The translations under genes were made by a program, and so were the position numbers. Below the pieces are notes generated by a model, which was given only the letters and a program-made list of their open reading frames with translations, made no database searches and was not told the DNA's origin. Below, piece after piece: positions 1 to 64,000 of a stretch of 64,000 nucleotides of DNA; position 1 is the stretch's first letter; each line of letters opens with the position of its first letter. The stretch is from a virus. The stretch covers positions 18,181-82,180 of the IMG/VR virus record IMGVR_UViG_3300033146_005950; one strand, given 5' to 3'.

Positions 1-259
1 AATTTTAATTTTCTGGAGATTTTTACTTGTTAAAATCTACAGAACTTGTTTTAGCTTTAGCTGAAACAATACAATAAAATAAAATAAAACTAAAATTATT
101 TAAGACTTATAAATTTTAATTTAAAATATTTCAATTCATATTTAAAATACAATTGTAGATAGTTCCAAATAAAATTGGAACTGAACCATTTTTTAAATCA
201 TCATACAGATGCTAAAAAATTCTAAAGAATTTGCTTCTCTATATATAATATAATAAAGG
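1..259 (+). repeat. Structured non-coding element, copy 1 (inverted relative to 47798..48163); may extend beyond the window start
   Basis: 6..69 is the exact reverse complement of 48095..48158. 148..195 is the exact reverse complement of 47884..47931. 212..238 matches 47820..47846 except in a 2-nt hairpin loop. Each block folds into hairpins. Confidence 0.9.
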
Positions 260-489
260 TAGGAGAGCACATCCACCATCGCTTTTTAGCTATTATTAAT
301 CAACACATTAACATTTAAGAAATTTCTTGAAAACTTTTCTAAGCGATTTTCATTTTTTTCTTAAGTCTTCATAAAAATAACTAATATTTGGTAATTTGAA
401 ATTAAAAATTTTTTAGTTTCAAAAAATAAATATAATTTAAATAAGATAAAAAAAAAATCAATAATTAAAAACATAGGACTTCGCAGATT

Positions 490-741
490 ATGATTAGCCA
501 CATACCAATTTGGGCAGGTAAAGCAAATAAATGGCCAAAACCCCCTTTGTATAAAAATCATATTAATAATAGTAAGTTATTTATTGAACCTCCAACTGCA
601 GTTTATTTAAATCATATTGATAGTAATGAATTATTTGCTGAGCCAGAAACTGCAGTTTATTTAAATCATATTGATAGTAATGAATTATTTAAAGCACTTT
701 CAACTTATAATTTTGAAATTGATAAAGATATTTTAACTTAG
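490..741 (+). CDS. Small hypothetical protein with 18-aa internal repeats
   Basis: TAVYLNHIDSNELF occurs twice with a 54-nt period, plus a degenerate third copy; lies directly upstream of the 770 gene. Confidence 0.55.
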   Translation: MISHIPIWAGKANKWPKPPLYKNHINNSKLFIEPPTAVYLNHIDSNELFAEPETAVYLNHIDSNELFKALSTYNFEIDKDILT

Positions 742-769
742 TGAAAATAAAGGATATAAAAATAATATT

Positions 770-2056
770 ATGGCAGAATTAAATCATTTCCCGTTTTATT
801 TTGAAATTACTGCGACTGAAAATTGCCCACAAAATTTTTGGGAAGATTGCCGTATCAAAAATATTACAAAAAGTAATATTAGATTTGAGGATATTAATGG
901 AAATAATTTAGATAGGTATATAATGCATTTTAATTCTGCAATTGGGTCAGAAAGACTTACTGCTTATATCAAAATGCCCCAAATAACAGACTCAACAAAC
1001 ACATCATTTAAAGTCGTTTTAGATAAAGACGCTTCATTGACTTCATTAAAATCTGCGACTTATTATATGCCTGCTTACAATACAACATATTCAAATAAAG
1101 GAACCGACCATTCATTACGATACCCAATTTTTGCAGGTGAAACGAACCCAGGAACTGCGTTAGGGTCTTCAAATCAAATTACATTAGATTCAAACACAAG
1201 CATTGTAATTGATGAAAGTAAAACAGGTTTAGATAAAGGCTATATTGAATTTACAGGTGCAGCATCAGATCCTTGTATAATTACAATATTCGATACTGAT
1301 ATTCATACAAGATTTATGCACCCGGGAAATAGTTATTGGGATATTTTAGAATTTTCATTAAAAACACCAGCAACAATACCAGATAAATTTGAAATATTAA
1401 ATTTTACAATTTCAAATACAACTTCAAATGTTGCGCCTGATGCGAACACGAGGGCGGACGATTTTTCAGATCGCACAACGGGTACTAACACAGTTCTTGG
1501 AAGTATAATGTATATGAACACTCCAACGAATGACGACCAATCAAAATTTGTATATACAAATGCTTATAATACTCCTAACAGTGATCATTTTTTTAAAAAA
1601 ATATTCAATACAAATGACACTTTAACTCCAAACACTTGGTATAATTTTAAAATGATAATGGGTAATGTTGGGGATAATTATAATATAAATTCTCTTAATA
1701 ATGTTATAAGTAACAACAGTAATGCAGACTCTATTGCTTATCTTGATGACAGTTATCTTTCCAGAATTATTAATAATGATTCTTTTATCGGGAGAATAAA
1801 TTTAGGAAGTTTGGACGGTAAAACATTTAATTATGACACCAATTATACAAGTATTGGAGACCACACAAAAGGAAATTGTCCAAATATAAAATTTTCAAAT
1901 ATAAATTTACAAACTATAATGTTTGAAACGGGCGGTAGTGCTGACTGGTATGATGAGGGGGATGTTGGCGCAGATAAAACAATTTATTCAACTGAACAAA
2001 TAACAGCGATAAATAGAAATATTCAAAATAATGCAGATTATGTAATTGTTCTTTGA
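770..2056 (+). CDS. Putative virion structural/adhesion protein (DUF2341-like N-terminus, beta-sandwich C-terminus)
   Basis: 428 aa, Asn/Thr-rich. N-terminal NIRFEDINGNNLDRYI...AYIKMPQI resembles DUF2341. Followed by a terminator-like hairpin. Confidence 0.5.
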   Translation: MAELNHFPFYFEITATENCPQNFWEDCRIKNITKSNIRFEDINGNNLDRYIMHFNSAIGSERLTAYIKMPQITDSTNTSFKVVLDKDASLTSLKSATYYMPAYNTTYSNKGTDHSLRYPIFAGETNPGTALGSSNQITLDSNTSIVIDESKTGLDKGYIEFTGAASDPCIITIFDTDIHTRFMHPGNSYWDILEFSLKTPATIPDKFEILNFTISNTTSNVAPDANTRADDFSDRTTGTNTVLGSIMYMNTPTNDDQSKFVYTNAYNTPNSDHFFKKIFNTNDTLTPNTWYNFKMIMGNVGDNYNINSLNNVISNNSNADSIAYLDDSYLSRIINNDSFIGRINLGSLDGKTFNYDTNYTSIGDHTKGNCPNIKFSNINLQTIMFETGGSADWYDEGDVGADKTIYSTEQITAINRNIQNNADYVIVL

Positions 2057-2069
2057 TTTAGAAAAGAAA

Positions 2070-2106
2070 AGAGGAGCAACTTTTTAAAATAAAAAGCCAC
2101 TCCTCC
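2070..2106. terminator. Probable bidirectional intrinsic terminator
   Basis: GAGGAG...CTCCTC imperfect stem between the convergent genes 770..2056 and 2142..3566. Confidence 0.55.
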
Positions 2107-2141
2107 AATCCAACAAAACAAAACAAAAGAATTTTTTTTTT

Positions 2142-3566
2142 CTAACTAAGTCCTAAGACCATATTTTGATTTTCTTTAATTTGCTGCAATGTATCAGCAA
2201 CATTTTTATCAGTTCTAATTTCATTAAAGCTTGGGTGCAATAAAGAATAATTCATATCAACATCGTGACTCAAACCACAGCTTTTTACTTCAATTATTTT
2301 ACCGATATATTTTTCTTTATTATTCCAAATTTCATCTCTTAAATCTTCTTTAATTCCACCAGGATCACTTTTCAATAAACCATCTTCACTTTCACAAATA
2401 AATGAACCGAGGCTTCCTTCATATTTAGTTCCTTTATTTCCTTCATTAAAACCAATTATTTTCAAATCAACAGTAAGTTCTAATTTCATTTTAATTTGAT
2501 AAACAGGTTTGCCATCTTTCCATAGTCCTGAATTTGATTTAAGAATTGCACCTTCTTCACCAGCTGCTAATAATTTTTTAAATTCTGTCATTGCTTCTTC
2601 AAAATTATTTACTATTTTATAATTTATAAAAGAAATATTTTTTGTGTCAGCAACTGCAGTTTCTAATAAATTTCTTCTTTCTTCCCTAATTAATTTAAAC
2701 TCTTCACCACTTCGATAATTTTCAAGCGGCACAAAGTCCCAAATAGTTGCAGTAATTCTTTTCTCTGCTTCAGTTATTGAAATTGAATTTGATTTTTTAA
2801 ATTTTTCTTTATCTTTTTCTGTATTTATACCGTTTAATTCTTTTTCCCTAATCTGAGAAATTGCATTAATAATCCCATTTGCTTTATACCTATCAAAGCC
2901 TTTCACTAAAAGTTCTCCGTTTAAAACAACATTATCAAAAGGCAAATTATAAGCAATTTCAACTGCTTCTTTATAAAAATTAAAACCATTAAAATAGCTT
3001 TGTTTACCTGAGCGTGAAAATATTTCAACTTCATTATTATTCACAATTATATTTGCATATCTTCCGTCCATTTTTGTGTTTAATTCTACACTATTTCCAT
3101 TTTCAAATAGTTTTTTTGCTTTTTTCTCACTGTAAGAAACAGCGCCCATATAAGGAGTTGTTTTTATAAAGTTTTTTCCAAATGCTTTATTTATTGATTT
3201 AATGTTGCAACCAAATTTTAAGTTTCTATCAAAAATCGAGAAAATTAATTCTTGATAATCTTTATCTTTATTATTCAATAAACTTGACACTAAATCAAAT
3301 AAATCATTACCAACGACTTCTCTATTATATGCTTTCTGTAATAATGATAAAATTGAAATATTAATTGTATTATCACCTTCAATATAATTCTTTCGTAGAT
3401 AAGAACCGCTTATCCCAAAATTGTATGTATTTGAATAAACTAATTTAATTATTTCAAAGTCTTCATCAGTCAGCTTATTTTTATAATTTGTTAAAATTTC
3501 AATTTTTGCAATTGAGCCTGGCTCATTTTTCATTTCATTTATCAATTTTATTAATACATTGCTCAT
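2142..3566 (-). CDS. ATP-dependent DNA ligase (T4 gp30-like)
   Basis: Motif I TKMDGRY, motif III LNGEL, IIIa IWDFVP, IV EEGAILK, V IKMK, and a C-terminal OB fold (LLHPSFNEIRTDK). Confidence 0.95.
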   Translation of the reverse strand: MSNVLIKLINEMKNEPGSIAKIEILTNYKNKLTDEDFEIIKLVYSNTYNFGISGSYLRKNYIEGDNTINISILSLLQKAYNREVVGNDLFDLVSSLLNNKDKDYQELIFSIFDRNLKFGCNIKSINKAFGKNFIKTTPYMGAVSYSEKKAKKLFENGNSVELNTKMDGRYANIIVNNNEVEIFSRSGKQSYFNGFNFYKEAVEIAYNLPFDNVVLNGELLVKGFDRYKANGIINAISQIREKELNGINTEKDKEKFKKSNSISITEAEKRITATIWDFVPLENYRSGEEFKLIREERRNLLETAVADTKNISFINYKIVNNFEEAMTEFKKLLAAGEEGAILKSNSGLWKDGKPVYQIKMKLELTVDLKIIGFNEGNKGTKYEGSLGSFICESEDGLLKSDPGGIKEDLRDEIWNNKEKYIGKIIEVKSCGLSHDVDMNYSLLHPSFNEIRTDKNVADTLQQIKENQNMVLGLS

Positions 3567-3634
3567 TTTTCAAACCTTTTTAATATTTTACAATTACTTT
3601 ATATTATCAGAAACGAAACACCTCAGCAATTAGT

Positions 3635-4063
3635 TTAACCAAGTGCACCGTATTGTTTTTTAACAAACTTTTTAGCAGCTCTTAAATATGCTCTTGAATT
3701 ATAAGCGCCAACAAGACCAAATTTATCTTTAGGATATACTGTTTCTCCATACTCAGAGTCATCTTCTTCACGAACGTCAAATAAATGTACTAAAGTTTTA
3801 TAATCTTTATTTGACAGACCGGTGATATTTTCGTATGCGAATTTATCAACAAGGTCGCCAAAATGCTGGTCAATATCAGCAGTTTCAACATTTCCATAAT
3901 TTTCATCGATTAAATCAGCGAGATCATCAAGTTCAAAAAGACTATAGTTTTCCTTTTTAAACATCTTTTCTATGAAATTATAATAGTCGTCTTCAGTTGG
4001 GCGTTGAGATTTATTTATTGGCTCTTCAGTCATTTGGTTTAGTTCAGATTTTGTAAAATTCAT
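3635..4063 (-). CDS. Hypothetical acidic protein
   Basis: 142-aa ORF with an AAGGA RBS, in an operon with its neighbours. Confidence 0.75.
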   Translation of the reverse strand: MNFTKSELNQMTEEPINKSQRPTEDDYYNFIEKMFKKENYSLFELDDLADLIDENYGNVETADIDQHFGDLVDKFAYENITGLSNKDYKTLVHLFDVREEDDSEYGETVYPKDKFGLVGAYNSRAYLRAAKKFVKKQYGALG

Positions 4064-4076
4064 TTTCTTATCCTTT

Positions 4077-4382
4077 TTAATATTTTATTTTTACTTTATC
4101 GCTTGTTAAAATATAAGTAAACGATACATCAGGCACTTGGCCTTTTTTAAAAATTCCCCAACCAGTGCTTTTTGAGTCATCAAGATTATATTTTTTACAA
4201 TCAAAAGCAGATGACCGTACTAATTGTGCAAATTTATAATCTATATCGCTTGCTCCTCTATTTTCATTAAATTCTTTATTAAATTCTTCTAACCATTTTA
4301 ATGTAGCGTCCGGGTACCCATCATAATGTTTGTACAAAACAAAGTCACAATTTTCGATTAAAATATTTGCATTAGTGCTCAT
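4077..4382 (-). CDS. Conserved phage hypothetical protein (YxHxDGYP family)
   Basis: MSTNANI...LYKHYDGYP motif, typical of a widespread phage family of unknown function. Confidence 0.75.
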   Translation of the reverse strand: MSTNANILIENCDFVLYKHYDGYPDATLKWLEEFNKEFNENRGASDIDYKFAQLVRSSAFDCKKYNLDDSKSTGWGIFKKGQVPDVSFTYILTSDKVKIKY

Positions 4383-4384
4383 TT

Positions 4385-5287
4385 TTAGTTTTCCCCTTCA
4401 ATAAAAGACATAATTTTTATTAGTTCATCAATTGATTTAACTTTAAGCGAAATATTTGCATTATATTCTTTATCTTCATTTTCATCAAAATCAAGATTTA
4501 TATTCATTTTAGCTTGAGATTTTTCGTTATTAATTTTAAAACTATATTCATCATAAGAAGAATATTCAGCACCCCTTTTATTAATGCGTCTGTATTTGCG
4601 TTCTGCATTGAAAATAACATTACCCTCTTTACGATTTGCAAATTCTGATAATAAGCTTTTTCTATTTTTCTCATACATATTTTTCTTCATTTTCAGAATT
4701 TCATCATTATATTTATCCACTGCTTTATTATAAAGAGTTTGAAGATTTTTGTATGTCCTAAAACACCTGCTAATATCATAACTTTCATAATTGCCGTCTT
4801 TAAAGTTGACAAAGTGGTTATTAAATTTTAGCTTATAAGCAAACTGTTTTATTGTTATTTCTTTTTTATAATAATATTCTCTATCATATTCACCCTTTTC
4901 TATATTTTCTTTATACACTTCAATTATTTTATCATAAAGATTTTCCCAACCATTATCATTACCATAAGTTTCTTTTAACGCTTTTTTTACATTTATTTTT
5001 ATATCTGACTCAAAATATCTGATCATAAAAGGATCTTGCATTGTAACATCTTGAATAATTTCAAAAACAACTTCAACACCATCAACAGTTTTCAGATGTT
5101 TTATATCTTCTTCTATTTTGTTATATTCCTTTTTCTTAATTTCATAATTTTTTTCTGCGTTTTCAATCTCTTTCTTAATTTTTGAATCTATATAATCATC
5201 AATTTTTTGTATTGCTTTGTTATAAGCAACTTTATTTACGTTTCTCATTTTTTCTACCATCTTGATTTCTTCTTTTGTAAGTTCCAT
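4385..5287 (-). CDS. Hypothetical early protein
   Basis: 300 aa, Lys/Glu-rich; AAGGAG RBS; directly downstream of the duplicated promoter region. Confidence 0.8.
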   Translation of the reverse strand: MELTKEEIKMVEKMRNVNKVAYNKAIQKIDDYIDSKIKKEIENAEKNYEIKKKEYNKIEEDIKHLKTVDGVEVVFEIIQDVTMQDPFMIRYFESDIKINVKKALKETYGNDNGWENLYDKIIEVYKENIEKGEYDREYYYKKEITIKQFAYKLKFNNHFVNFKDGNYESYDISRCFRTYKNLQTLYNKAVDKYNDEILKMKKNMYEKNRKSLLSEFANRKEGNVIFNAERKYRRINKRGAEYSSYDEYSFKINNEKSQAKMNINLDFDENEDKEYNANISLKVKSIDELIKIMSFIEGEN

Positions 5288-5470
5288 TTGGTAACTCCTT
5301 TGTTTTGTTGTTTTGTTATATTAATAATATATAACAAATTTTAAGTTAAATATGCTTTTTTATAAAGAAAAAGTGTAACTTATTATAAATCAATAAGTTA
5401 CAAAATGAAATTTTTTTGTTTTATTTTTCTGTTTTTTATAAAGTATTAAAAATCAATGGTTTATAAGTTT
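5285..5470 (-). promoter_or_regulatory. Duplicated early-type promoter/leader region, copy 1
   Basis: ~185-bp near-identical direct repeat of 25404..25593. Contains RBS AAGGAG, a TATATT -10-like box and the 11-7-11 palindrome TGTAACTTATT-ATAAATC-AATAAGTTACA (5374..5402). Confidence 0.85.
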
Positions 5471-5497
5471 ACATAAAGATTTGATATTAGCTAATTT

Positions 5498-5932
5498 TTA
5501 AGAAAATCTTGGTGCTTGTATTTTTGAAGGGTCAAACCGTCTGTCTTTCAAATAGCTTGAAACTAAGTCCCAACTATTGTTTTTTATTGAATAAAAAGTC
5601 CAAGTATTTATTGCTTCATCAAACATATAAATATAAATTATATCTAAATTATCTGCGATTTTAATTGCACTTTGAAGTCTTGAAGTTTTACCTGGCAAAT
5701 ATTCTGTTTTTTCTCCACTTGGGATATAATCACCATTTGATTTTATTTTTAATATTGAACCTTCTAAAGTATCGAAATCTAAATCATCTGGGGTAACGTT
5801 TGGTTCCTCACCTTTTCCTCTTAATGTTTTGCCAAGACTTTGAATTCTTCCGCCTCTCTCAACGACATTATATTTATAAATTGTATTTTGTTTATTTGTT
5901 GTAATTAGCAACGCTTGCTGGTTCATAGCCAT
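5498..5932 (-). CDS. Hypothetical protein
   Basis: 144 aa; AAGGAG RBS; AAATAAATA late-type motif upstream (5975..5983, minus strand). Confidence 0.8.
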   Translation of the reverse strand: MAMNQQALLITTNKQNTIYKYNVVERGGRIQSLGKTLRGKGEEPNVTPDDLDFDTLEGSILKIKSNGDYIPSGEKTEYLPGKTSRLQSAIKIADNLDIIYIYMFDEAINTWTFYSIKNNSWDLVSSYLKDRRFDPSKIQAPRFS

Positions 5933-5974
5933 AATAAGTATTTCTCCTTAAAAAGTTTACTTTTGATTTTAATA

Positions 5975-6012
5975 TATTTATTTTTAAAAATAAGAAGCTT
6001 CAAAAATAAATA
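5975..6012. promoter_or_regulatory. Back-to-back late-promoter motifs (AAATAAATA; T4 gp55 TATAAATA-like)
   Basis: Minus-strand copy at 5975..5983 and plus-strand copy at 6004..6012; the same motif precedes most structural genes. Confidence 0.6.
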
Positions 6013-6029
6013 TATGTATAAGTATTGCA

Positions 6030-8633
6030 ATGACATTAAAAATTAAAGGTTTTGAAAATAATATGGCGAATAATGAGCAAAACAGAGCTGAGAAAAGAGC
6101 ACAGCAATATAAAGACTTTATTGCAAATAACAGTCAGCGAAAAAATGATAAAAATACAGAAAATTTAATTAAAGCTATAAATGAATTAAATAAAAATCTT
6201 AAAAATACAATTAAACCTACTGTATCTATTAAAACCAATTCTATTAAAAACAGTTCTAATAAAGAAACGACAACTGTATTAAAAACTTTAATCGATGAAA
6301 ATAAAAAATGGCGCACTGAAAATAAATCAACTTATATTAATAACTTTAATAAAATATCTACAAACTTAATAAAAAGTCAAAATGATAATAAAAAAGATTT
6401 AGCTAAAATATTTAATACAGTTAAAAATAATAATAAAGAACAAGATTTAAAAAAAGACAAATCTAAGTTAGTAAGTTTAAATGTTTTAAATAAACCTGAT
6501 TCTAAATCAGATGAACAAATAAAAATAGAAAGAAAGAAGCAAGAACAGCTTGATAAATCAGAACATAAAATAGAAATAAAAGACTCAAAAAATCTAAGTA
6601 CTTTAGTTTCAATTTCAGATTTAATGTTAAAGAAATTTGATAATCTTGGTAAAGACAACAAAGATGAAAATAAAGATGATAATAAAAAACAAGAACAAGA
6701 TTTAAAAAAAGGCAAATTTAAGTTATTAAATATTTTAAAGGGTGTAGGTTTAATAACTGCAATAGTCACTGGACATTGGTCACCATTTTTAAAATCATTA
6801 GCAATAGGTCAACAGTCAATAAAAAAGATGTTTGCAAATATAATCAATGATGTTGGCGGTGGTTATGTAAAAACAGCGTACAGTACAACTAAAAACTTTT
6901 TCAGTAATATTTGGAATGGTGCAAAAGATGCTGGAAAACGTATTCCCAAAGATGGTCTTGATGATGCAGCAAAAAAACCAAGTATATTTAAAAAAGGTGC
7001 AGATTTAATTAAATCTGGGGCAAATAAAGTAAAAACATTTGCTGAACCTGTAATATCAAAAAGTAAAAGCGCAGTAAGTAAAGTTGGAAAAGGTGCAGCA
7101 GGCGCAGTAGGTGCTGTAGCAAATAGTACAAAATCAGTTTTAAAGAACGGTATTGAAACTGGTTCAGCTGCAATGAAAAATGTTAAAAGCGCAGTGGGCA
7201 AAGTTGGAAAAGACGCAGCAGGCGCAATACTTGATAAAACAGGTCTTAAAAAATTAATTGCATCTGCAATGGCACCCGTTAAAACTTTAACAGATAATGT
7301 TGGAAATATTGTTGCTGGTAAACTTGGTTTACTTAGTAAAGGTTCTAAAACAGGCACAAGCGGTATTAAAGCACTTGGCAAAGAATTTGGTGAAAAGAAA
7401 ATAAAGAAAATTATTGGTAGCAAAGTAGCAAAATTTATCCCTGGTGTTGGGGAACTTATTTCTTTATATTTTGCAACTGATAATTTTATGAAAGGCGACT
7501 GGGGCGGCGGTTTATTAGATTTAGCTTCACTTGGCGTTGGGCTTGGTAGTGACTTAACCGGTGCTTTAACATTTGGTGGGGGAAAAATTGCTGGGTCAAC
7601 AATACAAATACCTATAATTGCGGCACAAATATTACACGATTTAAATAATATTAAAACTGGAAAAATTAATACTTTCCGCCCTGGTTTAACTGATAAAATT
7701 TTCAATACGAAAAAGAATAAATCGTACAAGGCAAGTAAATCAAATGAGACTGGCGATTCAAACGCTGCAAATAGTTTTAATAAAAAATATACTAAAAAGG
7801 CAATTACTAAACAAGATTTAAAATTATATGCTGCCAATAAAAAAGGCTCAAATGCATCTGTTTTAGATTCTAAAAAATTATCAATGCCCAATCCTACTTT
7901 AACAGAAAGTGAAAACAAATGGAAAAATAATGTTTTTGTAAAAGCTTTCAAAAAGGTAAAACAAATAATAAAACCAGAGGAGCTCCCTGCGAACATTATT
8001 CCTAACAGTGATAATTTAGATTTTAGTGGGATTATACCAGACGCATTAAATAATTTACAAGGATTAGCAGCAGACTATCAATTGTTGCACCCTGAGAAAC
8101 CTAACTTATTTTTGAATTCTGCTTACAGGAGTTATGAAGACCAAGTAAGATTATATAAAGAAAAAGGACCGGGTTGGGCTGCTGTTCCTGGAACAAGTAA
8201 ACACGGTTTTGGTTATGCTTTTGATTTAAACAGTGCTGAAATGAACCAAGCAGATAAAGATGGCTTATTATCAAAATGGGGATTTGTGAGACCTATGGTG
8301 AAAGAACCTTGGCATATTCAATCAAAAATTAGTGGGGATAAATATTCTTCTAATAAAACAAATAATATTGCCGATACTCCTAAACCAGCAAAAAGCCAAA
8401 TTGGGGATTCAAACCCTGCTGCATTAAACCCATTTGTTAAAAAAACAGTAACAGTATCAAATAATAATAATCAATTTGATAGTAATTATAAATCATCAAA
8501 TAATAATGTTGTCGTTGTTGCTTTAGATAAAGCTTCAATAAAAGCATTATTAGATGGTCAAGATAATATTGCAAATAAATATAATATTAAAATGACATCA
8601 ACACCTGAAATAAATATAAACGGTAGACTTTAA
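6030..8633 (+). CDS. Tape-measure/baseplate-hub-like protein with C-terminal M15 (VanY-like) peptidoglycan peptidase
   Basis: Long helical Lys/Ala/Gly-rich region, then SAYRSYEDQ...PGTSKHGFGYAFDL...EPWHI (SxHxxGxAxD and ExWH zinc-peptidase motifs); heads the baseplate cluster. Confidence 0.8.
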   Translation: MTLKIKGFENNMANNEQNRAEKRAQQYKDFIANNSQRKNDKNTENLIKAINELNKNLKNTIKPTVSIKTNSIKNSSNKETTTVLKTLIDENKKWRTENKSTYINNFNKISTNLIKSQNDNKKDLAKIFNTVKNNNKEQDLKKDKSKLVSLNVLNKPDSKSDEQIKIERKKQEQLDKSEHKIEIKDSKNLSTLVSISDLMLKKFDNLGKDNKDENKDDNKKQEQDLKKGKFKLLNILKGVGLITAIVTGHWSPFLKSLAIGQQSIKKMFANIINDVGGGYVKTAYSTTKNFFSNIWNGAKDAGKRIPKDGLDDAAKKPSIFKKGADLIKSGANKVKTFAEPVISKSKSAVSKVGKGAAGAVGAVANSTKSVLKNGIETGSAAMKNVKSAVGKVGKDAAGAILDKTGLKKLIASAMAPVKTLTDNVGNIVAGKLGLLSKGSKTGTSGIKALGKEFGEKKIKKIIGSKVAKFIPGVGELISLYFATDNFMKGDWGGGLLDLASLGVGLGSDLTGALTFGGGKIAGSTIQIPIIAAQILHDLNNIKTGKINTFRPGLTDKIFNTKKNKSYKASKSNETGDSNAANSFNKKYTKKAITKQDLKLYAANKKGSNASVLDSKKLSMPNPTLTESENKWKNNVFVKAFKKVKQIIKPEELPANIIPNSDNLDFSGIIPDALNNLQGLAADYQLLHPEKPNLFLNSAYRSYEDQVRLYKEKGPGWAAVPGTSKHGFGYAFDLNSAEMNQADKDGLLSKWGFVRPMVKEPWHIQSKISGDKYSSNKTNNIADTPKPAKSQIGDSNPAALNPFVKKTVTVSNNNNQFDSNYKSSNNNVVVVALDKASIKALLDGQDNIANKYNIKMTSTPEININGRL

Positions 8634-8657
8634 AAAAGCATAGGAGAAAATTTTATT

Positions 8658-9584
8658 TTGAGTTATACAAGCATTTTTAGTTCAGATGTTAGTTACGATT
8701 CAGATGTGAACAGTTCATTATTTGATATTGCAATATACCCTACATATGTAAATGGAGAATTACAAGAAAAAGATAGAGTTTGCATTCGTGGCAAAATGGA
8801 TGCGGATAAATCTATTAATTATCAATTATCAGCAAGTTGGGAGAAGGGTTTATTAAATAGTTTAGTTTCAAATTTGACAAGTGGGGGTGTTCTAAAATCT
8901 ATTTCAGGCGACACGATGATGGCTGAGTTTGGAATACAAACAGGAAAAACTGGTTTTACAACAAGGAGAACTTTTACAGGTGCAAATAGCCCTCAATTTA
9001 CAGTTGGGATGAAAATATTCAATGACGGGACTCAAGACGGCTCAGCCGCGTTTTATAAAAAAATAAATGATTTGCAACAATTAGTAATGCCGCAAATAAC
9101 TGAAGGCGCAGACGGTTCAAAACAAACGCAAGATGCTGTTTATGAAATTTTTAAAAGTAAACAAAAGAAAATAAAAGAAAAGAAAATAAAGAAGGATAAA
9201 GAAGTAAAGACTGAAGAAGAAGCACCAATATCTGGTTTAGCAACCGCTTCTGATGCCCAATTAAAAAAAGCTGGAGTAACTAAAAGAATTGGCAATGTAA
9301 CAAAAGATAGCGGCATTGATATTACAAACGCGCCGTCTGATTTTGTATTGATTGTTGGCAATTATTTTGGAATTAATAGGGGAGTAATGGATTCTGTACA
9401 AATAAATTATTCTGTTGCAAAAAATGCTTACGGCCCGGTTTATTGCGATGTTGAGCTACAGTTCTCAATTATGTACACTCCTAAAATAACTTTATACGAT
9501 AACGGAGATCCTGCTAAAATCGATAATATATTTGTAGGTTCTAATCAAGTTGCAGATTTAATGAAGTTGGAAGGAATTGAATAA
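8658..9584 (+). CDS. Putative baseplate/tail-tube initiator protein (gp48/gp54-like)
   Basis: Position between the tape-measure-like and LysM genes; C-terminal VMDSVQINYS...GPVYCDVELQF pattern; TTG start with AGGAG RBS. Confidence 0.55.
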   Translation: MSYTSIFSSDVSYDSDVNSSLFDIAIYPTYVNGELQEKDRVCIRGKMDADKSINYQLSASWEKGLLNSLVSNLTSGGVLKSISGDTMMAEFGIQTGKTGFTTRRTFTGANSPQFTVGMKIFNDGTQDGSAAFYKKINDLQQLVMPQITEGADGSKQTQDAVYEIFKSKQKKIKEKKIKKDKEVKTEEEAPISGLATASDAQLKKAGVTKRIGNVTKDSGIDITNAPSDFVLIVGNYFGINRGVMDSVQINYSVAKNAYGPVYCDVELQFSIMYTPKITLYDNGDPAKIDNIFVGSNQVADLMKLEGIE

Positions 9585-9931
9585 TGATAAAAAGTAAATT
9601 AAATCGCACAAATTTTTATGACGATTTTAATAATAATGGAATAGCAGAAAAAGTACTTGATTCCGATTATTATAAATTGTTTAAAATGAATTTTAAACCA
9701 ACAATTTATATAATTAAAGATGTTGATATTGCAAGGTGGGATATGATAAGTTTTAAACATTATCGTTCATATGATTTTTATTGGATTATATTAAAAGTAA
9801 ACAATATAAATGACCCTTGGAACGATATCGAACCAGGGGATGAAATTATCATTCCTGATAAAAGAGACGTTTATGATTTTTATACAGCTGTAAAAAATTC
9901 AAAAAGGGATTGTGAAAATGGAAAATGCTAG
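9584..9931 (+). CDS. Baseplate wedge LysM-like protein (gp53-like)
   Basis: RWDMISFKHY...YWIILKVNNINDPWNDIEPGDEIIIP is the gp53/LysM signature. Confidence 0.85.
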   Translation: MIKSKLNRTNFYDDFNNNGIAEKVLDSDYYKLFKMNFKPTIYIIKDVDIARWDMISFKHYRSYDFYWIILKVNNINDPWNDIEPGDEIIIPDKRDVYDFYTAVKNSKRDCENGKC

Positions 9932-10121
9932 CAACCAATATGGTTTATTAGATTCAGAGTATTATGCACTAATGAAAATTAAATCACAAAGCTCATTTTT
10001 ATTTAACGATATTTTAGATACATATTATGATAGCGGGCGAAATTTAATAATTACAAAACTTATTTTAAATATTGCACAAAAATTAAATATCAAAAGCAAA
10101 CCACAGAACTTACTATCTTAA
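9912..10121 (+). CDS. Small hypothetical protein (probable ATG start near 9918)
   Basis: Fills the gap within the baseplate operon. Confidence 0.5.
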   Translation: MKMENASNQYGLLDSEYYALMKIKSQSSFLFNDILDTYYDSGRNLIITKLILNIAQKLNIKSKPQNLLS

Positions 10122-10142
10122 CAGAAAATATATTTTAATAAA

Positions 10143-11387
10143 ATGAGAAATAAAACACTTACAAAATTTGAATTTGATACTGCAAAATATCAACAATTTT
10201 ATGGAACTTTATTTATAAATAATAGAGAAGTTCCCGCAAGTGATATTTATTCATTTACTGTTAGAGAGTGGATTTTACCTAATTTATTTTTACCCCGTTT
10301 AGAATTAGTATTGATTGACGGTGGAAGATTATCTGAATTAGAATTGCCAATACACGATACACAAATTAAATTAATGATTAGCAAACACGAAGAATCCGCT
10401 GAAGCAGAAGATTTATTATTTAATATTTTAGATTTTGAAATATTAAATGGGCAAAACCCAAACGACCAAAGAATTATAAAAATATCTGCATATTTAGATA
10501 TTCCTAACTTATTTTCAATCGAGAGCAAAAGTTATGACGGTACTTCATTAGATGTATTTAAACAAATAGCAAAAGAACTTAAATTAAAATATAATAAAGT
10601 AAATAATATTTCTGCGCAAGATAAAATGATTTATTATAAACTTAAACAAAATAATATAACTTTTTTCAAACACATTTTAGAGAAGTCTTATATTGGTAAA
10701 GACGATGTTTTATTTGCTTACATTACGACTGATAATTTATTAAATACATTATCATTGAAAGATGCATATTCTAAAAAACCTGTTTATAAATTAAGATATG
10801 ACATTGAATTAGCAACTGCAAATTCAAAAGATAATTTTAAACAATTATTAAAAGATAAAAGAATTAAAGAAGACGATAAATCAATTTATTATTCAAATTA
10901 TGGAATAATAAACAAGAGCGGCACATTTTTCAATAACGGCGGGTATTCTGTGTTGTCTTCAAATTATAATTTAGAAGATAATGAATATTTTGAAACAGAA
11001 GTAAATTCTTCAGAGAGTTTTTTCAACACTGATTTAAATAGTTTTAAAGACTTCGCGTCAAACACAAAATATATTTATAATGGTTTAAACATTAAAACTA
11101 ATGTTTATTCTGATTATGAAATAGCAGCATCGGTCAGACATAATATATTAAATTCATTTTTCGCAAACTCAATTGAAATTGAAATAGATTCTTATTCAAA
11201 CCCTAATATTGGAGATATGATTGACTTAATAATTCCATCAAAGTCTCAAACAACTGCAAAATTAAATAATGAACCTTTAAGTGGTAAATATATAATAATA
11301 AGTAAATTGAGAACGGCGAGCAAATTAAGCATCTTTAAAAAACGAATAATAGTTGCGAGACTTGGAACAAATGAAGGGATTTATTAA
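10143..11387 (+). CDS. Baseplate hub protein (gp27-like)
   Basis: Size and position before the spike gene; C-terminal IGDMIDLII...LSGKYIII motif of hub proteins. Confidence 0.65.
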   Translation: MRNKTLTKFEFDTAKYQQFYGTLFINNREVPASDIYSFTVREWILPNLFLPRLELVLIDGGRLSELELPIHDTQIKLMISKHEESAEAEDLLFNILDFEILNGQNPNDQRIIKISAYLDIPNLFSIESKSYDGTSLDVFKQIAKELKLKYNKVNNISAQDKMIYYKLKQNNITFFKHILEKSYIGKDDVLFAYITTDNLLNTLSLKDAYSKKPVYKLRYDIELATANSKDNFKQLLKDKRIKEDDKSIYYSNYGIINKSGTFFNNGGYSVLSSNYNLEDNEYFETEVNSSESFFNTDLNSFKDFASNTKYIYNGLNIKTNVYSDYEIAASVRHNILNSFFANSIEIEIDSYSNPNIGDMIDLIIPSKSQTTAKLNNEPLSGKYIIISKLRTASKLSIFKKRIIVARLGTNEGIY

Positions 11388-11389
11388 AA

Positions 11390-12226
11390 ATGGAAAATAT
11401 AAATGACATTATAACAGAAGATATATTTTTAGTATTAAAAAATATAGTAAATAATGTAGAATCAAATTTTGCGAAAAAAGTTTATATTGCGACCGTAGTT
11501 GATAATAAAGATCCTGATGGAGAAGGTAAAGTTCAAATAAAACCACACGGATTATTTGATGATATAAAAGAAAAAGATTTACCTTGGGCCGTTTACGAAA
11601 CTCAATATACAGATGTTGAAAATATTAAAATAACAATACCTAAAATTGGTTCAAAAGTTAAAGTTTATTTTGATAATGATGATTTATATAAACCAATTTA
11701 TAATTTAAACGTCCCAACATTTGCAAGCATTAATTCTAAAGTTAAAGGGGCAGGCTCAAATCCTGATATTTATGTTTTATATGAAAACGAACAAGGAGAC
11801 TATATTTCAATTGATACAGCAAACTCAGTTTTTACAATAAACCATAATAAAGGAACTGTTTTAACAATTGATACAGATGGTTTTGTTCATTTAACTCAAA
11901 CAAACCCAAATACAAAATTAACAGTTGGAACTTTAGATATTGATGATAAAGGTTTTAATGTAGTGAGATATGACTCGATTGGTTTAAAGAAAACAAATGT
12001 AAGTGCAAATAATGATGGGACTGTTGAAATTAAAAATGCAGGCACGGCAGGGCTTGGCTCAGGCGGTATTTCAGTTGCTGCAAATGGAATGTTATCTGTA
12101 AATGATGGTATGGCGACCCCAAACCCTTTAGGACCTTTTTGTGCAATTCCGGTTTGTCCTATTTCAGGTGGAGTGCATACAGGAGCAATGGCGGCCCCGG
12201 GATTATCCTCTCCCGGAGCAATTTAA
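11390..12226 (+). CDS. Baseplate central spike (gp5/gpV OB-fold)
   Basis: YIATVVDNKDPDGEGKVQI...LPWA...IPKIGSKVKVYFDNDDLYKP is the gp5 OB-fold; C-terminal CAIPVCPISGGVH could be a metal-binding tip. Confidence 0.88.
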   Translation: MENINDIITEDIFLVLKNIVNNVESNFAKKVYIATVVDNKDPDGEGKVQIKPHGLFDDIKEKDLPWAVYETQYTDVENIKITIPKIGSKVKVYFDNDDLYKPIYNLNVPTFASINSKVKGAGSNPDIYVLYENEQGDYISIDTANSVFTINHNKGTVLTIDTDGFVHLTQTNPNTKLTVGTLDIDDKGFNVVRYDSIGLKKTNVSANNDGTVEIKNAGTAGLGSGGISVAANGMLSVNDGMATPNPLGPFCAIPVCPISGGVHTGAMAAPGLSSPGAI

Positions 12227-12233
12227 AAAAAAG

Positions 12234-13133
12234 TTAAAATAAATCTTTTATTAATAATGTGTTTATTGATTTTTCAAATTCCAATTTAATTTGTGCTTCT
12301 TTTATTAAATATTCATCATTCCAAAGACTTCTTGCTTTTTGAAATATATCTAATGTTTTTTCAAAAAATAGTTCTTTATTAACTATTTTTTCCATTGCTC
12401 GTTCATCAGATATTTTGATTAACATATTATCAAATATTGGAAAATAAATACTTAAATATTTTGTAACTATAATACTAAATACTTCAACTTTTTTCAAAAC
12501 AAACTGTTTAAGTTGCTCATCATTCATTTTATAAAAACCATTTAATCTGAAAGATTGACGGTATGCTTTCATTAAATCAATTTTAAAAGCACTCCTTAAT
12601 GATTCTTTATATAATAAATATTCTTTGCTCAATAATTCAGGTTCGTCTAAATATATGAAATTTTTTTGTAATTTTATTTTATCTTTATCAGAAATAAGAT
12701 CATTATCTGCGTTTTCATCAAATGCAGCTTTGGCTAATCGTATTTCAGAAATTTTTTCTTCTTGCAAATTTCTATACAATTTAACTAAATTATTTATAAT
12801 TTGGTCCAAAATATTTTCAGCATAGTCCAATTGCATTCCTGTAATTTGATGTTTTAATGCTAATGAATCATCTTTATATTTTGTATGAATCTCAAACAAA
12901 TATATTAATATTGAAGTATTAATTGTGATCACTTTTCCTTCAGTGACATTATCAACATTACTATTTTCAGTCGGCGCTCTTCTCTCTGTATTTTTTATTC
13001 CTTTATTTGCTTTTTCAACAATCATAAGTAAAGGATTTATACTTAAAACCGCAACTATTAATAATATTAAAAATAATGCGATTAATCCATAAACAGGGCC
13101 AAAAGCTGATACAACTTGTGCTATTCCATCCAT
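12234..13133 (-). CDS. Membrane-anchored hypothetical protein (holin-like candidate)
   Basis: N-terminal hydrophobic helix LIALFLILLIVAVLSI followed by a soluble helical domain. Confidence 0.6.
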   Translation of the reverse strand: MDGIAQVVSAFGPVYGLIALFLILLIVAVLSINPLLMIVEKANKGIKNTERRAPTENSNVDNVTEGKVITINTSILIYLFEIHTKYKDDSLALKHQITGMQLDYAENILDQIINNLVKLYRNLQEEKISEIRLAKAAFDENADNDLISDKDKIKLQKNFIYLDEPELLSKEYLLYKESLRSAFKIDLMKAYRQSFRLNGFYKMNDEQLKQFVLKKVEVFSIIVTKYLSIYFPIFDNMLIKISDERAMEKIVNKELFFEKTLDIFQKARSLWNDEYLIKEAQIKLEFEKSINTLLIKDLF

Positions 13134-13139
13134 TTTTTA

Positions 13140-13865
13140 CTATTCCCAATCGTCCTTAAGATTCATTGTATATTTTATAACACTTAACGGGTTTTTCTTA
13201 AAATCATTTTCCATTTTTTCAATAAATTCTATTGCTTTATTATAAATTAATTTTGTTTGTCCTGCTATTTGTAATGAAATAATATAGTCAGGATTTAGTT
13301 CGGGATTTTTAGGCAAACGACTTTTTATAAATTCTTTGCGCTCTTTGTATGTTATTTTAAATGAAAAATTAAATCTCGGCCAAAGCAATCTTATTTTTTG
13401 ATTTATTACTTTAGTAAATTCGTTTAATATTAATTCCGTATAATCTTCTACAGAATAATCAACGTATTCATAATTTTTTAAGCTTACAATTACAACTTCT
13501 TTAACACTTTCTTTAATAGCTCTATCTAACATTAGCTCATATAATTGAATATTTATTTGCATAATTTCAGGTGCTGCTTCGCATTTATGATTTTCAGAAA
13601 TGCAAAAAGTGTTTTTATCTAATTTATAAATTTCATTTAATTGTTCAATAAAAGAAGATAAATAAGTTCTTTTAATTGATTTAATGCAATTTTTTACAAC
13701 TTTAACTTGAGCTTCAAAAACTGAAACAAAAATATTATTTTTAATTACAATAAATAAAAGTCTTAAAATTACTTCTGAAACTCTAATGCTGCCATATACA
13801 AGCAAGAATGTAATTGAAACCATCGCCCATATTAAAACATCTGTATTATTGATTTGTTCAAACAT
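13140..13865 (-). CDS. Membrane-anchored hypothetical protein, possible paralog of 12234..13133
   Basis: N-terminal hydrophobic segment; weakly similar helical region (LYELMLDRAIKE vs LYKESLRSAFKI). Confidence 0.6.
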   Translation of the reverse strand: MFEQINNTDVLIWAMVSITFLLVYGSIRVSEVILRLLFIVIKNNIFVSVFEAQVKVVKNCIKSIKRTYLSSFIEQLNEIYKLDKNTFCISENHKCEAAPEIMQINIQLYELMLDRAIKESVKEVVIVSLKNYEYVDYSVEDYTELILNEFTKVINQKIRLLWPRFNFSFKITYKERKEFIKSRLPKNPELNPDYIISLQIAGQTKLIYNKAIEFIEKMENDFKKNPLSVIKYTMNLKDDWE

Positions 13866-13867
13866 TT

Positions 13868-14131
13868 TTAATAATACACCTTTTTAACATAAAGCGAATC
13901 TTCAGTTGACAATTTATCAATATTAATCGCACCAAATTTAAAATATGAAAATAGTTTATCACAACCGTCTACAAACTCAACAATAAAACCTTCTTCAGTT
14001 GAAGCAATTACAGAGTGAACTGGAAATTCATCTCCAACATTTCTCCATTTAATTGTGTCATTTGAGACTCGCCCAAATGAAATAGAACCATGCCACCCCG
14101 GTTTAATTGAATACGAATCTAAGATTTCCAT
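13868..14131 (-). CDS. Hypothetical protein
   Basis: 87-aa ORF tightly packed in the operon. Confidence 0.7.
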   Translation of the reverse strand: MEILDSYSIKPGWHGSISFGRVSNDTIKWRNVGDEFPVHSVIASTEEGFIVEFVDGCDKLFSYFKFGAINIDKLSTEDSLYVKKVYY

Positions 14132-14134
14132 TTT

Positions 14135-14539
14135 TTATTCTTCTACGTTTTCCCACTCAGTGCTATCCCAAGTAATATCGAACACTTGGTCAACAGATGT
14201 GCATTTATTGATTAAATCACCTTTTTTGATATTTTTATAATACATATTAAACCCCCAATTTCTAACATCAGTTATCATTGTTGCCATTTCTTCAATCGTG
14301 CATTCAATTATTTCTTTTGTAATTGAATCTCTAACGAACGGCTGAATATCTGTATTATCTACAAAATAACCAAGAAAGCCTTGAAGACCTGAAAGAACTT
14401 GAAGCCCTCCAGCAATATAAATATTTTTACTTCCTAAAGTAAAATAATCGCCTTTCATTATTAAATTATTAAAAATATCGTCAAGCTCAGCTTTTCGTTG
14501 TGCTTTTACAGATGCTAAATTTTCTTCTTTTGTAACCAT
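14135..14539 (-). CDS. Putative tail-fibre assembly/chaperone protein (DUF4376-like)
   Basis: ENLASVKAQRKAEL...INKCTSVDQVFDITW pattern; lies downstream of fibre genes. Confidence 0.6.
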   Translation of the reverse strand: MVTKEENLASVKAQRKAELDDIFNNLIMKGDYFTLGSKNIYIAGGLQVLSGLQGFLGYFVDNTDIQPFVRDSITKEIIECTIEEMATMITDVRNWGFNMYYKNIKKGDLINKCTSVDQVFDITWDSTEWENVEE

Positions 14540-14557
14540 ATTATTTTTATTACTCTC

Positions 14558-15133
14558 CTAAGAAATTATAATGATTCTTCTGTTTATAGAACTGTATATA
14601 TTTATTTTTATATTTTTGAATGTATCATAACAGTTCCATTGACTTGACGGATAAACAAAACCAATATTGCCTGTTGTGTAAGTAGAATCTGATGCAAGAA
14701 CAGTATAAGCAGAACCATTAAATGAAACACTAAAATCATCACCCACTCTTTTTATTTTAATTTTAAATGAAGTTGAGTTTCCGACAAATACAGCAGTACT
14801 TCCAAGTTTTGTCCCACTGTCACCTTTACCACTTGTGTTATTTTTATAAAGAGTGAATTTTGAATTTGAGCCGTCAATTGTCCATAACAATACATAGTTT
14901 TGGTCTATATTTAATGTGTTTAAACAAAATGATAAACCACCTTTATCATCAGTTCCCCAAGCTTCAGTTTCAACATCAACTTCAAAATCAAAATCACCAA
15001 TTGAATTATTAAACTCATTTTTTGTTAAAAAACTACCACCATCTAATACTGACATACTGTCTGGAGATATTCCGTTTATTTCATCGCCGCTCCAAGTTCT
15101 GTCACCATATTCTGTCCATCCTGATACTGACAT
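14558..15133 (-). CDS. Concanavalin-A/laminin-G-like beta-sandwich virion protein
   Basis: DFDFEVDV...FKIKIKRVGDDFSVSFNG...DSTYTTGNIGF...FKNIKI lectin-fold pattern. Confidence 0.65.
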   Translation of the reverse strand: MSVSGWTEYGDRTWSGDEINGISPDSMSVLDGGSFLTKNEFNNSIGDFDFEVDVETEAWGTDDKGGLSFCLNTLNIDQNYVLLWTIDGSNSKFTLYKNNTSGKGDSGTKLGSTAVFVGNSTSFKIKIKRVGDDFSVSFNGSAYTVLASDSTYTTGNIGFVYPSSQWNCYDTFKNIKINIYSSINRRIIIIS

Positions 15134-15136
15134 AAT

Positions 15137-18100
15137 TTAATTAATCTCGTATTCAATTGTAATATGAATATATGAAACAGTACCAGAGACAGCCGTAACT
15201 TCTAACCAAACATATTCATTTTGATTTATTGCAATTCCACTTTTTGTTACTTCAGCCCCGTTTAAACCTGATGAAACTAATTGCCCATTTACAATTGTGT
15301 TTATTGCAGTCCCGACTGAAGTTCCAGATTTAATATTAAAAGTAACTGAAGAACCGTCTTTAACAACGGCTTGAACTGTATTTACTTTTAACGCTTTTGT
15401 TGTGAACCAAATGGGTATTAAATCTGTATCAACTGGAGCAGGTAAATAAATTGCTTTACTTAATAAATTTTTAGATTTTTCTAATTTATTATTTAATTCT
15501 GTATTTAAATCTGTTTGGTTCGTTATTATTCCGGTTATCCCACCCCAAGCAATGTTAGAAGATGCCCCGGGTGAAAGTACTTTTTTAATTGTAATTGTGT
15601 TTGCTCCTGAAAGCGCTTGTATTTGAGCTGTACCACGGGTGCGCATTAAATGAACTTCAATAACATCATTTACTTGTAAATTTTTAATAATTGATGAAGA
15701 AGCGGAAGACCCAAAATTTGCCTGTCTCATATATAATTCGCCATAAGTACCCGAAACATCATTTGAATTTATTACTAATTTAGATGCAGCTTCAGATCTT
15801 ACATTTCCACTGTTTCCTTTTATTGACACATTATAAGTAATTTCATATTGCCCCGCTTCTTGAATTTCAATCGTTCCCGCTGAAATTACTGAATACGCAG
15901 AACAAGTTGCAGATACGGTATTAAATGGAACTTTTTGCCAAGTCCCGTCTAATGCTAAATCAGTATTATTATATAAACTTAAAACTTTAGGGTCTTCTTT
16001 AGAATCATCAACATATTTTTTAGTCGCGGGTTCATAATCAGATGCCGGAGTAAACGAAGCTGTATTATCTAATTCTAATACATTATTTTTATTTGCCTTT
16101 AAATTTAATGCAGTTTGTGTATCATTTGAAATTGGTTTATTTAAATCTGAAGTATTATCAACATTGCCCAAACCAACATCAGATTTATTAACATTATGAG
16201 GATTATTTGTGTTTGAAATATGACTTTGAATATTTGTGTTTTTAGGTTCATAATCAGAATCGTGATTATGATTTCCTTCTGCAACTTCTCCACTATTATT
16301 TCCAAAATTTTTATTGAAAGCGGTGTTTTCTGTGAAGTCATCTTTCTTTCCAGCTAATTCATTTTGTAAATCTGTTTGATTAGTAATATCCCCGATTATA
16401 TCACCCCAAGTAATATTCTCAGCTGTGCCGCCTGAAATTGAAGGAATTAATATTTTTTTAATTGTAATTGAAGTTCCGTTCCCAGATGCTTTTACTGTAT
16501 TACTTCCATCTACCACTTTTGCTCTTATTCTTAACATATCACTGTCATCTAAGTCAAAAATATAGCTGTATGATGCAACTGCTCCATATTGAGTTTTCTT
16601 TATAAATAAAGTATTTTCAGTACCCGGGATATTAGTGTAATTTTTTTGTAGCATTATTTTTACAGAAGTATCAACAGTCCCCGCTGAGGCAACTAAATCA
16701 ATATGAAAATTTACTTCATATTGTCCTGCATTATCTAAAGTTATTTCACCGTTGCTATTTGTGTAACCACCACCTGTAATATCAATAACATTAAATGGTA
16801 CTGTTTGATAGTTCATAGATGAAATTGTAAAATCATTAGTGTTCCTTGCTGCAAAAACATCCGGGTCTTTTAATTTATCGTCAACATATTTTTTAGTTGC
16901 AGGTTCATAATCAGCCGCCGGAACAAACGAAGTTGTGTTATTTAATTCTAATACATTATTTTTATCTGCTTTATTATTTAAAAGATTTGCGACTGCGTTG
17001 CTAACAGGTTTATTTAAATCTGAAGTATTATCAACATTGCCCAAACCAACGTCAGATTTATTAACATTATGAGGATTATTTGTGTTTGAAATATGACTTT
17101 GAATATTTGAATTAGCAGGTTCGTAAACTCCATTATGATTATGATTTCCTTCTGCAACTGTTGAAGCAGCCGTACCAAAGTCTTTATTAAAAGCACTGTT
17201 TTCGGCAAAGTCATCTTTCTTTCCATCTAATTCATTTTGTAAATCGGTCTGATTAGAAATGTTTCCAACAATTGTACCCCAAGTTGTATTACCATTGCTT
17301 TCAATAACACCTGCTGCAACGATCTTTTTAAGATTTAACGAAACACCTTTTACAGTCGTATTAATTGAAGAAGTACCAACCGTTCTACTTGCGATTACCT
17401 TTAATACATCATTTTCGTTTAAATTTAATATTGCGGTTGCAGTACCGTGTGTACCATAATTTTTTAGTCTACAATATATTGTTGATTGAGTTCCATTCAC
17501 ATCTGAGCCATTTAATTGTAATTTAGTTACGACAGTGCTTCTTGAACTTCCACTGGCTACTTCAAAATCAGCGTGATAAATTATTTCATATTGTCCATCT
17601 TTTAATATTGTAACTTCACCATTATTATTATGAGAATAAGAATCATCTATTATATCAACCGTGTTTAACGGGATTGTTTGAAAACTACTTGAGATAGAAA
17701 ATGCATTATTGTTATGCGCAAAATATACAGACGGCTCATCAACAGAATCATCAACATATTTTTTAGTCGCAGGTTCATAATCAGCATCTGGAGTAAATGA
17801 AGTTGTATTATCTAATTCTAATACATTTGTTTTGTCTGCTTTTAAATTTAACGCAGTTTGTGTATCATTTGAAATTGGTTTATCTAAGTCTGAAGTATTA
17901 TTTACTGCTCCTAAACCTATTTGGCTTTTTGTCACTACGTGCGGGTTTGTTTGATTGCTAATATGACTTTGAATATTTGAATTGACAGGTTCATAAACAG
18001 TATCGTGATTATGGTTCCCCATTGAAACAGTGTTAGAAGTAGTTCCAAAGTCTTTGTTGAAGGCTGTTTTTTCTGTGAAGTCATCTTTCTTTCCATCTAA

Positions 18101-18475
18101 TTCATTTTGTAAATCTGTCTGATTGGTAATGTTGCCTGATATATTGCCCCAAGCAACTTCTTCGCTCAAATCAATTTCACCATCACCATCTTCATCATAA
18201 ACCGAACCGCCAACATTTGATTTATGATAAAAATTAAATGTGTTTTGTATTATTGCAATATAAACATCTGCACTTGTAGATGTTGGGTTATATGTGTTTA
18301 GTTCATTAGTAATTAAAGAAACATCTTTATTACCACTAAAATTTATTAAAATGTCATCTGCAAATTTTCTTGTGTATAATAATCTATTTATATTTGTAGT
18401 TGAACCCGAAGTATAAAATACTCCATCTAAATAAAGGTTTGAACCTGAAATATAAATTTGATCTACTCTTTCCAT
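15137..18475 (-). CDS. Modular tail-fibre-like protein (three repeated stalk plus C1q/BclA-like head modules)
   Basis: WGxIxGxIxNQTDLQNEL occurs four times; NHNH...SHISN..NPH.V.KS.VGL..V.NTSD and DYEPATKKYVDD three times each, each set followed by a divergent beta-sandwich. Confidence 0.8.
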   Translation of the reverse strand: MERVDQIYISGSNLYLDGVFYTSGSTTNINRLLYTRKFADDILINFSGNKDVSLITNELNTYNPTSTSADVYIAIIQNTFNFYHKSNVGGSVYDEDGDGEIDLSEEVAWGNISGNITNQTDLQNELDGKKDDFTEKTAFNKDFGTTSNTVSMGNHNHDTVYEPVNSNIQSHISNQTNPHVVTKSQIGLGAVNNTSDLDKPISNDTQTALNLKADKTNVLELDNTTSFTPDADYEPATKKYVDDSVDEPSVYFAHNNNAFSISSSFQTIPLNTVDIIDDSYSHNNNGEVTILKDGQYEIIYHADFEVASGSSRSTVVTKLQLNGSDVNGTQSTIYCRLKNYGTHGTATAILNLNENDVLKVIASRTVGTSSINTTVKGVSLNLKKIVAAGVIESNGNTTWGTIVGNISNQTDLQNELDGKKDDFAENSAFNKDFGTAASTVAEGNHNHNGVYEPANSNIQSHISNTNNPHNVNKSDVGLGNVDNTSDLNKPVSNAVANLLNNKADKNNVLELNNTTSFVPAADYEPATKKYVDDKLKDPDVFAARNTNDFTISSMNYQTVPFNVIDITGGGYTNSNGEITLDNAGQYEVNFHIDLVASAGTVDTSVKIMLQKNYTNIPGTENTLFIKKTQYGAVASYSYIFDLDDSDMLRIRAKVVDGSNTVKASGNGTSITIKKILIPSISGGTAENITWGDIIGDITNQTDLQNELAGKKDDFTENTAFNKNFGNNSGEVAEGNHNHDSDYEPKNTNIQSHISNTNNPHNVNKSDVGLGNVDNTSDLNKPISNDTQTALNLKANKNNVLELDNTASFTPASDYEPATKKYVDDSKEDPKVLSLYNNTDLALDGTWQKVPFNTVSATCSAYSVISAGTIEIQEAGQYEITYNVSIKGNSGNVRSEAASKLVINSNDVSGTYGELYMRQANFGSSASSSIIKNLQVNDVIEVHLMRTRGTAQIQALSGANTITIKKVLSPGASSNIAWGGITGIITNQTDLNTELNNKLEKSKNLLSKAIYLPAPVDTDLIPIWFTTKALKVNTVQAVVKDGSSVTFNIKSGTSVGTAINTIVNGQLVSSGLNGAEVTKSGIAINQNEYVWLEVTAVSGTVSYIHITIEYEIN

Positions 18476-18522
18476 TCATAGCCTTTGAAAAAATTAAAAT
18501 TTACTAATTATATTTATTATTA

Positions 18523-18554
18523 AAAATGGGGGAATTTTAATTCCCCCCCATTTT
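18523..18554 (-). terminator. Intrinsic terminator
   Basis: AAAATGGGGGAATT-TT-AATTCCCCCCCATTTT hairpin flanked by A/T tracts. Confidence 0.8.
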
Positions 18555-18697
18555 ATTTTAAAAATTAGTGAACTAATGCAACTCTAAAGAGTTGCATCTT
18601 CCTGTTTCATAGTCTAATTCTTACAGCTGGATTCAATGAATCCAGCGCAGAGGAATTAAACTCCGCAGGCTTAAAATCCCTGAGTCCCTCAGGTACT
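18552..18697 (-). ncRNA. TnpB omega-RNA (reRNA)-like scaffold plus ~16-nt 3' guide
   Basis: Minus strand AGTACCTGAGGGACTCAGGGATTTTAAGCCTGCGGAG...ATGAAACAGGAAG-hairpin-TAGTTCAC matches the typical tnpB 3'-end scaffold, including potential GCCTG/CAGG pairing. Boundaries are approximate. Confidence 0.7.
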
Positions 18698-18771
18698 ATT
18701 AATATTTATTATTTGTAATAATTGTTAGTTCACAATATTATGTCATTTAGAAGCCTTAAAAGGCTTAGTTT
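18568..18771 (-). mobile_element. Non-autonomous IS200/IS605-family element (no tnpA/tnpB) carrying an omega-RNA-like right end
   Basis: Minus strand: TTTAT|AAACT-AAGCCTT-TT-AAGGCTT left-end hairpin, and GAAG-ATGCAACTCT-TT-AGAGTTGCAT-TAGTTCAC right-end hairpin with a TCAC terminus. Confidence 0.8.
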
Positions 18772-18800
18772 ATAAAAAGATTTTAATTAATTAAATTTCA

Positions 18801-20597
18801 CTAATCAATATCAAGTATTAAAGTAGCAGCAGGGTTATTGCTCCAATTGCTTAATGCAATTCTAATTGTGTCACCCGCAGCAACTGACAAACCATTAAAC
18901 TCAAATACAGTTGTGTCATCTGAACCACCGCCTGTATTTGTTGAAACGGCATCAGCGGTAGTCGTTGAAATAATTTCACTTGTATTATTTTTAAATAATT
19001 TCAAAGTTGAATTACTTGCTCCACCATCCATTTTAACTGAGATTTTATGAATTGTTCCTGCAAATGCCATACTCCAACCAGGATTTATTACTGAGCCGTC
19101 TGAAGTTCCGCCTGCCCAAATTTCTTTATTTGCACCAAGTGCTTCATTTCTTGCAAATAAATATGTAATTTTAGCACCTGCTGTTGAAGCATCAACATAA
19201 GCTTTAACAGATTGCTGTGTAGGAACTGCTGTATCAGAATCTGAAGTAAAATCATCTTCATCAATAACTTCAAAACCTGAATCTGTTAAATTGCCATTTG
19301 AGTCTAAAGCAGCAAGATTACCATCCGTTGCTCCGGTGACTTTATCAGCTTTAGAATCAAAATTAGGTTTATTTTGAATATAAGCATCTGAACTATTATC
19401 AGTCTCATCCCAATCAGCTTGTACATTTACTTCAGCACCATCAGCAATTCCATTTAATTTTGTTAACTGAGCATCGGTAACATAATTTTTATCTGTAACT
19501 GTTGTAATATCACCAGTATTTAATACAACAACACCAGTCTTTCCATTGACAGATGCAACTTGGTCTGTATTATCAATTTTATCCCAATTACTTCCATTAT
19601 AAACAGCCCAATCTCCGATTTCATAAACTGTACCTGAAATTGTACCCGCTGTATCAATTACATAATAATCTCCATTTTCAGGTGAAGCAGGATAAGAGCC
19701 GCCTGAGGCATCTAATGTTCCTTTATATTGCAAACCGCCTAAAATTGTATCAGGCAATTGAGAAGTTGGAACTTTACCGTCACCACCTAATGTTGCGACT
19801 CCATTTGCAGATGCTTTTTCTGAAGTATCAATTTTATCAGCAAGTTCTGAAGTAATTTGTGAAGCAGTCCAAATATCAGAAGTACTTGAACCAGAGTCAT
19901 TTATTTTTGCTCCACTATCAACTGCGTCTCCATCTGAATCTAATACAGTAATGTTACCAGTTGTTCCTGCCGCATCTCTTACAGCATAATAAGCAGGCAA
20001 TTCCCCACCTAATTTATCTGCATCTTCAGCACCGTCAACTTTTCCATTATCATTTGTGTCATAGACAGATTTTAACATATCTCCGTTACCAGAAGCAGCG
20101 TACGAATCATCAACATATTTTTTAGTCGCAGGTTCATAATCAGCATCTGGAGTAAATGAAGTTGTATTATCTAATTCTAATACATTTGTTTTGTCTGCTT
20201 TTAATGCAAGACCATTTGTAAGGTCAGTGTTTGAAGCATAGTAAGAAGCGTCATTTCCTCCTAAATTATATGCGTTTTCTGCATTATCAACAACACCAGT
20301 TTCATTACTGTCATATTGATTTATTGTCATATCAGAATTATGCCACTCATTATAAGTAGTTTGTACCCAACCTGTATAAGTGTCATTATCTGAAGAAGGC
20401 GTAATTGTTGTGCTCGAACCGTCGTCAAGCACCATCGTTACAACACCACTTCCACTTTCATAATCGCTAATTATATCATTAGCATATTCTCTTGTAAAAA
20501 TAAAAACATCTAATGATTCTGTGTCTCCATTTGTATAACTATGGCCGTCTAATGTTACGCTACCAGCAAATGAAAGACTAATCGCTTTTGTACCCAT
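18801..20597 (-). CDS. Modular tail-fibre/whisker-like protein
   Basis: Typical fibre motifs (DMLKSVYDTNDNG, GVATLGGDGKVPTSQLP, VASVNGKTGVV, NVQADWDETD); shares modules with the 15137 and 29111 genes. Confidence 0.8.
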   Translation of the reverse strand: MGTKAISLSFAGSVTLDGHSYTNGDTESLDVFIFTREYANDIISDYESGSGVVTMVLDDGSSTTITPSSDNDTYTGWVQTTYNEWHNSDMTINQYDSNETGVVDNAENAYNLGGNDASYYASNTDLTNGLALKADKTNVLELDNTTSFTPDADYEPATKKYVDDSYAASGNGDMLKSVYDTNDNGKVDGAEDADKLGGELPAYYAVRDAAGTTGNITVLDSDGDAVDSGAKINDSGSSTSDIWTASQITSELADKIDTSEKASANGVATLGGDGKVPTSQLPDTILGGLQYKGTLDASGGSYPASPENGDYYVIDTAGTISGTVYEIGDWAVYNGSNWDKIDNTDQVASVNGKTGVVVLNTGDITTVTDKNYVTDAQLTKLNGIADGAEVNVQADWDETDNSSDAYIQNKPNFDSKADKVTGATDGNLAALDSNGNLTDSGFEVIDEDDFTSDSDTAVPTQQSVKAYVDASTAGAKITYLFARNEALGANKEIWAGGTSDGSVINPGWSMAFAGTIHKISVKMDGGASNSTLKLFKNNTSEIISTTTADAVSTNTGGGSDDTTVFEFNGLSVAAGDTIRIALSNWSNNPAATLILDID

Positions 20598-20716
20598 TTA
20601 GAATTTCTCCTCATATTTTTGAATAAAGTAAAGCTATTTAATTTTAATTATATTTATTTTTTAAATTAATTTAAACAAACAAACAAATAAACAAACAAAT
20701 AATCATTAAAATACAA

Positions 20717-20756
20717 AAATAGCAGCCAATTTTAATTAAAAAATTAGCTGCTATTT
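20717..20756 (-). terminator. Intrinsic terminator downstream of the hexapeptide array
   Basis: AAATAGCAGCCAATTTTTAAT...AAAAATTAGCTGCTATTT long hairpin. Confidence 0.7.
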
Positions 20757-20797
20757 GATTTATAGGGGAAAAAAACTAAATTAGTTTGTCTGTTTGT

Positions 20798-21523
20798 TTA
20801 AATTAATTTAAAAACATTCGTCAATATATTCACCTTCTGAAATTTCTGCATCTCCAGCAACAAAACATTCACCTCTAATAATTGCGTTTCCATAAACTTC
20901 TGCTCATAAACTTCTGCGTTTCCATAAATTTTCGCATTATCATAAATTACTGCGTACCCAGAAACCAATGCATCGTCGTAAATTTGTGCATCGCCATAAA
21001 CTTGTGCATTACCAAAAACTTTTGCACCATCATAAACTTGTGCATCTCCATAAACTTGTGCATTACCAAAAACTTCTGCATCGTCATAAATTACTGCGTA
21101 TCCAGAAACCAATACACCACCATAAACTTGTGCATCGCCATAAACTTTTGATTTACCAAAAACTTCTGCATTTTCGCAAACTTCTGCAGCACCGTAAACT
21201 TTTGCACCATCATAAACTTGTGCTTCACCATAAACTTTTGCGTCTCCGTAAACTTGAGCTTCACCGTAAATTTCTGCATTGTCATAAACTTCTGCGTGCC
21301 CATAAATTACTGCATTATCTTTAACAACTGCTGACTCAAAAACAATCGCGTCTTGAAATACCCAGCAATTATCTTTTTGGTTTAAATTATCTTTATTTTC
21401 AACTAAGCCGCCCCAGTCGCCTTCTTTTACTTTTTTACCAATTACAGTTCTAAAGTTTTTCAGTGCTTTAATTCTGTAATATTTGCCTTCAGGTACCATT
21501 TCATATTTTAATTTTTGACTCAT
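20798..21523 (-). CDS. Hexapeptide-repeat (left-handed beta-helix) protein, paralog 1, with an apparent frameshift near 20904
   Basis: N-terminal KYEMVPEGKY.RI.ALK.F...GGLVEN..NL.Q.DNCWVF, then (AxVYGx)n. One repeat unit is 14 nt instead of 18. The alternative frame continues AEVYGNAIIRGECFVAGDAEISEGEYIDECF to a stop at 20808. Confidence 0.85.
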   Translation of the reverse strand: MSQKLKYEMVPEGKYYRIKALKNFRTVIGKKVKEGDWGGLVENKDNLNQKDNCWVFQDAIVFESAVVKDNAVIYGHAEVYDNAEIYGEAQVYGDAKVYGEAQVYDGAKVYGAAEVCENAEVFGKSKVYGDAQVYGGVLVSGYAVIYDDAEVFGNAQVYGDAQVYDGAKVFGNAQVYGDAQIYDDALVSGYAVIYDNAKIYGNAEVYEQKFMETQLLEVNVLLLEMQKFQKVNILTNVFKLI

Positions 21524-21544
21524 TTTTTTATTTTTCCTTTTGTT

Positions 21545-22033
21545 TTATGTAAACTTTATGTCTAATTCAGTTAAAGTATCTTCAATTGGGTTTATAATTA
21601 ATTTTTTAAAAAATGGAAAATATTCTTCAATATGTTCTTTTAAATCTTTATTTTTTAATTTTTTAACATTTTCTTTAATTTCATCTAATGCCATTAAAAT
21701 AGTTATCCTAATATCATATAGTGTGTCGTAAATTTCAATAACTTCTGTATCAATAAAATCAACTGTACTAAATGAGTGAAATATTTTTCTAATTGAAAAG
21801 AAAAATGCATTTAATTCTTTTATTGAAATAGTAGTTGAAGATTCACTTAACGTATCAATAAACGCTGCCTCAAATACATCTTCAATATAAATTCGACAAA
21901 TATTATTACCACTATCTTTAACGGCTGGTAATTCAACAAACTCACTATAAACAGCGTCATTTTCTTGCAAACCCTTGATACTTTTAATACCTCTTTTATA
22001 ATTATAACGAAATTCTTTATTTGTTTTATTCAT
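21545..22033 (-). CDS. Hypothetical protein (spacer gene within the hexapeptide array)
   Basis: 162-aa ORF; TTTGTTTTAT direct repeats at 21539..21548 and 22020..22029. Confidence 0.75.
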   Translation of the reverse strand: MNKTNKEFRYNYKRGIKSIKGLQENDAVYSEFVELPAVKDSGNNICRIYIEDVFEAAFIDTLSESSTTISIKELNAFFFSIRKIFHSFSTVDFIDTEVIEIYDTLYDIRITILMALDEIKENVKKLKNKDLKEHIEEYFPFFKKLIINPIEDTLTELDIKFT

Positions 22034-22122
22034 TATTTACTTTTCTTTCCTTGCATATTTTTAAAATTGAAACTGAAATTAATCAAAATTTTCAATATGG
22101 TTTGTGAACTATTAAAATAGAC

Positions 22123-23166
22123 TTAATCTTCACCAAATACTTCATCTTTACCAAAAATTTGTATATCGCCGTAAACTTCTGCGTCTCCATAAACTTTTGA
22201 TTTACCATAAATTTTTGCATCCTCATAAATGTCTGCATTTCCATAAACTTCAGCATTTTCGTAAACTTCAGCATTTTCAGAAATTTGTGCATATTCGTAA
22301 ACTTGTGCATTGTCGTAAACTTTTGCGTCTTCGTAAACTTGTGCATCGCCGTAAATTTTTGCTTTGCCATAAACTTCTGCATCGTCATAAATTTTTGCAA
22401 AATTATAAACTTGTGCATCTTCGTAAACTTGTGCATTTCCACAAATATCTGCACCACTAAATACTTCAGCATTTCCGTAAACTTGTGCATTGCCGTAAAC
22501 TTGTGCAATACCATAAATTTTAGCAAGATCATAAACTTTCGCATTACCAAAAACTAATGAACCTTCGTAAACTTTTGATTCACCATAAATTTTTGCTTCA
22601 CCGTAAACTTGTGCAGCACCACAAATTTTAGCATCGTTATAAACTTTTGCTTTACCAAAAACGTTTGCGCCATCATAAACTTCTGCATCGTCGTAAACTT
22701 CTGCATCTTCGTAAACTTGTGCATCGCCATAAATTTTAGCAAAATTATAAACTTCTGCATTGTCGCAAACTTCTGCATCTTCGTAAATTTTGGCAAAATT
22801 AAAAACTTCTGCATCGTCATAAATTTTTGCAGCACCGTAAACTTTTGTGTCACCATAAACTTTTGCTTCACCATAAACTTGTGAATCATCATAGATTTCT
22901 GCATTTCCGTAAATTTCTGCATAGTTATAAACTTCTGCGTGCCCATAAATTACTGCACTATCTTTAACAATCGCTGACTCAAAAACAATCGCGTCTTGAA
23001 ATACCCAGCAATTATCTTCTTGACTTAGATTATCTTCATTTTCAACTAACCCACCGAAGTCACCTTCTTTTACTTTTATACCAATTACAGTTCTAAAACT
23101 TTTAAGGGCTCTAATTCTGAAATATTTACCTTCAGGTACCATTTCATATTTTAGTTCTCTACTCAT
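22123..23166 (-). CDS. Hexapeptide-repeat (left-handed beta-helix) protein, paralog 2
   Basis: Same N-terminal domain; long run of 18-nt A(E/K/Q)(V/I)Y(G/D/E/N)x repeats. Confidence 0.9.
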   Translation of the reverse strand: MSRELKYEMVPEGKYFRIRALKSFRTVIGIKVKEGDFGGLVENEDNLSQEDNCWVFQDAIVFESAIVKDSAVIYGHAEVYNYAEIYGNAEIYDDSQVYGEAKVYGDTKVYGAAKIYDDAEVFNFAKIYEDAEVCDNAEVYNFAKIYGDAQVYEDAEVYDDAEVYDGANVFGKAKVYNDAKICGAAQVYGEAKIYGESKVYEGSLVFGNAKVYDLAKIYGIAQVYGNAQVYGNAEVFSGADICGNAQVYEDAQVYNFAKIYDDAEVYGKAKIYGDAQVYEDAKVYDNAQVYEYAQISENAEVYENAEVYGNADIYEDAKIYGKSKVYGDAEVYGDIQIFGKDEVFGED

Positions 23167-23233
23167 TTTCTGTTCTTCCTTTTGTTTTATTCATTATTTA
23201 ATTTTCTTTACTTGCATATTTTTAAAATTGAAA

Positions 23234-24049
23234 TTAATCAAAACTTTCACCAAATACTTCATCTTTACCAAAAATTTGTGTATCGCCAGAAACTTGTGTA
23301 TCGCCAGAAACTTGTGTATATCCAGAAACTTGTGCATCTTCGTAAACTTGTGCATCTTCGTAAACCTCTGCATTCTCAAAAACTTCTGCGTTTCCGTAAA
23401 CCTCTGCATTTCCATAAATCTCTGCATTTCCATAAATCTCTGCATTGTCGTAAACCTCTGCATTTCCATAAACGTGCGCATTTCCATAAACTTGTGCGTT
23501 ATCAGAAACTTCTGCATTTCCAGAAACCAATGTATCGCCGTAAACTTGAGCTTTACCGTAAACTTTTGCATTATTATAAATTACTGCATTATCATAAATT
23601 GCTGCTTTATCATAGACTTTTGCATTTCCATAAACTTCTGCGTATTGGCAAACGTCCGCATCGCCGTAAACCTCTGCATTCTCAAAAACTTCTGCGTTTC
23701 CATAAATTTCTGCGTTTCCATAAATTTCTGCATTGTCATAAACTTTTGCATTGCCATAAATTTTAGCAGAATTATAAACTTTTGCTTCACCGTAAACTTC
23801 TACATAGTTATGAATTACTGCGTTATCATAAATTACAGCGCCGCCATAAATACTTGATGACCCATTAACAATTGCCTCTTCAAATACCCAGCAATTATCT
23901 TTTTGGCTTAAATTATCTTTATTTTCAACTAAGCCGCCCCAGTCGCCTTCTTTTACTTTTATACCAATTATAGTTCTAAAAGTTTTCAGTGCTCTAATTC
24001 TGAAATATTTACCTTCAGGTACCATTTCATATTTTAGTTCTCGGCTCAT
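23234..24049 (-). CDS. Hexapeptide-repeat (left-handed beta-helix) protein, paralog 3
   Basis: Same N-terminal domain; same QIFGKDEVFGE C-terminus as paralog 2. Confidence 0.9.
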   Translation of the reverse strand: MSRELKYEMVPEGKYFRIRALKTFRTIIGIKVKEGDWGGLVENKDNLSQKDNCWVFEEAIVNGSSSIYGGAVIYDNAVIHNYVEVYGEAKVYNSAKIYGNAKVYDNAEIYGNAEIYGNAEVFENAEVYGDADVCQYAEVYGNAKVYDKAAIYDNAVIYNNAKVYGKAQVYGDTLVSGNAEVSDNAQVYGNAHVYGNAEVYDNAEIYGNAEIYGNAEVYGNAEVFENAEVYEDAQVYEDAQVSGYTQVSGDTQVSGDTQIFGKDEVFGESFD

Positions 24050-24080
24050 TTTTTATTTTTCCTTTTGTTTTATATAAACT

Positions 24081-24356
24081 TTATAACAAATTATCTATTA
24101 TTTTATCAAATTCTTTTTTGAACATTTTTTCTTTTCTTGCGTTATCAATGCTTCCAATTAAAACAATAAAGTCATCAATAGCATCTAAAAATTTTATTGT
24201 TTTGTTTATTAATTCAGAGCCGTGGAAATAATCTTCAAATACATTTTTAATATCTTCAAAAATGTTTTTATCAAACTCTTCTTTATTTAAGTATTCTGAA
24301 GTTTTTGCTTCTTTTAACATATAATTATATAAAAATGTTTTGTCATCAACTCTCAT
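24081..24356 (-). CDS. Hypothetical protein
   Basis: 91 aa with AAGGA RBS; its 3' junction resembles that of 21545..22033. Confidence 0.7.
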   Translation of the reverse strand: MRVDDKTFLYNYMLKEAKTSEYLNKEEFDKNIFEDIKNVFEDYFHGSELINKTIKFLDAIDDFIVLIGSIDNARKEKMFKKEFDKIIDNLL

Positions 24357-24400
24357 AATAATTTCCTTTAGTTTTTAATAATTAAAAAATAACCTTTGTT

Positions 24401-24646
24401 CTATTTATTTTTATATTTAAAACATTTATCTTTAAGTAAGAAACCGCATTCATCATTATTGACACAGCTTGAGCAAAGACTTTTTTGCCATTTTTTTCTG
24501 AATTCTGAAGCGTTATCTCGTACCCAATCTAATACATATTGTTCTCCAGGATCTTTTTGAATTGTTTCACCATAAAGCCATTTATCGTGGTTTATCCAAT
24601 ACAGTTCGCTTTTGAAAATATTATCAGCTAGGTTCATAACATTCAT
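24401..24646 (-). CDS. Small hypothetical protein (DUF4032-like region plus Cys cluster)
   Basis: HDKWLYGE...DPG....DW....ASEFR pattern; C-terminal CSSC...C......C. Confidence 0.6.
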   Translation of the reverse strand: MNVMNLADNIFKSELYWINHDKWLYGETIQKDPGEQYVLDWVRDNASEFRKKWQKSLCSSCVNNDECGFLLKDKCFKYKNK

Positions 24647-24653
24647 TCCGTTT

Positions 24654-25058
24654 TTATTTTAATTTTATGTTCCGTTCTAATTTTTTAGCGAAAAATTGTC
24701 TTTTATTTTCATCAATATTATGTATTGATTTATTATTATGGTAATTTTCTACTATTAAAACAAATACTGTATAACCGCCTTCTTCAGCAACTTTTTTATA
24801 ATTTTCAAATTCAAATTTAGTTGCGTTTGTGTTTGATTGTATAATTGTGCTTACTCCAATTTTTATAGCGTTTTCCCATTTTGTAAAACAGCGGAGATGA
24901 TTTTCTGCTAATTTAGTCATATCAAATTTATAATTTCCATCTTCATCATAAAAATAATCGTCTGCTTCGCAAATTACCCCATTTTTACCTTTTAAATTTT
25001 TTGCTAAAGTTGATTTACCTGCTCCGGGCACGCCCCTTAAAATGTACGCTATTTTCAT
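24654..25058 (-). CDS. P-loop kinase (AAA_33/N4BP2-like polynucleotide kinase family)
   Basis: ILRGVPGAGKSTLA Walker A; EADDYFY...YKFD; SNTN; SIHNI. Confidence 0.85.
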   Translation of the reverse strand: MKIAYILRGVPGAGKSTLAKNLKGKNGVICEADDYFYDEDGNYKFDMTKLAENHLRCFTKWENAIKIGVSTIIQSNTNATKFEFENYKKVAEEGGYTVFVLIVENYHNNKSIHNIDENKRQFFAKKLERNIKLK

Positions 25059-25208
25059 TTTATTTTTTCCTTTTTATAAAATATGAAAGTCATATTGTGT
25101 TTCTTCATTATCTTCTTTTATAATTGAGATTATATTTTTTATAATTATATATATTGAAATAAAAATCATCATAATTAAAATAATAGTAAGCATTTTCATT
25201 TTTCCTTA

Positions 25209-25406
25209 TTAAATTTTATTAAAACGTTTTACATAAGTTCCATTTACTTCTACCCAACACCAGGTTCTCTGACTTGGAGAATTGGTGCTAAATTTTGGGG
25301 CATTGTATTTTCTAAATACATTTGCTTGTTTTTTACTTTCATCAATAATACCTTCAACAGTTGTTGCTCCAGTATAAATTCCGTGGCTTAATCCTTTTTT
25401 AGCCAT
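25209..25406 (-). CDS. Small early protein (65 aa; start corrected to the ATG at 25406)
   Basis: AAGGAG RBS precedes MAKKGLSHG; same leader as the 5287 gene. Confidence 0.75.
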   Translation of the reverse strand: MAKKGLSHGIYTGATTVEGIIDESKKQANVFRKYNAPKFSTNSPSQRTWCWVEVNGTYVKRFNKI

Positions 25407-25593
25407 TTTGATAACTCCTTTGTTTTGTTTTTGTTTTGTTATATTAATAATATATAACAAATATTGAGTTAAATATGCTTTTTTATAAAGAAAAAGTGTA
25501 ACTTATTAAAAATCAATAAGTTACAAAATGAAATTTTTTTACTTTATTTTTGTGTTTTTTATAAAGTATTAAAAATCAATGGTTTATAAGTTT
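25404..25593 (-). promoter_or_regulatory. Duplicated early-type promoter/leader region, copy 2
   Basis: Near-identical to 5285..5470, including the palindrome TGTAACTTATT-AAAAATC-AATAAGTTACA. Confidence 0.85.
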
Positions 25594-25653
25594 CTTTTCA
25601 ATTAAAGAAGAAAAACACCAAAAAATGTTAAAAATGTTAAAAATGTTAAAAAA

Positions 25654-28600
25654 TTAAGTTAACTTTGTCTCAACACCAGCGTCATTTTTGAAATATAAAC
25701 AACCATCTGTTTTCACATATAATTGCCCATAACCTGCTAATGTTGTTTGAGGTGTGTTTTCTCTTATTTGAATTGTACCATTTGAAAATAATGAAGTAAT
25801 ATCAGTATGCCCAATTGTGACCGTGTTTGAGCCTTTTCCAACTGCATTTGCTCCAATTACAATTTCATTAGTGCCATTATCTGCTCCAGCTCTGACATTA
25901 TAACCTAAAAATATTGAATTATTTGCTTTCGTTAAAAAATCACCACCTGTATTATAATATCTACCTGAGGAACTTCCTATTGATATATTATTATTTCCTT
26001 CTGTCAAATTATATAATGAAACAGGTCCTAAAACAGTATTATTTGCGCCTGTTGTGTTTGAATATAAAGAAGATGAACCAACTGCAACATTATTGCTACC
26101 AGAAGTCGTAAGAGTACCGCTTCTATAACCGTAAAAAGTATTTGCCGTAGCATTTGAATTTTGGCCGCTCTGGTATCCAATAAAAGTATTTTTATCTTTA
26201 TCAGATGTTCCTTTACCTGAATATAAACCAATTGCAATATTATAGCTCCCTGTTGTATTTGAAGACCCCGCGTCTCTTCCAATAAATACATTATAAAACC
26301 CAGATGTATTATTAAGACCTGAATAATAACCCATAAATATATTATGGTACCCAGTTATATTATTATACCCTGAAGTTGTTCCAACAAAAACATTGTTTGA
26401 TGCAGTCGTTGTTTTATTGCCTGAGTTGCTTCCAAGAAATATATTGCGTTCCCCACTTGTAATTGATACACCTGCACCTTTACCATTAAAAATATTATGG
26501 GCGCCTGTATTTGAATTATTTCCCGCTCCGTTTAAATAAATACTGTAAGTCGGTCCTGATTTTATTAAATCGGTACCATTTGATTTAATTCCACCGTATA
26601 TTGGCATTTGAATAAAAGTCTCTGAATTTGCAGGGCTTAATATATTTCCATTTTTTGTCCATTTACTTCCTGAGTTCGCTGCAGCAGTCAAATCAAACTC
26701 TGTTCCTGAGTCATTTTGAAAATATAGTTTGCCATCTGTTTTTGCAATCATTTGCCCATAACCTGAAACAGCTGAGATTGAGACGGCTTCTTTAATAAAA
26801 AGATTTCCATTTGAAAATAATGAAGTATTATTAATATCTCCAATTGTTGTTGTATGAGAGCCTTGCCCGTAAGTTGTGTTTGCCCCAATTATTACTTCTG
26901 AAGTTCCATTATTTGTAAGTGGTTTTGAATTATTTCCAATAAAGATTCCGTATGTTGCATTTGAAACAGAGTTTGAGTCTTTATCTAAATACCCTGCCCA
27001 ATAGCCCATTGCAATATTAAAACTTCCATCTGTCAATGTTGAAAGAGTTCTATTTCCAATTGATATATTATTTCCACCTGTTATATTATTTAATAATGAA
27101 TGATAGCCAAAACCTAAATTATGGATTCCTGTTGTTAAAGAATATTGTGCGGAAGCACCGAGCGCGACGTTATAATCACCTTCTGTCATTGAATAAAATG
27201 TCTGTGGCCCAATACCAACATTATTACCACCGGTCGTAAGTACTCTTCCTGAATTAACTCCTGAGAAAATTGAATCATTTTTAGATTTTATTAAATTTAA
27301 ATTATTTTGTGTTATTGAACCGTTTTCTGGGATGTTTAAAATACTTTCATTTCCTGCAAAATTTAAAACTGAACCGTCTGTTTCCCATAAACTTGAACCG
27401 CCACTTGATGCTTCTACCCATTTTAATCCGCTTACTTCAGAACTATCTGCTGTTAAAACATATCCATCCGTCCCAACAGGCAATCTTGCGTCACCTGAGC
27501 TATAAACAAAAATATCTCCTTTTGTTGTTAAGGGCGATGAAATTCCGCTTTCCCCAACTTCAGTCAAATCATACTCAGTGCCATCATCTGAAACATAATA
27601 AAGTTTTCCATCTGTTTTTGTATATAATTGTCCGTAGTCATTTAAATTTGTGTATGCTGCGGTTTGTTCTTTTATAAAAACTGAGCCAACAAAATAATTT
27701 GCTAAATTTGTTGAAGCACCTATCGTGGCTGTATTTGAACCGTTTCCTGCCGCATTTGCTCCAATTACAATTTCATTACTTTGTCCGTTTGCTTTACTTT
27801 TTGTTGAGAATCCTAAATAAGTACAATGATTATATGTAGTAATTTCAGCACCGTTCTTATCATATCGACCTGCGTTTGAACCTAAACCTAAATTATAGTC
27901 TCCATCTGATAATCTAATTAATGATTGAGAGCCAATCGCAACATTATGGTCTCCCCCAGCCGCATTCTCATCATTCGTACAAAGTGCAAAAGAACCAATT
28001 GCTAAATTATTAGCTCCACTTAAATACCCAGCTGAAGTTCCAATCGCGACACAATCAGATAAATCGGTCGCAGTTTTTCCAGATGCATTGCCAATTAATA
28101 TATTATTATCTCCGTTTACTAAATTTTGTCCTGCAAAAGTACCAATCGCAGTATTCTGGTTGCTTGTTGAAATATTTTGTAATGCGCCGCGGCCAAACGC
28201 AACACTCCCCCTTGCTGTAGTAATATTTTGTAAAGCATTTACACCATAAGCAAAATTCTGCCCGCTTGACGTATAAGTTGAAATATTTACAGGACCAGCA
28301 TACCCAAGAAATACTGCATTTTTATAGAACCTTGCAAAACCATTTATTCCATTTGCATCTGCCGTATTAAAATTAATTGTAAACTGTGTATCGGCTAAAG
28401 CAATAATAGATTCACCATTTTTTGATGATAAAATATTACCGTCTGTTTCCCATAAAGATTCTGCTATTTCTGGTTTATTTAATATATAAGCATCTGAATT
28501 TGTATCAGTTTCATTCCAATCAGGTTGTACATTTTCTTCAGCTAATTCATTTATTAAATCTAATTTTGTTTTGTATGCGGAAGTGAAATTCTTTTCAGAG

Positions 28601-29043
28601 AGTTCGCCATCTTTTATTGAATAAGTTGTATCTGTAAAAACAGCATTTTGAGGGACTGCAGTTTCAACTGTTAAATTATTTACTTTATTTGCGTTTTCGG
28701 CTAAATCAACAATACCGTTATCGTTTGTGTCATAAACAGATTTCTCCATATCTCCTGTGCCGCCCGGAGCAGTTCCGCCATTACCTAAATTCGCGATTTC
28801 CCAATCTGTGTTTTCTAATCCGTTTATAAGAGTATAAAATTTCTGTTCCCCATTATCATCAAGAACATTTACAAGCATTCCAATTTTTCTACGGTCAGCA
28901 GTAATTGCGTCTCTGCCATTTATTGTTTGTACAGTTCTATAACCGCCACGATTCCAAAATTCATCTTGAGTAGCGTAAATATCTTCCGTATCTGTTGGTG
29001 CAATGAAACCACCTAATCTAACTGAACCTGGTATTATAGCCAT
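25654..29043 (-). CDS. Tail fibre/adhesin with Gly-rich beta-roll repeats (NxxIG)
   Basis: Three blocks of ~14-aa NVAIG/NIFIG repeats, each ending EIVIGAN..G.GS.T.TIG...YGQL..KTDG.LY. Confidence 0.8.
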   Translation of the reverse strand: MAIIPGSVRLGGFIAPTDTEDIYATQDEFWNRGGYRTVQTINGRDAITADRRKIGMLVNVLDDNGEQKFYTLINGLENTDWEIANLGNGGTAPGGTGDMEKSVYDTNDNGIVDLAENANKVNNLTVETAVPQNAVFTDTTYSIKDGELSEKNFTSAYKTKLDLINELAEENVQPDWNETDTNSDAYILNKPEIAESLWETDGNILSSKNGESIIALADTQFTINFNTADANGINGFARFYKNAVFLGYAGPVNISTYTSSGQNFAYGVNALQNITTARGSVAFGRGALQNISTSNQNTAIGTFAGQNLVNGDNNILIGNASGKTATDLSDCVAIGTSAGYLSGANNLAIGSFALCTNDENAAGGDHNVAIGSQSLIRLSDGDYNLGLGSNAGRYDKNGAEITTYNHCTYLGFSTKSKANGQSNEIVIGANAAGNGSNTATIGASTNLANYFVGSVFIKEQTAAYTNLNDYGQLYTKTDGKLYYVSDDGTEYDLTEVGESGISSPLTTKGDIFVYSSGDARLPVGTDGYVLTADSSEVSGLKWVEASSGGSSLWETDGSVLNFAGNESILNIPENGSITQNNLNLIKSKNDSIFSGVNSGRVLTTGGNNVGIGPQTFYSMTEGDYNVALGASAQYSLTTGIHNLGFGYHSLLNNITGGNNISIGNRTLSTLTDGSFNIAMGYWAGYLDKDSNSVSNATYGIFIGNNSKPLTNNGTSEVIIGANTTYGQGSHTTTIGDINNTSLFSNGNLFIKEAVSISAVSGYGQMIAKTDGKLYFQNDSGTEFDLTAAANSGSKWTKNGNILSPANSETFIQMPIYGGIKSNGTDLIKSGPTYSIYLNGAGNNSNTGAHNIFNGKGAGVSITSGERNIFLGSNSGNKTTTASNNVFVGTTSGYNNITGYHNIFMGYYSGLNNTSGFYNVFIGRDAGSSNTTGSYNIAIGLYSGKGTSDKDKNTFIGYQSGQNSNATANTFYGYRSGTLTTSGSNNVAVGSSSLYSNTTGANNTVLGPVSLYNLTEGNNNISIGSSSGRYYNTGGDFLTKANNSIFLGYNVRAGADNGTNEIVIGANAVGKGSNTVTIGHTDITSLFSNGTIQIRENTPQTTLAGYGQLYVKTDGCLYFKNDAGVETKLT

Positions 29044-29110
29044 TTTATATTAAAGTCCTTGCTTTGAAATTTTCATTTGCTTTTTTAATAATATTTATTT
29101 TTTTTGTCAA

Positions 29111-32059
29111 TTATTTTACTTCAACTGCAATTGGTGCTGCCATTACATTAGTCGACCTATGTACATTATAATTAGTTGTAATTCCATAACTATTTGTAAC
29201 TTGAACCGTATAAGGATCATTAAAAGGAACATTAAATTGAGTCGTTGGGTCTATAAAACTTGTTGCTGTTCCAAATAAGCTTGGGTACGCAATATATTTA
29301 TAACCGCCGCCTTGGAAATTGTATGTTCCCTCAAATGATGCCGCTAATTGATTTACTCTTAAATTATGTACTCCATCTTCATTAATTGATGTTGCAGTAT
29401 TTTCTCCATAGAATCTTCTCCATTGCCAATAAACTACATAATCTTTACTAAATTCTATATTATTTGTATTCAATGCTTTTATCCTAAATCTATTATTTGT
29501 TGCTGAAGTTTTTGTAATTGGGGATAATATTAAATTTTCAGTACCGTCATTTGCAAGATTATCTTTAATTGTTGTTCCTGCTGTTAAATCTAAAATACTA
29601 ATTGAATCTTCCGTCACATTTTCTGGGTTTTCAATATTCCAAGTTGCTGTTGGGTTTTCAGGTGTTGAAGCGCCAACTTCAAGAGGAGTAGCCCAACCAA
29701 AATGAAACAAAGTAAAATTTGGAGTTTGATAAGGGTATAATAAATCATCCCACATTTCTTGAAGAGTTCTGTTATCAAAAGTACTCCCCTTCGCGATTCC
29801 GTGAATTGCTTCTGGAGTAGGATTAGGATTATTATAATAAATGTTTCCACCTGGCGATTCACCACCGCCGCCGTTTGATACTGAACTATAAAATAATATT
29901 GCAGCTGGGTTATTGCTCCAATTATCTAAATTAATTCTGATAATATCGCCCTTTGATAAAGCAACAGTATTAAATTCAAATATTACAGTGTTATCAGTTC
30001 CACTATCATTTGTTGAAACTAAAGTTGGTTGAACCGTGCCGCTTGCAATATTACCTTGTTCATTTATATAAATATTCATTTTTGTATTTGCTGCAATTTT
30101 ATTTGTTTTTAAAGTGACACATTTTATAAAACCGTTTTCGGTTACTTTCCAACCGGTGTCAATTGTTGAAGTGTCATTTGTACCGCCTGCAAATATTTCA
30201 GCATAAGGCGGTGCAGCAATATTTAATGAATAATTATATTGAGACCCCGACGCTGATGAAATTGCTGAGACTGCTGCGGCCACATAATCTTCAACATATT
30301 TTTTATATACAATATCATAATCTAAAGACGGAGTAAATGTTTGGTCAACTTGAACTGAGCCATCTTTTTTAAGGAATTTATCAAACTCCATTTGTAGATC
30401 TAATTGATTATTTACATCACCTGTTATTTCGCCCCATTTTCCACCACCGCTATTGCCGCCGTCATAATAGCCGCCACCCCCGCTATAAGATGCTGCGATT
30501 TTTTTAACTGTATCAATTGTCGCTAAATGATTGTCATTTACAGGAGTGCTGTTTGTTGAAATATTTCCGTCTATAAAATATTCTTTGTCACCTGTTTTTT
30601 GTAATGGAAATTTGGGTAATTTTTTATTTACTTTTTTTTCAATTATATTTGCAGAATTTTTAATGTCTTCTTTTATTGAATTTGTAATATCATCTAAATC
30701 ATCAAACGTAATGTAACTATGTTTTGAAGTAAGTTTACCGTCTATTATTTGAAATTCATCTTCATCAAAATTGAAATTTAATATATTATCAGAAGTTAAA
30801 TTTAATGCAGAATATTTTGCAATTGTCAATGGTTCAATTTTAATATCAGAAACATTACTTGCAACGACGTTTTCTTTTTTTGCCCCCGATATAATTAACT
30901 CTTTTATTACATTAATTTTATCAGTAATATGTTTTTCTATTTTAGCTAAGTCTTGGTCTGTCGCAAATTTTGTATTGTTTATATAAACTTCGTCATTTTC
31001 TAATTTAATTGGTACGTCATTTATTTTTTCAGCAAATATATCGCCGCTTAAATATAAATCTCCATCTTCATTTTTAATTGTTAAAGATTTGCCATTTTTA
31101 TTTATGAGCTGTATTAAATTTTGTTGAACATCTATTTTGAAGGCATTATGTTCGTGATTTAATGCAAGTAAACGTTCTGACATTACCCAATTATTTGAAT
31201 ATAAGACACCGCCCTCTTCTTTAATATCAGACTCAATTAAATCTCCATTTTGTCCTTTTTTAACAAACTGAAAATTATTTAATTTATCAATTTGCGATAA
31301 TAATGATTTTAATAAACTTAAAGTATTATTATCAATATGGGTATCATTTTCTTTTACATCTTCTAAATCAGAATGTTTTGAAATTTTAGAAGTAATATTA
31401 TAAGTTTCTTCGCCAATCTTTACAAATAAGTCTTTCTCATCTGCAAAGAAACTAAACATCGTCGTTTCAATTGAACCGTTTGGGTTTATTATAAATGTTT
31501 CATTTAACTCGCCATCTGCATTTGAAACAAAATATAAAAACCTCCCTTCTTCATCTAATCTTATTAATTGAGATGTTTTATTATTATTGATTTTTTTATA
31601 AGAGTCGCCGTTAAAACCCTGCGGTATGAATAAATTATTTGAGATTTCTAATTTATCATTTTTATTATAAAAACCGTTTTTATTAGTAACAAAACCGTTT
31701 AAGTCATCGTTCCATTTTATTTCGTCATTATTTAATTTGATTAATGACTTGTTAGATAAAATTGAATTTTGAAATTCTTCATCAGAATAAAAAGAAACAT
31801 TGTATAATTGTTCGGCAAATTCATTAACTTTTTCATCAAGAGTTATTTCTATATATTCATTTAATTTATTAATTATTTGTTGGTTTGTTTGGTCTTTTAC
31901 TAATGATAAAATTTTAGAATCATCTGAAAACACAAAAGTTGAATAACCAGTTTTTGTTTTATATGCAATTGTGCCGTCTGCAGTAAAGCCTATGTCGCCG
32001 CGTTTTATATTATTAATTAAATCATCAATACTTAAAAACTGATTAAACATAAAAATCAT
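29111..32059 (-). CDS. Large virion structural/fibre protein
   Basis: WGEITGDVNNQLDLQ and KKYVEDY stalk motifs; a domain shared with the 18801 gene C-terminus; AAATAAATA upstream. Confidence 0.7.
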   Translation of the reverse strand: MIFMFNQFLSIDDLINNIKRGDIGFTADGTIAYKTKTGYSTFVFSDDSKILSLVKDQTNQQIINKLNEYIEITLDEKVNEFAEQLYNVSFYSDEEFQNSILSNKSLIKLNNDEIKWNDDLNGFVTNKNGFYNKNDKLEISNNLFIPQGFNGDSYKKINNNKTSQLIRLDEEGRFLYFVSNADGELNETFIINPNGSIETTMFSFFADEKDLFVKIGEETYNITSKISKHSDLEDVKENDTHIDNNTLSLLKSLLSQIDKLNNFQFVKKGQNGDLIESDIKEEGGVLYSNNWVMSERLLALNHEHNAFKIDVQQNLIQLINKNGKSLTIKNEDGDLYLSGDIFAEKINDVPIKLENDEVYINNTKFATDQDLAKIEKHITDKINVIKELIISGAKKENVVASNVSDIKIEPLTIAKYSALNLTSDNILNFNFDEDEFQIIDGKLTSKHSYITFDDLDDITNSIKEDIKNSANIIEKKVNKKLPKFPLQKTGDKEYFIDGNISTNSTPVNDNHLATIDTVKKIAASYSGGGGYYDGGNSGGGKWGEITGDVNNQLDLQMEFDKFLKKDGSVQVDQTFTPSLDYDIVYKKYVEDYVAAAVSAISSASGSQYNYSLNIAAPPYAEIFAGGTNDTSTIDTGWKVTENGFIKCVTLKTNKIAANTKMNIYINEQGNIASGTVQPTLVSTNDSGTDNTVIFEFNTVALSKGDIIRINLDNWSNNPAAILFYSSVSNGGGGESPGGNIYYNNPNPTPEAIHGIAKGSTFDNRTLQEMWDDLLYPYQTPNFTLFHFGWATPLEVGASTPENPTATWNIENPENVTEDSISILDLTAGTTIKDNLANDGTENLILSPITKTSATNNRFRIKALNTNNIEFSKDYVVYWQWRRFYGENTATSINEDGVHNLRVNQLAASFEGTYNFQGGGYKYIAYPSLFGTATSFIDPTTQFNVPFNDPYTVQVTNSYGITTNYNVHRSTNVMAAPIAVEVK

Positions 32060-32122
32060 CCCTCATATTAAAAAATACATCTTATTTGATAGTATTTATT
32101 TTTAAGGGATAACGTGGTTTAT

Positions 32123-32168
32123 AAACTAAGCCGTAAAAATACAACTCTTTAGAGTTGTGTTAGTTCAC
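32123..32168 (+). mobile_element. 46-bp ends-only derivative of the IS200/IS605-like element
   Basis: TTTAT|AAACTAAGCC (same as the left end at 18771) joined via GTAAAA to ATACAACTCT-TT-AGAGTTGTGT-TAGTTCAC (right-end hairpin and terminus). Confidence 0.75.
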
Positions 32169-32389
32169 TTTAAATTTGCGTTTTCTGGGTTTTGATTGCA
32201 AATTATGACTTTAGGGTGTTTTGCTTTTTTGAATACTAATTTATTTTTGTATTTCTCCCAAAGTCTTTTTGAAATTATAATTTGGTCATATTCAAACATT
32301 ATTTGGGGGTGTCCTTTATAATTTTCAGACACGACTAAAGTTAGTAAGCCATTTAATTCAATCCAAATATAGTTTTCTACTTTTCTCAT
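32165..32389 (-). CDS. Small hypothetical protein
   Basis: 74 aa; late motif upstream; its TGA stop lies inside the mini-element terminus. Confidence 0.6.
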   Translation of the reverse strand: MRKVENYIWIELNGLLTLVVSENYKGHPQIMFEYDQIIISKRLWEKYKNKLVFKKAKHPKVIICNQNPENANLK

Positions 32390-32460
32390 ATGTTATATAA
32401 AATGCTTCCTTAAATATTATGAGCTTTTTTATATTTATTTTTTGAAACTGTTTTAAGACT

Positions 32461-32500
32461 AAAAAAGAGGTTTGAAAATAAAAATTTACAAACCTCTTAA
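32461..32500 (-). terminator. Terminator after the major capsid gene
   Basis: AAGAGGTTTG...CAAACCTCTT stem with a T-tract on the minus strand. Confidence 0.75.
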
Positions 32501-32538
32501 AAATTATATAATTAAAAAAATTAATTATTAAATTTTAT

Positions 32539-34014
32539 TTACCAAACGTCGATTCCAGTTACAGTATTTATACCTTTGAAATTAATCAAACGATAAAAAC
32601 TACCGGCTGAAAGCAAGCTGGTACTAATTGCATAACGTGATTTAACACCAACTCTTGGAGCGAAGTTATCTTCACTTGTTGCAGAATACTGTACATTCAT
32701 TTTGTATGGACTAAAAACAACTCCACCGTCTGTCATTCCTGGTCCTTTATACCCAATAAGAGCATATTCATTAGTAGCGAACTGATCAAGATAAACAGAA
32801 ATTGAGTTATTAAGAGTACCAATAAGAGTTGACTCAGAACCTGAAAGAATTATACCTGGTTCAACATTTGAAGTATTCGCAGTAAAAGCAGCGTTTGCAG
32901 CTTTAAGAACTGATGCAACTCCATTCGAAACAACAACGAAGTTACCTGGACCACGAAGAGCCGCGCCAGCAATAACAGTTGAAGCATAAACGATTGCATT
33001 TGTTACCATTGCAGTTTTAGCACGAATATCAGAAACAGAAGTAATATCAACATTTGCAGCAACATCTCCACCGTCACCATTAATAGCAGTCCATTTCAAT
33101 GCCTGAAGCATTTCACGGTCAAGCTCCTGAACAACTTCCTGATGAAGTGTATTAATCATATCAAGCTTAAGATCGAAGTTATGCATTGCAAGTACATCTT
33201 CAAGTACATTCAATGAAAAAGTAGCAGCAAGCATTCTGTCACCAGCGCGAACTGTTTTCTGATCCCATTTAGTTGTTAGCTCAGGCCATTTAGTATTTGC
33301 ATCATTAGAATTAAGAATCCAACCTTCAGCGTCATTTGATGCAGCAGCTTTACCGAAGTCAGCAGCACCAGAAGTTGCTTGAGTTCCACGGTCAGCTTTA
33401 CCCTCAATATCCCCAAGAATCTGAGTAGGAGTTGTGTCATCATCAACCTGAACAGTTTGCCCTTCAACAAAACCAGAATCTTTTGCAAAACCAGTTGTAA
33501 CATCAGTAGAAGTTAAAGTATAAGTGTCACCTTTATATCCACCAGTATAACCAGAATACTCAGGAACTGATTTCCAAGCAGCTTCAACACCTTGATCTGT
33601 TGCAGAGGAAATAGAATCTTTATAAACAGTTCTCTTTGCAAAAGCAATTCCAACAGGTCCAGTCATAGGCTGAACAGCAACAAGTTTATTAGCAAAAAGT
33701 GAAGGAACAACACGACGAGCAAGAGCAAAAGAAATGGGTTTGAACTCGTGAGCTTGTGCATTAGCAGTTCCGTTAAGCATTCCACCAACACCGTAAGCAG
33801 GAAGGTTTGTACCGTCCGAGAAAGCACCTGAGTGAGTTGAAGCATTTGCAGCAGCTTCCTCAACCATTTCTGTTGCGCCTTCATCAATATTATTAAGCAC
33901 AAGAGTAGTTGCGCTCTTTACAATTTCATCTTGGATAAGGTCTACACCAAGAGCAGCATTTTTTCCAGATGTCCATTTTTTAAGAACGTCTGCAGTAGCA
34001 ATATTTACTGACAT
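32539..34014 (-). CDS. Major capsid protein (T4 gp23-like)
   Basis: LARRVVPSLFANKLVAVQPMTGPVGIAFA, ELDREML, RGPGNFVVVS, IGYKG, FSPY, FAPRVGVKSRYA. Confidence 0.97.
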   Translation of the reverse strand: MSVNIATADVLKKWTSGKNAALGVDLIQDEIVKSATTLVLNNIDEGATEMVEEAAANASTHSGAFSDGTNLPAYGVGGMLNGTANAQAHEFKPISFALARRVVPSLFANKLVAVQPMTGPVGIAFAKRTVYKDSISSATDQGVEAAWKSVPEYSGYTGGYKGDTYTLTSTDVTTGFAKDSGFVEGQTVQVDDDTTPTQILGDIEGKADRGTQATSGAADFGKAAASNDAEGWILNSNDANTKWPELTTKWDQKTVRAGDRMLAATFSLNVLEDVLAMHNFDLKLDMINTLHQEVVQELDREMLQALKWTAINGDGGDVAANVDITSVSDIRAKTAMVTNAIVYASTVIAGAALRGPGNFVVVSNGVASVLKAANAAFTANTSNVEPGIILSGSESTLIGTLNNSISVYLDQFATNEYALIGYKGPGMTDGGVVFSPYKMNVQYSATSEDNFAPRVGVKSRYAISTSLLSAGSFYRLINFKGINTVTGIDVW

Positions 34015-34119
34015 ATTAAAAATCTCCTTTTTATATTATTTGTTTTATATGTAAATGATTGGCTAAATTTTCACTTAACCAATCTATTGTTTTATTTATT
34101 TTTGATTAAAGATGCTTTA

Positions 34120-35007
34120 TTAGAGATACTTTGCAGCTTCTTCAATTAGAGGATTAACCTCAACTTTCTGTTCATTGTCTTCATTAGATTCAAACTGAGC
34201 AAAAATGTTTCTCTCTGTTTTATCTACTTTATTATTTACAGACTCTTCAATCATAGTCTCTATATAATTATCAATCCTGCGAGCAATAAATCTATCACTC
34301 TTGTTTGAAAATTTCTTTATTACTTGTCTTGAAAGTTTCGCAGGTAGACCTTTGATTGACTCTTCAACAAGAGGGTTCAGTTTTGGCTCTTCAATAGATT
34401 CTTCAACCATTCTGCGTTTTGAAGGTCTTGGTCGTCTTGTCCGTCTTTTCAAAAATCTTTCACGGGCGATTTTTACTGATTCCTCAATAACATCTTCTTC
34501 ATCTTCAGATTCTTTTTCATCTTCAGATTCTTTTTCATCTTCAGATTCTTTTTCATCTTCAGATTCTTTTTCATCTTCAGATTCTTTTTCATCTTCAGAT
34601 TCTTTATCTTCAGCTGATTGCAACCTGTCAATATGGCTTTCCTCTTCAACAAGTTTTAACTCAAGATAGTCAGAAATGTAATTCATTACCTTATCATTAA
34701 GTTCTTCTTTATATTCTTCAGCTTCTTCAACAAGAGCATCAACTTCTTTTTGAACCTTAGTTTTTACTGATTCCTCAATAACTTGTTCATTTTTAGCAAG
34801 CTCATCTGCAACTCTTTTATTTGCAATTTCTTCAGCAATTTTTGTTGCTTCTTCAACAAGTTTTGCATCTCTCTTTGCTTCTTCTTCAACAAGCTCTTTA
34901 GCCTTTGAATCTACAGCAGCCGCGAAACTATCTTCTATTGAAGACATATCTTTTGCTTCTATTATTCCGTCGGCTACGAGTTTTGTTAGTACGTTTTTAT
35001 AACTCAT
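34120..35007 (-). CDS. Prohead scaffolding/core protein (gp22-like)
   Basis: Between protease and capsid genes; acidic coiled coil; many (I/V)EE(S/A) sites; (SEDEKE)n tract. Confidence 0.9.
   Translation of the reverse strand: MSYKNVLTKLVADGIIEAKDMSSIEDSFAAAVDSKAKELVEEEAKRDAKLVEEATKIAEEIANKRVADELAKNEQVIEESVKTKVQKEVDALVEEAEEYKEELNDKVMNYISDYLELKLVEEESHIDRLQSAEDKESEDEKESEDEKESEDEKESEDEKESEDEKESEDEEDVIEESVKIARERFLKRRTRRPRPSKRRMVEESIEEPKLNPLVEESIKGLPAKLSRQVIKKFSNKSDRFIARRIDNYIETMIEESVNNKVDKTERNIFAQFESNEDNEQKVEVNPLIEEAAKYL
34499..34612 (-). repeat. 18-nt tandem repeat encoding (ESEDEK)n in the scaffold gene
   Basis: TCATCTTCAGATTCTTTT repeated about five times plus degenerate flanking units. Confidence 0.9.
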
Positions 35008-35031
35008 ACTAATTTATCTCCTTTTCTATTA

Positions 35032-35685
35032 TTATAAATGATAAAAAAGATTCTTTATTGCGGCTGCAATATCTTCATCTTTTTTCTTCTTTTTACTTAC
35101 TTCAGTTTTAAGATTTTTGATTGAGTTTGATAAAAATACATTACCTTGTTCATCTATATCATATTCAATTGATTCTAATATTGGATCAACCATACTTGAA
35201 TGATTGGATGGGTTAAAAACTAAATCAACGGCAAGAACTTTAAAATTGTTTTGCATTTCTCGTTTTTCATTAAAAGTACCTAATGCACGAATTGAAACTC
35301 CGAAAGGTATTTTTTCATCTATCAAAGTACAAGCAACTCTACCTGTGTCTGATTTATTTGGGTTTAATATTCTACTTGTGCCAACTAATTCATTTCCAAT
35401 ATATTCGAGCTGATTAATTTTATGAACAATTTTATTTAATGTTATATCAATTTTATGAGGGTGGTCGAGCTCGCCAATGCCACGTCCTGTTTTAACGTTT
35501 TGCTCAATAAAAGTATCCCAACCAGCTTTAACATTTTCTAACGGGTAAATATTTCCATTTATATTTTTAGCATTGAAAGTTTGATATGGGCCAACTATTT
35601 TATAAGTTTTATTATCTCCAACACCTTCTTCAACAACATCATAATCATACCCGTTATTATATAAGCTTTCTTCAATAAGTTTCAT
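35032..35685 (-). CDS. Prohead protease (gp21-like)
   Basis: KNINGNIYP, GIGELDHP (His), FGVSIRALG (Ser), AVDLVFNPS. Confidence 0.95.
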   Translation of the reverse strand: MKLIEESLYNNGYDYDVVEEGVGDNKTYKIVGPYQTFNAKNINGNIYPLENVKAGWDTFIEQNVKTGRGIGELDHPHKIDITLNKIVHKINQLEYIGNELVGTSRILNPNKSDTGRVACTLIDEKIPFGVSIRALGTFNEKREMQNNFKVLAVDLVFNPSNHSSMVDPILESIEYDIDEQGNVFLSNSIKNLKTEVSKKKKKDEDIAAAIKNLFYHL

Positions 35686-35687
35686 TA

Positions 35688-35816
35688 TTATTCCTCAGTT
35701 TGTTCTTCTGTTTTGTTTATTTTTTTAAGTTTTTCTTTAGATTTTTCAATTTGCTCATCTAAAATCTTATTTGCTTCACCAGTTAAATTTTGCTCTATTG
35801 CTTCAACTAAATTCAT
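35688..35816 (-). CDS. Small prohead core protein (gp67/gp68 position), below the ORF-track cutoff
   Basis: MNLVEAIEQNLTGEANKILDEQIEKSKEKLKKINKTEEQTEE, 42 aa; GGAGG RBS; between portal and protease. Confidence 0.75.
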   Translation of the reverse strand: MNLVEAIEQNLTGEANKILDEQIEKSKEKLKKINKTEEQTEE

Positions 35817-35865
35817 TTTATTTTCCTCCACTTATACATTATAATTTATTTATTTTTTAAAAGTT

Positions 35866-37458
35866 TTACCACTTTCTTTTGCTGCCTGAATCTTCCCCAT
35901 CATCTTTAGGTTCTAATTTTTTTTGTTCTTCTATTAATAATCTGTTCTCTTCTAATTCTGATTCTGTAAAGCCACAAACGCTTTTTAGCACCCAATCTCT
36001 ACTTAAAAAACCGTTTGGTGCATCTTCTGAGTCATAAATATAATCTGACGCATTATCATACATTTCTAATTTTGTCGACCATAACTCAGATTTTAGGTAA
36101 AGTTGATATTTTGATGCTTCATTCCATACAATTGAATAAAACTTCTTATCAATATATTTGTCATCAACACCTTCAAGTTTTAGTAATAATTCAAATGGCG
36201 TTATTAAAACAGGACTAAAATTTCTTTTATATTTTTCTAATTTTTGAGCAAATTGTTGTTCATCTCTTGTTATCGACTCTGTTCTTGCTTCCCACTCTCC
36301 CATTTCGTCTGAGTCCCATCGCCCTTTTGGAATTCCTAAACCTTTATATAACTTTGCAATAAACATTTTAACATCTTCAAGTTCACCTAATTGCATTCCG
36401 CCTGAAATTGAATCTACTTCAGTTTTATTTCCGTCTTCCCCAACTGCAAACCATAAATCGTCAATTATTGATTTAATATGAGATTTTTGCGATATTTCAC
36501 CTGTATTATAATTATAATCGTTTACTTTATTATAACGCTTTGCTAAATTTTTCAAATAATTTTGTGCCGGGCCTGATTTTAGTTTTCCTGTATAAACATT
36601 AAAAACTCTCATTTCAGGAGCTCTTGTCCATCTATAAATTGCTAAAGAATCATCAATCATTTTCATATGATTGTAAGTTTTCATTACAATATCGTACGGG
36701 CTACGGACATCATATAAAGAATTACCATATTTTCCACTATTCAAATAAATAATTTGATTGGGTGCAAATTCTTTTATAATATCCTCTTTTTTCAATTTAT
36801 ATAAAGAATTTGAAATAGACTTTAATTTAATATCATTTATTTGAACGAACTTCTCAATAATGTTCATTTTATTATAAACAGGTAGCATTGTATAAGATGG
36901 CAATATTTGATAACCTATTATTTTTGTTTTATCTGTGCTTGGAATCAATTCTATAAATAATTCAGCTTCTATAAATAATTTTTCGAACATTATATCCGCA
37001 ACATTATTAAAATCAAACAAATCATAGTAAACTTTATAAAATACTTTAGAATAAATCTTTTTAATATTTTCAGGTATTTTTTCGGTTGTTTCATTTATTT
37101 TTAATTTGCAAATTTCGTCGTCGGTGTTCTTTGTAATTGTTTCATTTACAATTATTTCAGTCGCGTCATATATTTCTGGGTAATTCGCCATCTGCTGATA
37201 TTTTGCGATTTTTGATTTTTTAGAATTTACAATATTTAAAAAGTCAGAACCTTCATTTGACACTTCATTCGCTGCAAATGCTCCAGAACCATTTTGTTCT
37301 GAAGTAAGTCTTTTTTGTAGTTCTATTAAATCTGGGTCAACATAACCTTGTGCTTGTGAATTATCGCTTGCTTGCTTTACTTCTTGTGTTAGTTCTTTGC
37401 TAATTAATTTTTTGAAAAAACCAAAGAACTTATTTTTGTTATTCTGTGAAACAGCCAT
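35866..37458 (-). CDS. Portal protein (gp20-like)
   Basis: YQQMANYPEIYDA, DDSLAIYRWTRAPEMRVFNV, LGELEDVKMF..KLYKGLGIPKGR, ITRDE..F. Confidence 0.96.
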   Translation of the reverse strand: MAVSQNNKNKFFGFFKKLISKELTQEVKQASDNSQAQGYVDPDLIELQKRLTSEQNGSGAFAANEVSNEGSDFLNIVNSKKSKIAKYQQMANYPEIYDATEIIVNETITKNTDDEICKLKINETTEKIPENIKKIYSKVFYKVYYDLFDFNNVADIMFEKLFIEAELFIELIPSTDKTKIIGYQILPSYTMLPVYNKMNIIEKFVQINDIKLKSISNSLYKLKKEDIIKEFAPNQIIYLNSGKYGNSLYDVRSPYDIVMKTYNHMKMIDDSLAIYRWTRAPEMRVFNVYTGKLKSGPAQNYLKNLAKRYNKVNDYNYNTGEISQKSHIKSIIDDLWFAVGEDGNKTEVDSISGGMQLGELEDVKMFIAKLYKGLGIPKGRWDSDEMGEWEARTESITRDEQQFAQKLEKYKRNFSPVLITPFELLLKLEGVDDKYIDKKFYSIVWNEASKYQLYLKSELWSTKLEMYDNASDYIYDSEDAPNGFLSRDWVLKSVCGFTESELEENRLLIEEQKKLEPKDDGEDSGSKRKW

Positions 37459-37503
37459 ATTTTATTTTACCTTTTTAATAATAATTAAACATTAAATTCA
37501 AAA

Positions 37504-38007
37504 TTATTTATTTTTTTCATAATTGCGCATTCTTGCTTCAAAAGTTGATTGTTCATATGTTTTAGTTGCAATTTGTATAAACTCATCAATATTTGTTTCA
37601 TCTACTTCATATAATTTTACAACACTGTCAACTAAGTATTTCCTGACTGCGAACGGAGAAGTTTTTTCTATTACTTTTAAATCATTATAAGAAATTGTTT
37701 TTAAATTTTTAGAAAGAAGCCCATCTAAAATTTTCTTTCTAATTTTTATAGGTAGATGATGGAAATTTATTCCAGTAAAATATGTTTGTGTTGAATATGT
37801 TATACTGTAAATAAATGTAAGTGGGTAGGAATCAAAAAATTTTAGTTCATTAAAATTATAATCAAGTTTATAGTCATAAACAAAAGTATAAAATTTACCT
37901 TTTTGAATTTTTGATTTTCTTTTCGCATTTTTAGTTACAAATCTATCATATTGCTTGAAAGATTTAGTTTCAAATAAAGAACGTAAAAAACCAGTTGTAA
38001 ATAACAT
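37504..38007 (-). CDS. DNA end-protector protein (gp2-like)
   Basis: GKFYTFVYD.K......FFDSYPL...FTGINFHHLP...R...VRKYL. Confidence 0.85.
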   Translation of the reverse strand: MLFTTGFLRSLFETKSFKQYDRFVTKNAKRKSKIQKGKFYTFVYDYKLDYNFNELKFFDSYPLTFIYSITYSTQTYFTGINFHHLPIKIRKKILDGLLSKNLKTISYNDLKVIEKTSPFAVRKYLVDSVVKLYEVDETNIDEFIQIATKTYEQSTFEARMRNYEKNK

Positions 38008-38014
38008 TTTTTTT

Positions 38015-38407
38015 TTACTCTTCTAAATTATCTGGTATTAGCGTAAATTCACCATCTTTTAAAAGTTCTATTAAATCTTGATTTATTTTTTTGACAATAT
38101 TATAGTTTGCTAATTGTTTAGAAGGAATTATTTTATCCCAAACACTTGTATCTTTATAAAATTTTGAATATTTTATATCGTAAAATTTTAATATTTTCGA
38201 TTTTAATAAATAACGAATTGTTATAAGCATTAAATCAAAGGAGTTTAGTGCTTGTTTTTCTTCTTCAGTTTTGGGATCTTTTAATATATTGCCTGCTTTA
38301 TCAACTAAACCAAGTCTTACTGCATCAAATTTATTTATGTCTTTAAATAAATTATTTGCTAATATGAAGCCAATTGCTTGTTTATCTATAAAATTGTTAT
38401 CTTTCAC
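38015..38407 (-). CDS. Conserved T4-like hypothetical protein
   Basis: FDAVRLGLVDKAGNILK...EEKQAL motif, resembling a family in T4-like head regions; GTG start. Confidence 0.65.
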   Translation of the reverse strand: MKDNNFIDKQAIGFILANNLFKDINKFDAVRLGLVDKAGNILKDPKTEEEKQALNSFDLMLITIRYLLKSKILKFYDIKYSKFYKDTSVWDKIIPSKQLANYNIVKKINQDLIELLKDGEFTLIPDNLEE

Positions 38408-38467
38408 TAATTTCCCCTAAATTAAAACTTCTTTCAAATACTAATTAATATATTTATTTTTAAAGTT

Positions 38468-39028
38468 TTAGTTTTCTAATAAGTATTCGAACGGCTCAAT
38501 TTTGTCGTAAATTAATTTCATTAAATGTTTTTGTAAACTATTTCTTCCTTTTACTCCTGCTAATATTGAATATGTTTGGTCAATGTATTTTGTTACCCAT
38601 TTTACAGGTGCAATGCTAAAGTCAGAGACATTATCTAATCTATCAATTAATTTTATTGTTAAAGCATTATCTGAAATTTTGTTCATTTTATTAATAATAT
38701 ATTTAGTTTTTCCTAAAGCATCAATTTCATTTTTATCATTTGTCAATTCTTTTACTAAATTTGCGATTGCTGTTCCAAAATAATCTTCTAAAGTTCCTTC
38801 GGTGACATCAGTGTCTTCAAGAGTATCGTGTAATAATGCCGCAGCAGCTAAATTAAAATCATCTGTTAAATTATAAATTTTAGTAAAGACTCTAACAGGG
38901 TGATTATAATAAGCTTCTTTTTCTCCAAATTTGCGTCTTTTACCTTTATGATTTAATTTTATAAAATCAATAATATCAGACAATTTTGCATTATCTAATT
39001 TCGACATTTCTTCAATTAATAAAACCAT
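38468..39028 (-). CDS. HD-domain hydrolase of the SpoT/Mesh1 (p)ppGpp-hydrolase type
   Basis: H.G..RK..E..YYNHPVRV, AAALLHDTLEDT, LVKELT, IKLIDRLDN. Confidence 0.9.
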   Translation of the reverse strand: MVLLIEEMSKLDNAKLSDIIDFIKLNHKGKRRKFGEKEAYYNHPVRVFTKIYNLTDDFNLAAAALLHDTLEDTDVTEGTLEDYFGTAIANLVKELTNDKNEIDALGKTKYIINKMNKISDNALTIKLIDRLDNVSDFSIAPVKWVTKYIDQTYSILAGVKGRNSLQKHLMKLIYDKIEPFEYLLEN

Positions 39029-39031
39029 ATT

Positions 39032-39925
39032 TTAAAACCATTTCCCAACTGTGTTTGAATTTCTTGGCGGTTGTTTATGTTCATCAGAATCATCATAAAT
39101 GACTTCATCTCTTCTGTCTTTTATATAATCTTTTATATCAAAAATATCATCTGCGTTTTCTTGGTCAACATAATCGCCAATTTGGTCTTGCATAACATCT
39201 GCCATATCATATTTATTATCAATACCTTGATGATTGTCAATATATTTTCTAATACTTAAAGTCCAGTATGCTTGACGACTTAAAAAATCGCCTGCTTCGG
39301 TTGCTCCGTCATCTACAAAAACTATTTTATATAATACTTCATCTAAACGAGATTTAATTAAGTCTCCAATTTTTGGTGCATCTAAAGATTCAAAAATTTT
39401 ACTATCATCAATTAAAAATCCTTTATCTGGGCTTGTCGTTTCATCTGATTTTTTTGATGCGTATTTTGAAGCTTCTTTAAAATGTAATTTAGGAACGTGA
39501 ATTGTTCCAATATTCATATCTTCAATTCCATACGCACTAAAATTACTTGTATGGTCTGGCACATCTTCATACTCAATCATTAAATTAAATGATCTTACAA
39601 TTTTTGTATCCTGGTCATTACTTTCTAATATATTTTGATTTCCATTTTTATCAAACTCAGTAACAAAATACTCTGCAATATTTCCATTTATTACTGTTTT
39701 TTCTGATGCGATTCTTGCGTAAGTTAAAGCATCTGTTTTATATTTTTCAGTTTCTTTTAATAACAATTGGTTAGGCATAACTGTTATTGGATTATTTTCA
39801 GTTGGGTAAAGTTCTATTTTATCATAAAAAGAGCCAAACTCATCTACAAACGGAATTAATTTAATTGATAATTCAGAAGGCTTTGAATCTTTAAGTGGCT
39901 CTTTATTAAGATTTTTTGTTATCAT
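39032..39925 (-). CDS. Neck protein (gp14-like)
   Basis: FSAYGIEDM..GTIHVPK.HF, PKIGDLI......LYKIVFVD, YWTL. Confidence 0.75.
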   Translation of the reverse strand: MITKNLNKEPLKDSKPSELSIKLIPFVDEFGSFYDKIELYPTENNPITVMPNQLLLKETEKYKTDALTYARIASEKTVINGNIAEYFVTEFDKNGNQNILESNDQDTKIVRSFNLMIEYEDVPDHTSNFSAYGIEDMNIGTIHVPKLHFKEASKYASKKSDETTSPDKGFLIDDSKIFESLDAPKIGDLIKSRLDEVLYKIVFVDDGATEAGDFLSRQAYWTLSIRKYIDNHQGIDNKYDMADVMQDQIGDYVDQENADDIFDIKDYIKDRRDEVIYDDSDEHKQPPRNSNTVGKWF

Positions 39926-40377
39926 TAATCCACCGCAATTAATATATTATGTTCTGTTTTTGATTGAGGTAATGCAAATAAAACATCAGAATTTTTTACA
40001 ATTGATTTATTTCCATATAAATATGTAAGTATTACATAATTATTTTTAATTATTGCAACTCCATAAACTTCAAAGTTAAAATTATTATTAATAAAAATAA
40101 TATCGTCACAAGAAATGTAAATTCCGTCGTCATCTTTTTTATTTGGGTTATTTATAAGTTGGCCGCCAAGCGTATAACCTGTTTCAGAGTCACTAACTTC
40201 AAATTGTTTTATATCAATTGCAGAACCTGTATTATATTCTGTGTAAGTCTTAATATTTCTTTGTTCTTCTTTAGTCAGTTGCTTTAATAAAATCACCCTT
40301 GAGCCAACAAATTCATTTAATAATGAGTCTGCAATTAAGTGTCTAAACGCGTTACTTTTTACAGCGTTTGCTACCAT
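39925..40377 (-). CDS. Putative virion structural protein
   Basis: EVS....GYTLGGQLI motif of small phage structural proteins. Confidence 0.55.
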   Translation of the reverse strand: MVANAVKSNAFRHLIADSLLNEFVGSRVILLKQLTKEEQRNIKTYTEYNTGSAIDIKQFEVSDSETGYTLGGQLINNPNKKDDDGIYISCDDIIFINNNFNFEVYGVAIIKNNYVILTYLYGNKSIVKNSDVLFALPQSKTEHNILIAVD

Positions 40378-40940
40378 CTTGCCTCCTCGTCCTCATAATC
40401 ATCATAATCATCATCATAATCCAAATAATCATCTTTATCTGGAAAGGGGTTATTTTTATGTGTTTTTAAATATTTTTGTTTTGCTTCATACTCTTTATCA
40501 ATTTCTTCTTCATAATAATCAATTATATCTTCAACAGCATCTTTTATTGCAACTGATAATGATTTTGAAGCTATATCGTAAATTATATCCCCGACTAAAT
40601 TTCTAAATTTGGTTGAGGACAAATAGTTTTCAATCTCATTTGTAATATCAATAGAATTAGTTTGTTTATTAAACGGCCCTCTTTTAATTTTTTGCTTAGG
40701 ACTTTTTTGTGTTGGTGTTGCTGAGAAAGAACTTAAAAATTCTTTCATATTTTCAGCGTCAGTATTTTGAGTGTTAGGCGTTGTTGGTAAAGGTACTGTT
40801 GGTAAAGGCGCAACGTTTTGTTCAGGTATTGCAGACTCTTCTACAACATTTGTATCATTTTTGTTTTCTGTTTTAACACCAGCACCTGATTCCACAACAG
40901 ATTTAATTTTCTCAGTAATATCAATTGTTTTTTCTGACAT
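40371..40940 (-). CDS. Hypothetical acidic, low-complexity protein
   Basis: AGGAG RBS; VVES/VEES sites; acidic tail. Confidence 0.75.
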   Translation of the reverse strand: MSEKTIDITEKIKSVVESGAGVKTENKNDTNVVEESAIPEQNVAPLPTVPLPTTPNTQNTDAENMKEFLSSFSATPTQKSPKQKIKRGPFNKQTNSIDITNEIENYLSSTKFRNLVGDIIYDIASKSLSVAIKDAVEDIIDYYEEEIDKEYEAKQKYLKTHKNNPFPDKDDYLDYDDDYDDYEDEEARW

Positions 40941-40960
40941 TTCTTTGTCTCCTATAATTT

Positions 40961-42544
40961 TTAATTATTTATTTTTGCAAGTTCACTATATTTTATATTT
41001 TGTTCTTGCCAATCATACTTTTCTTTTTTATAATGTAATTGTCTTTTAATGTAATGTTTATAAGCGTGGTTTGCAGTTCTATCGTTTAATACTCCATTTT
41101 TATTTATTTCTCTAAAATCATCAACAATATCAAACAAGAAAAATTTATTTACACCATTTTTAACTTTTCTTAAACCTCTACCAATTGATTGCAATACTTT
41201 AAATTTACTTTTATAACTTGATAAGAAAAAACCTATTTGTAAATTTTTAATATTAAAACCAGTTGAAACCGTTGCGTAAGTGGCAACTAATATTGCTCTT
41301 TTTGATTTTTCAACCTTTGCCCTAATTTTATCACGTTCTTTTGCAGAGACTCCACCGTATATTAAACTGACTTCACTATCTGGAAATAACGATTTTAATT
41401 TTGAAACAGTTTCTTTTAAATGGTCTATCTTTTTTACTAACACAATAACATTTGCATCTGTCAATTCTTTGGTTTTCCATAAACTTTCAACTTGAGGTTT
41501 TATAACATTTGTTCTGTGTTCTAAAGTTTCAATATATTCCATTTCATTCGCAAACTCCCTTGATCTGCCATATTTTTTAATTTCTTCAGGATATTTTATA
41601 ATTAAAGACTTTATAAATAGTTTAGATGTTAAATTCATATCTTCAAGTTCTTTTGCTGATATATCAACTAACACAGGTCCTAAATAAGCAAATACTGTAT
41701 ATAAACCAACTTTATCCTCAGACGCATTATGTAATGTTCCAGTATAACCTAATTTATAAGTGCAGCTCATTTTTGATAAAATATTTTTTAATGAAGTCGC
41801 CGCATTGCCGTGGCTTTCATCTGTTAAGACTGCATTAAATTGATTTAGCCAATCTGCAGATTTTTTAGTAATGCTTTGCCAAGTTGTAATTAATAATTTT
41901 TTATCAAAATTATCATTTATTCTTTTACGTTCTTTTGCAGGTATTTCAGATGAAAGAACATCAACATTATTATCAATATCTTTCCAATTATAGCTTTTCA
42001 TATCCCCGTACATCTGATTTACTAAACCTTTATTTGGAACAATTAATAAAACTTTTTTTGCTTCACCTGATGCTAATAAATATCTAACTGTTGCATATTG
42101 TATATAAGATTTGCCGCCGCCCATTGAGATTCTTATAATACCTCTTTTATGATTTATGCCCTTATATAATGATTCGACTTGAAACGGGTGAGATTTAAAT
42201 TCTTGTTGTTCATCAAGCATATCCATAAATAGTTTTGCTTTTTTTCTTGTAATAACATCTGGGTTATTAAATGTTTTTTTAACATCAAAATTAAAAGTAT
42301 ATTTTATATTGTTTGCTTCACAATAATTTAATAAAATATTCCAAAGCCCGATTGGTAATGCTCCTTTAGCCCTATCAAAAAATCTTACTTTACCATCCCA
42401 TATTTTATTTCTAAATCTCGGGCTGAATTGAGCACCAGGTTTAAATATTGCAAAGTGATTTGAAATAGCATTTAAAACAGAAGTATCTGTCGAAGTTATT
42501 TTAAAATATATTGAATTATACTTACTTATAAATATTTCTGACAT
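40961..42544 (-). CDS. uvsW: UvsW-like SF2 helicase
   Basis: FSPRFRNKIWDGKVRFF, SMGGGKS, TDESH, GYTGT, STGFNIKNL, LQSIGRGLR. Confidence 0.93.
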   Translation of the reverse strand: MSEIFISKYNSIYFKITSTDTSVLNAISNHFAIFKPGAQFSPRFRNKIWDGKVRFFDRAKGALPIGLWNILLNYCEANNIKYTFNFDVKKTFNNPDVITRKKAKLFMDMLDEQQEFKSHPFQVESLYKGINHKRGIIRISMGGGKSYIQYATVRYLLASGEAKKVLLIVPNKGLVNQMYGDMKSYNWKDIDNNVDVLSSEIPAKERKRINDNFDKKLLITTWQSITKKSADWLNQFNAVLTDESHGNAATSLKNILSKMSCTYKLGYTGTLHNASEDKVGLYTVFAYLGPVLVDISAKELEDMNLTSKLFIKSLIIKYPEEIKKYGRSREFANEMEYIETLEHRTNVIKPQVESLWKTKELTDANVIVLVKKIDHLKETVSKLKSLFPDSEVSLIYGGVSAKERDKIRAKVEKSKRAILVATYATVSTGFNIKNLQIGFFLSSYKSKFKVLQSIGRGLRKVKNGVNKFFLFDIVDDFREINKNGVLNDRTANHAYKHYIKRQLHYKKEKYDWQEQNIKYSELAKINN

Positions 42545-42689
42545 TTATTTTATTTCCTTTACGAGACTTTTTTGAATACTTATTTTTACTCTCAATTGAC
42601 TTTTTAAAAATTCCTGTTCTATCAAACTTATAATTTGTTTTAATTTCATAGCGATTACTTCTATCAATAGGCATATCAAAAATTCCTTT

Positions 42690-42941
42690 TTAATAGGGGT
42701 TTGTATTATGGTTAGTATTTGGGTTCATTAACGCTTGGTTTATTTTATCAATTTTTTTATTATGCTGATATGTCCCTGGCACAGAAGGAGCAAAGAATGA
42801 AAATGTTTCAACCTTCTCTAATTTACTTTTATTGCATTTAGGGCAAATCTCAGGGTGCCAATTTGTTTTTGATACAGAGGAGCTCTCAATATATTCGTTT
42901 TGAAAACCACAAACTGGACATTTATATTCTCTAATAGCCAT
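42690..42941 (-). CDS. FmdB-like zinc-ribbon protein
   Basis: IREYKCPVCG...CPKC...LEKV. Confidence 0.85.
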   Translation of the reverse strand: MAIREYKCPVCGFQNEYIESSSVSKTNWHPEICPKCNKSKLEKVETFSFFAPSVPGTYQHNKKIDKINQALMNPNTNHNTNPY

Positions 42942-42956
42942 TTTTAAAAATATCTC

Positions 42957-43721
42957 CTATGCTTTAATGAAAGAAATTTTTCTTTCGTTCTTTATTAAAT
43001 TAGCTAAAGTTTTTGAATTATATTCTATAAAATTATTATTATTTACATTTGTATATTCAATCACAATATTACCACATTCAGGACAGTTAAAGTTCTTAGT
43101 AGGAATATCGTGCTCAGTCTTAAAGAAATGAGGGTTCCCACAAAAAGGACACTCAAAATATAGAAAATTTGTAAGTATAAAATCTTCAGATTGAATGAAC
43201 TCATTTTCAATGCTTGAGTGCTGAGAAAAAGCATTAAATAATATTTTATTTGCATTTTCAACAGTCATATCATTTTTTATTTTTCCGTTAGGTAATACAC
43301 CAGAATGTTCAGTAGAACTTAACATTGATAAAGATATAAAAATGTTTAAAGTTGAAAAATATGAATATGCATTAGCAATAATACTATTTATCTTGTCATC
43401 ATCATATTCATCTTCATCATCTAAATTTTCATCAAAAAATTCACCTTCAAATACATTATCTGACCGCTGTGTATCTTCTTCAATTAAACCTGCATCAAAT
43501 AAAAAATCTATTGCTATTTCAGGCAAGACTTGAGATAATGCTTCATAATAATTTATTTTAGCAAATCTAAATCCTTTAATATAATTTATTAAAGTTTCTC
43601 TGTTTTTAATTGAAAACGGTACCCAAATCTGAAGTTCTCCATTTTTATTTTTTTGAAAATCATAATGTTTCATTTTTAGTAAATTAATTTTATTAAAAAT
43701 CTTATTAAGTATTTTTTTCAT
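42957..43721 (-). CDS. Hypothetical protein with C-terminal zinc ribbon
   Basis: CPFCG...CPECG. Confidence 0.75.
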   Translation of the reverse strand: MKKILNKIFNKINLLKMKHYDFQKNKNGELQIWVPFSIKNRETLINYIKGFRFAKINYYEALSQVLPEIAIDFLFDAGLIEEDTQRSDNVFEGEFFDENLDDEDEYDDDKINSIIANAYSYFSTLNIFISLSMLSSTEHSGVLPNGKIKNDMTVENANKILFNAFSQHSSIENEFIQSEDFILTNFLYFECPFCGNPHFFKTEHDIPTKNFNCPECGNIVIEYTNVNNNNFIEYNSKTLANLIKNERKISFIKA

Positions 43722-44134
43722 TTCACTTTCCTCTTTATTTTGCCGTGTTCATACTTACTTGTTATAAATTTAATTTGTTCATCTGTCAATTGATTATAAT
43801 AAATTAATGCTTCTCTTGGAGAAATTTCATAATATTTAGAAATACATTCAATCGAAAAATCTCTATCATTATTCTTATCTTTTTTTGATTTTATATAATT
43901 AAATCTATGAAATGCTTTTGGAAACACACTTTTATAAAAATTATAATGTGCTTTTTTAGGTATATTACCATTACTTACTTGATTAATTGCATTTGCTAAA
44001 TTTAAATGTAAATTAGACATCGACACAAATCTCGTTATCATATAAGGCGAATATGATGATTCTTGTTCTTCATCAAACTCAGCTTTAGTTTGTGTGATGT
44101 CTCTTAACCAATCAAATAATTGTTTTTTTGCCAT
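43718..44134 (-). CDS. Clamp-loader small subunit (gp62-like)
   Basis: LFDWLRDI..K, YSPYMITRFVS, ISKYYEISPREA..Y...L. Confidence 0.88.
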   Translation of the reverse strand: MAKKQLFDWLRDITQTKAEFDEEQESSYSPYMITRFVSMSNLHLNLANAINQVSNGNIPKKAHYNFYKSVFPKAFHRFNYIKSKKDKNNDRDFSIECISKYYEISPREALIYYNQLTDEQIKFITSKYEHGKIKRKVK

Positions 44135-44166
44135 TTTTTAACAGTCTCCTTTTTTTCAATTATTTA

Positions 44167-44192
44167 AATATATAATTTTATTTTTCAAAATA
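44167..44192 (-). promoter_or_regulatory. Replication-gene promoter motif, copy 1
   Basis: TATTTTGAAAAATAAAATTATATATT; identical at 47609..47634 and 2 mismatches from 58430..58455. Confidence 0.7.
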
Positions 44193-44265
44193 AAATAGAA
44201 AAGGTCAGAAATATTTTAAAATATTCCCAACCTAATCTAATTTTAAAAACATTAAAAGTCTTTAA

Positions 44266-44841
44266 TTAAAATACAAACTCATAATCATCAATTTTGAACA
44301 CAATATCATAAACTATTTTCTCAGCACCGTCTGCCGCGAGAGACACTTCAGGAACTGATGTAGGCCAAAGATTTTTAAGTTTTATCTTTTGCAATGGAGT
44401 CATATCGTACTTAAAAGTTGTTATAAATGCAGTAACTGCAAAACCGCCTTCTTTATGACTAAAACCAGGTAATGCTCCACCAGTTGAAGTTTTTTCTTTA
44501 TTGATATTCTGAATCACTTCTCCCCAGTTCTCAAATAGTTTTCGTACTGCGCCTGTGTTACCATCTTCTTCAAACTGAACTGTAATATCAGTCACTGGTA
44601 CTTTTTTACCAGGGTGCCAAATTTGGTCTCCCATATAATCAGACTGTATTGGATCAATTGTCCATCCTGGTATATTTACTGCTCTTACTGAAGTTGTAAA
44701 ACCTTCAGGTTGCCCGATTGTACTTGGCATACCAGCAATACCATTTAGTCTTGAAATTTCAGGAATACTAAATTCATATAACCAACTACGCTGTACATCT
44801 CTTGTTTGTATTGAAGTTTGAGGCACTGTAAATCCTGCCAT
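44266..44841 (-). CDS. Tail tube protein (gp19-like)
   Basis: RSWLYEFSIP, AVNIPG.TI, ITVQFEED, LKNLWPTSVPEVSL, F..D.Y; late motif upstream. Confidence 0.9.
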   Translation of the reverse strand: MAGFTVPQTSIQTRDVQRSWLYEFSIPEISRLNGIAGMPSTIGQPEGFTTSVRAVNIPGWTIDPIQSDYMGDQIWHPGKKVPVTDITVQFEEDGNTGAVRKLFENWGEVIQNINKEKTSTGGALPGFSHKEGGFAVTAFITTFKYDMTPLQKIKLKNLWPTSVPEVSLAADGAEKIVYDIVFKIDDYEFVF

Positions 44842-44945
44842 AATCTCTCCTTTTTAAAAATATTTTTATATCATACAAAATTAATTTCGGTTCTTTTTTA
44901 TAATTCTATTTATTTTTATTAAAGAAAGATAATTTTGATTTTTTA

Positions 44946-45107
44946 TTAGAAAAATGACTCAAAACCAAAATCGTTGCCAAAAGATTCTTCAAGTGCTGCG
45001 CCGAGTGCTTCAGCTTCTTCAATATCTTCTTCTGTAATATTAATTTCTTCAACACTATTATTTTTTTCTTCAACAATAGTTTGTTTTTTATTTTGTTTCT
45101 TTTTCAT
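44946..45107 (-). CDS. Small acidic protein (53 aa), below the ORF-track cutoff
   Basis: MKKKQNKKQTIVEEKNNSVEEINITEEDIEEAEALGAALEESFGNDFGFESFF; AAGGAG RBS; TAATG overlap with the upstream gene. Confidence 0.7.
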   Translation of the reverse strand: MKKKQNKKQTIVEEKNNSVEEINITEEDIEEAEALGAALEESFGNDFGFESFF

Positions 45108-47587
45108 TAATCTTCTCCTTTTAATTTAAGATATTCTTTTCTTTCAAATATATTCTCAGATTTTATAATATCAGGAACAAAGTCTGATATTACAACCGTC
45201 TCAACATCTTTGTTCAATAATAACCTGCTTCTACCAATTGCTTGAACCATTTCAGAATTTATATCGTCTAATTGTGTTTTTCTAAGTCCAGTGTCAAGAA
45301 ATGTAAAAAACTTAAAATAATGTTTTCCATTTTTAACACCCATTGTTGATTTAGAAAATGTATTTGGCAAAGTCAATTTAGTTTTATTTTTATTATTTTT
45401 ATTATTAAAATTTAATTTAGCAATATGTTTCAATATATAAAATTGTTCAGGTTTCCTAAATGTTGCTGCAACGACTGTGTTCTTACCGCTTAATGAATTG
45501 TATCCGGAAGTATTGCCCATATAAATTTTATAATGTTCATCAAAATTCATTTCGCTTGCATATTTTTTATATGTAATTATGTCGTCCGCGCCCGCTAATT
45601 CTGCTATTTCGGCGATTTGTTTTTTTAAATATTTGTTTTTATTAAAATTTACTTTCCCGGTTGGAATTTTTACTTGATTTAGTTCTCCTAATAATTCCAT
45701 TTCAATTTCATAAACATTAACTTTTCTATCTTTATAATATTTTTCATAAAAATCTGTATCAATTGTCGCGGATAATATTACAATTGTTTGAGAAGGAAGT
45801 TCTCTTACTGATGCAAATGTTTCATTACTTATAATAAAAGAGCCAATTAAATTTAAAGTTGTTGCTGAAATTATTTTTTTATTTTTATAAACTTTATCTA
45901 AAATATATTTAATTTCCTTCTTAGATAACGGGTTCCGTTTAAAATCACTTCTTTTATCAATTGATTTTATTGCATTTATCAAAGATAATAACGGTCCTTT
46001 TTTACTGTCTGCAATTATTTCATATATTTCATCTAATTCTGACAAGACTTTGGTCTTTTTAAATGTTGAAGTTTTAAATAATGAATTAACTGGGTCTTCA
46101 TCGTAAGCGACCATTCTAACATTTGTATTAAATTTTGTTACTAAACTTTTTTCGTGTGTTGTAAATGTTCTTTTTGATAACGGTAAATTATTTTTGCGCA
46201 GCCATTCTTTACCGCCTCTTCTACTTTTAATAAAGTTTGAAGCAGAATAATATCCCTCAATCTTATAAATGTTTGTTATTGTTTCATAATCTTCTTCAGA
46301 TAAAAAGTCTTTTACATTTAAAGATTCAAATGGCTTATCTGAGTATAAATTAATATATTCATTTATTTTTTCAGATTTTAATTGATGATTAGGAAACGCA
46401 AGTACTGAACTTTCTGCTAATTCTTTCATTGCTGCAAAAGTTTTGCCTCCGCCTGTTGGGACTTTAATTAAATTAATGCTGCCCTTCTCACTTTTCCTTA
46501 CTTTTGTTAAAATATTTTTTAATTCACTTCTTAATTTATCAATATCTCCTTTCGCAATTGGCTCCGTTTTTTTATTAAAATCAACGTCGAGCGAAGAAAA
46601 TATTTTGCTTTTTAAATTAATTTGTAAATCCGTATTATACAATGACTTACAAGCGCATTTCTTTGAACAATTTGAGCAAGAGAGATTAAATACATTGTTC
46701 TTAATAATTGATGCTTGAATAGCTTTATTAACAGCATTATTATATTTTCCGCTAATCATAATTTTTGATTTATTAAAATTTACTAAATTTGATATTGTAA
46801 TGACTTTATCCTCGTTTGAAACTTCATTAAAATCTAATTGTAAGTTCAAACATTTTATTTTTGAAATATCAAAGTCTTTAATAATATTAAACGAATCTTC
46901 AGCAATTAACAAATCATCATAATTCGTTGTTTTTTTATAATGATTTTGTTGCATATTTTTAATAACTTTTTTAATTTTCATTGACTCCATTTTGTCTCTG
47001 TCACTGTACTCATAATTTGTAATAAAGTTTAGTGATTCGACTGCATTATCATAAAATTTTTTATTTATGTCATCTGAAATAAAAATTGATTTGTACTTAA
47101 TTGAGTTATGAGATGAAATTAAAATACCGTTTTCAACAGTATTTATTTCAAAAAATTCTTTCAGGATCATATGCAGAGCTTTTTGAACACTTTTAATATT
47201 TTGGTTTGTTTTACTATTGGCTAAATATAAAAGCTGCAAATTACCGTTTCTACCGTGTAATACACAATTAGGCATTAATGGGATGTTTTTGATATAATCT
47301 AATATTTTTTGTTTTGATGTTCCGCTACTAAGACCTGCTTCAATATTAAAAGCCATAATTTGTTGATTTATATTAGTATCAAATTTAGATGCTACGATTG
47401 TTGTGTCATATAAATCACAAAAGTCTTTTAACGAATTGAATTCTCTGTTTTTATCAATATTTTTAATAAGGTCGAGCTTATTGGGTTTAGTAAACCTGTC
47501 AAGTTCATAATAAGGTCTTATTTTTCCGACCGAAATTCTTAATAATGTTTTTGCTTCAATAATTTCAAATTTAATCATTTTTATCAA
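45107..47587 (-). CDS. Large SF2-helicase-like protein, possibly origin-binding or primase-helicase type
   Basis: KVPTGGGKT (I), AYDEDP (II), ILSAT (III), MVQAIGRSR (VI). Cys cluster CSNCSKKCAC precedes the helicase core. Probable ATG start at 47578. Confidence 0.7.
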   Translation of the reverse strand: MIKMIKFEIIEAKTLLRISVGKIRPYYELDRFTKPNKLDLIKNIDKNREFNSLKDFCDLYDTTIVASKFDTNINQQIMAFNIEAGLSSGTSKQKILDYIKNIPLMPNCVLHGRNGNLQLLYLANSKTNQNIKSVQKALHMILKEFFEINTVENGILISSHNSIKYKSIFISDDINKKFYDNAVESLNFITNYEYSDRDKMESMKIKKVIKNMQQNHYKKTTNYDDLLIAEDSFNIIKDFDISKIKCLNLQLDFNEVSNEDKVITISNLVNFNKSKIMISGKYNNAVNKAIQASIIKNNVFNLSCSNCSKKCACKSLYNTDLQINLKSKIFSSLDVDFNKKTEPIAKGDIDKLRSELKNILTKVRKSEKGSINLIKVPTGGGKTFAAMKELAESSVLAFPNHQLKSEKINEYINLYSDKPFESLNVKDFLSEEDYETITNIYKIEGYYSASNFIKSRRGGKEWLRKNNLPLSKRTFTTHEKSLVTKFNTNVRMVAYDEDPVNSLFKTSTFKKTKVLSELDEIYEIIADSKKGPLLSLINAIKSIDKRSDFKRNPLSKKEIKYILDKVYKNKKIISATTLNLIGSFIISNETFASVRELPSQTIVILSATIDTDFYEKYYKDRKVNVYEIEMELLGELNQVKIPTGKVNFNKNKYLKKQIAEIAELAGADDIITYKKYASEMNFDEHYKIYMGNTSGYNSLSGKNTVVAATFRKPEQFYILKHIAKLNFNNKNNKNKTKLTLPNTFSKSTMGVKNGKHYFKFFTFLDTGLRKTQLDDINSEMVQAIGRSRLLLNKDVETVVISDFVPDIIKSENIFERKEYLKLKGED

Positions 47588-47608
47588 TCCTTTTTTATTT
47601 TCAATAAT

Positions 47609-47634
47609 AATATATAATTTTATTTTTCAAAATA
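47609..47634 (-). promoter_or_regulatory. Replication-gene promoter motif, copy 2
   Basis: Identical 26-mer to 44167..44192. Confidence 0.7.
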
Positions 47635-47797
47635 CAAATTTTTTTTAATTTAATTCATATTTTTATTTATTTTAGCTTGTATGTGTCTATTTCGTTAGTT
47701 TTATACTTTAATTATACGTATAATTTTTAATTTATATGCAGAATTATAAATGATTGATTTTTATATAGCAATTTTGAGGAACCACGACTATAGTGAT

Positions 47798-48163
47798 CCT
47801 TTATTATATTATATTATATAGAAGCAAATTCTACAGAATTTTTTAGGAAACTGTAAGGATATTTTAATATCCTGAATGTTGAATAAAAAATGGTTCAGTT
47901 CCAATTTTATTTGGAACTATCTACAATTGTAAAAACTATTATAAATAAATTTTAAAAACTGTAGTTTATTTTAGTCAATTTTAATATTTTAAAGAACTGT
48001 AGTTTATTTTAATCAAATTTAGTTTATTTTAATATTTTAATCAAATTTAGTTTATTTTAATATTTTAATTAAATTTAGTTTATTTTATTATTGTTTGTTT
48101 CAGCTAAAGCTAAAACAAGTTCTGTAGATTTTAACAAGTAAAAATCTCCAGAAAATTATAATT
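47798..48163 (-). repeat. Structured non-coding element, copy 2, with an internal iteron-like tandem array
   Basis: Three hairpin blocks shared with 1..259; five TAGTTTATTTTA units in ~47960..48087. Confidence 0.9.
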
Positions 48164-48407
48164 TTTTATTTGATTTAAGTCTTTAAGTACTTTTATTAAA
48201 AATTTGAAATTTAAAAATTTAAGTATTTTAAAAATTTCAAAAATAAAGTAATTTCGATTTTTTAAACTTGTTTTAAAAATCTTGTTTTTAACTTGTTAAA
48301 AACAACAAATACAATTTTAATCTAATTGCTCGGTTACGGAATGAATAACAAAAAATAAATAGAAACAATATATTAAGTTAAAAATAATTAAAAATTATAA
48401 GGAAACA

Positions 48408-51400
48408 GTGAATATGTCAACAATTACAATGCCAAAAAATAAGTATACTTATATTACGCAATCTGGTTATAATTTAATTAAGCAAGCAGCAAATTTTGAT
48501 ACCGCAAGTGATAAATTAGACACAGCTGTAAAATGGTTTTTACCTGTTTATGACCAAAGAATTGATGAAATTGCACAGTCTTTATGCTTAAATGAATTTA
48601 ATGAACAACCATACGATAATAATAGATTAGAATTATTACAATTTCTTGAAGAACGATGCAGCGGATTAATTACAGAAGATGACCTATTTCTTTGGAATAA
48701 TGTATCAACATATTCATTAGATTATAATTCAAAATATATTTTAGGAGACTTAGATACAGCAGTTGATGCAAATAATGCTAAACATTTATTAAATGCACAA
48801 AACACTGAGAAAGTCCCATTAGTTAAATCTGGAGAAAAATATTTAGTCAATTCAGGTCGTAAAATATTTAAGTCCGATAATGCAACTTCAATTCATTATG
48901 AAGATGACAAATGGATTACAAATGGAGAGGATTGGGAGGAATTAGATTCTGCTGATACTCTTGACACATTTAATAGATTTATTCAAACTACAAATTCTCC
49001 TTATGGGCATTTACAAGTTCCTTCTGACTCTGACAGTTTATTTGATACTGTAATTTATTCAACAAAGAAAATAACTAATGACGAAGGAGACCCTGAAATT
49101 GTTGCGTCTTATAATATTAAATTTGACCAATCAATTGGAAATATACGATATAACAAAATTATTACATTTGTAAAAGTCTTGAATGATGACCAACTTGATC
49201 CTTCTTTAACTGCAAACTTTGTACCTTTCACGGTTACAGTTATTCCAGAAACAATGACAAAATCTGATTTAGTTGAAGATGGTGTAAATGAATTAAGTTT
49301 AGATATACAATTAAGTTATCTTTTAAATGATTATCAACAAACTAATTTAAATGTTGCTCTTGAAGATTCTTATTGGTCTCAAACAGAAGGTTTAACTGAA
49401 GGCGGAGTAAATAAATCAACTCAAGTCGCACAATATATTTATGACTCAGTTGTAATTTCAAATGATGCAGAAGCAAATAAATTAGATAGAGCAAGACTTA
49501 TTATTTCAAACAGAGCATTGACTTATGTTGATACAGATGAAGAAATAAATGGAAAACCTGTTGGAGTTTTATTTGAAAATAAACAAATAAAATTTGATGC
49601 AAATATGAACCCATCTGACCTTTATAATACTAAAATTGATTATTTTGGTTTTGGTATGGAAGGTAGAGAAAATAAAAATGACAGAGAAAATAATGATTTA
49701 TCAAATACAGTAAATGTTTATTTTCCTGCGTCTGGTGTTGGAGCATCTGAAATAATTCCAATAAATTATTTAGACCCTTCAAATTCAACTGATAAATTAA
49801 ATTTAGGTTCATCTGCAAATAGATTTAAACAGACTTTTACAAAAGAAATACAAACTGATTATTTGAAGCCTGATATAAGTTTGGGTTCAAACGCATACAC
49901 ATTTAAAGCCAACGGCGATTCATATGATATTTACCCAATTATTTTTGGGGCGAACACAGGATTTTATTCAATAATACCAAGCGGTGATTATAGACATCAT
50001 ATTGGAAGAGCCGGAGATAATTTTGATTTATCACCTGCATCGAGTGGCAATTTTAATAATTGGAAGGGCACAAATTCTGCAATATTTTCTATAATACATT
50101 CATATAATTTTGTTTCAGAAAAATTACTAACTCAATCAATTCGTTCTGTTGATTTTGATTATAGTTCAAATAGTTCCGCAACAAAAACAAAGGCTCAAGC
50201 AAAAGTAATGTTAGCAGGACATCTTGCCTCAGAATGGGCTAACTCTGGTGAAAAGACTGCTGATAATAAAGACTTTGCATATGATATTGGAATGTATGAG
50301 GGTGATGCCAGCACAAATGGTTTTTACCCCTTTAATAATATTTTTGGTAATAATATTGTAATAAATAATATTAAAGGTTCAATTGAAGCAGTGACTCCGT
50401 CAGGTTCCCCTGCTTGGATTAATATGCGTAGTGACATTACTCTTAATGGAGATTTATTAGCGGGAGAAGGTACTTGGTACCATTATGTTTCGCAAACTGA
50501 CACTTGGTCTGAACAAACTAAACGATATTCGTTGGGGAGTCTTACTGGGTATTTTGAAAATACATTTTCAAATTATATATTAACGAGCGGGTTATCAAGC
50601 TTAGATCCAAACTCAGATTATATTACAATAAATGATGATTTAATTCCAACAGGTTCAAAAAATTTAGGAAGCGCGACATCAGTGTGGGACAGTGTTTATG
50701 CAAATAATTTAATTATTTCAACATTAGATACAGATTTAATAAAAAGTTCTACGAATACATATGTAAGTATTGATGATGATTTCTATCCTTATTCAAATAA
50801 TACTTATTCATTAGGAAGCAACACAAAATACTTTTTAAATACATATTCATTAAATGTAAGAGCAGAAACTTTAGGTACGATAAATTCAACTGAAATTGAA
50901 GTAACGGATCATTTAGTGTCATCTCCCGCATCTTACGGGCACTCCCGTAGAAATTTAGGAAGTTCGGGCACTTACTGGGCTAATACTTATACAAATAATT
51001 TATATTCTGATACAGTTCATGTTGATTATATACATTCTAAAAATAATTCCAGCAACATTTACTTAAAAAATAATTTAGTTGCTTATACTGAGCCCGTTTT
51101 TGATACCGATAACAATGGGCATTTAACAGTGCAGGGCGGCGAGGTACTTGGCGGCGCCGGAGGCCATTATTTTAAATATATTGCTTCAAGGCTGTCTTAT
51201 ATTGAAGTATTAAATGCGACCAATGATATAAGAGGAAATGCTAATGATGGAACTAAAAAAGCAAAAGAAGCAAATTCAATAATGATAAACGGCGATTTAG
51301 TACCTTATAATTATATAGCAAAATCAAATAATTTCGCATTAGGTTCAAAAACAAGACCGTTTAATTCATTATACAGTGAAGCCTATTATACCCCTTTAAG

Positions 51401-52139
51401 TTTAAAATTAAAAGATGATGCTACAGATTTATTTCCTCAATTTATTACAGGAACTGTAAATATTATTTTTATTTACCCAAGTGACCATAGGGACAACACG
51501 AGTTATTTAACTGTGCCATTACATTTTGTAGGAACATTAATAAATGTATTTAACGCAGCTGGTCAGAGTACGAAACAAAAAGCAATTTATAATTTTAAAT
51601 TTCATACATTTGCAACAGTCGCTTGTTCAGTAAAAACTAATAATTATGTAAGAATGCGCCTTGATGTTTCTTCTTTTGTTATTGACCAAAAAATGCCATC
51701 TTTTAATTGGTTAGGTGGAATGCCTAAAGGCGAATTTGTAATTGATAATGTTGGTGCAAGACAATTTGAAGATGGCGGTGGTTATAAAAGAACTTCGTTT
51801 CACGGTCAGACAAGAGTTATAAGTGACGCCGGTACACACGATGAATGGGTGTTATATTATTTAGAGCGCACTGGTGTAGTACAAAATTCTCCAGATTATT
51901 TAATAAATTGGGGTGCTGGAGATATAAATCATTTTTCAATAAATAATGATATGTATGTTAACGGGAATATTGAGGACGGTTTGCCCATCGTTGAAGATGA
52001 TATTTATACTTGGGCTGACGACGGCAACGGCGATCATTACGCAACTGCATCAGATCACAACTCATATAATTATGATGAAATATCAGAACATTATGGGTTA
52101 TTTAGTGGAAGTTTTAATTATATGTTTGGTAGTGATTAA
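48408..52139 (+). CDS. Long tail fibre/baseplate-attached protein
   Basis: N-terminal YTYITQSGYNLIK fibre-attachment-like start; repeated D(L/F)xP....(Y/K)xLGS...(W/F)...Y motifs. Confidence 0.7.
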   Translation: MNMSTITMPKNKYTYITQSGYNLIKQAANFDTASDKLDTAVKWFLPVYDQRIDEIAQSLCLNEFNEQPYDNNRLELLQFLEERCSGLITEDDLFLWNNVSTYSLDYNSKYILGDLDTAVDANNAKHLLNAQNTEKVPLVKSGEKYLVNSGRKIFKSDNATSIHYEDDKWITNGEDWEELDSADTLDTFNRFIQTTNSPYGHLQVPSDSDSLFDTVIYSTKKITNDEGDPEIVASYNIKFDQSIGNIRYNKIITFVKVLNDDQLDPSLTANFVPFTVTVIPETMTKSDLVEDGVNELSLDIQLSYLLNDYQQTNLNVALEDSYWSQTEGLTEGGVNKSTQVAQYIYDSVVISNDAEANKLDRARLIISNRALTYVDTDEEINGKPVGVLFENKQIKFDANMNPSDLYNTKIDYFGFGMEGRENKNDRENNDLSNTVNVYFPASGVGASEIIPINYLDPSNSTDKLNLGSSANRFKQTFTKEIQTDYLKPDISLGSNAYTFKANGDSYDIYPIIFGANTGFYSIIPSGDYRHHIGRAGDNFDLSPASSGNFNNWKGTNSAIFSIIHSYNFVSEKLLTQSIRSVDFDYSSNSSATKTKAQAKVMLAGHLASEWANSGEKTADNKDFAYDIGMYEGDASTNGFYPFNNIFGNNIVINNIKGSIEAVTPSGSPAWINMRSDITLNGDLLAGEGTWYHYVSQTDTWSEQTKRYSLGSLTGYFENTFSNYILTSGLSSLDPNSDYITINDDLIPTGSKNLGSATSVWDSVYANNLIISTLDTDLIKSSTNTYVSIDDDFYPYSNNTYSLGSNTKYFLNTYSLNVRAETLGTINSTEIEVTDHLVSSPASYGHSRRNLGSSGTYWANTYTNNLYSDTVHVDYIHSKNNSSNIYLKNNLVAYTEPVFDTDNNGHLTVQGGEVLGGAGGHYFKYIASRLSYIEVLNATNDIRGNANDGTKKAKEANSIMINGDLVPYNYIAKSNNFALGSKTRPFNSLYSEAYYTPLSLKLKDDATDLFPQFITGTVNIIFIYPSDHRDNTSYLTVPLHFVGTLINVFNAAGQSTKQKAIYNFKFHTFATVACSVKTNNYVRMRLDVSSFVIDQKMPSFNWLGGMPKGEFVIDNVGARQFEDGGGYKRTSFHGQTRVISDAGTHDEWVLYYLERTGVVQNSPDYLINWGAGDINHFSINNDMYVNGNIEDGLPIVEDDIYTWADDGNGDHYATASDHNSYNYDEISEHYGLFSGSFNYMFGSD

Positions 52140-52206
52140 AAAAATATAAATAGAATTGATAAAAATAGTTTTAATTTTTTAATTTTTTAATAATTTTTGA
52201 AAAGGA

Positions 52207-52713
52207 GTGATAAATATGAAAATCACAAAAAAACAATTGCTTGATTTTAACCAGGCGTTCAATGTTCTCTCATCAACTGTTCAATCTAAAGTATTAGTTT
52301 ACAGTTTACTAAAAAACTCAAAATTAATTGCAGATGAAGCAGAAGCATTGAATAAAGCATTTGAAACAGATTCTGAAGAATATAAAGATTATATTCAAAA
52401 GACTCAAGAACTGTCTCAAAAATATGGGGATAAAGACGAAACCGGTGAACTTAAATTAACTGAAAATAAAATGGGTGTAATTGTTTCAGATCCTGAAAAT
52501 AAAAAGAATCTTACTGAAGAAATTAAAAAATTAGATGAAGATTATAAAGACGCCCTTGAAGCAAGAAATAAAGAACTTGAAAAATATAATGAATTATTGA
52601 GTGAAGAAATTGAAATTGATTTTAATAAAATCAAACTTAAAGATTTACCTGACACTCTTACTAATGATGCTAAGTTTGCCGTTTCTGTTTTAATTGATTT
52701 AATTGAAGAATAG
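52207..52713 (+). CDS. Hypothetical helical protein (DUF1617-like, often fibre-associated)
   Basis: YSLLKN.K...KYGDKDETGE...ELLSEEIEIDFNKIKL; TATAAATA at 52145..52152. Confidence 0.6.
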   Translation: MINMKITKKQLLDFNQAFNVLSSTVQSKVLVYSLLKNSKLIADEAEALNKAFETDSEEYKDYIQKTQELSQKYGDKDETGELKLTENKMGVIVSDPENKKNLTEEIKKLDEDYKDALEARNKELEKYNELLSEEIEIDFNKIKLKDLPDTLTNDAKFAVSVLIDLIEE

Positions 52714-52744
52714 AAACATAATTTAAGGTTTAAAAGATATAAAA

Positions 52745-53266
52745 ATGGGTTTTCCAAATACATCAAGAAATTCTAATTTTTTAGTTAGTATATCAAATAT
52801 ACCTGGTTTAACAAATCACAGGGCGTTTAAATATTTCGATAATTATATTCGCTCTGTTGATTTACCAGACTTTAGTTTAGATTTTGTTGAAAGTGTAATT
52901 TTAGATTATACAATTAATCACCCAATTTCTCAGAAGAACAATTCTTTATCTGAAATTACTTTAACGTTCAAACTATCTGAAGATTTAATGAATTATTTTT
53001 ATGCGTTTAGATATATACAATCTGTCCGTTATGGAAATAATGAAAATAAAGACGTTAGTGAGAAATTAGTTGATGATGTAATAAATTCAGTAATAGTGAC
53101 TGCTCTGGATAACCAACAAAGACCAGTTGCAAAAATTGAGTATAAGAATTTATTTATTTCAAATTTAAGTTCATTATCATTGGCTTATGGCGAAGATATG
53201 GAAAGTGAGTTTTCAATATCTCTTAAATATGAAAATATAATTATAAAAATTGAAGGAGATGATTAA
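52745..53266 (+). CDS. Tail completion/sheath stabiliser (gp3-like)
   Basis: SVDLPDFSL, ITLTFKLSEDLMNY, IEYKNLFISNLSSLSL. Confidence 0.8.
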   Translation: MGFPNTSRNSNFLVSISNIPGLTNHRAFKYFDNYIRSVDLPDFSLDFVESVILDYTINHPISQKNNSLSEITLTFKLSEDLMNYFYAFRYIQSVRYGNNENKDVSEKLVDDVINSVIVTALDNQQRPVAKIEYKNLFISNLSSLSLAYGEDMESEFSISLKYENIIIKIEGDD

Positions 53267-53269
53267 ATT

Positions 53270-53692
53270 ATGTATAAAGTAAATTTATCAAAAATAGCAA
53301 ATATAAGTGCGGTTCGTGAAACATTAAGGCGAATCGGCGTAGGAGATATGAAACGGAGAATACTTTATCAATCTTGCTATTTAGTAGAATTAGATTTTCC
53401 TGAAGCAAATAAAAAAGGTTGGTATTTAACTCATTTTAAAGAATTGTACGCATTATTACCTAATAAATTTGTTGATATGTTAGAAGAAGATTATCAAAGA
53501 TTAAATGTAATTGCAATGTTTTTAAAGAATTGGGATTTATGTGAAATTGAAGATGAATCTTATAAAGATATTGATTTGGAAGGCGCGCCATTTGTAACTG
53601 TAATAAAACATCACGATAAAGATGATTGGGTAATAGTTGAGAAAATTTCTTTGCGTGAATTAGAGAAAAATAAACATATTTTAAATTGTTGA
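53270..53692 (+). CDS. regA: Translational repressor RegA
   Basis: VRETLRRIGV......LYQSCYL, YLTHFKELYAL, D..R.N.IA..L..W.L, KDDW....K. Confidence 0.93.
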   Translation: MYKVNLSKIANISAVRETLRRIGVGDMKRRILYQSCYLVELDFPEANKKGWYLTHFKELYALLPNKFVDMLEEDYQRLNVIAMFLKNWDLCEIEDESYKDIDLEGAPFVTVIKHHDKDDWVIVEKISLRELEKNKHILNC

Positions 53693-53710
53693 TGAAACAT
53701 TAAAAAAAAT

Positions 53711-53748
53711 AAAATGGAATCTCAGTAAAAAATTGAGATTCCATTTTT
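53711..53748. terminator. Bidirectional terminator
   Basis: AAAATGGAATCTCA-GTAAAAAAT-TGAGATTCCATTTT between convergent genes. Confidence 0.85.
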
Positions 53749-53754
53749 GTTTGA

Positions 53755-54315
53755 TTATTTTTCATTAGGAATTATAATATCACATTTTAAATTCCAAAGT
53801 CTTTTAATATGAACCCAACTTTTAACGTACCAAATTTTATTTTTCTCCGGCATCCATTCAAGCGGCCCTTTACTACCTTTTTGTCTATTCAATGATGCTT
53901 TACAGGCGACAAGATGGTTTTCGTCTTTTAAATAATTTGCATATTCTTTTTTCTTTCTTTTGCTCCATCTTTTACCACCACTTTCAAATGCATTTTTCAA
54001 TGGGACTAAATGATCTATATCTAATTTTCTTGGGTCATAAATTGTATCACCTGAATAAGGGCAAACCCACGTACCTTTAATTATTTTAAGATCACCTTTT
54101 AAAATTAAACAAATTAAAGTGTCAGAAACATTTTCATCATACAATACTTTTTGTCTTGTATTTAAACTAATATTTACACCGTCTTTAACCGTGACCCAAT
54201 GAGACCAATTTTTCCTATTGTATTTTTCAATTGTTTCAGCGTTTAATTCAATATTATAAAATGAATTAAATGTAATGAGTATAATTATGAACAATTTTAA
54301 CATATATTTCTCCAA
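53755..54315 (-). CDS. HNH-family nuclease (DUF1524-like) with an N-terminal signal-like segment
   Basis: YNRKNWSHW, LDIDHLVPLKNA, NHLVA....NRQKGSKGP..W.P; hydrophobic LFIIILITF N-terminus. Confidence 0.85.
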   Translation of the reverse strand: MEKYMLKLFIIILITFNSFYNIELNAETIEKYNRKNWSHWVTVKDGVNISLNTRQKVLYDENVSDTLICLILKGDLKIIKGTWVCPYSGDTIYDPRKLDIDHLVPLKNAFESGGKRWSKRKKKEYANYLKDENHLVACKASLNRQKGSKGPLEWMPEKNKIWYVKSWVHIKRLWNLKCDIIIPNEK

Positions 54316-54391
54316 TTTAAATATATTAAAAAAGAGGGACTCAAAATCTGAATCCCACCCTTTTTAAAAAATAAAATTTTAATTAAAAAAT

Positions 54392-54751
54392 TTATTTAGC
54401 GTCGCGTTTTTTTGCAATTTTAGCAGCTCTTTTACCATTAGCAGATTTTGCATATTTTTTTGCTGATTTTTTGATTTGAGCTTTATGAGTTCTTGCATAT
54501 TTTTTTGCTTCTTTAGCTTTTTTCTTTTCATAAGCAGATAAAGACATTCCCGCTTTTTTTGCAGCTTCTTTCTTCTTCAACAAAGCTTCTTTCTTTTTCT
54601 TAGCAAGTTGGGCTTTAGTTTTTGCAACGGCTTCCTCATCAAGATCTTCGTTTTTATCGTCGTCCTTAACATTTTCTTCAGCAAAATCTTTTAACTCAGG
54701 CAAATAACTTGTTGCCTCTTCAATTAAATTTTTCATTAAATTACTCCTCAT
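54392..54751 (-). CDS. Putative internal head/core protein (acidic leader, highly basic C-terminus)
   Basis: LIEEA leader followed by a Lys/Ala-rich region; late motif upstream. Confidence 0.65.
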   Translation of the reverse strand: MRSNLMKNLIEEATSYLPELKDFAEENVKDDDKNEDLDEEAVAKTKAQLAKKKKEALLKKKEAAKKAGMSLSAYEKKKAKEAKKYARTHKAQIKKSAKKYAKSANGKRAAKIAKKRDAK

Positions 54752-54824
54752 ATGAATATAAAAATACTATTTTAATTTATTTATTTTTAAAAAATTAATT
54801 AAAGTTAAACAAATATATATTAAT

Positions 54825-55163
54825 ATGGAGAATACATATAAAATAAACACATTTAATAAATATAAGATTAATACATCAGTTGGCTTCAGACATTTTGAAG
54901 GTATTCAAAAATTATATAAAGAATGCTTAAAAATATCATTTGCTAATTTAGATAAAAATATCATTATAACAACAGACCAATTATTATGGAGTTTTAATAA
55001 ATGGGTAAAAGCTTCAGACTTAAAAGAAGGTGACTTAGTTGAAAATAATAAAGTAGGCTCAGTTGCAATAATAAAAATAGAAAATATTGGAGTTCAACCT
55101 GTTTTTGATATTATAAATTCAGATGTACAACATTTTACTACAGACGGGTTTACTGCGCATAAT
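54825..55163 (+). other. Split intein C-fragment (IntC, 113 aa)
   Basis: GFRHFEGIQK, WVKASDLKEGD, VFDI...HFTTDGFTAHN|C; no block-A N-terminal Cys segment. Confidence 0.88.
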
Positions 55164-55970
55164 TGTAGTTTTATTGGTTCTTCTAAAACATTGATAAGAG
55201 CTGATTTATTAGAAGGTTTAAGAGCTGAAGACCCGATTGAAGTAAGACTAAATTATAAATTAAAAATATTTACTGCTCCAATTGAAAATCATATTTATAT
55301 TTTAGGAGCGGATCCGTCAGAAGGAACTGGTAATGATAATTCTGTTATTCAAGTTTTAGATATTACAAATCCTAAAAAAATATTACAGGTCGCGACATTT
55401 TCAGATAATAAAACAGACCCTTATAAATTCTCAGATATTATTGTAGGATTATCTGAAACTTATAATAATGCTGAAATTGTCGTTGAAAGCAATTCTGTTG
55501 GAATTTTAGTAACAAATAGAATATGGAGAGATTTAGATTGCGACAGTTTAGTAAATATTTCTGAAAATGGAAAAGGATTAGGAATAAAAGCAACAAAGAA
55601 AACAAAAAAATTAGCAAATATGATTTTTAAACGTTTTGTTGAAAATAATTGGTTTTTAATAGTAAATAAAGACACAATTTCAGAATTAGGTAAATATGAA
55701 GAGCAAACAAACGGCAGTTATAAAGTACCAGAGCCCGACCACGATGACCAAGTCACTTCATTGATTTATATAATGTATTATTTAGAATCTGATTATAATG
55801 AGCATTCTGAAGTTTATGAATCGACAGAAATTGATAAAGAATTAAAAGAAGAGCTGAGTTTTGTGCCGTTATCAATATCAAGCTCAGATATTGAAGATGA
55901 CGAGAATAATGATTATGGGTATAATTATGACGGTTTTGATAACGGTCTTGATTATTTAAATGTTTTTTAA
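54825..55970 (+). CDS. Terminase large subunit C-half (nuclease domain, gp17-like) fused behind a split-intein C-fragment
   Basis: Residues 1-113 are Hint-like and end FTAHN. +1 Cys starts CSFIGSSKTLI, then YILGADPSEGTGNDNS, VVESN, HDDQV. No ATPase domain. Confidence 0.92.
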   Translation: MENTYKINTFNKYKINTSVGFRHFEGIQKLYKECLKISFANLDKNIIITTDQLLWSFNKWVKASDLKEGDLVENNKVGSVAIIKIENIGVQPVFDIINSDVQHFTTDGFTAHNCSFIGSSKTLIRADLLEGLRAEDPIEVRLNYKLKIFTAPIENHIYILGADPSEGTGNDNSVIQVLDITNPKKILQVATFSDNKTDPYKFSDIIVGLSETYNNAEIVVESNSVGILVTNRIWRDLDCDSLVNISENGKGLGIKATKKTKKLANMIFKRFVENNWFLIVNKDTISELGKYEEQTNGSYKVPEPDHDDQVTSLIYIMYYLESDYNEHSEVYESTEIDKELKEELSFVPLSISSSDIEDDENNDYGYNYDGFDNGLDYLNVF

Positions 55971-56097
55971 TATTTAATTAGAAGACAAGCTTTAAAAATA
56001 AATAGATACAATTACAGTTAGAATGATTTTTTAAAATTATTCAAACAAAGATATTGATTTAAAAAATAAAAAAATTTTATTATAAGGAGAACAAAGT

Positions 56098-58353
56098 ATG
56101 GCTAATAATGTACCTGGTTCATTTAAAAAAGAATTAGATAAAAGCTTAACAATTTCGGCAACGGATACAGTCGCCGGTGCAATTGTAATTAAAAGCCCAA
56201 AGGGTAGAATAAATACTCCAATTACAGTAAGTAATGAGGCAGAATTTATTGAAGAATTTGGAAAACCAGTTTTTAGTGGTAAAAGTAAAGTTCCAGAATA
56301 TGGTTATGGAATGTATGCAGCACTCAAGTATTTATCAATTTCAGATAAAATTACTATTGTAAGAGTTCCTTCAGTGACTGTTTCAGGGACTGATATTACT
56401 GAGGCTGACGAATATGCAGTTGGTGGATTAAAATATGAAAGTAATGCACTATCACCCGTTTATTATACAAATGAAGAAGGAGTCGCACCTTATAAAGAAG
56501 ATGACGCAACAAGTTATTCTTCACCAGTAGTTCCAAACACACCAACCCGTATTATTGATTTAGATAATGCGACCGCAATTGCTGATTCTAAATTTTCAAT
56601 TTTCTTTTCTGCTCCTGGCGCAGAAGGTAATAATATTGCATACTCAATTGAATTTTTTGGTGGTAACTCTGATTGGAAATATAATTATGACCCAGATTCT
56701 AATGTTGATACAGTTATAAGTAAAATTAAAGATGGCACAGCAACAACGGATGATATTACTTCTATTATTGCAACTCAGGTTTTTAAGCTTTCTTTTTATA
56801 GCAAAAACTCTTCAGAGAATTGGCCTACTAATTTTACAAATGGTTCTATCAAACCTGATAAAGTTATTTATGCTTCACTAAATAATATTTTAGATGCAAA
56901 TAAAGAATCTCTTTATATTGGCGATAAAATTGAAATGATGAACTCATTATATTTTATTGAGAATGAAACTCTTACGAATCAAGAATTATTAGATATTGTT
57001 AAACGTGGTTTTGATGATACGGTTTTAATTGAAGGACAAACTGATTTTTCTGATGCTGAAGATTTTATGCCAATTGATGATTCATATTCATATGTTTCTT
57101 CAATGGTAGATGATGAATATTATTATATTGCAAAACCAAAAACAGAAGCTGCTGACGCAAGTAATACTTCATCAATTGACTCTTCTTCAGTTGAACGTTT
57201 AATCGCAAGCTCAAATATGGAAGTTCGTTATAAAGCACAATCTGATGGAAGTGAAGGTTTTTATATTCGTCCGGTTGGCTCAACAACAGAAGGAACGACA
57301 AGATATGTTGAAGACACAAATGGCAATCTTGCAAATGAATCTGACGCAAATGATATTTTATTATATGCAGACGGAACACCAATTAAATTACCTTTTAAAG
57401 AATTAGTAATTGAGTCAAAACCTGATTCTGAACAACCTGGAGAATTTGTTTTTATTGCTCTTAAAGGTGGTAATAATTCAGAAACAGGAACTTCTGATAT
57501 AAATAACATTCAAGGTTGGAGTTATTTAGCAAATAGAGAATCTGTTGATGCAAATATAATTTTAGTACCTTCTCCAAAAACAACAGTAAAACAGCACGTT
57601 GCATCACACGTTATTGATGTTAGAAAAGATTGTGTAATGGAAGCTCAGTCAGGTTCAATCGATAATTTAGATGCAGATTCAATTATTGCTGCAGAAAGTT
57701 ATGGTTATTCAAGTCCTTCATTTGTTTCTCTAACAGCAGGTTTTACTAAAGTTAAAGATTCTTATAATGATAAATTTGTATGGCTTCCTAATTCAATATT
57801 TGCTGCATATACAGATGCTAAAACTGCGATTGAGGCAAATGTTTGGGATTCTCCTGCAGGTAACCCTCGTGGTATTATTTCAGGTATTGAACAATTAGTT
57901 ACATTTAGTGAAGGCGATTTATCAAAACTTTTTGCTGCAAATATAAATGCTGCGAAAATGTTTGCTGGTGTTGGTTCAGTAATTTGGGAAAGCTTAACGG
58001 CTCTTCGACAACATACAGCATTAAGAAGCAAAAGTGTTCGTTTCAATATAAACAATATTGAAAATACTTTAGAAGAATACACAAATTCATTAGTTCATAA
58101 TATTAATAATACTGAGACAGAAAGAACGAGAATCGAACTTAAGTTTGATAAATTTCTTTCTGGTATTAAAAATGCAGGCGGTTTGTATGATTATAAAGTT
58201 CAATGTGATGATGAAAATAATACACCTGAGGTTATTGATAATGAAGAGTTAGTAATTTGGGTATTTTTAAAACCTGTACGGAATGTTAAATTTATTAAAT
58301 TAACTTATGTTATTACTGATTCTGGAGCAAGTTTCGATGAAATTCAGGTTTAA
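56098..58353 (+). CDS. Tail sheath protein (gp18-like)
   Basis: PG....E.D.S, EFIEEFGKP, RKDC, WDSPAGNPRG, CDDENNTPEVIDNEEL....LKPVR.VKFI.L. Confidence 0.95.
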   Translation: MANNVPGSFKKELDKSLTISATDTVAGAIVIKSPKGRINTPITVSNEAEFIEEFGKPVFSGKSKVPEYGYGMYAALKYLSISDKITIVRVPSVTVSGTDITEADEYAVGGLKYESNALSPVYYTNEEGVAPYKEDDATSYSSPVVPNTPTRIIDLDNATAIADSKFSIFFSAPGAEGNNIAYSIEFFGGNSDWKYNYDPDSNVDTVISKIKDGTATTDDITSIIATQVFKLSFYSKNSSENWPTNFTNGSIKPDKVIYASLNNILDANKESLYIGDKIEMMNSLYFIENETLTNQELLDIVKRGFDDTVLIEGQTDFSDAEDFMPIDDSYSYVSSMVDDEYYYIAKPKTEAADASNTSSIDSSSVERLIASSNMEVRYKAQSDGSEGFYIRPVGSTTEGTTRYVEDTNGNLANESDANDILLYADGTPIKLPFKELVIESKPDSEQPGEFVFIALKGGNNSETGTSDINNIQGWSYLANRESVDANIILVPSPKTTVKQHVASHVIDVRKDCVMEAQSGSIDNLDADSIIAAESYGYSSPSFVSLTAGFTKVKDSYNDKFVWLPNSIFAAYTDAKTAIEANVWDSPAGNPRGIISGIEQLVTFSEGDLSKLFAANINAAKMFAGVGSVIWESLTALRQHTALRSKSVRFNINNIENTLEEYTNSLVHNINNTETERTRIELKFDKFLSGIKNAGGLYDYKVQCDDENNTPEVIDNEELVIWVFLKPVRNVKFIKLTYVITDSGASFDEIQV

Positions 58354-58385
58354 ATAAACAATAAATTTAGTTCATACTTATATAA

Positions 58386-58423
58386 AAAATAGCGGAGTAA
58401 TTTATAATTATTTCGCTATTTTT
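58386..58423 (+). terminator. Terminator after the sheath gene
   Basis: AAATAGCGGAGTAAT...ATTATTTCGCTATTTTT hairpin. Confidence 0.75.
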
Positions 58424-58429
58424 CTATTT

Positions 58430-58455
58430 TATTTTGAATAAAAAAATTATATATT
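58430..58455 (+). promoter_or_regulatory. Replication-gene promoter motif, copy 3
   Basis: TATTTTGAATAAAAAAATTATATATT upstream of the DNA polymerase gene. Confidence 0.65.
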
Positions 58456-58515
58456 AATAGTAGAAACAAATCAGTATAAAAGTTTAATTGGTTTCTAATT
58501 AAAGGAGAATTATCA

Positions 58516-59922
58516 ATGCCCGACAAAATTATGTTTAACTCAATTTATTATAATAATAGGTCGAACACAATACATTTATGGGAAACTGTGAATGATAAAT
58601 TAATAAAAAGCAAGTACAAAGACTATCCATATACATTTTATATAAAATCAAAGTCAAAAACAAAATATAAAGATATTTATGGAAATTATATGGAGAAAAG
58701 GCAAGTAAGTTCAAGAAAAGAAGCCCCAAACATTCCACCTATGAATTTAGCTGAAGCAGATCTTCAACCTGAAGTAAAGTTTTTGCACGATAGATATGAA
58801 AATGTAAAATTAACTCCTGAGTATAAAAATTTTTCAGTATTATATTATGATATTGAAACTGAGTTCGATGGTTCATTACAAGACCAATACGGGTACCCAA
58901 TAAATTCAATATCCGCATACTTTAGCAAAAGTAAAAATTTTTATGTATTTGGAAATAAAGAAATTTCAAAGCCATTAAATAAAGATTTGTATTCTGAAAA
59001 TATTGAAATAAATAATTTAACATATTTTTATATTAAAGATGAAAAAGATATGATTGAAAGATTTATCTCTATTTCTAAGAAAGAAAATACACAAGCAATA
59101 ACAGGTTGGAACACAACATTTTTTGATAATAAGTATGTGATGGAAAGATTGAACCGTTTGGGATCTGATAAATCATTTTCTCCACTTAATAATAAATTTG
59201 ATAAAAATAGAAATGGAGATTATGTTTTTCCATTAATCACTGATTTAGATTATATGATCTTGTATAAAAATGTATTTATGAAACATATAAATTTAGATAA
59301 TTATAAATTAAACTCAGTTGCTGAACATACATTAGGCAAGGGAAAAGTAAAGTATGATGGGCAACTGAAAAATTTATGGATAAACGATTGGGATAAATTT
59401 ATTCATTATAATATTTTTGATACATTATTAGTTGTTGAAATGGAAACAAAATTAAAATTTATTGACCAAGTCTTGATGAAATTATCTGAGTCAATAATGC
59501 CTTATAAAACAATTTATTCAACAATTGCAGACCATTTAGGGATGGTCTTAAAATTAATTCATAAAGATAATGTTGTATTAAATAATCGACAAGAAATTAA
59601 TACAAATTCCGTAGATGAATTTGGTAACAAAGCTTTAGATTTACCCGGTGGGTTTACATATGCAAAAAAAGGAATTCATTCTTATTTAAGTAGTTTTGAT
59701 TTTGAGTCTCTATATCCTTCAATAATTCGCAAATATAATATTGGGGTAACAACATTAATAAAAAATCCTCAAAAAGATAATTTTATTAGATTAACGGTAA
59801 AAAATGGAAAAAGCATAGATATTCGTTATGGTACAGAAATTGAAATAAAAAGAGAAAATAAAATAATTAAAATAAAAGTTGAAGATATTAAAAAAACTGA
59901 CCTAATTTTAATAGGAGATTAA
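58516..59922 (+). CDS. Family-B DNA polymerase N-terminal part (split gp43: exonuclease plus motif A)
   Basis: ExoI YYDIET, ExoII TGWN...FD, ExoIII YNIFD, motif A SFDFESLYPSII. Motifs B (KxxxNSxYG) and C (YGDTD) are absent. Confidence 0.92.
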   Translation: MPDKIMFNSIYYNNRSNTIHLWETVNDKLIKSKYKDYPYTFYIKSKSKTKYKDIYGNYMEKRQVSSRKEAPNIPPMNLAEADLQPEVKFLHDRYENVKLTPEYKNFSVLYYDIETEFDGSLQDQYGYPINSISAYFSKSKNFYVFGNKEISKPLNKDLYSENIEINNLTYFYIKDEKDMIERFISISKKENTQAITGWNTTFFDNKYVMERLNRLGSDKSFSPLNNKFDKNRNGDYVFPLITDLDYMILYKNVFMKHINLDNYKLNSVAEHTLGKGKVKYDGQLKNLWINDWDKFIHYNIFDTLLVVEMETKLKFIDQVLMKLSESIMPYKTIYSTIADHLGMVLKLIHKDNVVLNNRQEINTNSVDEFGNKALDLPGGFTYAKKGIHSYLSSFDFESLYPSIIRKYNIGVTTLIKNPQKDNFIRLTVKNGKSIDIRYGTEIEIKRENKIIKIKVEDIKKTDLILIGD

Positions 59923-59929
59923 TTTAAAA

Positions 59930-60343
59930 ATGACTGAAGAAAAATTTGAGAAAGTTAAAGAATTAATAAATAAACGATTTGATTTAAATACTGATAAAGA
60001 GATGGAAGACTTTAGCAGAACTTCAATACAATTTCATCAATTAGTTTTAGATCTTATGGTGAAGGAAACTTTAGAATTGAAACAATTACAGCTTAAAAAA
60101 GATGAGCTATTTTCAAAAAAGTTCAAATATTATAATGAAGAATATAATAAGAAACGTCTTACCCCAAAAGATATTGCAACTTATATAAATGCAGATGAAG
60201 AATATTATCAACTGTCATATGAATATCAAAGAGTGAAAACGATAGCAGATTATTTAGAAAGAACAATTGATAATATAAAAAGGAGCTCATTTCAGGTTAA
60301 AAATTATATTGAACTTAAGAAATTTTTAAATGGAGTTTATTAA
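59930..60343 (+). CDS. uvsY: Recombination mediator UvsY-like
   Basis: 137-aa helical protein; KFKYY, YINADEEY, YLE.....I..SSFQVKNYIE..KF..G. Confidence 0.85.
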   Translation: MTEEKFEKVKELINKRFDLNTDKEMEDFSRTSIQFHQLVLDLMVKETLELKQLQLKKDELFSKKFKYYNEEYNKKRLTPKDIATYINADEEYYQLSYEYQRVKTIADYLERTIDNIKRSSFQVKNYIELKKFLNGVY

Positions 60344-60484
60344 ATGAAAATATTAAAGTTTTTAATATACAGTTTTGCTGAACATTTTTTACTATTTTTA
60401 TTGTTTATTAAAGACCTGTTCTCTGATAAAAATAAATACAATTAAATATTCATTAAAAAAAAATTAGAGAGAAAGACAAATAAT

Positions 60485-61432
60485 ATGAATTTTAAAAAAT
60501 TCGTTCAATTTATCGAAGAAGGTGGAAAAGCAGTTGAAAATGTATCACCTATAAAAGCTGAATATCAAAAAGCTACATTTAAAGACTTTGAAGATAAAGT
60601 ACTTAAAGGTGTATTAAAATTAAACAAAAAAGAATATAAGCCATTAGGTTCAACATTCAAAAAATTGCCTGGAGCATCATCTGGTGATATGGACATTGCT
60701 GTCGGCGTAAATGCATTAGCAGAAAATTTTAAAGTTTCAACTGATAAAGTTTTAAATGAATTATATAAAGTATTAAATTCACATTTTCCAAATTTATCGG
60801 TCGCATTATTATCTGGTTTTAATATTGTATCTATTGCTTGGCCAATTAGTAGCAATGATAAAACTGAAACATTACTTGGCTCTGTACAAATTGATTTAAT
60901 GCTTACTAATGACACTGATTTTTCATCTTTCTTATTTCATTCTCCAGATTTTACAGTAAAAAATCCTTCTCAATATAAAGGATTATACAGAACTGAGTTC
61001 TTAAAATCAATATTTCATTCTTTGCCAATAAGTAAAATAACTAAATATTTTGAAGACGAATTTGATGGAAAATATAAAGGCGACATAAAAGAACTTGGCA
61101 GGTTATTATTAAATACAAACGGTTTGCATTATCAAATAAAAAGTTTTGTTGGTAAACGCGGTAAAGTAAAAAATGGTAAAGTATTAAATAATGAATTTAT
61201 TACGAAAAACCCTGCTGAAATTGTAAAAGCAGCCCTTGGCCCAAAAGCAACAATAAAAGATACAGATTCTTTTGAAAGTATTTGGAAGGCGTTCAATAGA
61301 ACATCATTTCCATTTAAATCAATGAAAGAAAGAAAGAAAATAGTAAAATATTTCGTTGGTGTTTTGAATACAAAAAAATTACCAATCCCAGAACAAATTA
61401 AAAATTCAAAATATTATGATGGAGAACAATAA
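60485..61432 (+). CDS. Pol-beta-superfamily nucleotidyltransferase-like protein
   Basis: LGS........SSGDMDIAV (GS...DxD), third acidic residue in VQIDLM, YKG..R; N-terminal FKKFVQFIEE leader. Confidence 0.75.
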   Translation: MNFKKFVQFIEEGGKAVENVSPIKAEYQKATFKDFEDKVLKGVLKLNKKEYKPLGSTFKKLPGASSGDMDIAVGVNALAENFKVSTDKVLNELYKVLNSHFPNLSVALLSGFNIVSIAWPISSNDKTETLLGSVQIDLMLTNDTDFSSFLFHSPDFTVKNPSQYKGLYRTEFLKSIFHSLPISKITKYFEDEFDGKYKGDIKELGRLLLNTNGLHYQIKSFVGKRGKVKNGKVLNNEFITKNPAEIVKAALGPKATIKDTDSFESIWKAFNRTSFPFKSMKERKKIVKYFVGVLNTKKLPIPEQIKNSKYYDGEQ

Positions 61433-61435
61433 ATA

Positions 61436-63112
61436 ATGGCAGGAATTACTCATTTTAAAGACTTGAATAAAAAAGGTACTGATTTTTTAAATGATTTATT
61501 GAACCAAGATTTAGTAATATCAGAAAAAGTCGATGGCAGTTCATTTTCAGTAAAAAAAGAAAATGATGAACTACAATTTTATAATAGAAATGAAAATAAA
61601 CCTTTATCAAAAATTGATAGAAGTATATTATCTTTATATGAAATTCCAATATCTCATTTAGAAAGCATCGATATTAATAAGTTTGATGAAGGAGTAATGT
61701 ATTCATTTGAATATTTTTATAATAATAATCCTGTTGAAATAAAATATGATTATTTACCTAAAAACAATTTAATGCTTACGAATATAAAATCAAATGGCAA
61801 AATAATTACAGACCCAAAAATATTGAATAAAAAAGCAAAAGACTTTAAAGTAGACGGACCGTTTATTGTTTTTAATGGCAAATTAAATAAAAAACAAAAA
61901 GAACAAATATTAAAATTTATAAGCACAGATTTTGATGAACTTGTACAAAAATTTAAAACGAATTCATTTACAAGATTTATTATTTCAATATTAAATCCTA
62001 AATTAGCAAACACTGCATTAAGAAACGGAATTGACTCTCCAATTGAAGGATTAGTTTTTAAATTTTCAAATGAAACTGAAGACTTCTTTGCAAAATTAGT
62101 GGATCCTGTATTTACTCAAATGGCTAAAGATAAAAAGAAAAAACAATTGAGTGAAAATAATGATGACTATAAATCATTATTATTTGATTTAACTGATTTT
62201 ATTAAAAAGACTAAAATTAAAACAAACGGCGAAACAGCTGAAGAACGACAATTAAATTTATTTGCTAAATTAGCAATTAATTATTATAATAAAAATAAAA
62301 ATATTAAATTGCCAAAAAGTTTTTCAAATGATGAAGTTTTTAATGCAAATACAAATTTTATAACAGACGATAAACTTAGAAATAAAATATCATCAAATAA
62401 TACATTATTAAGATTATTTCAAATAATAACATCTGGTTTTAGAAAAACTAAAAAAAGAGCAAGTGCAAAATATAGCAAAGACGATATTCAAATTATAAAT
62501 AAAGCTGTTCAAAAAATTAATAAATTAATTGAAGACAGTATTATTTTTAATGACTTTATTGTTGAAGAAGAAGTACTTTCATTTAAAGAATTTTTCAAAC
62601 AGCAAGAAGAAAAGAAAGAAAACAATGCTTTATTTTTGGGTAGAATGCAACCACCAACAAAAGCTCATATTGCTATTATTGAAAAAGCATTAAAAAAGTT
62701 TAATAAAGTTTATGTCGCAATAATAAAAGGAGCAAAGTCAGATCCTTATAAAAATCCATTTGAACTTGATTTGCAAAATAAAATGATAAAATCAATATTT
62801 GGAAATAAAGTAAAATTAATTGAATTTAAAATTGGCTATATTCCTTATATTATTAATGATATAGAACAAAATTATGGAGATGAAATAACTGCTGTTTTAG
62901 CAGGAACTGATAGAGCAGAAAGTTATCAAAAACAATTAGATAGAGCTGAATTGTATGATGTCGATGTAATAGAGATCCCAAGAACCGGCGCAGATGTTTC
63001 AGCTACAGAATTGAGAAACTCTATTAGAGAGAACGACTATAATAATTTTAAAAAGAACATTGATAAAAGATTATTAAGTTTTTTTGATATATTAAAACGA
63101 GAAATAAATTAA
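61436..63112 (+). CDS. RNA-ligase-like nucleotidyltransferase fused to a HIGH-family (cytidylyltransferase/NMNAT-like) domain
   Basis: ISEKVDGSSF (KxDG), FEYF, IEGLVF, FAKLVD; C-terminal FLGRMQPPTKAH, KNPF, AGTDR, VSATELR. Confidence 0.8.
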   Translation: MAGITHFKDLNKKGTDFLNDLLNQDLVISEKVDGSSFSVKKENDELQFYNRNENKPLSKIDRSILSLYEIPISHLESIDINKFDEGVMYSFEYFYNNNPVEIKYDYLPKNNLMLTNIKSNGKIITDPKILNKKAKDFKVDGPFIVFNGKLNKKQKEQILKFISTDFDELVQKFKTNSFTRFIISILNPKLANTALRNGIDSPIEGLVFKFSNETEDFFAKLVDPVFTQMAKDKKKKQLSENNDDYKSLLFDLTDFIKKTKIKTNGETAEERQLNLFAKLAINYYNKNKNIKLPKSFSNDEVFNANTNFITDDKLRNKISSNNTLLRLFQIITSGFRKTKKRASAKYSKDDIQIINKAVQKINKLIEDSIIFNDFIVEEEVLSFKEFFKQQEEKKENNALFLGRMQPPTKAHIAIIEKALKKFNKVYVAIIKGAKSDPYKNPFELDLQNKMIKSIFGNKVKLIEFKIGYIPYIINDIEQNYGDEITAVLAGTDRAESYQKQLDRAELYDVDVIEIPRTGADVSATELRNSIRENDYNNFKKNIDKRLLSFFDILKREIN

Positions 63113-63140
63113 AAAAATAAAAAAAGAAAGAGGTAATATT

Positions 63141-64000
63141 TTGAGAAAATCTTTTACTGATTATTTAAAAGAAAATAAAAAGAAGAAAAACATTTTTTCA
63201 GTTGTTGAAGAAAGCGTAGATATGGAATTTGTTGAAGAAGCGGCGTCTATAAATGCAAATACTGAAAAACAAGCAAACTTAATCGCAAAATTAATTGGCA
63301 AACGTTTGGGCGCCGAAGTATTTAGAATGCCCGGAGTACAAATGTTTTCAAACGGCAGAGGCAAATTTGGCGGGTTTTTATATTTTTATGGAGACACTGC
63401 AGCATTCAGATTGAATTTATTAAAAGGTTCAAAAAACATTTCATCTTTTGATTCCCTCGATGTTTGGGCTGACGGCGGAAATACTTCAATAAATAAACCG
63501 GATTATTCTTTAATATTCGACCAAATAAATATTAATATGCAGATCCCATTGATTGTAAACTTTATGAAAAAGACTCCGCAATTTGGAAAAGAAGTTTATA
63601 TTGATAATAAAAAATTCCATCAAGAAAGCGTTGATTATGAATTAATGGACGAATCTTTAATTGATTATGATTTAGTTGAAGAAGCAAAAGTTCAATATGA
63701 TGGACAAACATTCAAAAATAAAAAAGAAGCAATAGTTTATATGAGTCAAGATTTATCTATGACTGCTGAAGAAATTGTTGCAACTGGTATATCTTCAGTT
63801 AAAATGATAAATTATCATTTAAAGAGCATTGGCGCTGCAGGAACAATTTCAGTCGCAAAACCAGTCAAATCAAAAATAATTGAAGAACCAATAAAACAAC
63901 AGATTCCTAAATACGCAAATGTAGATGAATTGTTTGAAGATATGGAAACATTAACAGGAATGGTGATAGACGGGACGCAGAATAGCCTCATGATTGTAGG
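63141..64000 (+). CDS. Partial gene (runs off the window); possibly a P-loop ATPase with a head-targeting leader
   Basis: GAGG RBS, TTG start MRKSFTDYLKE..VVEES..VEEA; frame open to the end. Ends GTQNSLMIVG, which resembles a strand preceding a Walker A. Confidence 0.7.
   Translation, partial: MRKSFTDYLKENKKKKNIFSVVEESVDMEFVEEAASINANTEKQANLIAKLIGKRLGAEVFRMPGVQMFSNGRGKFGGFLYFYGDTAAFRLNLLKGSKNISSFDSLDVWADGGNTSINKPDYSLIFDQININMQIPLIVNFMKKTPQFGKEVYIDNKKFHQESVDYELMDESLIDYDLVEEAKVQYDGQTFKNKKEAIVYMSQDLSMTAEEIVATGISSVKMINYHLKSIGAAGTISVAKPVKSKIIEEPIKQQIPKYANVDELFEDMETLTGMVIDGTQNSLMIV

Follow-up and report, generated by a model that had tools for sequence, protein, structure and literature searches.

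A TnpB-less IS200/IS605 derivative keeping an omega-RNA scaffold between tail genes of a putative T4-like phage

Insertion sequences of the IS200/IS605 family transpose with the help of TnpA, which binds one hairpin at each end of the element. IS608 of Helicobacter pylori has a TCAA terminus, GAAT 5' of the right hairpin, and a left end that reads TTAC ... AAAG. Derivatives of the IS200/IS605 family known as PATEs, with Geobacillus stearothermophilus as an example of a host, 'often encode' omega-RNAs that would need TnpB in trans, according to passages of a 2023 preprint whose Discussion gives such use in trans as the expectation for these elements (Meers 2023, PMC10055086). A figure legend of another report states that an omega-RNA supplied from a separate plasmid gave equal activity (Zedaveinyte 2023). 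For phages, passages of Timms 2010 (PMC2853527) describe the IS200/IS605 elements ISCaje1-4 in the T4-like Campylobacter phages CP220/CPt10, and these passages mention no protein-less omega-RNA copy. T-even phages carry the free-standing homing endonucleases Seg and Mob (passages of PMC13565253).

The locus described here lies on an 82,180-base virus contig of IMG/VR (43% complete by CheckV; G+C content 28%) whose genes include those for tail sheath, portal, DNA polymerase, helicase, ligase and a major head protein of the gp23 type. This head protein and cyanophage gp23 are 27-28% identical, and we take the phage to be a distant T4-like myovirus. Coordinates refer to the window, the stretch of 64,000 nucleotides that was analysed (positions 18,181 to 82,180 of record IMGVR_UViG_3300033146_005950). 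The focal element is an ORF-free IS200/IS605 derivative of 204 nt (18568-18771, minus strand) located in a 325-nt gap that separates two minus-strand genes. The features of the region and the solo copies of the same contig are as follows, with the evidence in brackets.

18801..20597, minus strand: upstream gene, 598 aa (PHROGs minor tail protein, E 1.7e-20; ORF list)
18772..18776, minus strand: TTTAT, insertion target and presumed TAM (shared by independent copies)
18734..18771, minus strand: left-end remnant AAACTAAGCC-TTTT-AAGGCTT-CTAAATGACATAATATT (pairwise alignment with the left end of copy L008)
18703..18735, minus strand: promoter-like stretch, TTGTGA (18730-18735), 16 nt, AATAAT (consensus scan)
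18568..18695, minus strand: omega-RNA scaffold and right end, 128 nt (matches to covariance models R2 and R1, alignments, covariation)
18576..18597, minus strand: right-end subterminal hairpin ATGCAACTCT-TT-AGAGTTGCAT (sequence; shared across the family)
18552..18567, minus strand: would-be guide, 16 nt, TAATTTTTAAAATAAA (position only)
18522..18551, minus strand: intrinsic terminator, stem 18528-18547 and then a T-run (terminator scan)
15137..18475, minus strand: downstream gene, 1112 aa (PHROGs tail and tail-fibre families)
32118..32168, plus strand: solo copy, TTTAT and a 46-nt element (sequence repeat within the contig)
G000:C1:7737-7787, plus strand: second solo copy (outside the window, on the same contig)

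The upstream gene, whose stop codon is 24 nt ahead of TTTAT, matches tail-protein families and is called tail-fibre-like here; the downstream gene has its own copy of the motif AATAAATA at 18511-18518. The first-pass annotation had listed TTTAT, a hairpin, AATAAATA, a structured core, TAATTTTTAAAATAAA and a terminator in this gap, all of which we confirmed in place. Its claim that there is no coding capacity between the ends was also borne out, as the ORF list holds no ORF of at least 30 aa on either strand in 18508-18800. No tRNA was detected in the whole window, and a blastn search with the intergenic region found no match among 50,697 phage records. In IMG/VR, the only relative found for the 598-aa tail gene was a match to one 35-residue repeat, and none was found for the major head protein, so that these searches yielded no relative with synteny. 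Rfam returned no family at the gathering score in the window, sub-threshold matches of at most 23 bits in 18400-18900, and nothing at E <= 0.1 in contig positions 16000-19000; this null result shows only that Rfam 15 has no model reaching this clade.

The boundaries of the element were fixed by comparing independent insertions, and lie directly after TTTAT on the left and directly after TTCAC on the right. TTTAT stands directly 5' of AAACTAAGCC in the focal copy, in L008, in L034 and in both solo copies of the contig, and it is also found 5' of the left end in the G009 orphan. The sequence beyond TTTAT is unrelated among these copies and there is no direct repeat, in other words, insertion takes place 3' of one constant short word, with neither a duplicated target nor terminal inverted repeats. 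At the left end of L008, the arms AAGCC and AAGGCTT enclose GTAAAAAT-ACAACTCTTTAGAGTTGT-GTATAT, and an inner hairpin that is the same as the right-end hairpin sits within the outer stem AAGCC ... AAGGCTT; the left ends of L091 and L093 share this design. In the focal copy, the 30-odd enclosed bases of L008 are replaced by TTTT, with the TnpA-type hairpin and the preceding GTAAAAAT deleted. The hairpin AAGCCTT-TT-AAGGCTT (18751-18766), formerly annotated as the left-end hairpin, is only a remnant formed by the leftover outer arms. A left-end subterminal hairpin is thus present in L008, L091, L093 and G009 and absent from the focal copy, which, judged from this alignment, is a truncated derivative and not an intact two-ended element. 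Since TnpA binds a hairpin at each end, the focal copy is probably immobile and thus probably not a mobile MITE; L008, having both ends, should still be mobilisable.

The structured core spans GTACC (18696/18695) to TTAGTTCAC, which ends at 18568. GGAAG (18598-18602) is immediately 5' of the right-end hairpin, whose 10-bp stem is followed by the 8 nt TAGTTCAC, ending with TCAC at 18568-18571; if only 9 bp are assigned to the stem, to match the other copies, the tail is the 10 nt ATTAGTTCAC. This hairpin and its tail are common to nine other loci, the flanks of which diverge right after it, and every family member has the hairpin, with wobble as well as G-C to A-U changes. From its position, the adjoining TAATTTTTAAAATAAA would serve as the guide. 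It is a low-complexity A/T run; elsewhere in the 82-kb contig it has no exact or TTTAT-flanked match, only low-complexity near-matches. The terminator that follows probably belonged originally to the upstream tail-fibre-like gene.

A scan of IMG/VR for the right-end word yielded 12 loci. A gene 3' end is upstream of it in seven of these (L086 and L088-L093), two are ORF-less copies (L008 and L087), two are solo copies (L084 and L034) and one is a chance match (L085). In the five loci that reach far enough, an ORF of 414-439 aa ends 5 nt short of the shared right end, and all five ORFs pass the Pfam cut-offs for PF01385 and PF07282 (OrfB_IS605 and the Cas12f1-like TNB domain). The TnpB translation of L091 contains GIDFG, QNENIKG and DRDIHSAKNI, which we take to carry the RuvC D, E and D residues of TnpB. 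The same locus encodes a 132-aa Y1 TnpA (L091:10925-11323) that scores 131 bits on PF01797 (cut-off 23). Among the autonomous relatives, Y1 (HUH) TnpA is Pfam-confirmed in L091 only; the tnpA upstream of tnpB in L093 was read from the sequence alone and resembles that of L091. In both units a small ORF without a Pfam match lies further upstream; it may correspond to the RHH protein 'Arc' named in the accessible part of a 2026 preprint. The TnpB family is represented in metagenomes by at least 2174 proteins at E <= 1e-30 among 8000 candidates scored, and its best relative in a named phage is 41% identical.

In both alignments made (A1 and A2), the match of the focal core to the tnpB 3' ends begins at its first base (TACC, 18695) and extends to TTCAC (18568). 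Upstream of the core, the orphans have an A/T-rich promoter-like stretch, whereas the tnpB copies have coding sequence. When TnpB residues 375-401 were compared with the contig by tblastn, the focal core was the sole match, and by these comparisons the 128-nt core is what is left of the final ~40 codons of a tnpB gene. Our first covariance model, R1, scored the focal element with 134 bits, having the focal copy in its seed. We therefore built a second model, R2, seeded from tnpB-embedded scaffolds only and with the orphans left out. R2 matched the focal element over model positions 1-127 of 127 with 107.4 bits (E 1.3e-20), and it also matched the orphans L100 (113 bits), L008 (109 bits) and L099 (94 bits). 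The first-pass annotation had proposed a covariance-model search and a search for tnpB with the same ends as checks, and both turned out positive: the tnpB-only model matches at full length, and tnpB genes on other IMG/VR phage contigs share the right end.

The predicted fold of the scaffold is strong and is maintained across the family. The minimum free energy of the 128-nt core is -51 kcal/mol (z = -6.1), with none of 200 shuffles as stable, and the 178-nt stretch that includes the terminator has a fold z-score of -6.7. RNAalifold predicted 37 pairs from a MAFFT alignment of nine sequences, with compensatory changes in 6 of the 37. For 11 copies aligned to R1, a fit that in itself favours the structure, 93.8% of the cells were paired compared with 32-41% when partners were slid, and 20 of the 37 pairs had changed on both sides compared with 3-6 in the slid controls; in none of 500 shuffles was the observed value of pairing or both-side change reached. 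The 5' hairpin, for example, reads CCUGAG/CUCAGG in the focal copy, CCUAUG/CGUAGG in the tnpB copies and CCGUAG/CUACGG in G009, and nearly every position of the third helix differs between subfamilies, with pairing kept in each. Covariation thus argues for a conserved omega-RNA secondary structure.

Both the left- and right-end sequences of the focal element are shared with apparent tnpA-tnpB units. Because of the full-length match to R2, the TnpB domains in five of five adjoining ORFs, the TnpA of L091, the covariation and the relic reading frame, we conclude that the focal element almost certainly derives from an IS608-like insertion sequence of the IS200/IS605 family and has lost TnpB. This upholds its original annotation as a protein-free IS200/IS605 derivative keeping a TnpB omega-RNA scaffold, given the R2 match and the tnpB relatives.

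Several signals around the scaffold bear on its expression. The motif AATAAATA at 18703-18710 is overlapped by a sigma-70-like pair, TTGTGA-16-AATAAT, and ends 6 nt before the G of GTACC; in L008, the corresponding copy ends 5 nt before its G. The extended form of the motif is aaaAATAAATA. Of the 58 copies of AATAAATA in the contig, 15 are on the sense strand at most 60 nt upstream of a gene, compared with ~1.6 expected from 75 crude gene calls, for which the 60-nt upstream space makes up 2.7% of the strand positions. Genes preceded by the motif include that for the portal, one that is tail-spike-like and the two tail-fibre-like genes bordering the gap, and its earlier interpretation as a promoter-type motif agrees with this gene-proximal placement. 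The T4 consensus is TATAAATA, and 0 of its 33 copies in the contig fall within the upstream gene space. A terminator scan called 4 sites (0.2 expected in shuffles): the interval from the upstream stop codon to the scaffold has none, and the 16-nt flank is followed by a strong one. Since no terminator precedes it, the scaffold would also be part of the 3' untranslated region (UTR) of the tail-fibre-like mRNA. Transcription of the scaffold is plausible because of the enrichment of AATAAATA before genes, the presence of the same motif in two independent insertions and the placement of the terminator. The internal GTGAACTAAC had been considered as an inverted right-end copy marking an invertible segment; this was rejected, and GTGAACTAAC shares bases with the -35-like hexamer and has GGGAACTAAA as its aligned counterpart in L008.

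The last hairpin with TTAGTTCAC occurs twice more within the contig, in the short solo copies, which read TTTAT-AAACTAAGCC-GTAAAAAT-hairpin-(A/G)TTAGTTCAC. These 46-nt copies consist of the 5' part of the left end, one hairpin and the right-end tail, with the ~150 nt between missing, and we infer that they are products of recombination between the identical left and right hairpins. The copy at 32118..32168 scored 37.6 bits with R1 and 39.5 bits with R2 over a 54-74-nt stretch, far under the full-length copies. We rejected the idea that the short copies are a terminator-promoter cassette unrelated to insertion sequences, because they share the 5' part of the left end and the right-end tail with real elements; these IS-derived copies may have been co-opted. 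The same contig also holds one degenerate site of the element. The search for tnpA, tnpB and further copies suggested by the first-pass annotation was thus successful for further copies, with the two solo copies, and negative for the genes: besides the focal relic, there is no tnpA or tnpB domain or remnant in the 82-kb contig, which represents ~43% of the genome.

A full scaffold with no upstream ORF and no TnpB domain in the record was found in four records (G000, G001, G009 and G010), all of them fragments that are 5-43% complete. The records of the three orphans other than the focal one (G001, G009 and G010) contained no TnpB domain, and overall none was found in five records searched. The tnpB-bearing contigs show no demonstrable kinship with the focal phage: its major head protein was not found in any of their five records, although this counts only as a weak negative. 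Genes or modules in common with the focal phage occur in L008 and L038; the proposal that G001/L008 is syntenic with it was rejected, as only short modules are in common. Additional seeds were used to search for relatives. The 15-mer TTTATAAACTAAGCC occurred at 75 loci, among which L008, L034 and L038 were examined, and tblastx of these loci against the contig revealed a few with unrelated gene similarity. The seed CCTGAGGGACTCAGGG gave four loci in viral contigs, three of which were GC-rich coding sequence and considered chance matches. A seed search of MAG contigs returned three contigs, none of them matched by R1, and the empty-site pattern had no match in metagenome contigs. The 21-nt P3 palindrome was found at 40 loci of metagenome contigs, was matched by R2 at none of the 40, and was discarded as lying inside unrelated conserved coding sequence.

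The focal element sits 3' of TTTAT, between the stop codon of the tail-fibre-like gene and its terminator, and has lost tnpB, tnpA and the left-end hairpin while keeping the complete omega-RNA scaffold and the right end. We propose the following course of events for it. Transcription of the scaffold would start at the abutting AATAAATA-type phage promoter or would run on from the tail-fibre-like gene, whose mRNA has the scaffold in its 3' UTR; in either case the transcript would stop at the terminator, resulting in the scaffold with a 16-nt guide. TnpB supplied in trans, from the remaining 57% of the phage genome, a co-infecting phage or an insertion sequence of the host, would be loaded with this RNA and would cut TTTAT+TAATTTTTAAAATAAA, the uninterrupted form of this site found where the insertion is missing. 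The cut would be repaired from the element-bearing genome, as T4-like phages are recombination-proficient, and this repair would retain or spread the element together with the neighbouring tail-fibre genes. The canonical use of the guide, re-cutting of the donor site after excision, is impossible within this genome, since the left-end hairpin is lost. The whole chain, including the use of the omega-RNA in trans as a guide, is put forward tentatively, and we would give it slightly less than an even chance.

It is also quite conceivable, though we lean against it, that the focal copy is a neutral, recently immobilised PATE/MITE relic behind the tail-fibre-like gene, too young to have decayed and with an RNA of no consequence. 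The deleted left-end hairpin, the lack of tnpA and tnpB in the 82-kb contig and the presence there of clearly dead derivatives (the two 46-nt solo copies and the degenerate site) all fit such a relic. The scaffold is 98% identical to that of L008, hence little time has elapsed: the two differ at 3 of 128 positions, all in the terminal hairpin and with pairing kept, and their first 97 scaffold bases are identical. Upstream of the scaffold, we counted 7 mismatches in 75 aligned positions and a length difference of ~160 nt; the contrast between scaffold and upstream region has a Fisher p of 0.04 and would speak for constraint on the scaffold and for its use, with the upstream alignment being partly uncertain. 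Given the near-identity of the two scaffolds, recency alone could explain the intact fold. The orphan scaffolds are more stable than the tnpB-embedded ones (-51 and -49 versus -33 to -42.5 kcal/mol), but the idea that their stronger stems evolved after the loss of the ORF is not supportable. The relic frame of the focal copy is 60-75% identical over 14-21 residues to the C-termini of several TnpB subfamilies, so an unsampled tnpB may be the source of the strong stems. Against a neutral relic it can be said that the scaffold has a phage-type promoter motif directly before it in each of the two independent insertions (the focal copy and L008), and that ORF-less copies keeping the scaffold occur in three more records, with stems that differ and yet pair.

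Another use of the RNA, as a decoy for TnpB of the host or of rivals, as a guide for a nuclease-dead, TnpB-like repressor of the TldR type or as a structured 3' UTR stabilising the tail-fibre-like mRNA, seems improbable to us. The element does lie between a structural gene and its terminator, within the 3' UTR, and has kept a strong fold, and TldR-type guide RNAs on mobile DNA are described in the accessible part of 10.1101/2023.11.30.569447; however, the 82-kb contig has neither a TldR or TnpB-like gene nor a second match to the guide. That the element is not transposon-derived at all, but an independent small RNA or cis structure of the phage merely resembling IS ends, would agree with the absence of a curated Rfam family at the gathering score, and is extremely improbable in view of the full-length match to the tnpB 3'-end model R2, the ends shared with tnpA-tnpB units and the relic TnpB reading frame.

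Returning to the proposed use in trans, guides that are separated from their nuclease illustrate the modularity of RNA-guided systems. If the focal copy is used, a virus could aim the nuclease of another at its competitors at the cost of ~200 bases beside its host-range genes. One may extend this to promoter-driven, nuclease-less omega-RNA genes of phages in general as 'guide-only' homing drives that borrow TnpB from an insertion sequence of the host or from a co-infecting phage late in infection. TnpB would then cut rivals lacking the insertion beside their tail-fibre genes, so that the element and the adjacent host-range genes are copied in or the rival is excluded, and the recurrence in four records would reflect selection and not decay; we regard this extension as unlikely. 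Even if the focal copy is a relic, it belongs to a defined family for testing cross-talk between TnpB and omega-RNA on phage genomes, with apparent tnpA-tnpB units, tnpB-only units, two-ended orphans, an immobilised orphan and 46-nt solo copies, and a working covariance model has been gained for a clade beyond the reach of Rfam.

As in IS608, the copies have subterminal hairpins and are inserted 3' of a short T-rich word without duplication. Comparable too are the end TCAC (TCAA in IS608) and GAAG (GAAT in IS608) 5' of the hairpin. The end is 10 nt past the stem in the copies with a 9-bp right-end stem, or 8 nt past the 10-bp stem of the focal copy. At the left end, the full-length relatives have TTAC ... 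AAAG as in IS608, whereas the L008 subfamily has TTAT ... AAAA. The elements belong to a different sequence family from IS608, and the focal copy has neither genes nor a left-end hairpin. It shares its right end and scaffold architecture with the L091 and L093 units, which, unlike the focal copy, carry TnpB (414-439 aa) and have the scaffold inside the tnpB reading frame.

ISCaje1-4 are likewise IS200/IS605 elements in large T4-like myoviruses, at sites that vary between related phages, but they carry tnpB, and one of them also tnpA; the likeness is drawn from their description in the passages of PMC2853527. The comparison with Seg and Mob (passages of PMC13565253) is an analogy and does not imply membership: in both cases a co-infecting genome without the element would be cut and then repaired from the carrier, with neighbouring genes co-converted. 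Seg and Mob are self-contained, with a protein that recognises DNA, whereas the focal element would provide only an RNA guide and borrow the nuclease. The closest counterparts are the PATEs, which similarly have no protein gene, IS200/IS605 ends and an omega-RNA dependent on TnpB made elsewhere. Unlike the PATEs in the main-text passages of PMC10055086, to which this contrast is confined, the focal copy resides in a T4-like phage of virulent type, no longer has the left-end hairpin and has a phage-type promoter motif abutting its scaffold. In a limited literature search that covered main texts, we found no protein-less omega-RNA element in a phage or with a phage promoter of its own. The focal element thus adds a further example to a kind of element known from bacteria, here in a phage and accompanied by its own promoter-like motif.

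Besides the focal copy of the IS200/IS605 derivative, the contig of the focal phage carries two short solo copies, each consisting of 46 nt that follow TTTAT:

Window 32118-32168, plus strand: solo copy inside the window
G000:C1:7737-7787, plus strand: solo copy on the whole contig, outside the window

Read on the opposite strand, both solo copies present a hairpin with a T-run followed by TTGTAT-N15-TATAAA, which lies not far upstream of the start of a minus-strand gene. In L008, an orphan scaffold copy on another phage contig, the left end is placed before a gene in the same way. These transposon remnants may have been co-opted as terminator-promoter cassettes.

A degenerate fourth site was found just upstream of the window:

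G000:C1:17334-17770 (about 1335-1771 of locus L004), minus strand: TTTATAAACTCAGCA, about 400 nt, then AGAGTTGTGTTAGTTCAC

The intervening 400 nt contain no ORF and no scaffold match, and AGAGTTGTGTTAGTTCAC immediately precedes the ribosome-binding site of a gene. No ORF above 66 aa occurs in the surrounding region, which extends over more than 1 kb. At E <= 0.1, Rfam gave no match to this site, and R2, the covariance model seeded from tnpB-embedded scaffolds, scored just 24 bits, confined to the tail.

Other phage contigs carry further copies and features of the family:

L099 837-1088 (within G009:C1:48300-49900): highly compact orphan, about 175 nt long
L089 3179-3304 (G006:32490-32615), minus strand: second, divergent scaffold copy, 67 bits
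G003:26732-26857: second scaffold copy, as on G006
L091 10774-10944, plus strand: 56-aa ORF between the left end and tnpA

The compact orphan immediately follows a tRNA-Asp gene, its scaffold is joined almost directly to the left-end hairpin, and the promoter-like AATAAATA motif is absent from it. On both G006 and G003, about 2 kb separates the divergent second scaffold from the first, an arrangement which suggests that two different elements of the focal family adjoin there. The 56-aa ORF, found in the same position in the tnpB-bearing locus L093, had no Pfam match in L091; it may represent 'Arc', the ribbon-helix-helix protein that a 2026 preprint names for IS605 elements.

Separate from this family, the focal contig shares a repeat of about 136 nt with G001, the record of L008:

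Window 5293-5428: repeat copy
Window 25413-25551: repeat copy
G000:C1:2391-2521: repeat copy
L098 (G001) 331-466: repeat copy

The four copies (three in the focal contig, one in G001) are 93-98% identical, and every one opens with CAT and CTCCTTT, the start codon and ribosome-binding site of the other strand. The repeat appears to be an upstream regulatory cassette that both records share and that contains a hairpin. Short intergenic modules are also common to both genomes (window 1-369 and 48065-48341; L098 10696-11243), at 83-92% identity.

Among known RNA families, the top sub-threshold Rfam match of window 18556-18699 (minus strand) was Ref70, an Enterococcus small RNA, which scored 23 bits (E 0.09) where the gathering score is 115. 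The two have in common the 5' hairpin, whose loop reads GGGAC, together with a 3' part reading ...CAC-UAAUU.... Ref70 might itself be derived from an IS200/IS605 right end.

Follow-up and report, generated by a model that had tools for sequence, protein, structure and literature searches.

A multi-copy module of invariant hairpin blocks and AT-rich spacers at opposed-gene junctions of an uncultured T4-type phage, probably a control region or replication start site

Layout of the element and its copies

The window analysed here is a 64,000-nt stretch of viral DNA belonging to an 82-kb source fragment (82,180 nt, 27% GC). The phage is a distant, uncultured member of the T4-type group; its portal protein is only 28% identical to the best matches listed, and known phages are distant kin. 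From about 47807 to 48341 the window contains one copy (copy 2) of an intergenic element, of which a second copy (copy 1) lies 48 kb away in the same genome in inverted orientation and a third (copy 3) is found on a related contig, L004 (18,501 nt), between the genes for primase and gp46. Copy 2 lies, as the initial annotation had it, at a strand switch, where minus-strand genes spanning 12234–47587 give way to plus-strand genes from 48408. Its neighbours are the gene for an 826-aa protein (minus strand), toward which it was correctly said to point and which its block C side faces, and a gene for a 1243-aa fibre-like protein (plus strand). Copy 1 is flanked by a RuvC-like gene and a 428-aa gene. 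A module of invariant hairpin blocks with very AT-rich spacers is thereby present in at least three copies, always at junctions of opposed genes, and is probably a control region or a replication start site.

All copies have the same order of parts, running from the 13-mer TTCCGTAACCGAG through block A, an AT-rich spacer and block B to block C, over a total length of 340–540 nt. Block A is an exact 64-nt substring common to all three copies (6–69, plus strand, in copy 1; 48095–48158, minus strand, in copy 2) and holds two adjacent imperfect hairpins, TTCTGGAGATTTT/AAAATCTACAGAA and TTGTTTTAGCT/AGCTGAAACAA. Block B, an invariant stretch of 48 nt (148–195, plus; 47884–47931, minus), consists of the palindrome TACAATTGTA, a hairpin (160–183 and 47896–47919, respectively) and then AACCATTTTT, and is terminator-like. 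Block C (212–255, plus; 47807–47846, minus) begins in copy 1 with the palindrome CTAAAAAATTCT-AA-AGAATTTGCTTCT and continues into a (TATAA)n tract ending AAAGG; over 27 nt (212–238 compared with 47820–47846) copies 1 and 2 differ in the two central bases alone, AA in the former and GT in the latter. The identities of all three blocks had been reported initially and were reproduced here, as was the statement that the spacers are unlike in length and sequence (35–43% identity between copies 1 and 2). The A-B spacer of copy 1 (70–147, plus) has 78 nt with 7.7% GC and is 78% identical to that of copy 3 and 43% to that of copy 2, which has 163 nt with 9.8% GC (47932–48094, minus) and is expanded by tandem repeats (a 28-nt unit present 3.1 times, and five units of TAGTTTATTTTA). 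The B-C spacer of copy 2 (47847–47883, minus) contains a small hairpin, AGGATAT/ATATCCT, that is missing from copy 1, and the spacer as a whole is 84% identical to its counterpart in copy 3. On the right, the flank of copy 1 (260–379, plus) shares 82% identity with the copy 3 flank and 51% with the copy 2 flank.

The repeat had been taken to start at the first base of the window, which proved wrong: it reaches 87 nt further left, to the common 13-mer TTCCGTAACCGAG, which lies 87–75 nt before the window start in copy 1 (18093–18105 of the genome) and at 48329–48341 (minus) in copy 2, and which is the sole stretch common to all three left flanks. Copies 2 and 3 each have, within their left spacer, a degenerate block A in opposite orientation, termed A' (48250–48311, plus, in copy 2; 27 bits, E values of 0.0034 and 0.00034), whose hairpin 2 is retained despite three double changes in apical pairs. 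The cluster of AACAAG motifs is explained by the presence of A'.

With two copies per 82,180 nt and one per 18,501 nt, and no partial block copies at up to about 20% mismatch in either the 82,180-nt record or the 18,501-nt contig, the element is sparse. It fills two of the three non-coding gaps of at least 250 nt in the 82-kb record, and of the four divergent junctions there it occupies two. By an arithmetic estimate for this composition, chance would produce such exact inverted matches (48 and 64 nt) within 64 kb about 1e-16 times or less. The copies are not an artefact of assembly, as their flanks are unique and the independent contig L004 has a third copy with the same blocks.

Conservation, folding and recombination

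The blocks are 100% identical across the three copies, block C varying only in the 2-nt centre of its palindrome. The 125 invariant nucleotides show 0 differences against 13–22% in the best-matching spacers, and had the blocks diverged like these spacers the probability of finding them invariant would be 3e-8 to 3e-14. Of the initial proposal that block-wise conservation implies selection on structure, the part concerning selection is supported by these sequence comparisons and the part concerning structure is weakened: loops and linkers are as invariant as stems in this lineage, an indication of sequence-specific recognition. Only the diverged paralogues and the distant relative L010 provide evidence for structure.

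The hairpins named initially do fold (block A, z −5.1 on the forward strand; block B, z −2.5), and the wobble pair noticed on one strand is borne out, block A folding at −20.7 kcal/mol on the forward strand and at −16.2 kcal/mol, with z −3.6, on the other, 4.5 better through the G.U pair. This forward preference fits a role of block A in a forward transcript. Block C would fit a dimer-binding site in DNA, since its variation is confined to the 2-nt centre and as RNA it shows no significant fold (z −0.25). Folds of the right flank yielded nothing decisive.

Copy 3 is a mosaic that, segment by segment, resembles copy 2 (87%), copy 1 (78%), copy 2 (84%) and copy 1 (82%), the non-matching pairs in the same segments being 35–54% identical. 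Because these likenesses alternate with identical blocks lying between the segments, at least three crossovers can be placed within blocks, and to judge from the sequences the copies have clearly recombined with one another.

The A-B spacers, at 6–10% GC, separate invariant blocks, and the 160-nt window with the highest AT content in the 82-kb record lies in that of copy 2; 80-nt windows that are equally AT-rich are also present at ordinary promoter regions. AT-rich tracts (6–13% GC) adjoin promoter-like hexamers. Tandem repeats of 28–29 nt were found at three of the four loci examined, namely in copy 2, in the left flank of copy 1 and in L010, where the units are unrelated in sequence and differ in position, so that they are poor candidates for common iterons. 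The exact TAGTTTATTTTA units noted initially are indeed five in number (47962–48087; 0.10 expected, with five reached in none of 100 shuffles), and these 12-mers are absent from the other copies. The A-B spacers of copies 1 and 3 have only low-complexity AT repeats of 5 and 8 nt, with a weak 23-nt repeat (1.9 units) in copy 3; in the repeat comparison of the loci copy 3 is without tandem repeats beyond three AACAAG units.

Gene context, promoters and relatives

The polarity of the element is fixed. The block C side faces an operon read away from the element at four of four loci (the three copies and L010), and the 13-mer side faces a gene read the other way in the three copies. The copies lie 200–250 nt from start codons with a separate promoter motif in between, block C ending about 220–235 nt ahead of those codons. 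For the 826-aa gene this is a promoter-like motif (..TTTTGAAAAATAAAATTATATATTA..) at 47601–47642 (minus), of a class common to replication genes, which has six strong sites in G000 with scores of 31–41, the next best scoring 17. The 1243-aa fibre-like gene is preceded by a late-type motif, AAAAATAAATA (48351–48361, plus), just outside the 13-mer; this motif is also found before the sheath gene and before a series of further large genes. A phage-class promoter just before block A was considered and rejected (score 6 compared with 31–41 for true sites). Three scans for sigma-70-type promoters showed no excess over shuffled sequences (12 compared with 11.3, 10 with 9.9 and 10 with 7.6). Block C contains TATAAT repeats with a TTGCTT-to-TATAAT spacing that is non-canonical by manual reading, and the promoter type of the host may differ from the sigma-70 consensus. 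A MotA-type middle promoter at block C, with TTTGCTTCT as the candidate motif, was discarded because its spacing is off; the MotA search returned nothing in the phage fragments and nothing in the control genomes either. Likewise set aside was TTCTnnAGAA as a repeated operator, with six sites in 82 kb (12 strand-matches) and about 3.5 predicted by composition in an arithmetic estimate.

A 34-mer taken from block A and a 35-mer from block B, scanned for exact matches over the IMG/VR viral contigs, gave L004 as the sole further contig, and the same kind of block scan over genome contigs gave no match. A search guided by the primase returned its own contig only, and one guided by gp46 yielded L010, a distant relative whose gp46 is 63% identical and whose contig begins inside the intergenic region, so that the left part is missing. 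L010 retains the layout of hairpins, palindrome and TATA tract in a different sequence: block C and the (TATAA)n tract directly follow two hairpins, with about 75% identity over 33 nt (counted manually from the alignment) and the palindrome kept in a shifted register, and the hairpins fold as well on one strand as on the other. Searching with a 20-mer of the promoter motif gave 38 stretches, of which blastn showed element-level similarity in L004 only; the motif is common to L024/L010, L031 and L043, and the remaining stretches are unrelated AT-rich contigs. The 1-kb region gave no blastn match in the phage collection. On another related contig, G003, a divergent junction of 163 nt is without the element, which indicates that the module is dispensable for divergent transcription as such.

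The 826-aa neighbouring protein

Residues ~348–826 of the 826-aa protein (P0001; 45107–47587, minus) form an XPD/DinG-like SF2 helicase in which motifs I (G381, K382), II (D496, E497), III (S606, A607) and VI (Q782, R786, R788) are invariant in 40 aligned relatives. Its best Foldseek match is XPD (E 1.2e-10), and VIA aligns residues 350–817 of the model to Xpd4 with Z 15.0 and an rmsd of 5.9 Å over 365 residues; the model thus predicts two RecA-like motor domains with an XPD-type fold. The protein had been called an orphan, which does not hold in view of 355 relatives at E ≤ 0.001, including a homologue, P0005, with 40% identity. The protein-guided search found no viral relative, and among metagenome contigs there was a single distant match (30% identity over residues 370–508). 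The N-terminal 340 residues may resemble primase-polymerase domains, a likeness that we offer as a lead and that is drawn solely from an Atlas listing and the family consensus LDFD / KFRxVxxLD; the DxD motif present in relatives is lost in this protein, and its N-terminal domain gave nothing in Pfam or PHROGs and nothing for that part in sequence searches of the PDB. The supposed linkage between the element and this protein is not supported, since the gene adjoins only one of the three copies.

Interpretation of the element

The reading that we favour, with a probability of roughly 0.4, is that the element is a terminator/operator/promoter cassette akin to the promoter-early stem-loop cassettes (PeSLs). 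It would be a composite, directional cassette inserted between back-to-back outward promoters at major divergent junctions. The stem-loops of block A, together with the stem-loop and T-run of block B, would stop or attenuate transcription entering from the left of the junction, and block B may also end a short transcript begun inside the element. Block C would act as a palindromic operator with a TATAAT-rich tract behind it; lying upstream of the proximal promoter that the right-hand operon has of its own, it would initiate or gate transcription of that operon. Host RNA polymerase, a phage regulator or both would recognise the blocks sequence-specifically, and on this proposal such recognition would keep every block base constant while the AT-rich spacers drift or expand. 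As a by-product, the identical blocks would serve as crossover points for phage homologous recombination, shuffling spacers and flanks, and recombination between the two inverted copies could in principle invert the intervening 48 kb. We infer the promoter, operator and terminator activities of the blocks, and likewise the identity of the protein that would read them.

[quoted passage not shown] The terminator scan gave no other site in copy 2 or copy 3, and one besides it in the region of copy 1 (two in all, 0.2 expected). Against the cassette stand the sigma-70 scans without excess over shuffles, the class-specific motifs that the flanking genes have of their own, the element-free junction of G003, the greater length, start-codon distance and sparseness compared with PeSLs, and the divergent gap, in which there is little upstream transcription to terminate. 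The cassette also leaves unexplained the spacer of 6–10% GC between invariant blocks, which better suits an origin. Dispersed replication origins are a somewhat less probable reading, which we hold tentatively; in it the invariant blocks would be hairpin sites or binding sites for an initiator or RNA polymerase flanking an AT-rich unwinding element, with initiation either coupled to a promoter by an R-loop, on the pattern of T4 oriF/oriG, or driven by an initiator, on that of SPP1 oriL/oriR. Besides the extreme AT-richness of the A-B spacer, it would draw on the share of the large gaps and divergent junctions occupied by the copies, the 28–29-nt tandem repeats at three of four loci, the replication and recombination genes nearby (primase, gp46/gp47, XPD-like helicase and RuvC-like resolvase) and the inverted degenerate A', through which copies 2 and 3 acquire a dyad arrangement with an AT-rich middle. 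The tandem repeats are however not common iterons, ordinary promoter regions have 80-nt windows as AT-rich, and neither one-operon polarity nor a terminator-like hairpin is demanded of an origin. GC skew, proposed initially as a check, adds nothing to the case, since it mirrors the coding strand everywhere along the window and gives no independent sign. There are precedents: three active T4 origins lie at transcriptional divergence points (PMC3016281), and the two similarly organised origins of SPP1 have one binding protein (PMC6316719). The more specific version, that the copies are sequence-conserved origins, each an extremely AT-rich unwinding tract between invariant hairpin-forming blocks, opened by a non-T4 initiator in the form of the neighbouring protein with its degenerate primase-polymerase-like domain and XPD/DinG-like helicase, we consider distinctly unlikely. 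If it were true, a dedicated origin-plus-initiator system would have been grafted onto a T4-type replisome, and a phage group with ill-defined origins would gain a defined origin set. Such a pairing of origin and helicase-initiator would recall the herpesvirus UL9 origin-binding helicase, which acts at the palindromic oriS.

A multi-copy gene for a small non-coding RNA of ~185–270 nt, beginning at block A or shortly ahead of it with a 5' double hairpin, with a variable unstructured middle and the block B terminator, is unlikely, even though the block A-to-B stretch has stable hairpins at its two ends only (copy 1, z −3.9; copy 3, z −4.1; none of 200 shuffles as good), a terminator-like 3' end and a G.U pair confined to the forward strand. 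In the paralogous double hairpins pairing holds in 98% of cells, and 14 of the 22 pairs are changed on both sides (none of 500 shuffles as high), counts that are biased by a structure-fitted alignment, by matches chosen by the model and by the inclusion of reverse-strand matches of the same palindromes. Copies 2 and 3 carry TATAAT 5 nt ahead of block A, but the corresponding hexamer of copy 1 is TTTAAT, a start 7 nt after the hexamer would cut off the foot of hairpin 1, and the sequence before block A misfits the phage promoter motif (6 compared with 31–41). A 28-nt tandem expansion inside an RNA, as in copy 2, would moreover be unusual, the L010 hairpins are equally stable on either strand, and Rfam 15 gave 0 matches at the gathering threshold and 0 at E ≤ 1 over the four loci. 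That the copies mark the ends of a large programmed inversion, or are mobile non-autonomous units of MITE or PATE-like kind, we regard as very unlikely. The inverted placement 48 kb apart, the exact identity over 64 and 48 nt and the third copy in a different gene context would agree with it, and the imperfect hairpins resemble transposon-end hairpins; yet the three copies have no common boundary pair, terminal inverted repeats or target duplication, and similarity ends at different points in different copy pairs, which fits homologous exchange and not transposition. Searches for a resolvase/invertase and for a tyrosine recombinase were each negative in the four records, all incomplete fragments, with positive controls, and no integrase or invertase was found in these four fragments. 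Inversion by general recombination would be feasible, yet as a side effect. Whole modules are inverted between repeat regions in Campylobacter group II phages (PMC4546147).

Significance

Outside T4 itself, control elements and origins of T4-type phages are, to our knowledge, poorly defined. Known repeated cassettes, such as the PeSLs and the repeat regions of Campylobacter phages, are mainly understood as genome-shuffling engines. The element described here is an unusually clean case, with few copies of one ordered module whose blocks are frozen while its spacers drift and expand, and with crossovers mapped to the blocks. If the copies are origins, they would supply a recognisable origin sequence and a candidate initiator for a T4-type phage; if they are regulatory, the PeSL idea would cover far larger composite units as well as junctions of core genes. 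On either reading the blocks can serve directly as probes in the search for their reader protein.

Comparison with known systems

Further systems that invite comparison are the lambda operators, the N4 hairpin promoters and the minus-strand origin of filamentous phages. Unlike a MITE or an IS200-IS605 PATE, the element is without common defined ends, terminal repeats or visible target duplication. The SPP1 origins oriL and oriR resemble it in being two sites per genome of similar organisation (repeats and an AT-rich unwinding element), one of which lies in a long intergenic region as the element copies do (PMC6316719). They differ in that the same repeats occur in both SPP1 origins and are bound by gp38, whereas only the hairpin blocks are common to the copies here; nor are the tandem repeats the same at each copy, as they would be in iteron-type origins such as SPP1 oriL/oriR and T4 oriE. 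In T4, oriF and oriG each comprise a promoter and an AT-rich unwinding element and oriE has iterons (PMC3016281). Shared with these origins are the several sites per genome at switches of transcription direction, the promoter-like tract beside a very AT-rich stretch and the direct repeats at some sites (PMC3016281). The T4 origins are without a common sequence motif in that account, whereas the element copies have invariant blocks in common.

The repeat regions RR1–RR4 of the Campylobacter group II phages CP21, CP220 and CPt10 likewise belong to low-GC, T4-related phages, and are described as long non-coding stretches of repeats, few in number, that separate large gene modules in direct or inverted orientation, have variable unit numbers and are thought to drive module inversion and shuffling (PMC4546147). 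Their arrays have up to 18 units of 72–86 bp with a 13-nt core, AAACTTAAAGCAA (PMC4546147), unlike the ordered unique blocks of the element, which form no array and whose tandem units have 28–29 nt; the core gave 0 matches in the window at up to one mismatch.

PeSLs are known from the T4-type phages RB49/phi1, T4/PST and KVP40/nt-1 (PMC2839356, PMC4122927), and are described as cassettes of ~100 bp that abut the ribosome site and are densely repeated in hyperplastic regions (PMC2839356). The element is three to five times longer, with three invariant blocks and a 13-mer, and has two copies per 82 kb, unlike the dense PeSL repeats. It occupies major divergent junctions by core replication genes, whereas PeSLs lie among ORFans; it is 200–250 nt from the start codon with another promoter motif in between, whereas a PeSL ends at the Shine-Dalgarno sequence and start codon; and its promoter hits are no commoner than in shuffles, whereas a PeSL has a strong early promoter of sigma-70 consensus preceded by an AT-rich region. 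In common with the PeSLs as there described, the element is a repeated intergenic composite of terminator-type stem-loops and a promoter-like tract in a T4-type phage (PMC2839356, PMC4122927), with a predicted stable stem-loop of terminator type (the block B hairpin and T-run in three of three copies; block A, z −5.1). Like them, too, it is conserved over a long interval, and its copies have recombined into chimeric cassettes, here with segment identities of 87, 78, 84 and 82% compared with 35–54%.

Architecture of the element

The element is a non-coding module composed of a 13-mer, block A, block B and block C with spacers between them, and it occurs at the start of the window (copy 1, plus strand) and again at approximately 47807–48341 (copy 2, minus strand). 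The identities claimed in the initial annotation hold in all three blocks: 64 nt are identical in block A (6–69 and 48095–48158), 48 nt in block B (148–195 and 47884–47931), and in the 27-nt block C the two central bases are the sole difference. The five TAGTTTATTTTA units reported for copy 2 are likewise present, against a chance expectation of 0.10, and block A is predicted to fold, as had been proposed, into two adjacent hairpins (−20.7 kcal/mol, z −5.1), with the forward strand of the element better by 4.5 kcal/mol. Reading upstream of the window and aligning the copies extends the element past the limits first assigned, to a left-boundary 13-mer, TTCCGTAACCGAG, (copy 1, 87 nt ahead of the window; copy 2, 48329–48341), and to a right-boundary (TATAA)n-AAAGG tract common to the copies.

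Block B contains the sole terminator-like site found around copies 2 and 3; around copy 1, where two such sites were found, it contains one. The site is oriented forward, and 0.0–0.2 are expected from shuffled sequences. A scan of the three copy regions for sigma-70-type promoters gave matches no commoner than in shuffles, and an Rfam search returned no matches even at E ≤ 1. The GC content of the window is 24–35% in 2-kb windows and that of the A–B spacer 6–10%; the spacer of copy 2 holds the most AT-rich 160-nt window in the entire record.

A third copy and mosaic spacers

One more contig, L004, emerged from an exact scan of viral contigs; it has the full set of blocks in unchanged order, placed between a leftward primase gene and rightward gp46-gp55-gp47. 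Across the three copies, identity is complete (100%) in the 13-mer and in blocks A and B, and 86–90% in block C. The spacers match in alternating pairs: copies 2 and 3 agree between the 13-mer and block A (87% identity) and between blocks B and C (84%), while copies 1 and 3 agree between blocks A and B (78%) and in the right flank (82%), all non-matching pairs lying at 35–54%, the level to be expected of unrelated sequence this AT-rich. At least three exchanges, with junctions inside the invariant blocks, therefore separate copy 3 from the others. The probability of zero differences in 125 nt at the divergence of the best-matching spacers (13–22%) is 3e-8 to 3e-14. The blocks have sharp edges, which argues that selection acts on their sequences, including loops and linkers, and that broad gene conversion does not by itself account for block identity.

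The comparison covers these three near-identical copies and one more distant relative, contig L010, which is cut at its left end and whose gp46 is 63% identical. Upstream of that gp46 we find, in order, a tandem array of 28- and 39-nt units, two hairpins, a third palindrome and CTCTCTAT(TA)n, followed after about 170 nt by a proximal promoter motif of the T(T/G)CTATTTTATTTTGAAAAATAAAATTATATATTA type, as in the window phage. The second hairpin has the foot CTTGTTTT/AAAACAAG of the second hairpin of block A and a different top, and the palindrome-plus-TATA tract aligns with block C at about 75% identity over 33 nt by hand count. At the start of the region itself (L010 1–290) stand two strong, GC-containing hairpins (−26.3 kcal/mol, z −7.1), and the array after them comprises approximately seven units with 95–96% matches.

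Searching with a covariance model of block A gave two more matches: A', an inverted and degenerate block A within the left spacer of both copy 2 and copy 3 (window 48250–48311, 27 bits), and a double hairpin 290 nt left of copy 1 with the block A layout and different stems (19.5 bits). In the resulting alignment, which is fitted to structure and whose model-chosen rows include reverse-strand palindrome matches so that it is a biased test of covariation, 98% of cells are paired and 14 of 22 pairs carry changes on both sides; this pairing level was reached by none of 500 shuffles, and slid controls were 40–60% paired. The comparison shows that predicted hairpin-forming modules recur at these loci.

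Genomic placement

The window corresponds to bases 18181–82180 of a viral record of 82,180 nt whose completeness is estimated at 43%. Gene content places the phage within the T4 superfamily as a distant member: its portal protein shares only 28% identity with the best of the listed known phages, and the genes found include tail sheath, DNA polymerase N-half, terminase C-half and DNA end protector, together with a DNA ligase, a helicase, a RuvC-like resolvase and RegA. L004 probably represents a further, complementary portion of a genome of the window's kind: the terminase large-subunit N-half is encoded on L004 (6136–7077, plus) and only the C-half in the window (54825–55970, plus). Two paralogous proteins of about 170–190 aa that match PHROG 45 ('tail tube') are encoded among replication genes, one on each side of copy 2 (44266–44841, minus; 52745–53266, plus).

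By the ORF map only three gaps of at least 250 nt occur in the 82 kb, and the element lies in two of them; it also lies at two of the four minus-to-plus junctions in the record and occupies the only large gap of L004. At each of the four loci, the three copies and L010, the operon on the block C side is read away from the element. Six strong sites in the record (scores 31–41, next best 17) carry a promoter-like motif some 35 nt long, T(T/G)CTATTTTATTTTGAAAAATAAAATTATATATTA, at window 47601–47642 (−), 44159–44200 (−) and 58422–58463 (+) and at genome 10392, 12926 and 16408 (−). It precedes the gene for the 826-aa protein beside copy 2, the DNA polymerase gene and others and, on L004 (for example 1872–1913, +), primase and gp46. 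The motif stands 25–45 nt upstream of replication-type start codons, is conserved in three related contigs, and probably represents the early or middle class of promoters in this phage. Several large genes, among them the sheath gene and the 1243-aa fibre-like gene beside copy 2, have in front of them a late-type motif, AAAAATAAATA, which is a variant form of T4 TATAAATA (examples at 48351–48361, 56110–56125 and 410–425, all plus); an 83-aa ORF downstream of copy 1 has it too. Since the flanking genes have promoter-like motifs of their own, the element is predicted to be bordered on each side by a promoter that points outward. A junction of this divergent kind also exists on a related contig, where it takes up only 163 nt and lacks the element. 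The module is shown to be selected, directional, recombining and non-coding, at major divergent junctions.

Before the window (genome approximately 17420–17780; L002 740–1100), a GC-richer stretch following a late-type motif starts with TTCCGTAACGG, of which 10 nt are common with the boundary 13-mer, and has no counterpart in Rfam at E ≤ 1. The hairpin-like GTAACTTATTGATTTTTAATAAGTTAC is contained in a repeat some 170 nt long that occurs three times (window 5300–5470 and 25423–25593, genome approximately 2440–2550; 95% identity between two copies), each time just upstream of a TTG-start ORF (332, 300 and 83 aa). A 30-nt inverted repeat, TTTTTAAATTAATTTAAACAAACAAACAAA (20658–20687 and 20785–20814, 97% complementary, 97 nt apart), lies beside a late-type motif in the gap upstream of a 598-aa gene.

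The neighbouring 826-aa protein

The gene at 45107–47587 (−) had been called orphan and SF2-helicase-like. Its product matches nothing in Pfam or PHROG, and the helicase likeness is borne out by an AlphaFold model (mean pLDDT 77.8) that matches XPD/DinG helicases over residues ~350–817 (Foldseek E 1.2e-10; VIA Z 15.0, rmsd 5.9 Å, 365 residues aligned); it is no orphan, having 355 relatives at E ≤ 0.001, seven of them at E ≤ 1e-30. Among 40 aligned relatives, eight have a DEAD match and three a ResIII match. Likeness of the N-terminal third to primase-polymerase fusions appears only in the Atlas listing; there the relatives share LDFD and KFRxVxxLD, where the 826-aa protein reads NIE and LQLLYLAN, which suggests an inactivated primase-polymerase-like domain before an intact helicase. 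The suggested linkage of the element to this gene is not supported, as only one of the three copies adjoins it.

Possible functions and comparison with known systems

We tentatively favour a composite regulatory cassette, with a probability of roughly 0.4, in which the stem-loops and the terminator-like hairpin would attenuate transcription, and the palindromic operator and TATA-rich start region would feed the outward operon. That the copies are replication origins, promoter-coupled or initiator-driven, is possible and somewhat doubtful: it is favoured by the extremely AT-rich tracts that separate invariant blocks, by where the copies sit and by precedents from T4 (PMC3016281) and SPP1 (PMC6316719), but the 28–29-nt tandem repeats are not common to the copies, being present in copy 2, the left flank of copy 1 and L010 with sequences unrelated to one another, whereas copy 3 has none of this type. 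GC skew, put forward earlier as a check, is uninformative here; its sign follows the coding strand throughout the window, so the switch at copy 2 is no independent evidence of an origin.

That the stretch from block A to block B encodes a small RNA seems improbable, and programmed inversion or mobility more improbable again, as the fragments searched yielded no site-specific recombinase and the copies are without common ends. General recombination between the inverted copies could plausibly invert the intervening 48 kb as a side effect. In Campylobacter group II phages, modules invert between repeat regions (PMC4546147); the proposed 48-kb inversion would parallel these, although the repeat core described there is absent from the window.

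Of five features that mark the promoter-early stem-loop (PeSL) cassettes of T4-type phages, the element lacks two, a length of about 100 bp running up to the downstream start codon and numerous copies in hyperplastic regions, and for a third, a strong sigma-70-consensus promoter, its matches do not exceed those in shuffles; but its proposed working as a regulatory cassette resembles that of the PeSL cassettes (PMC2839356, PMC4122927).
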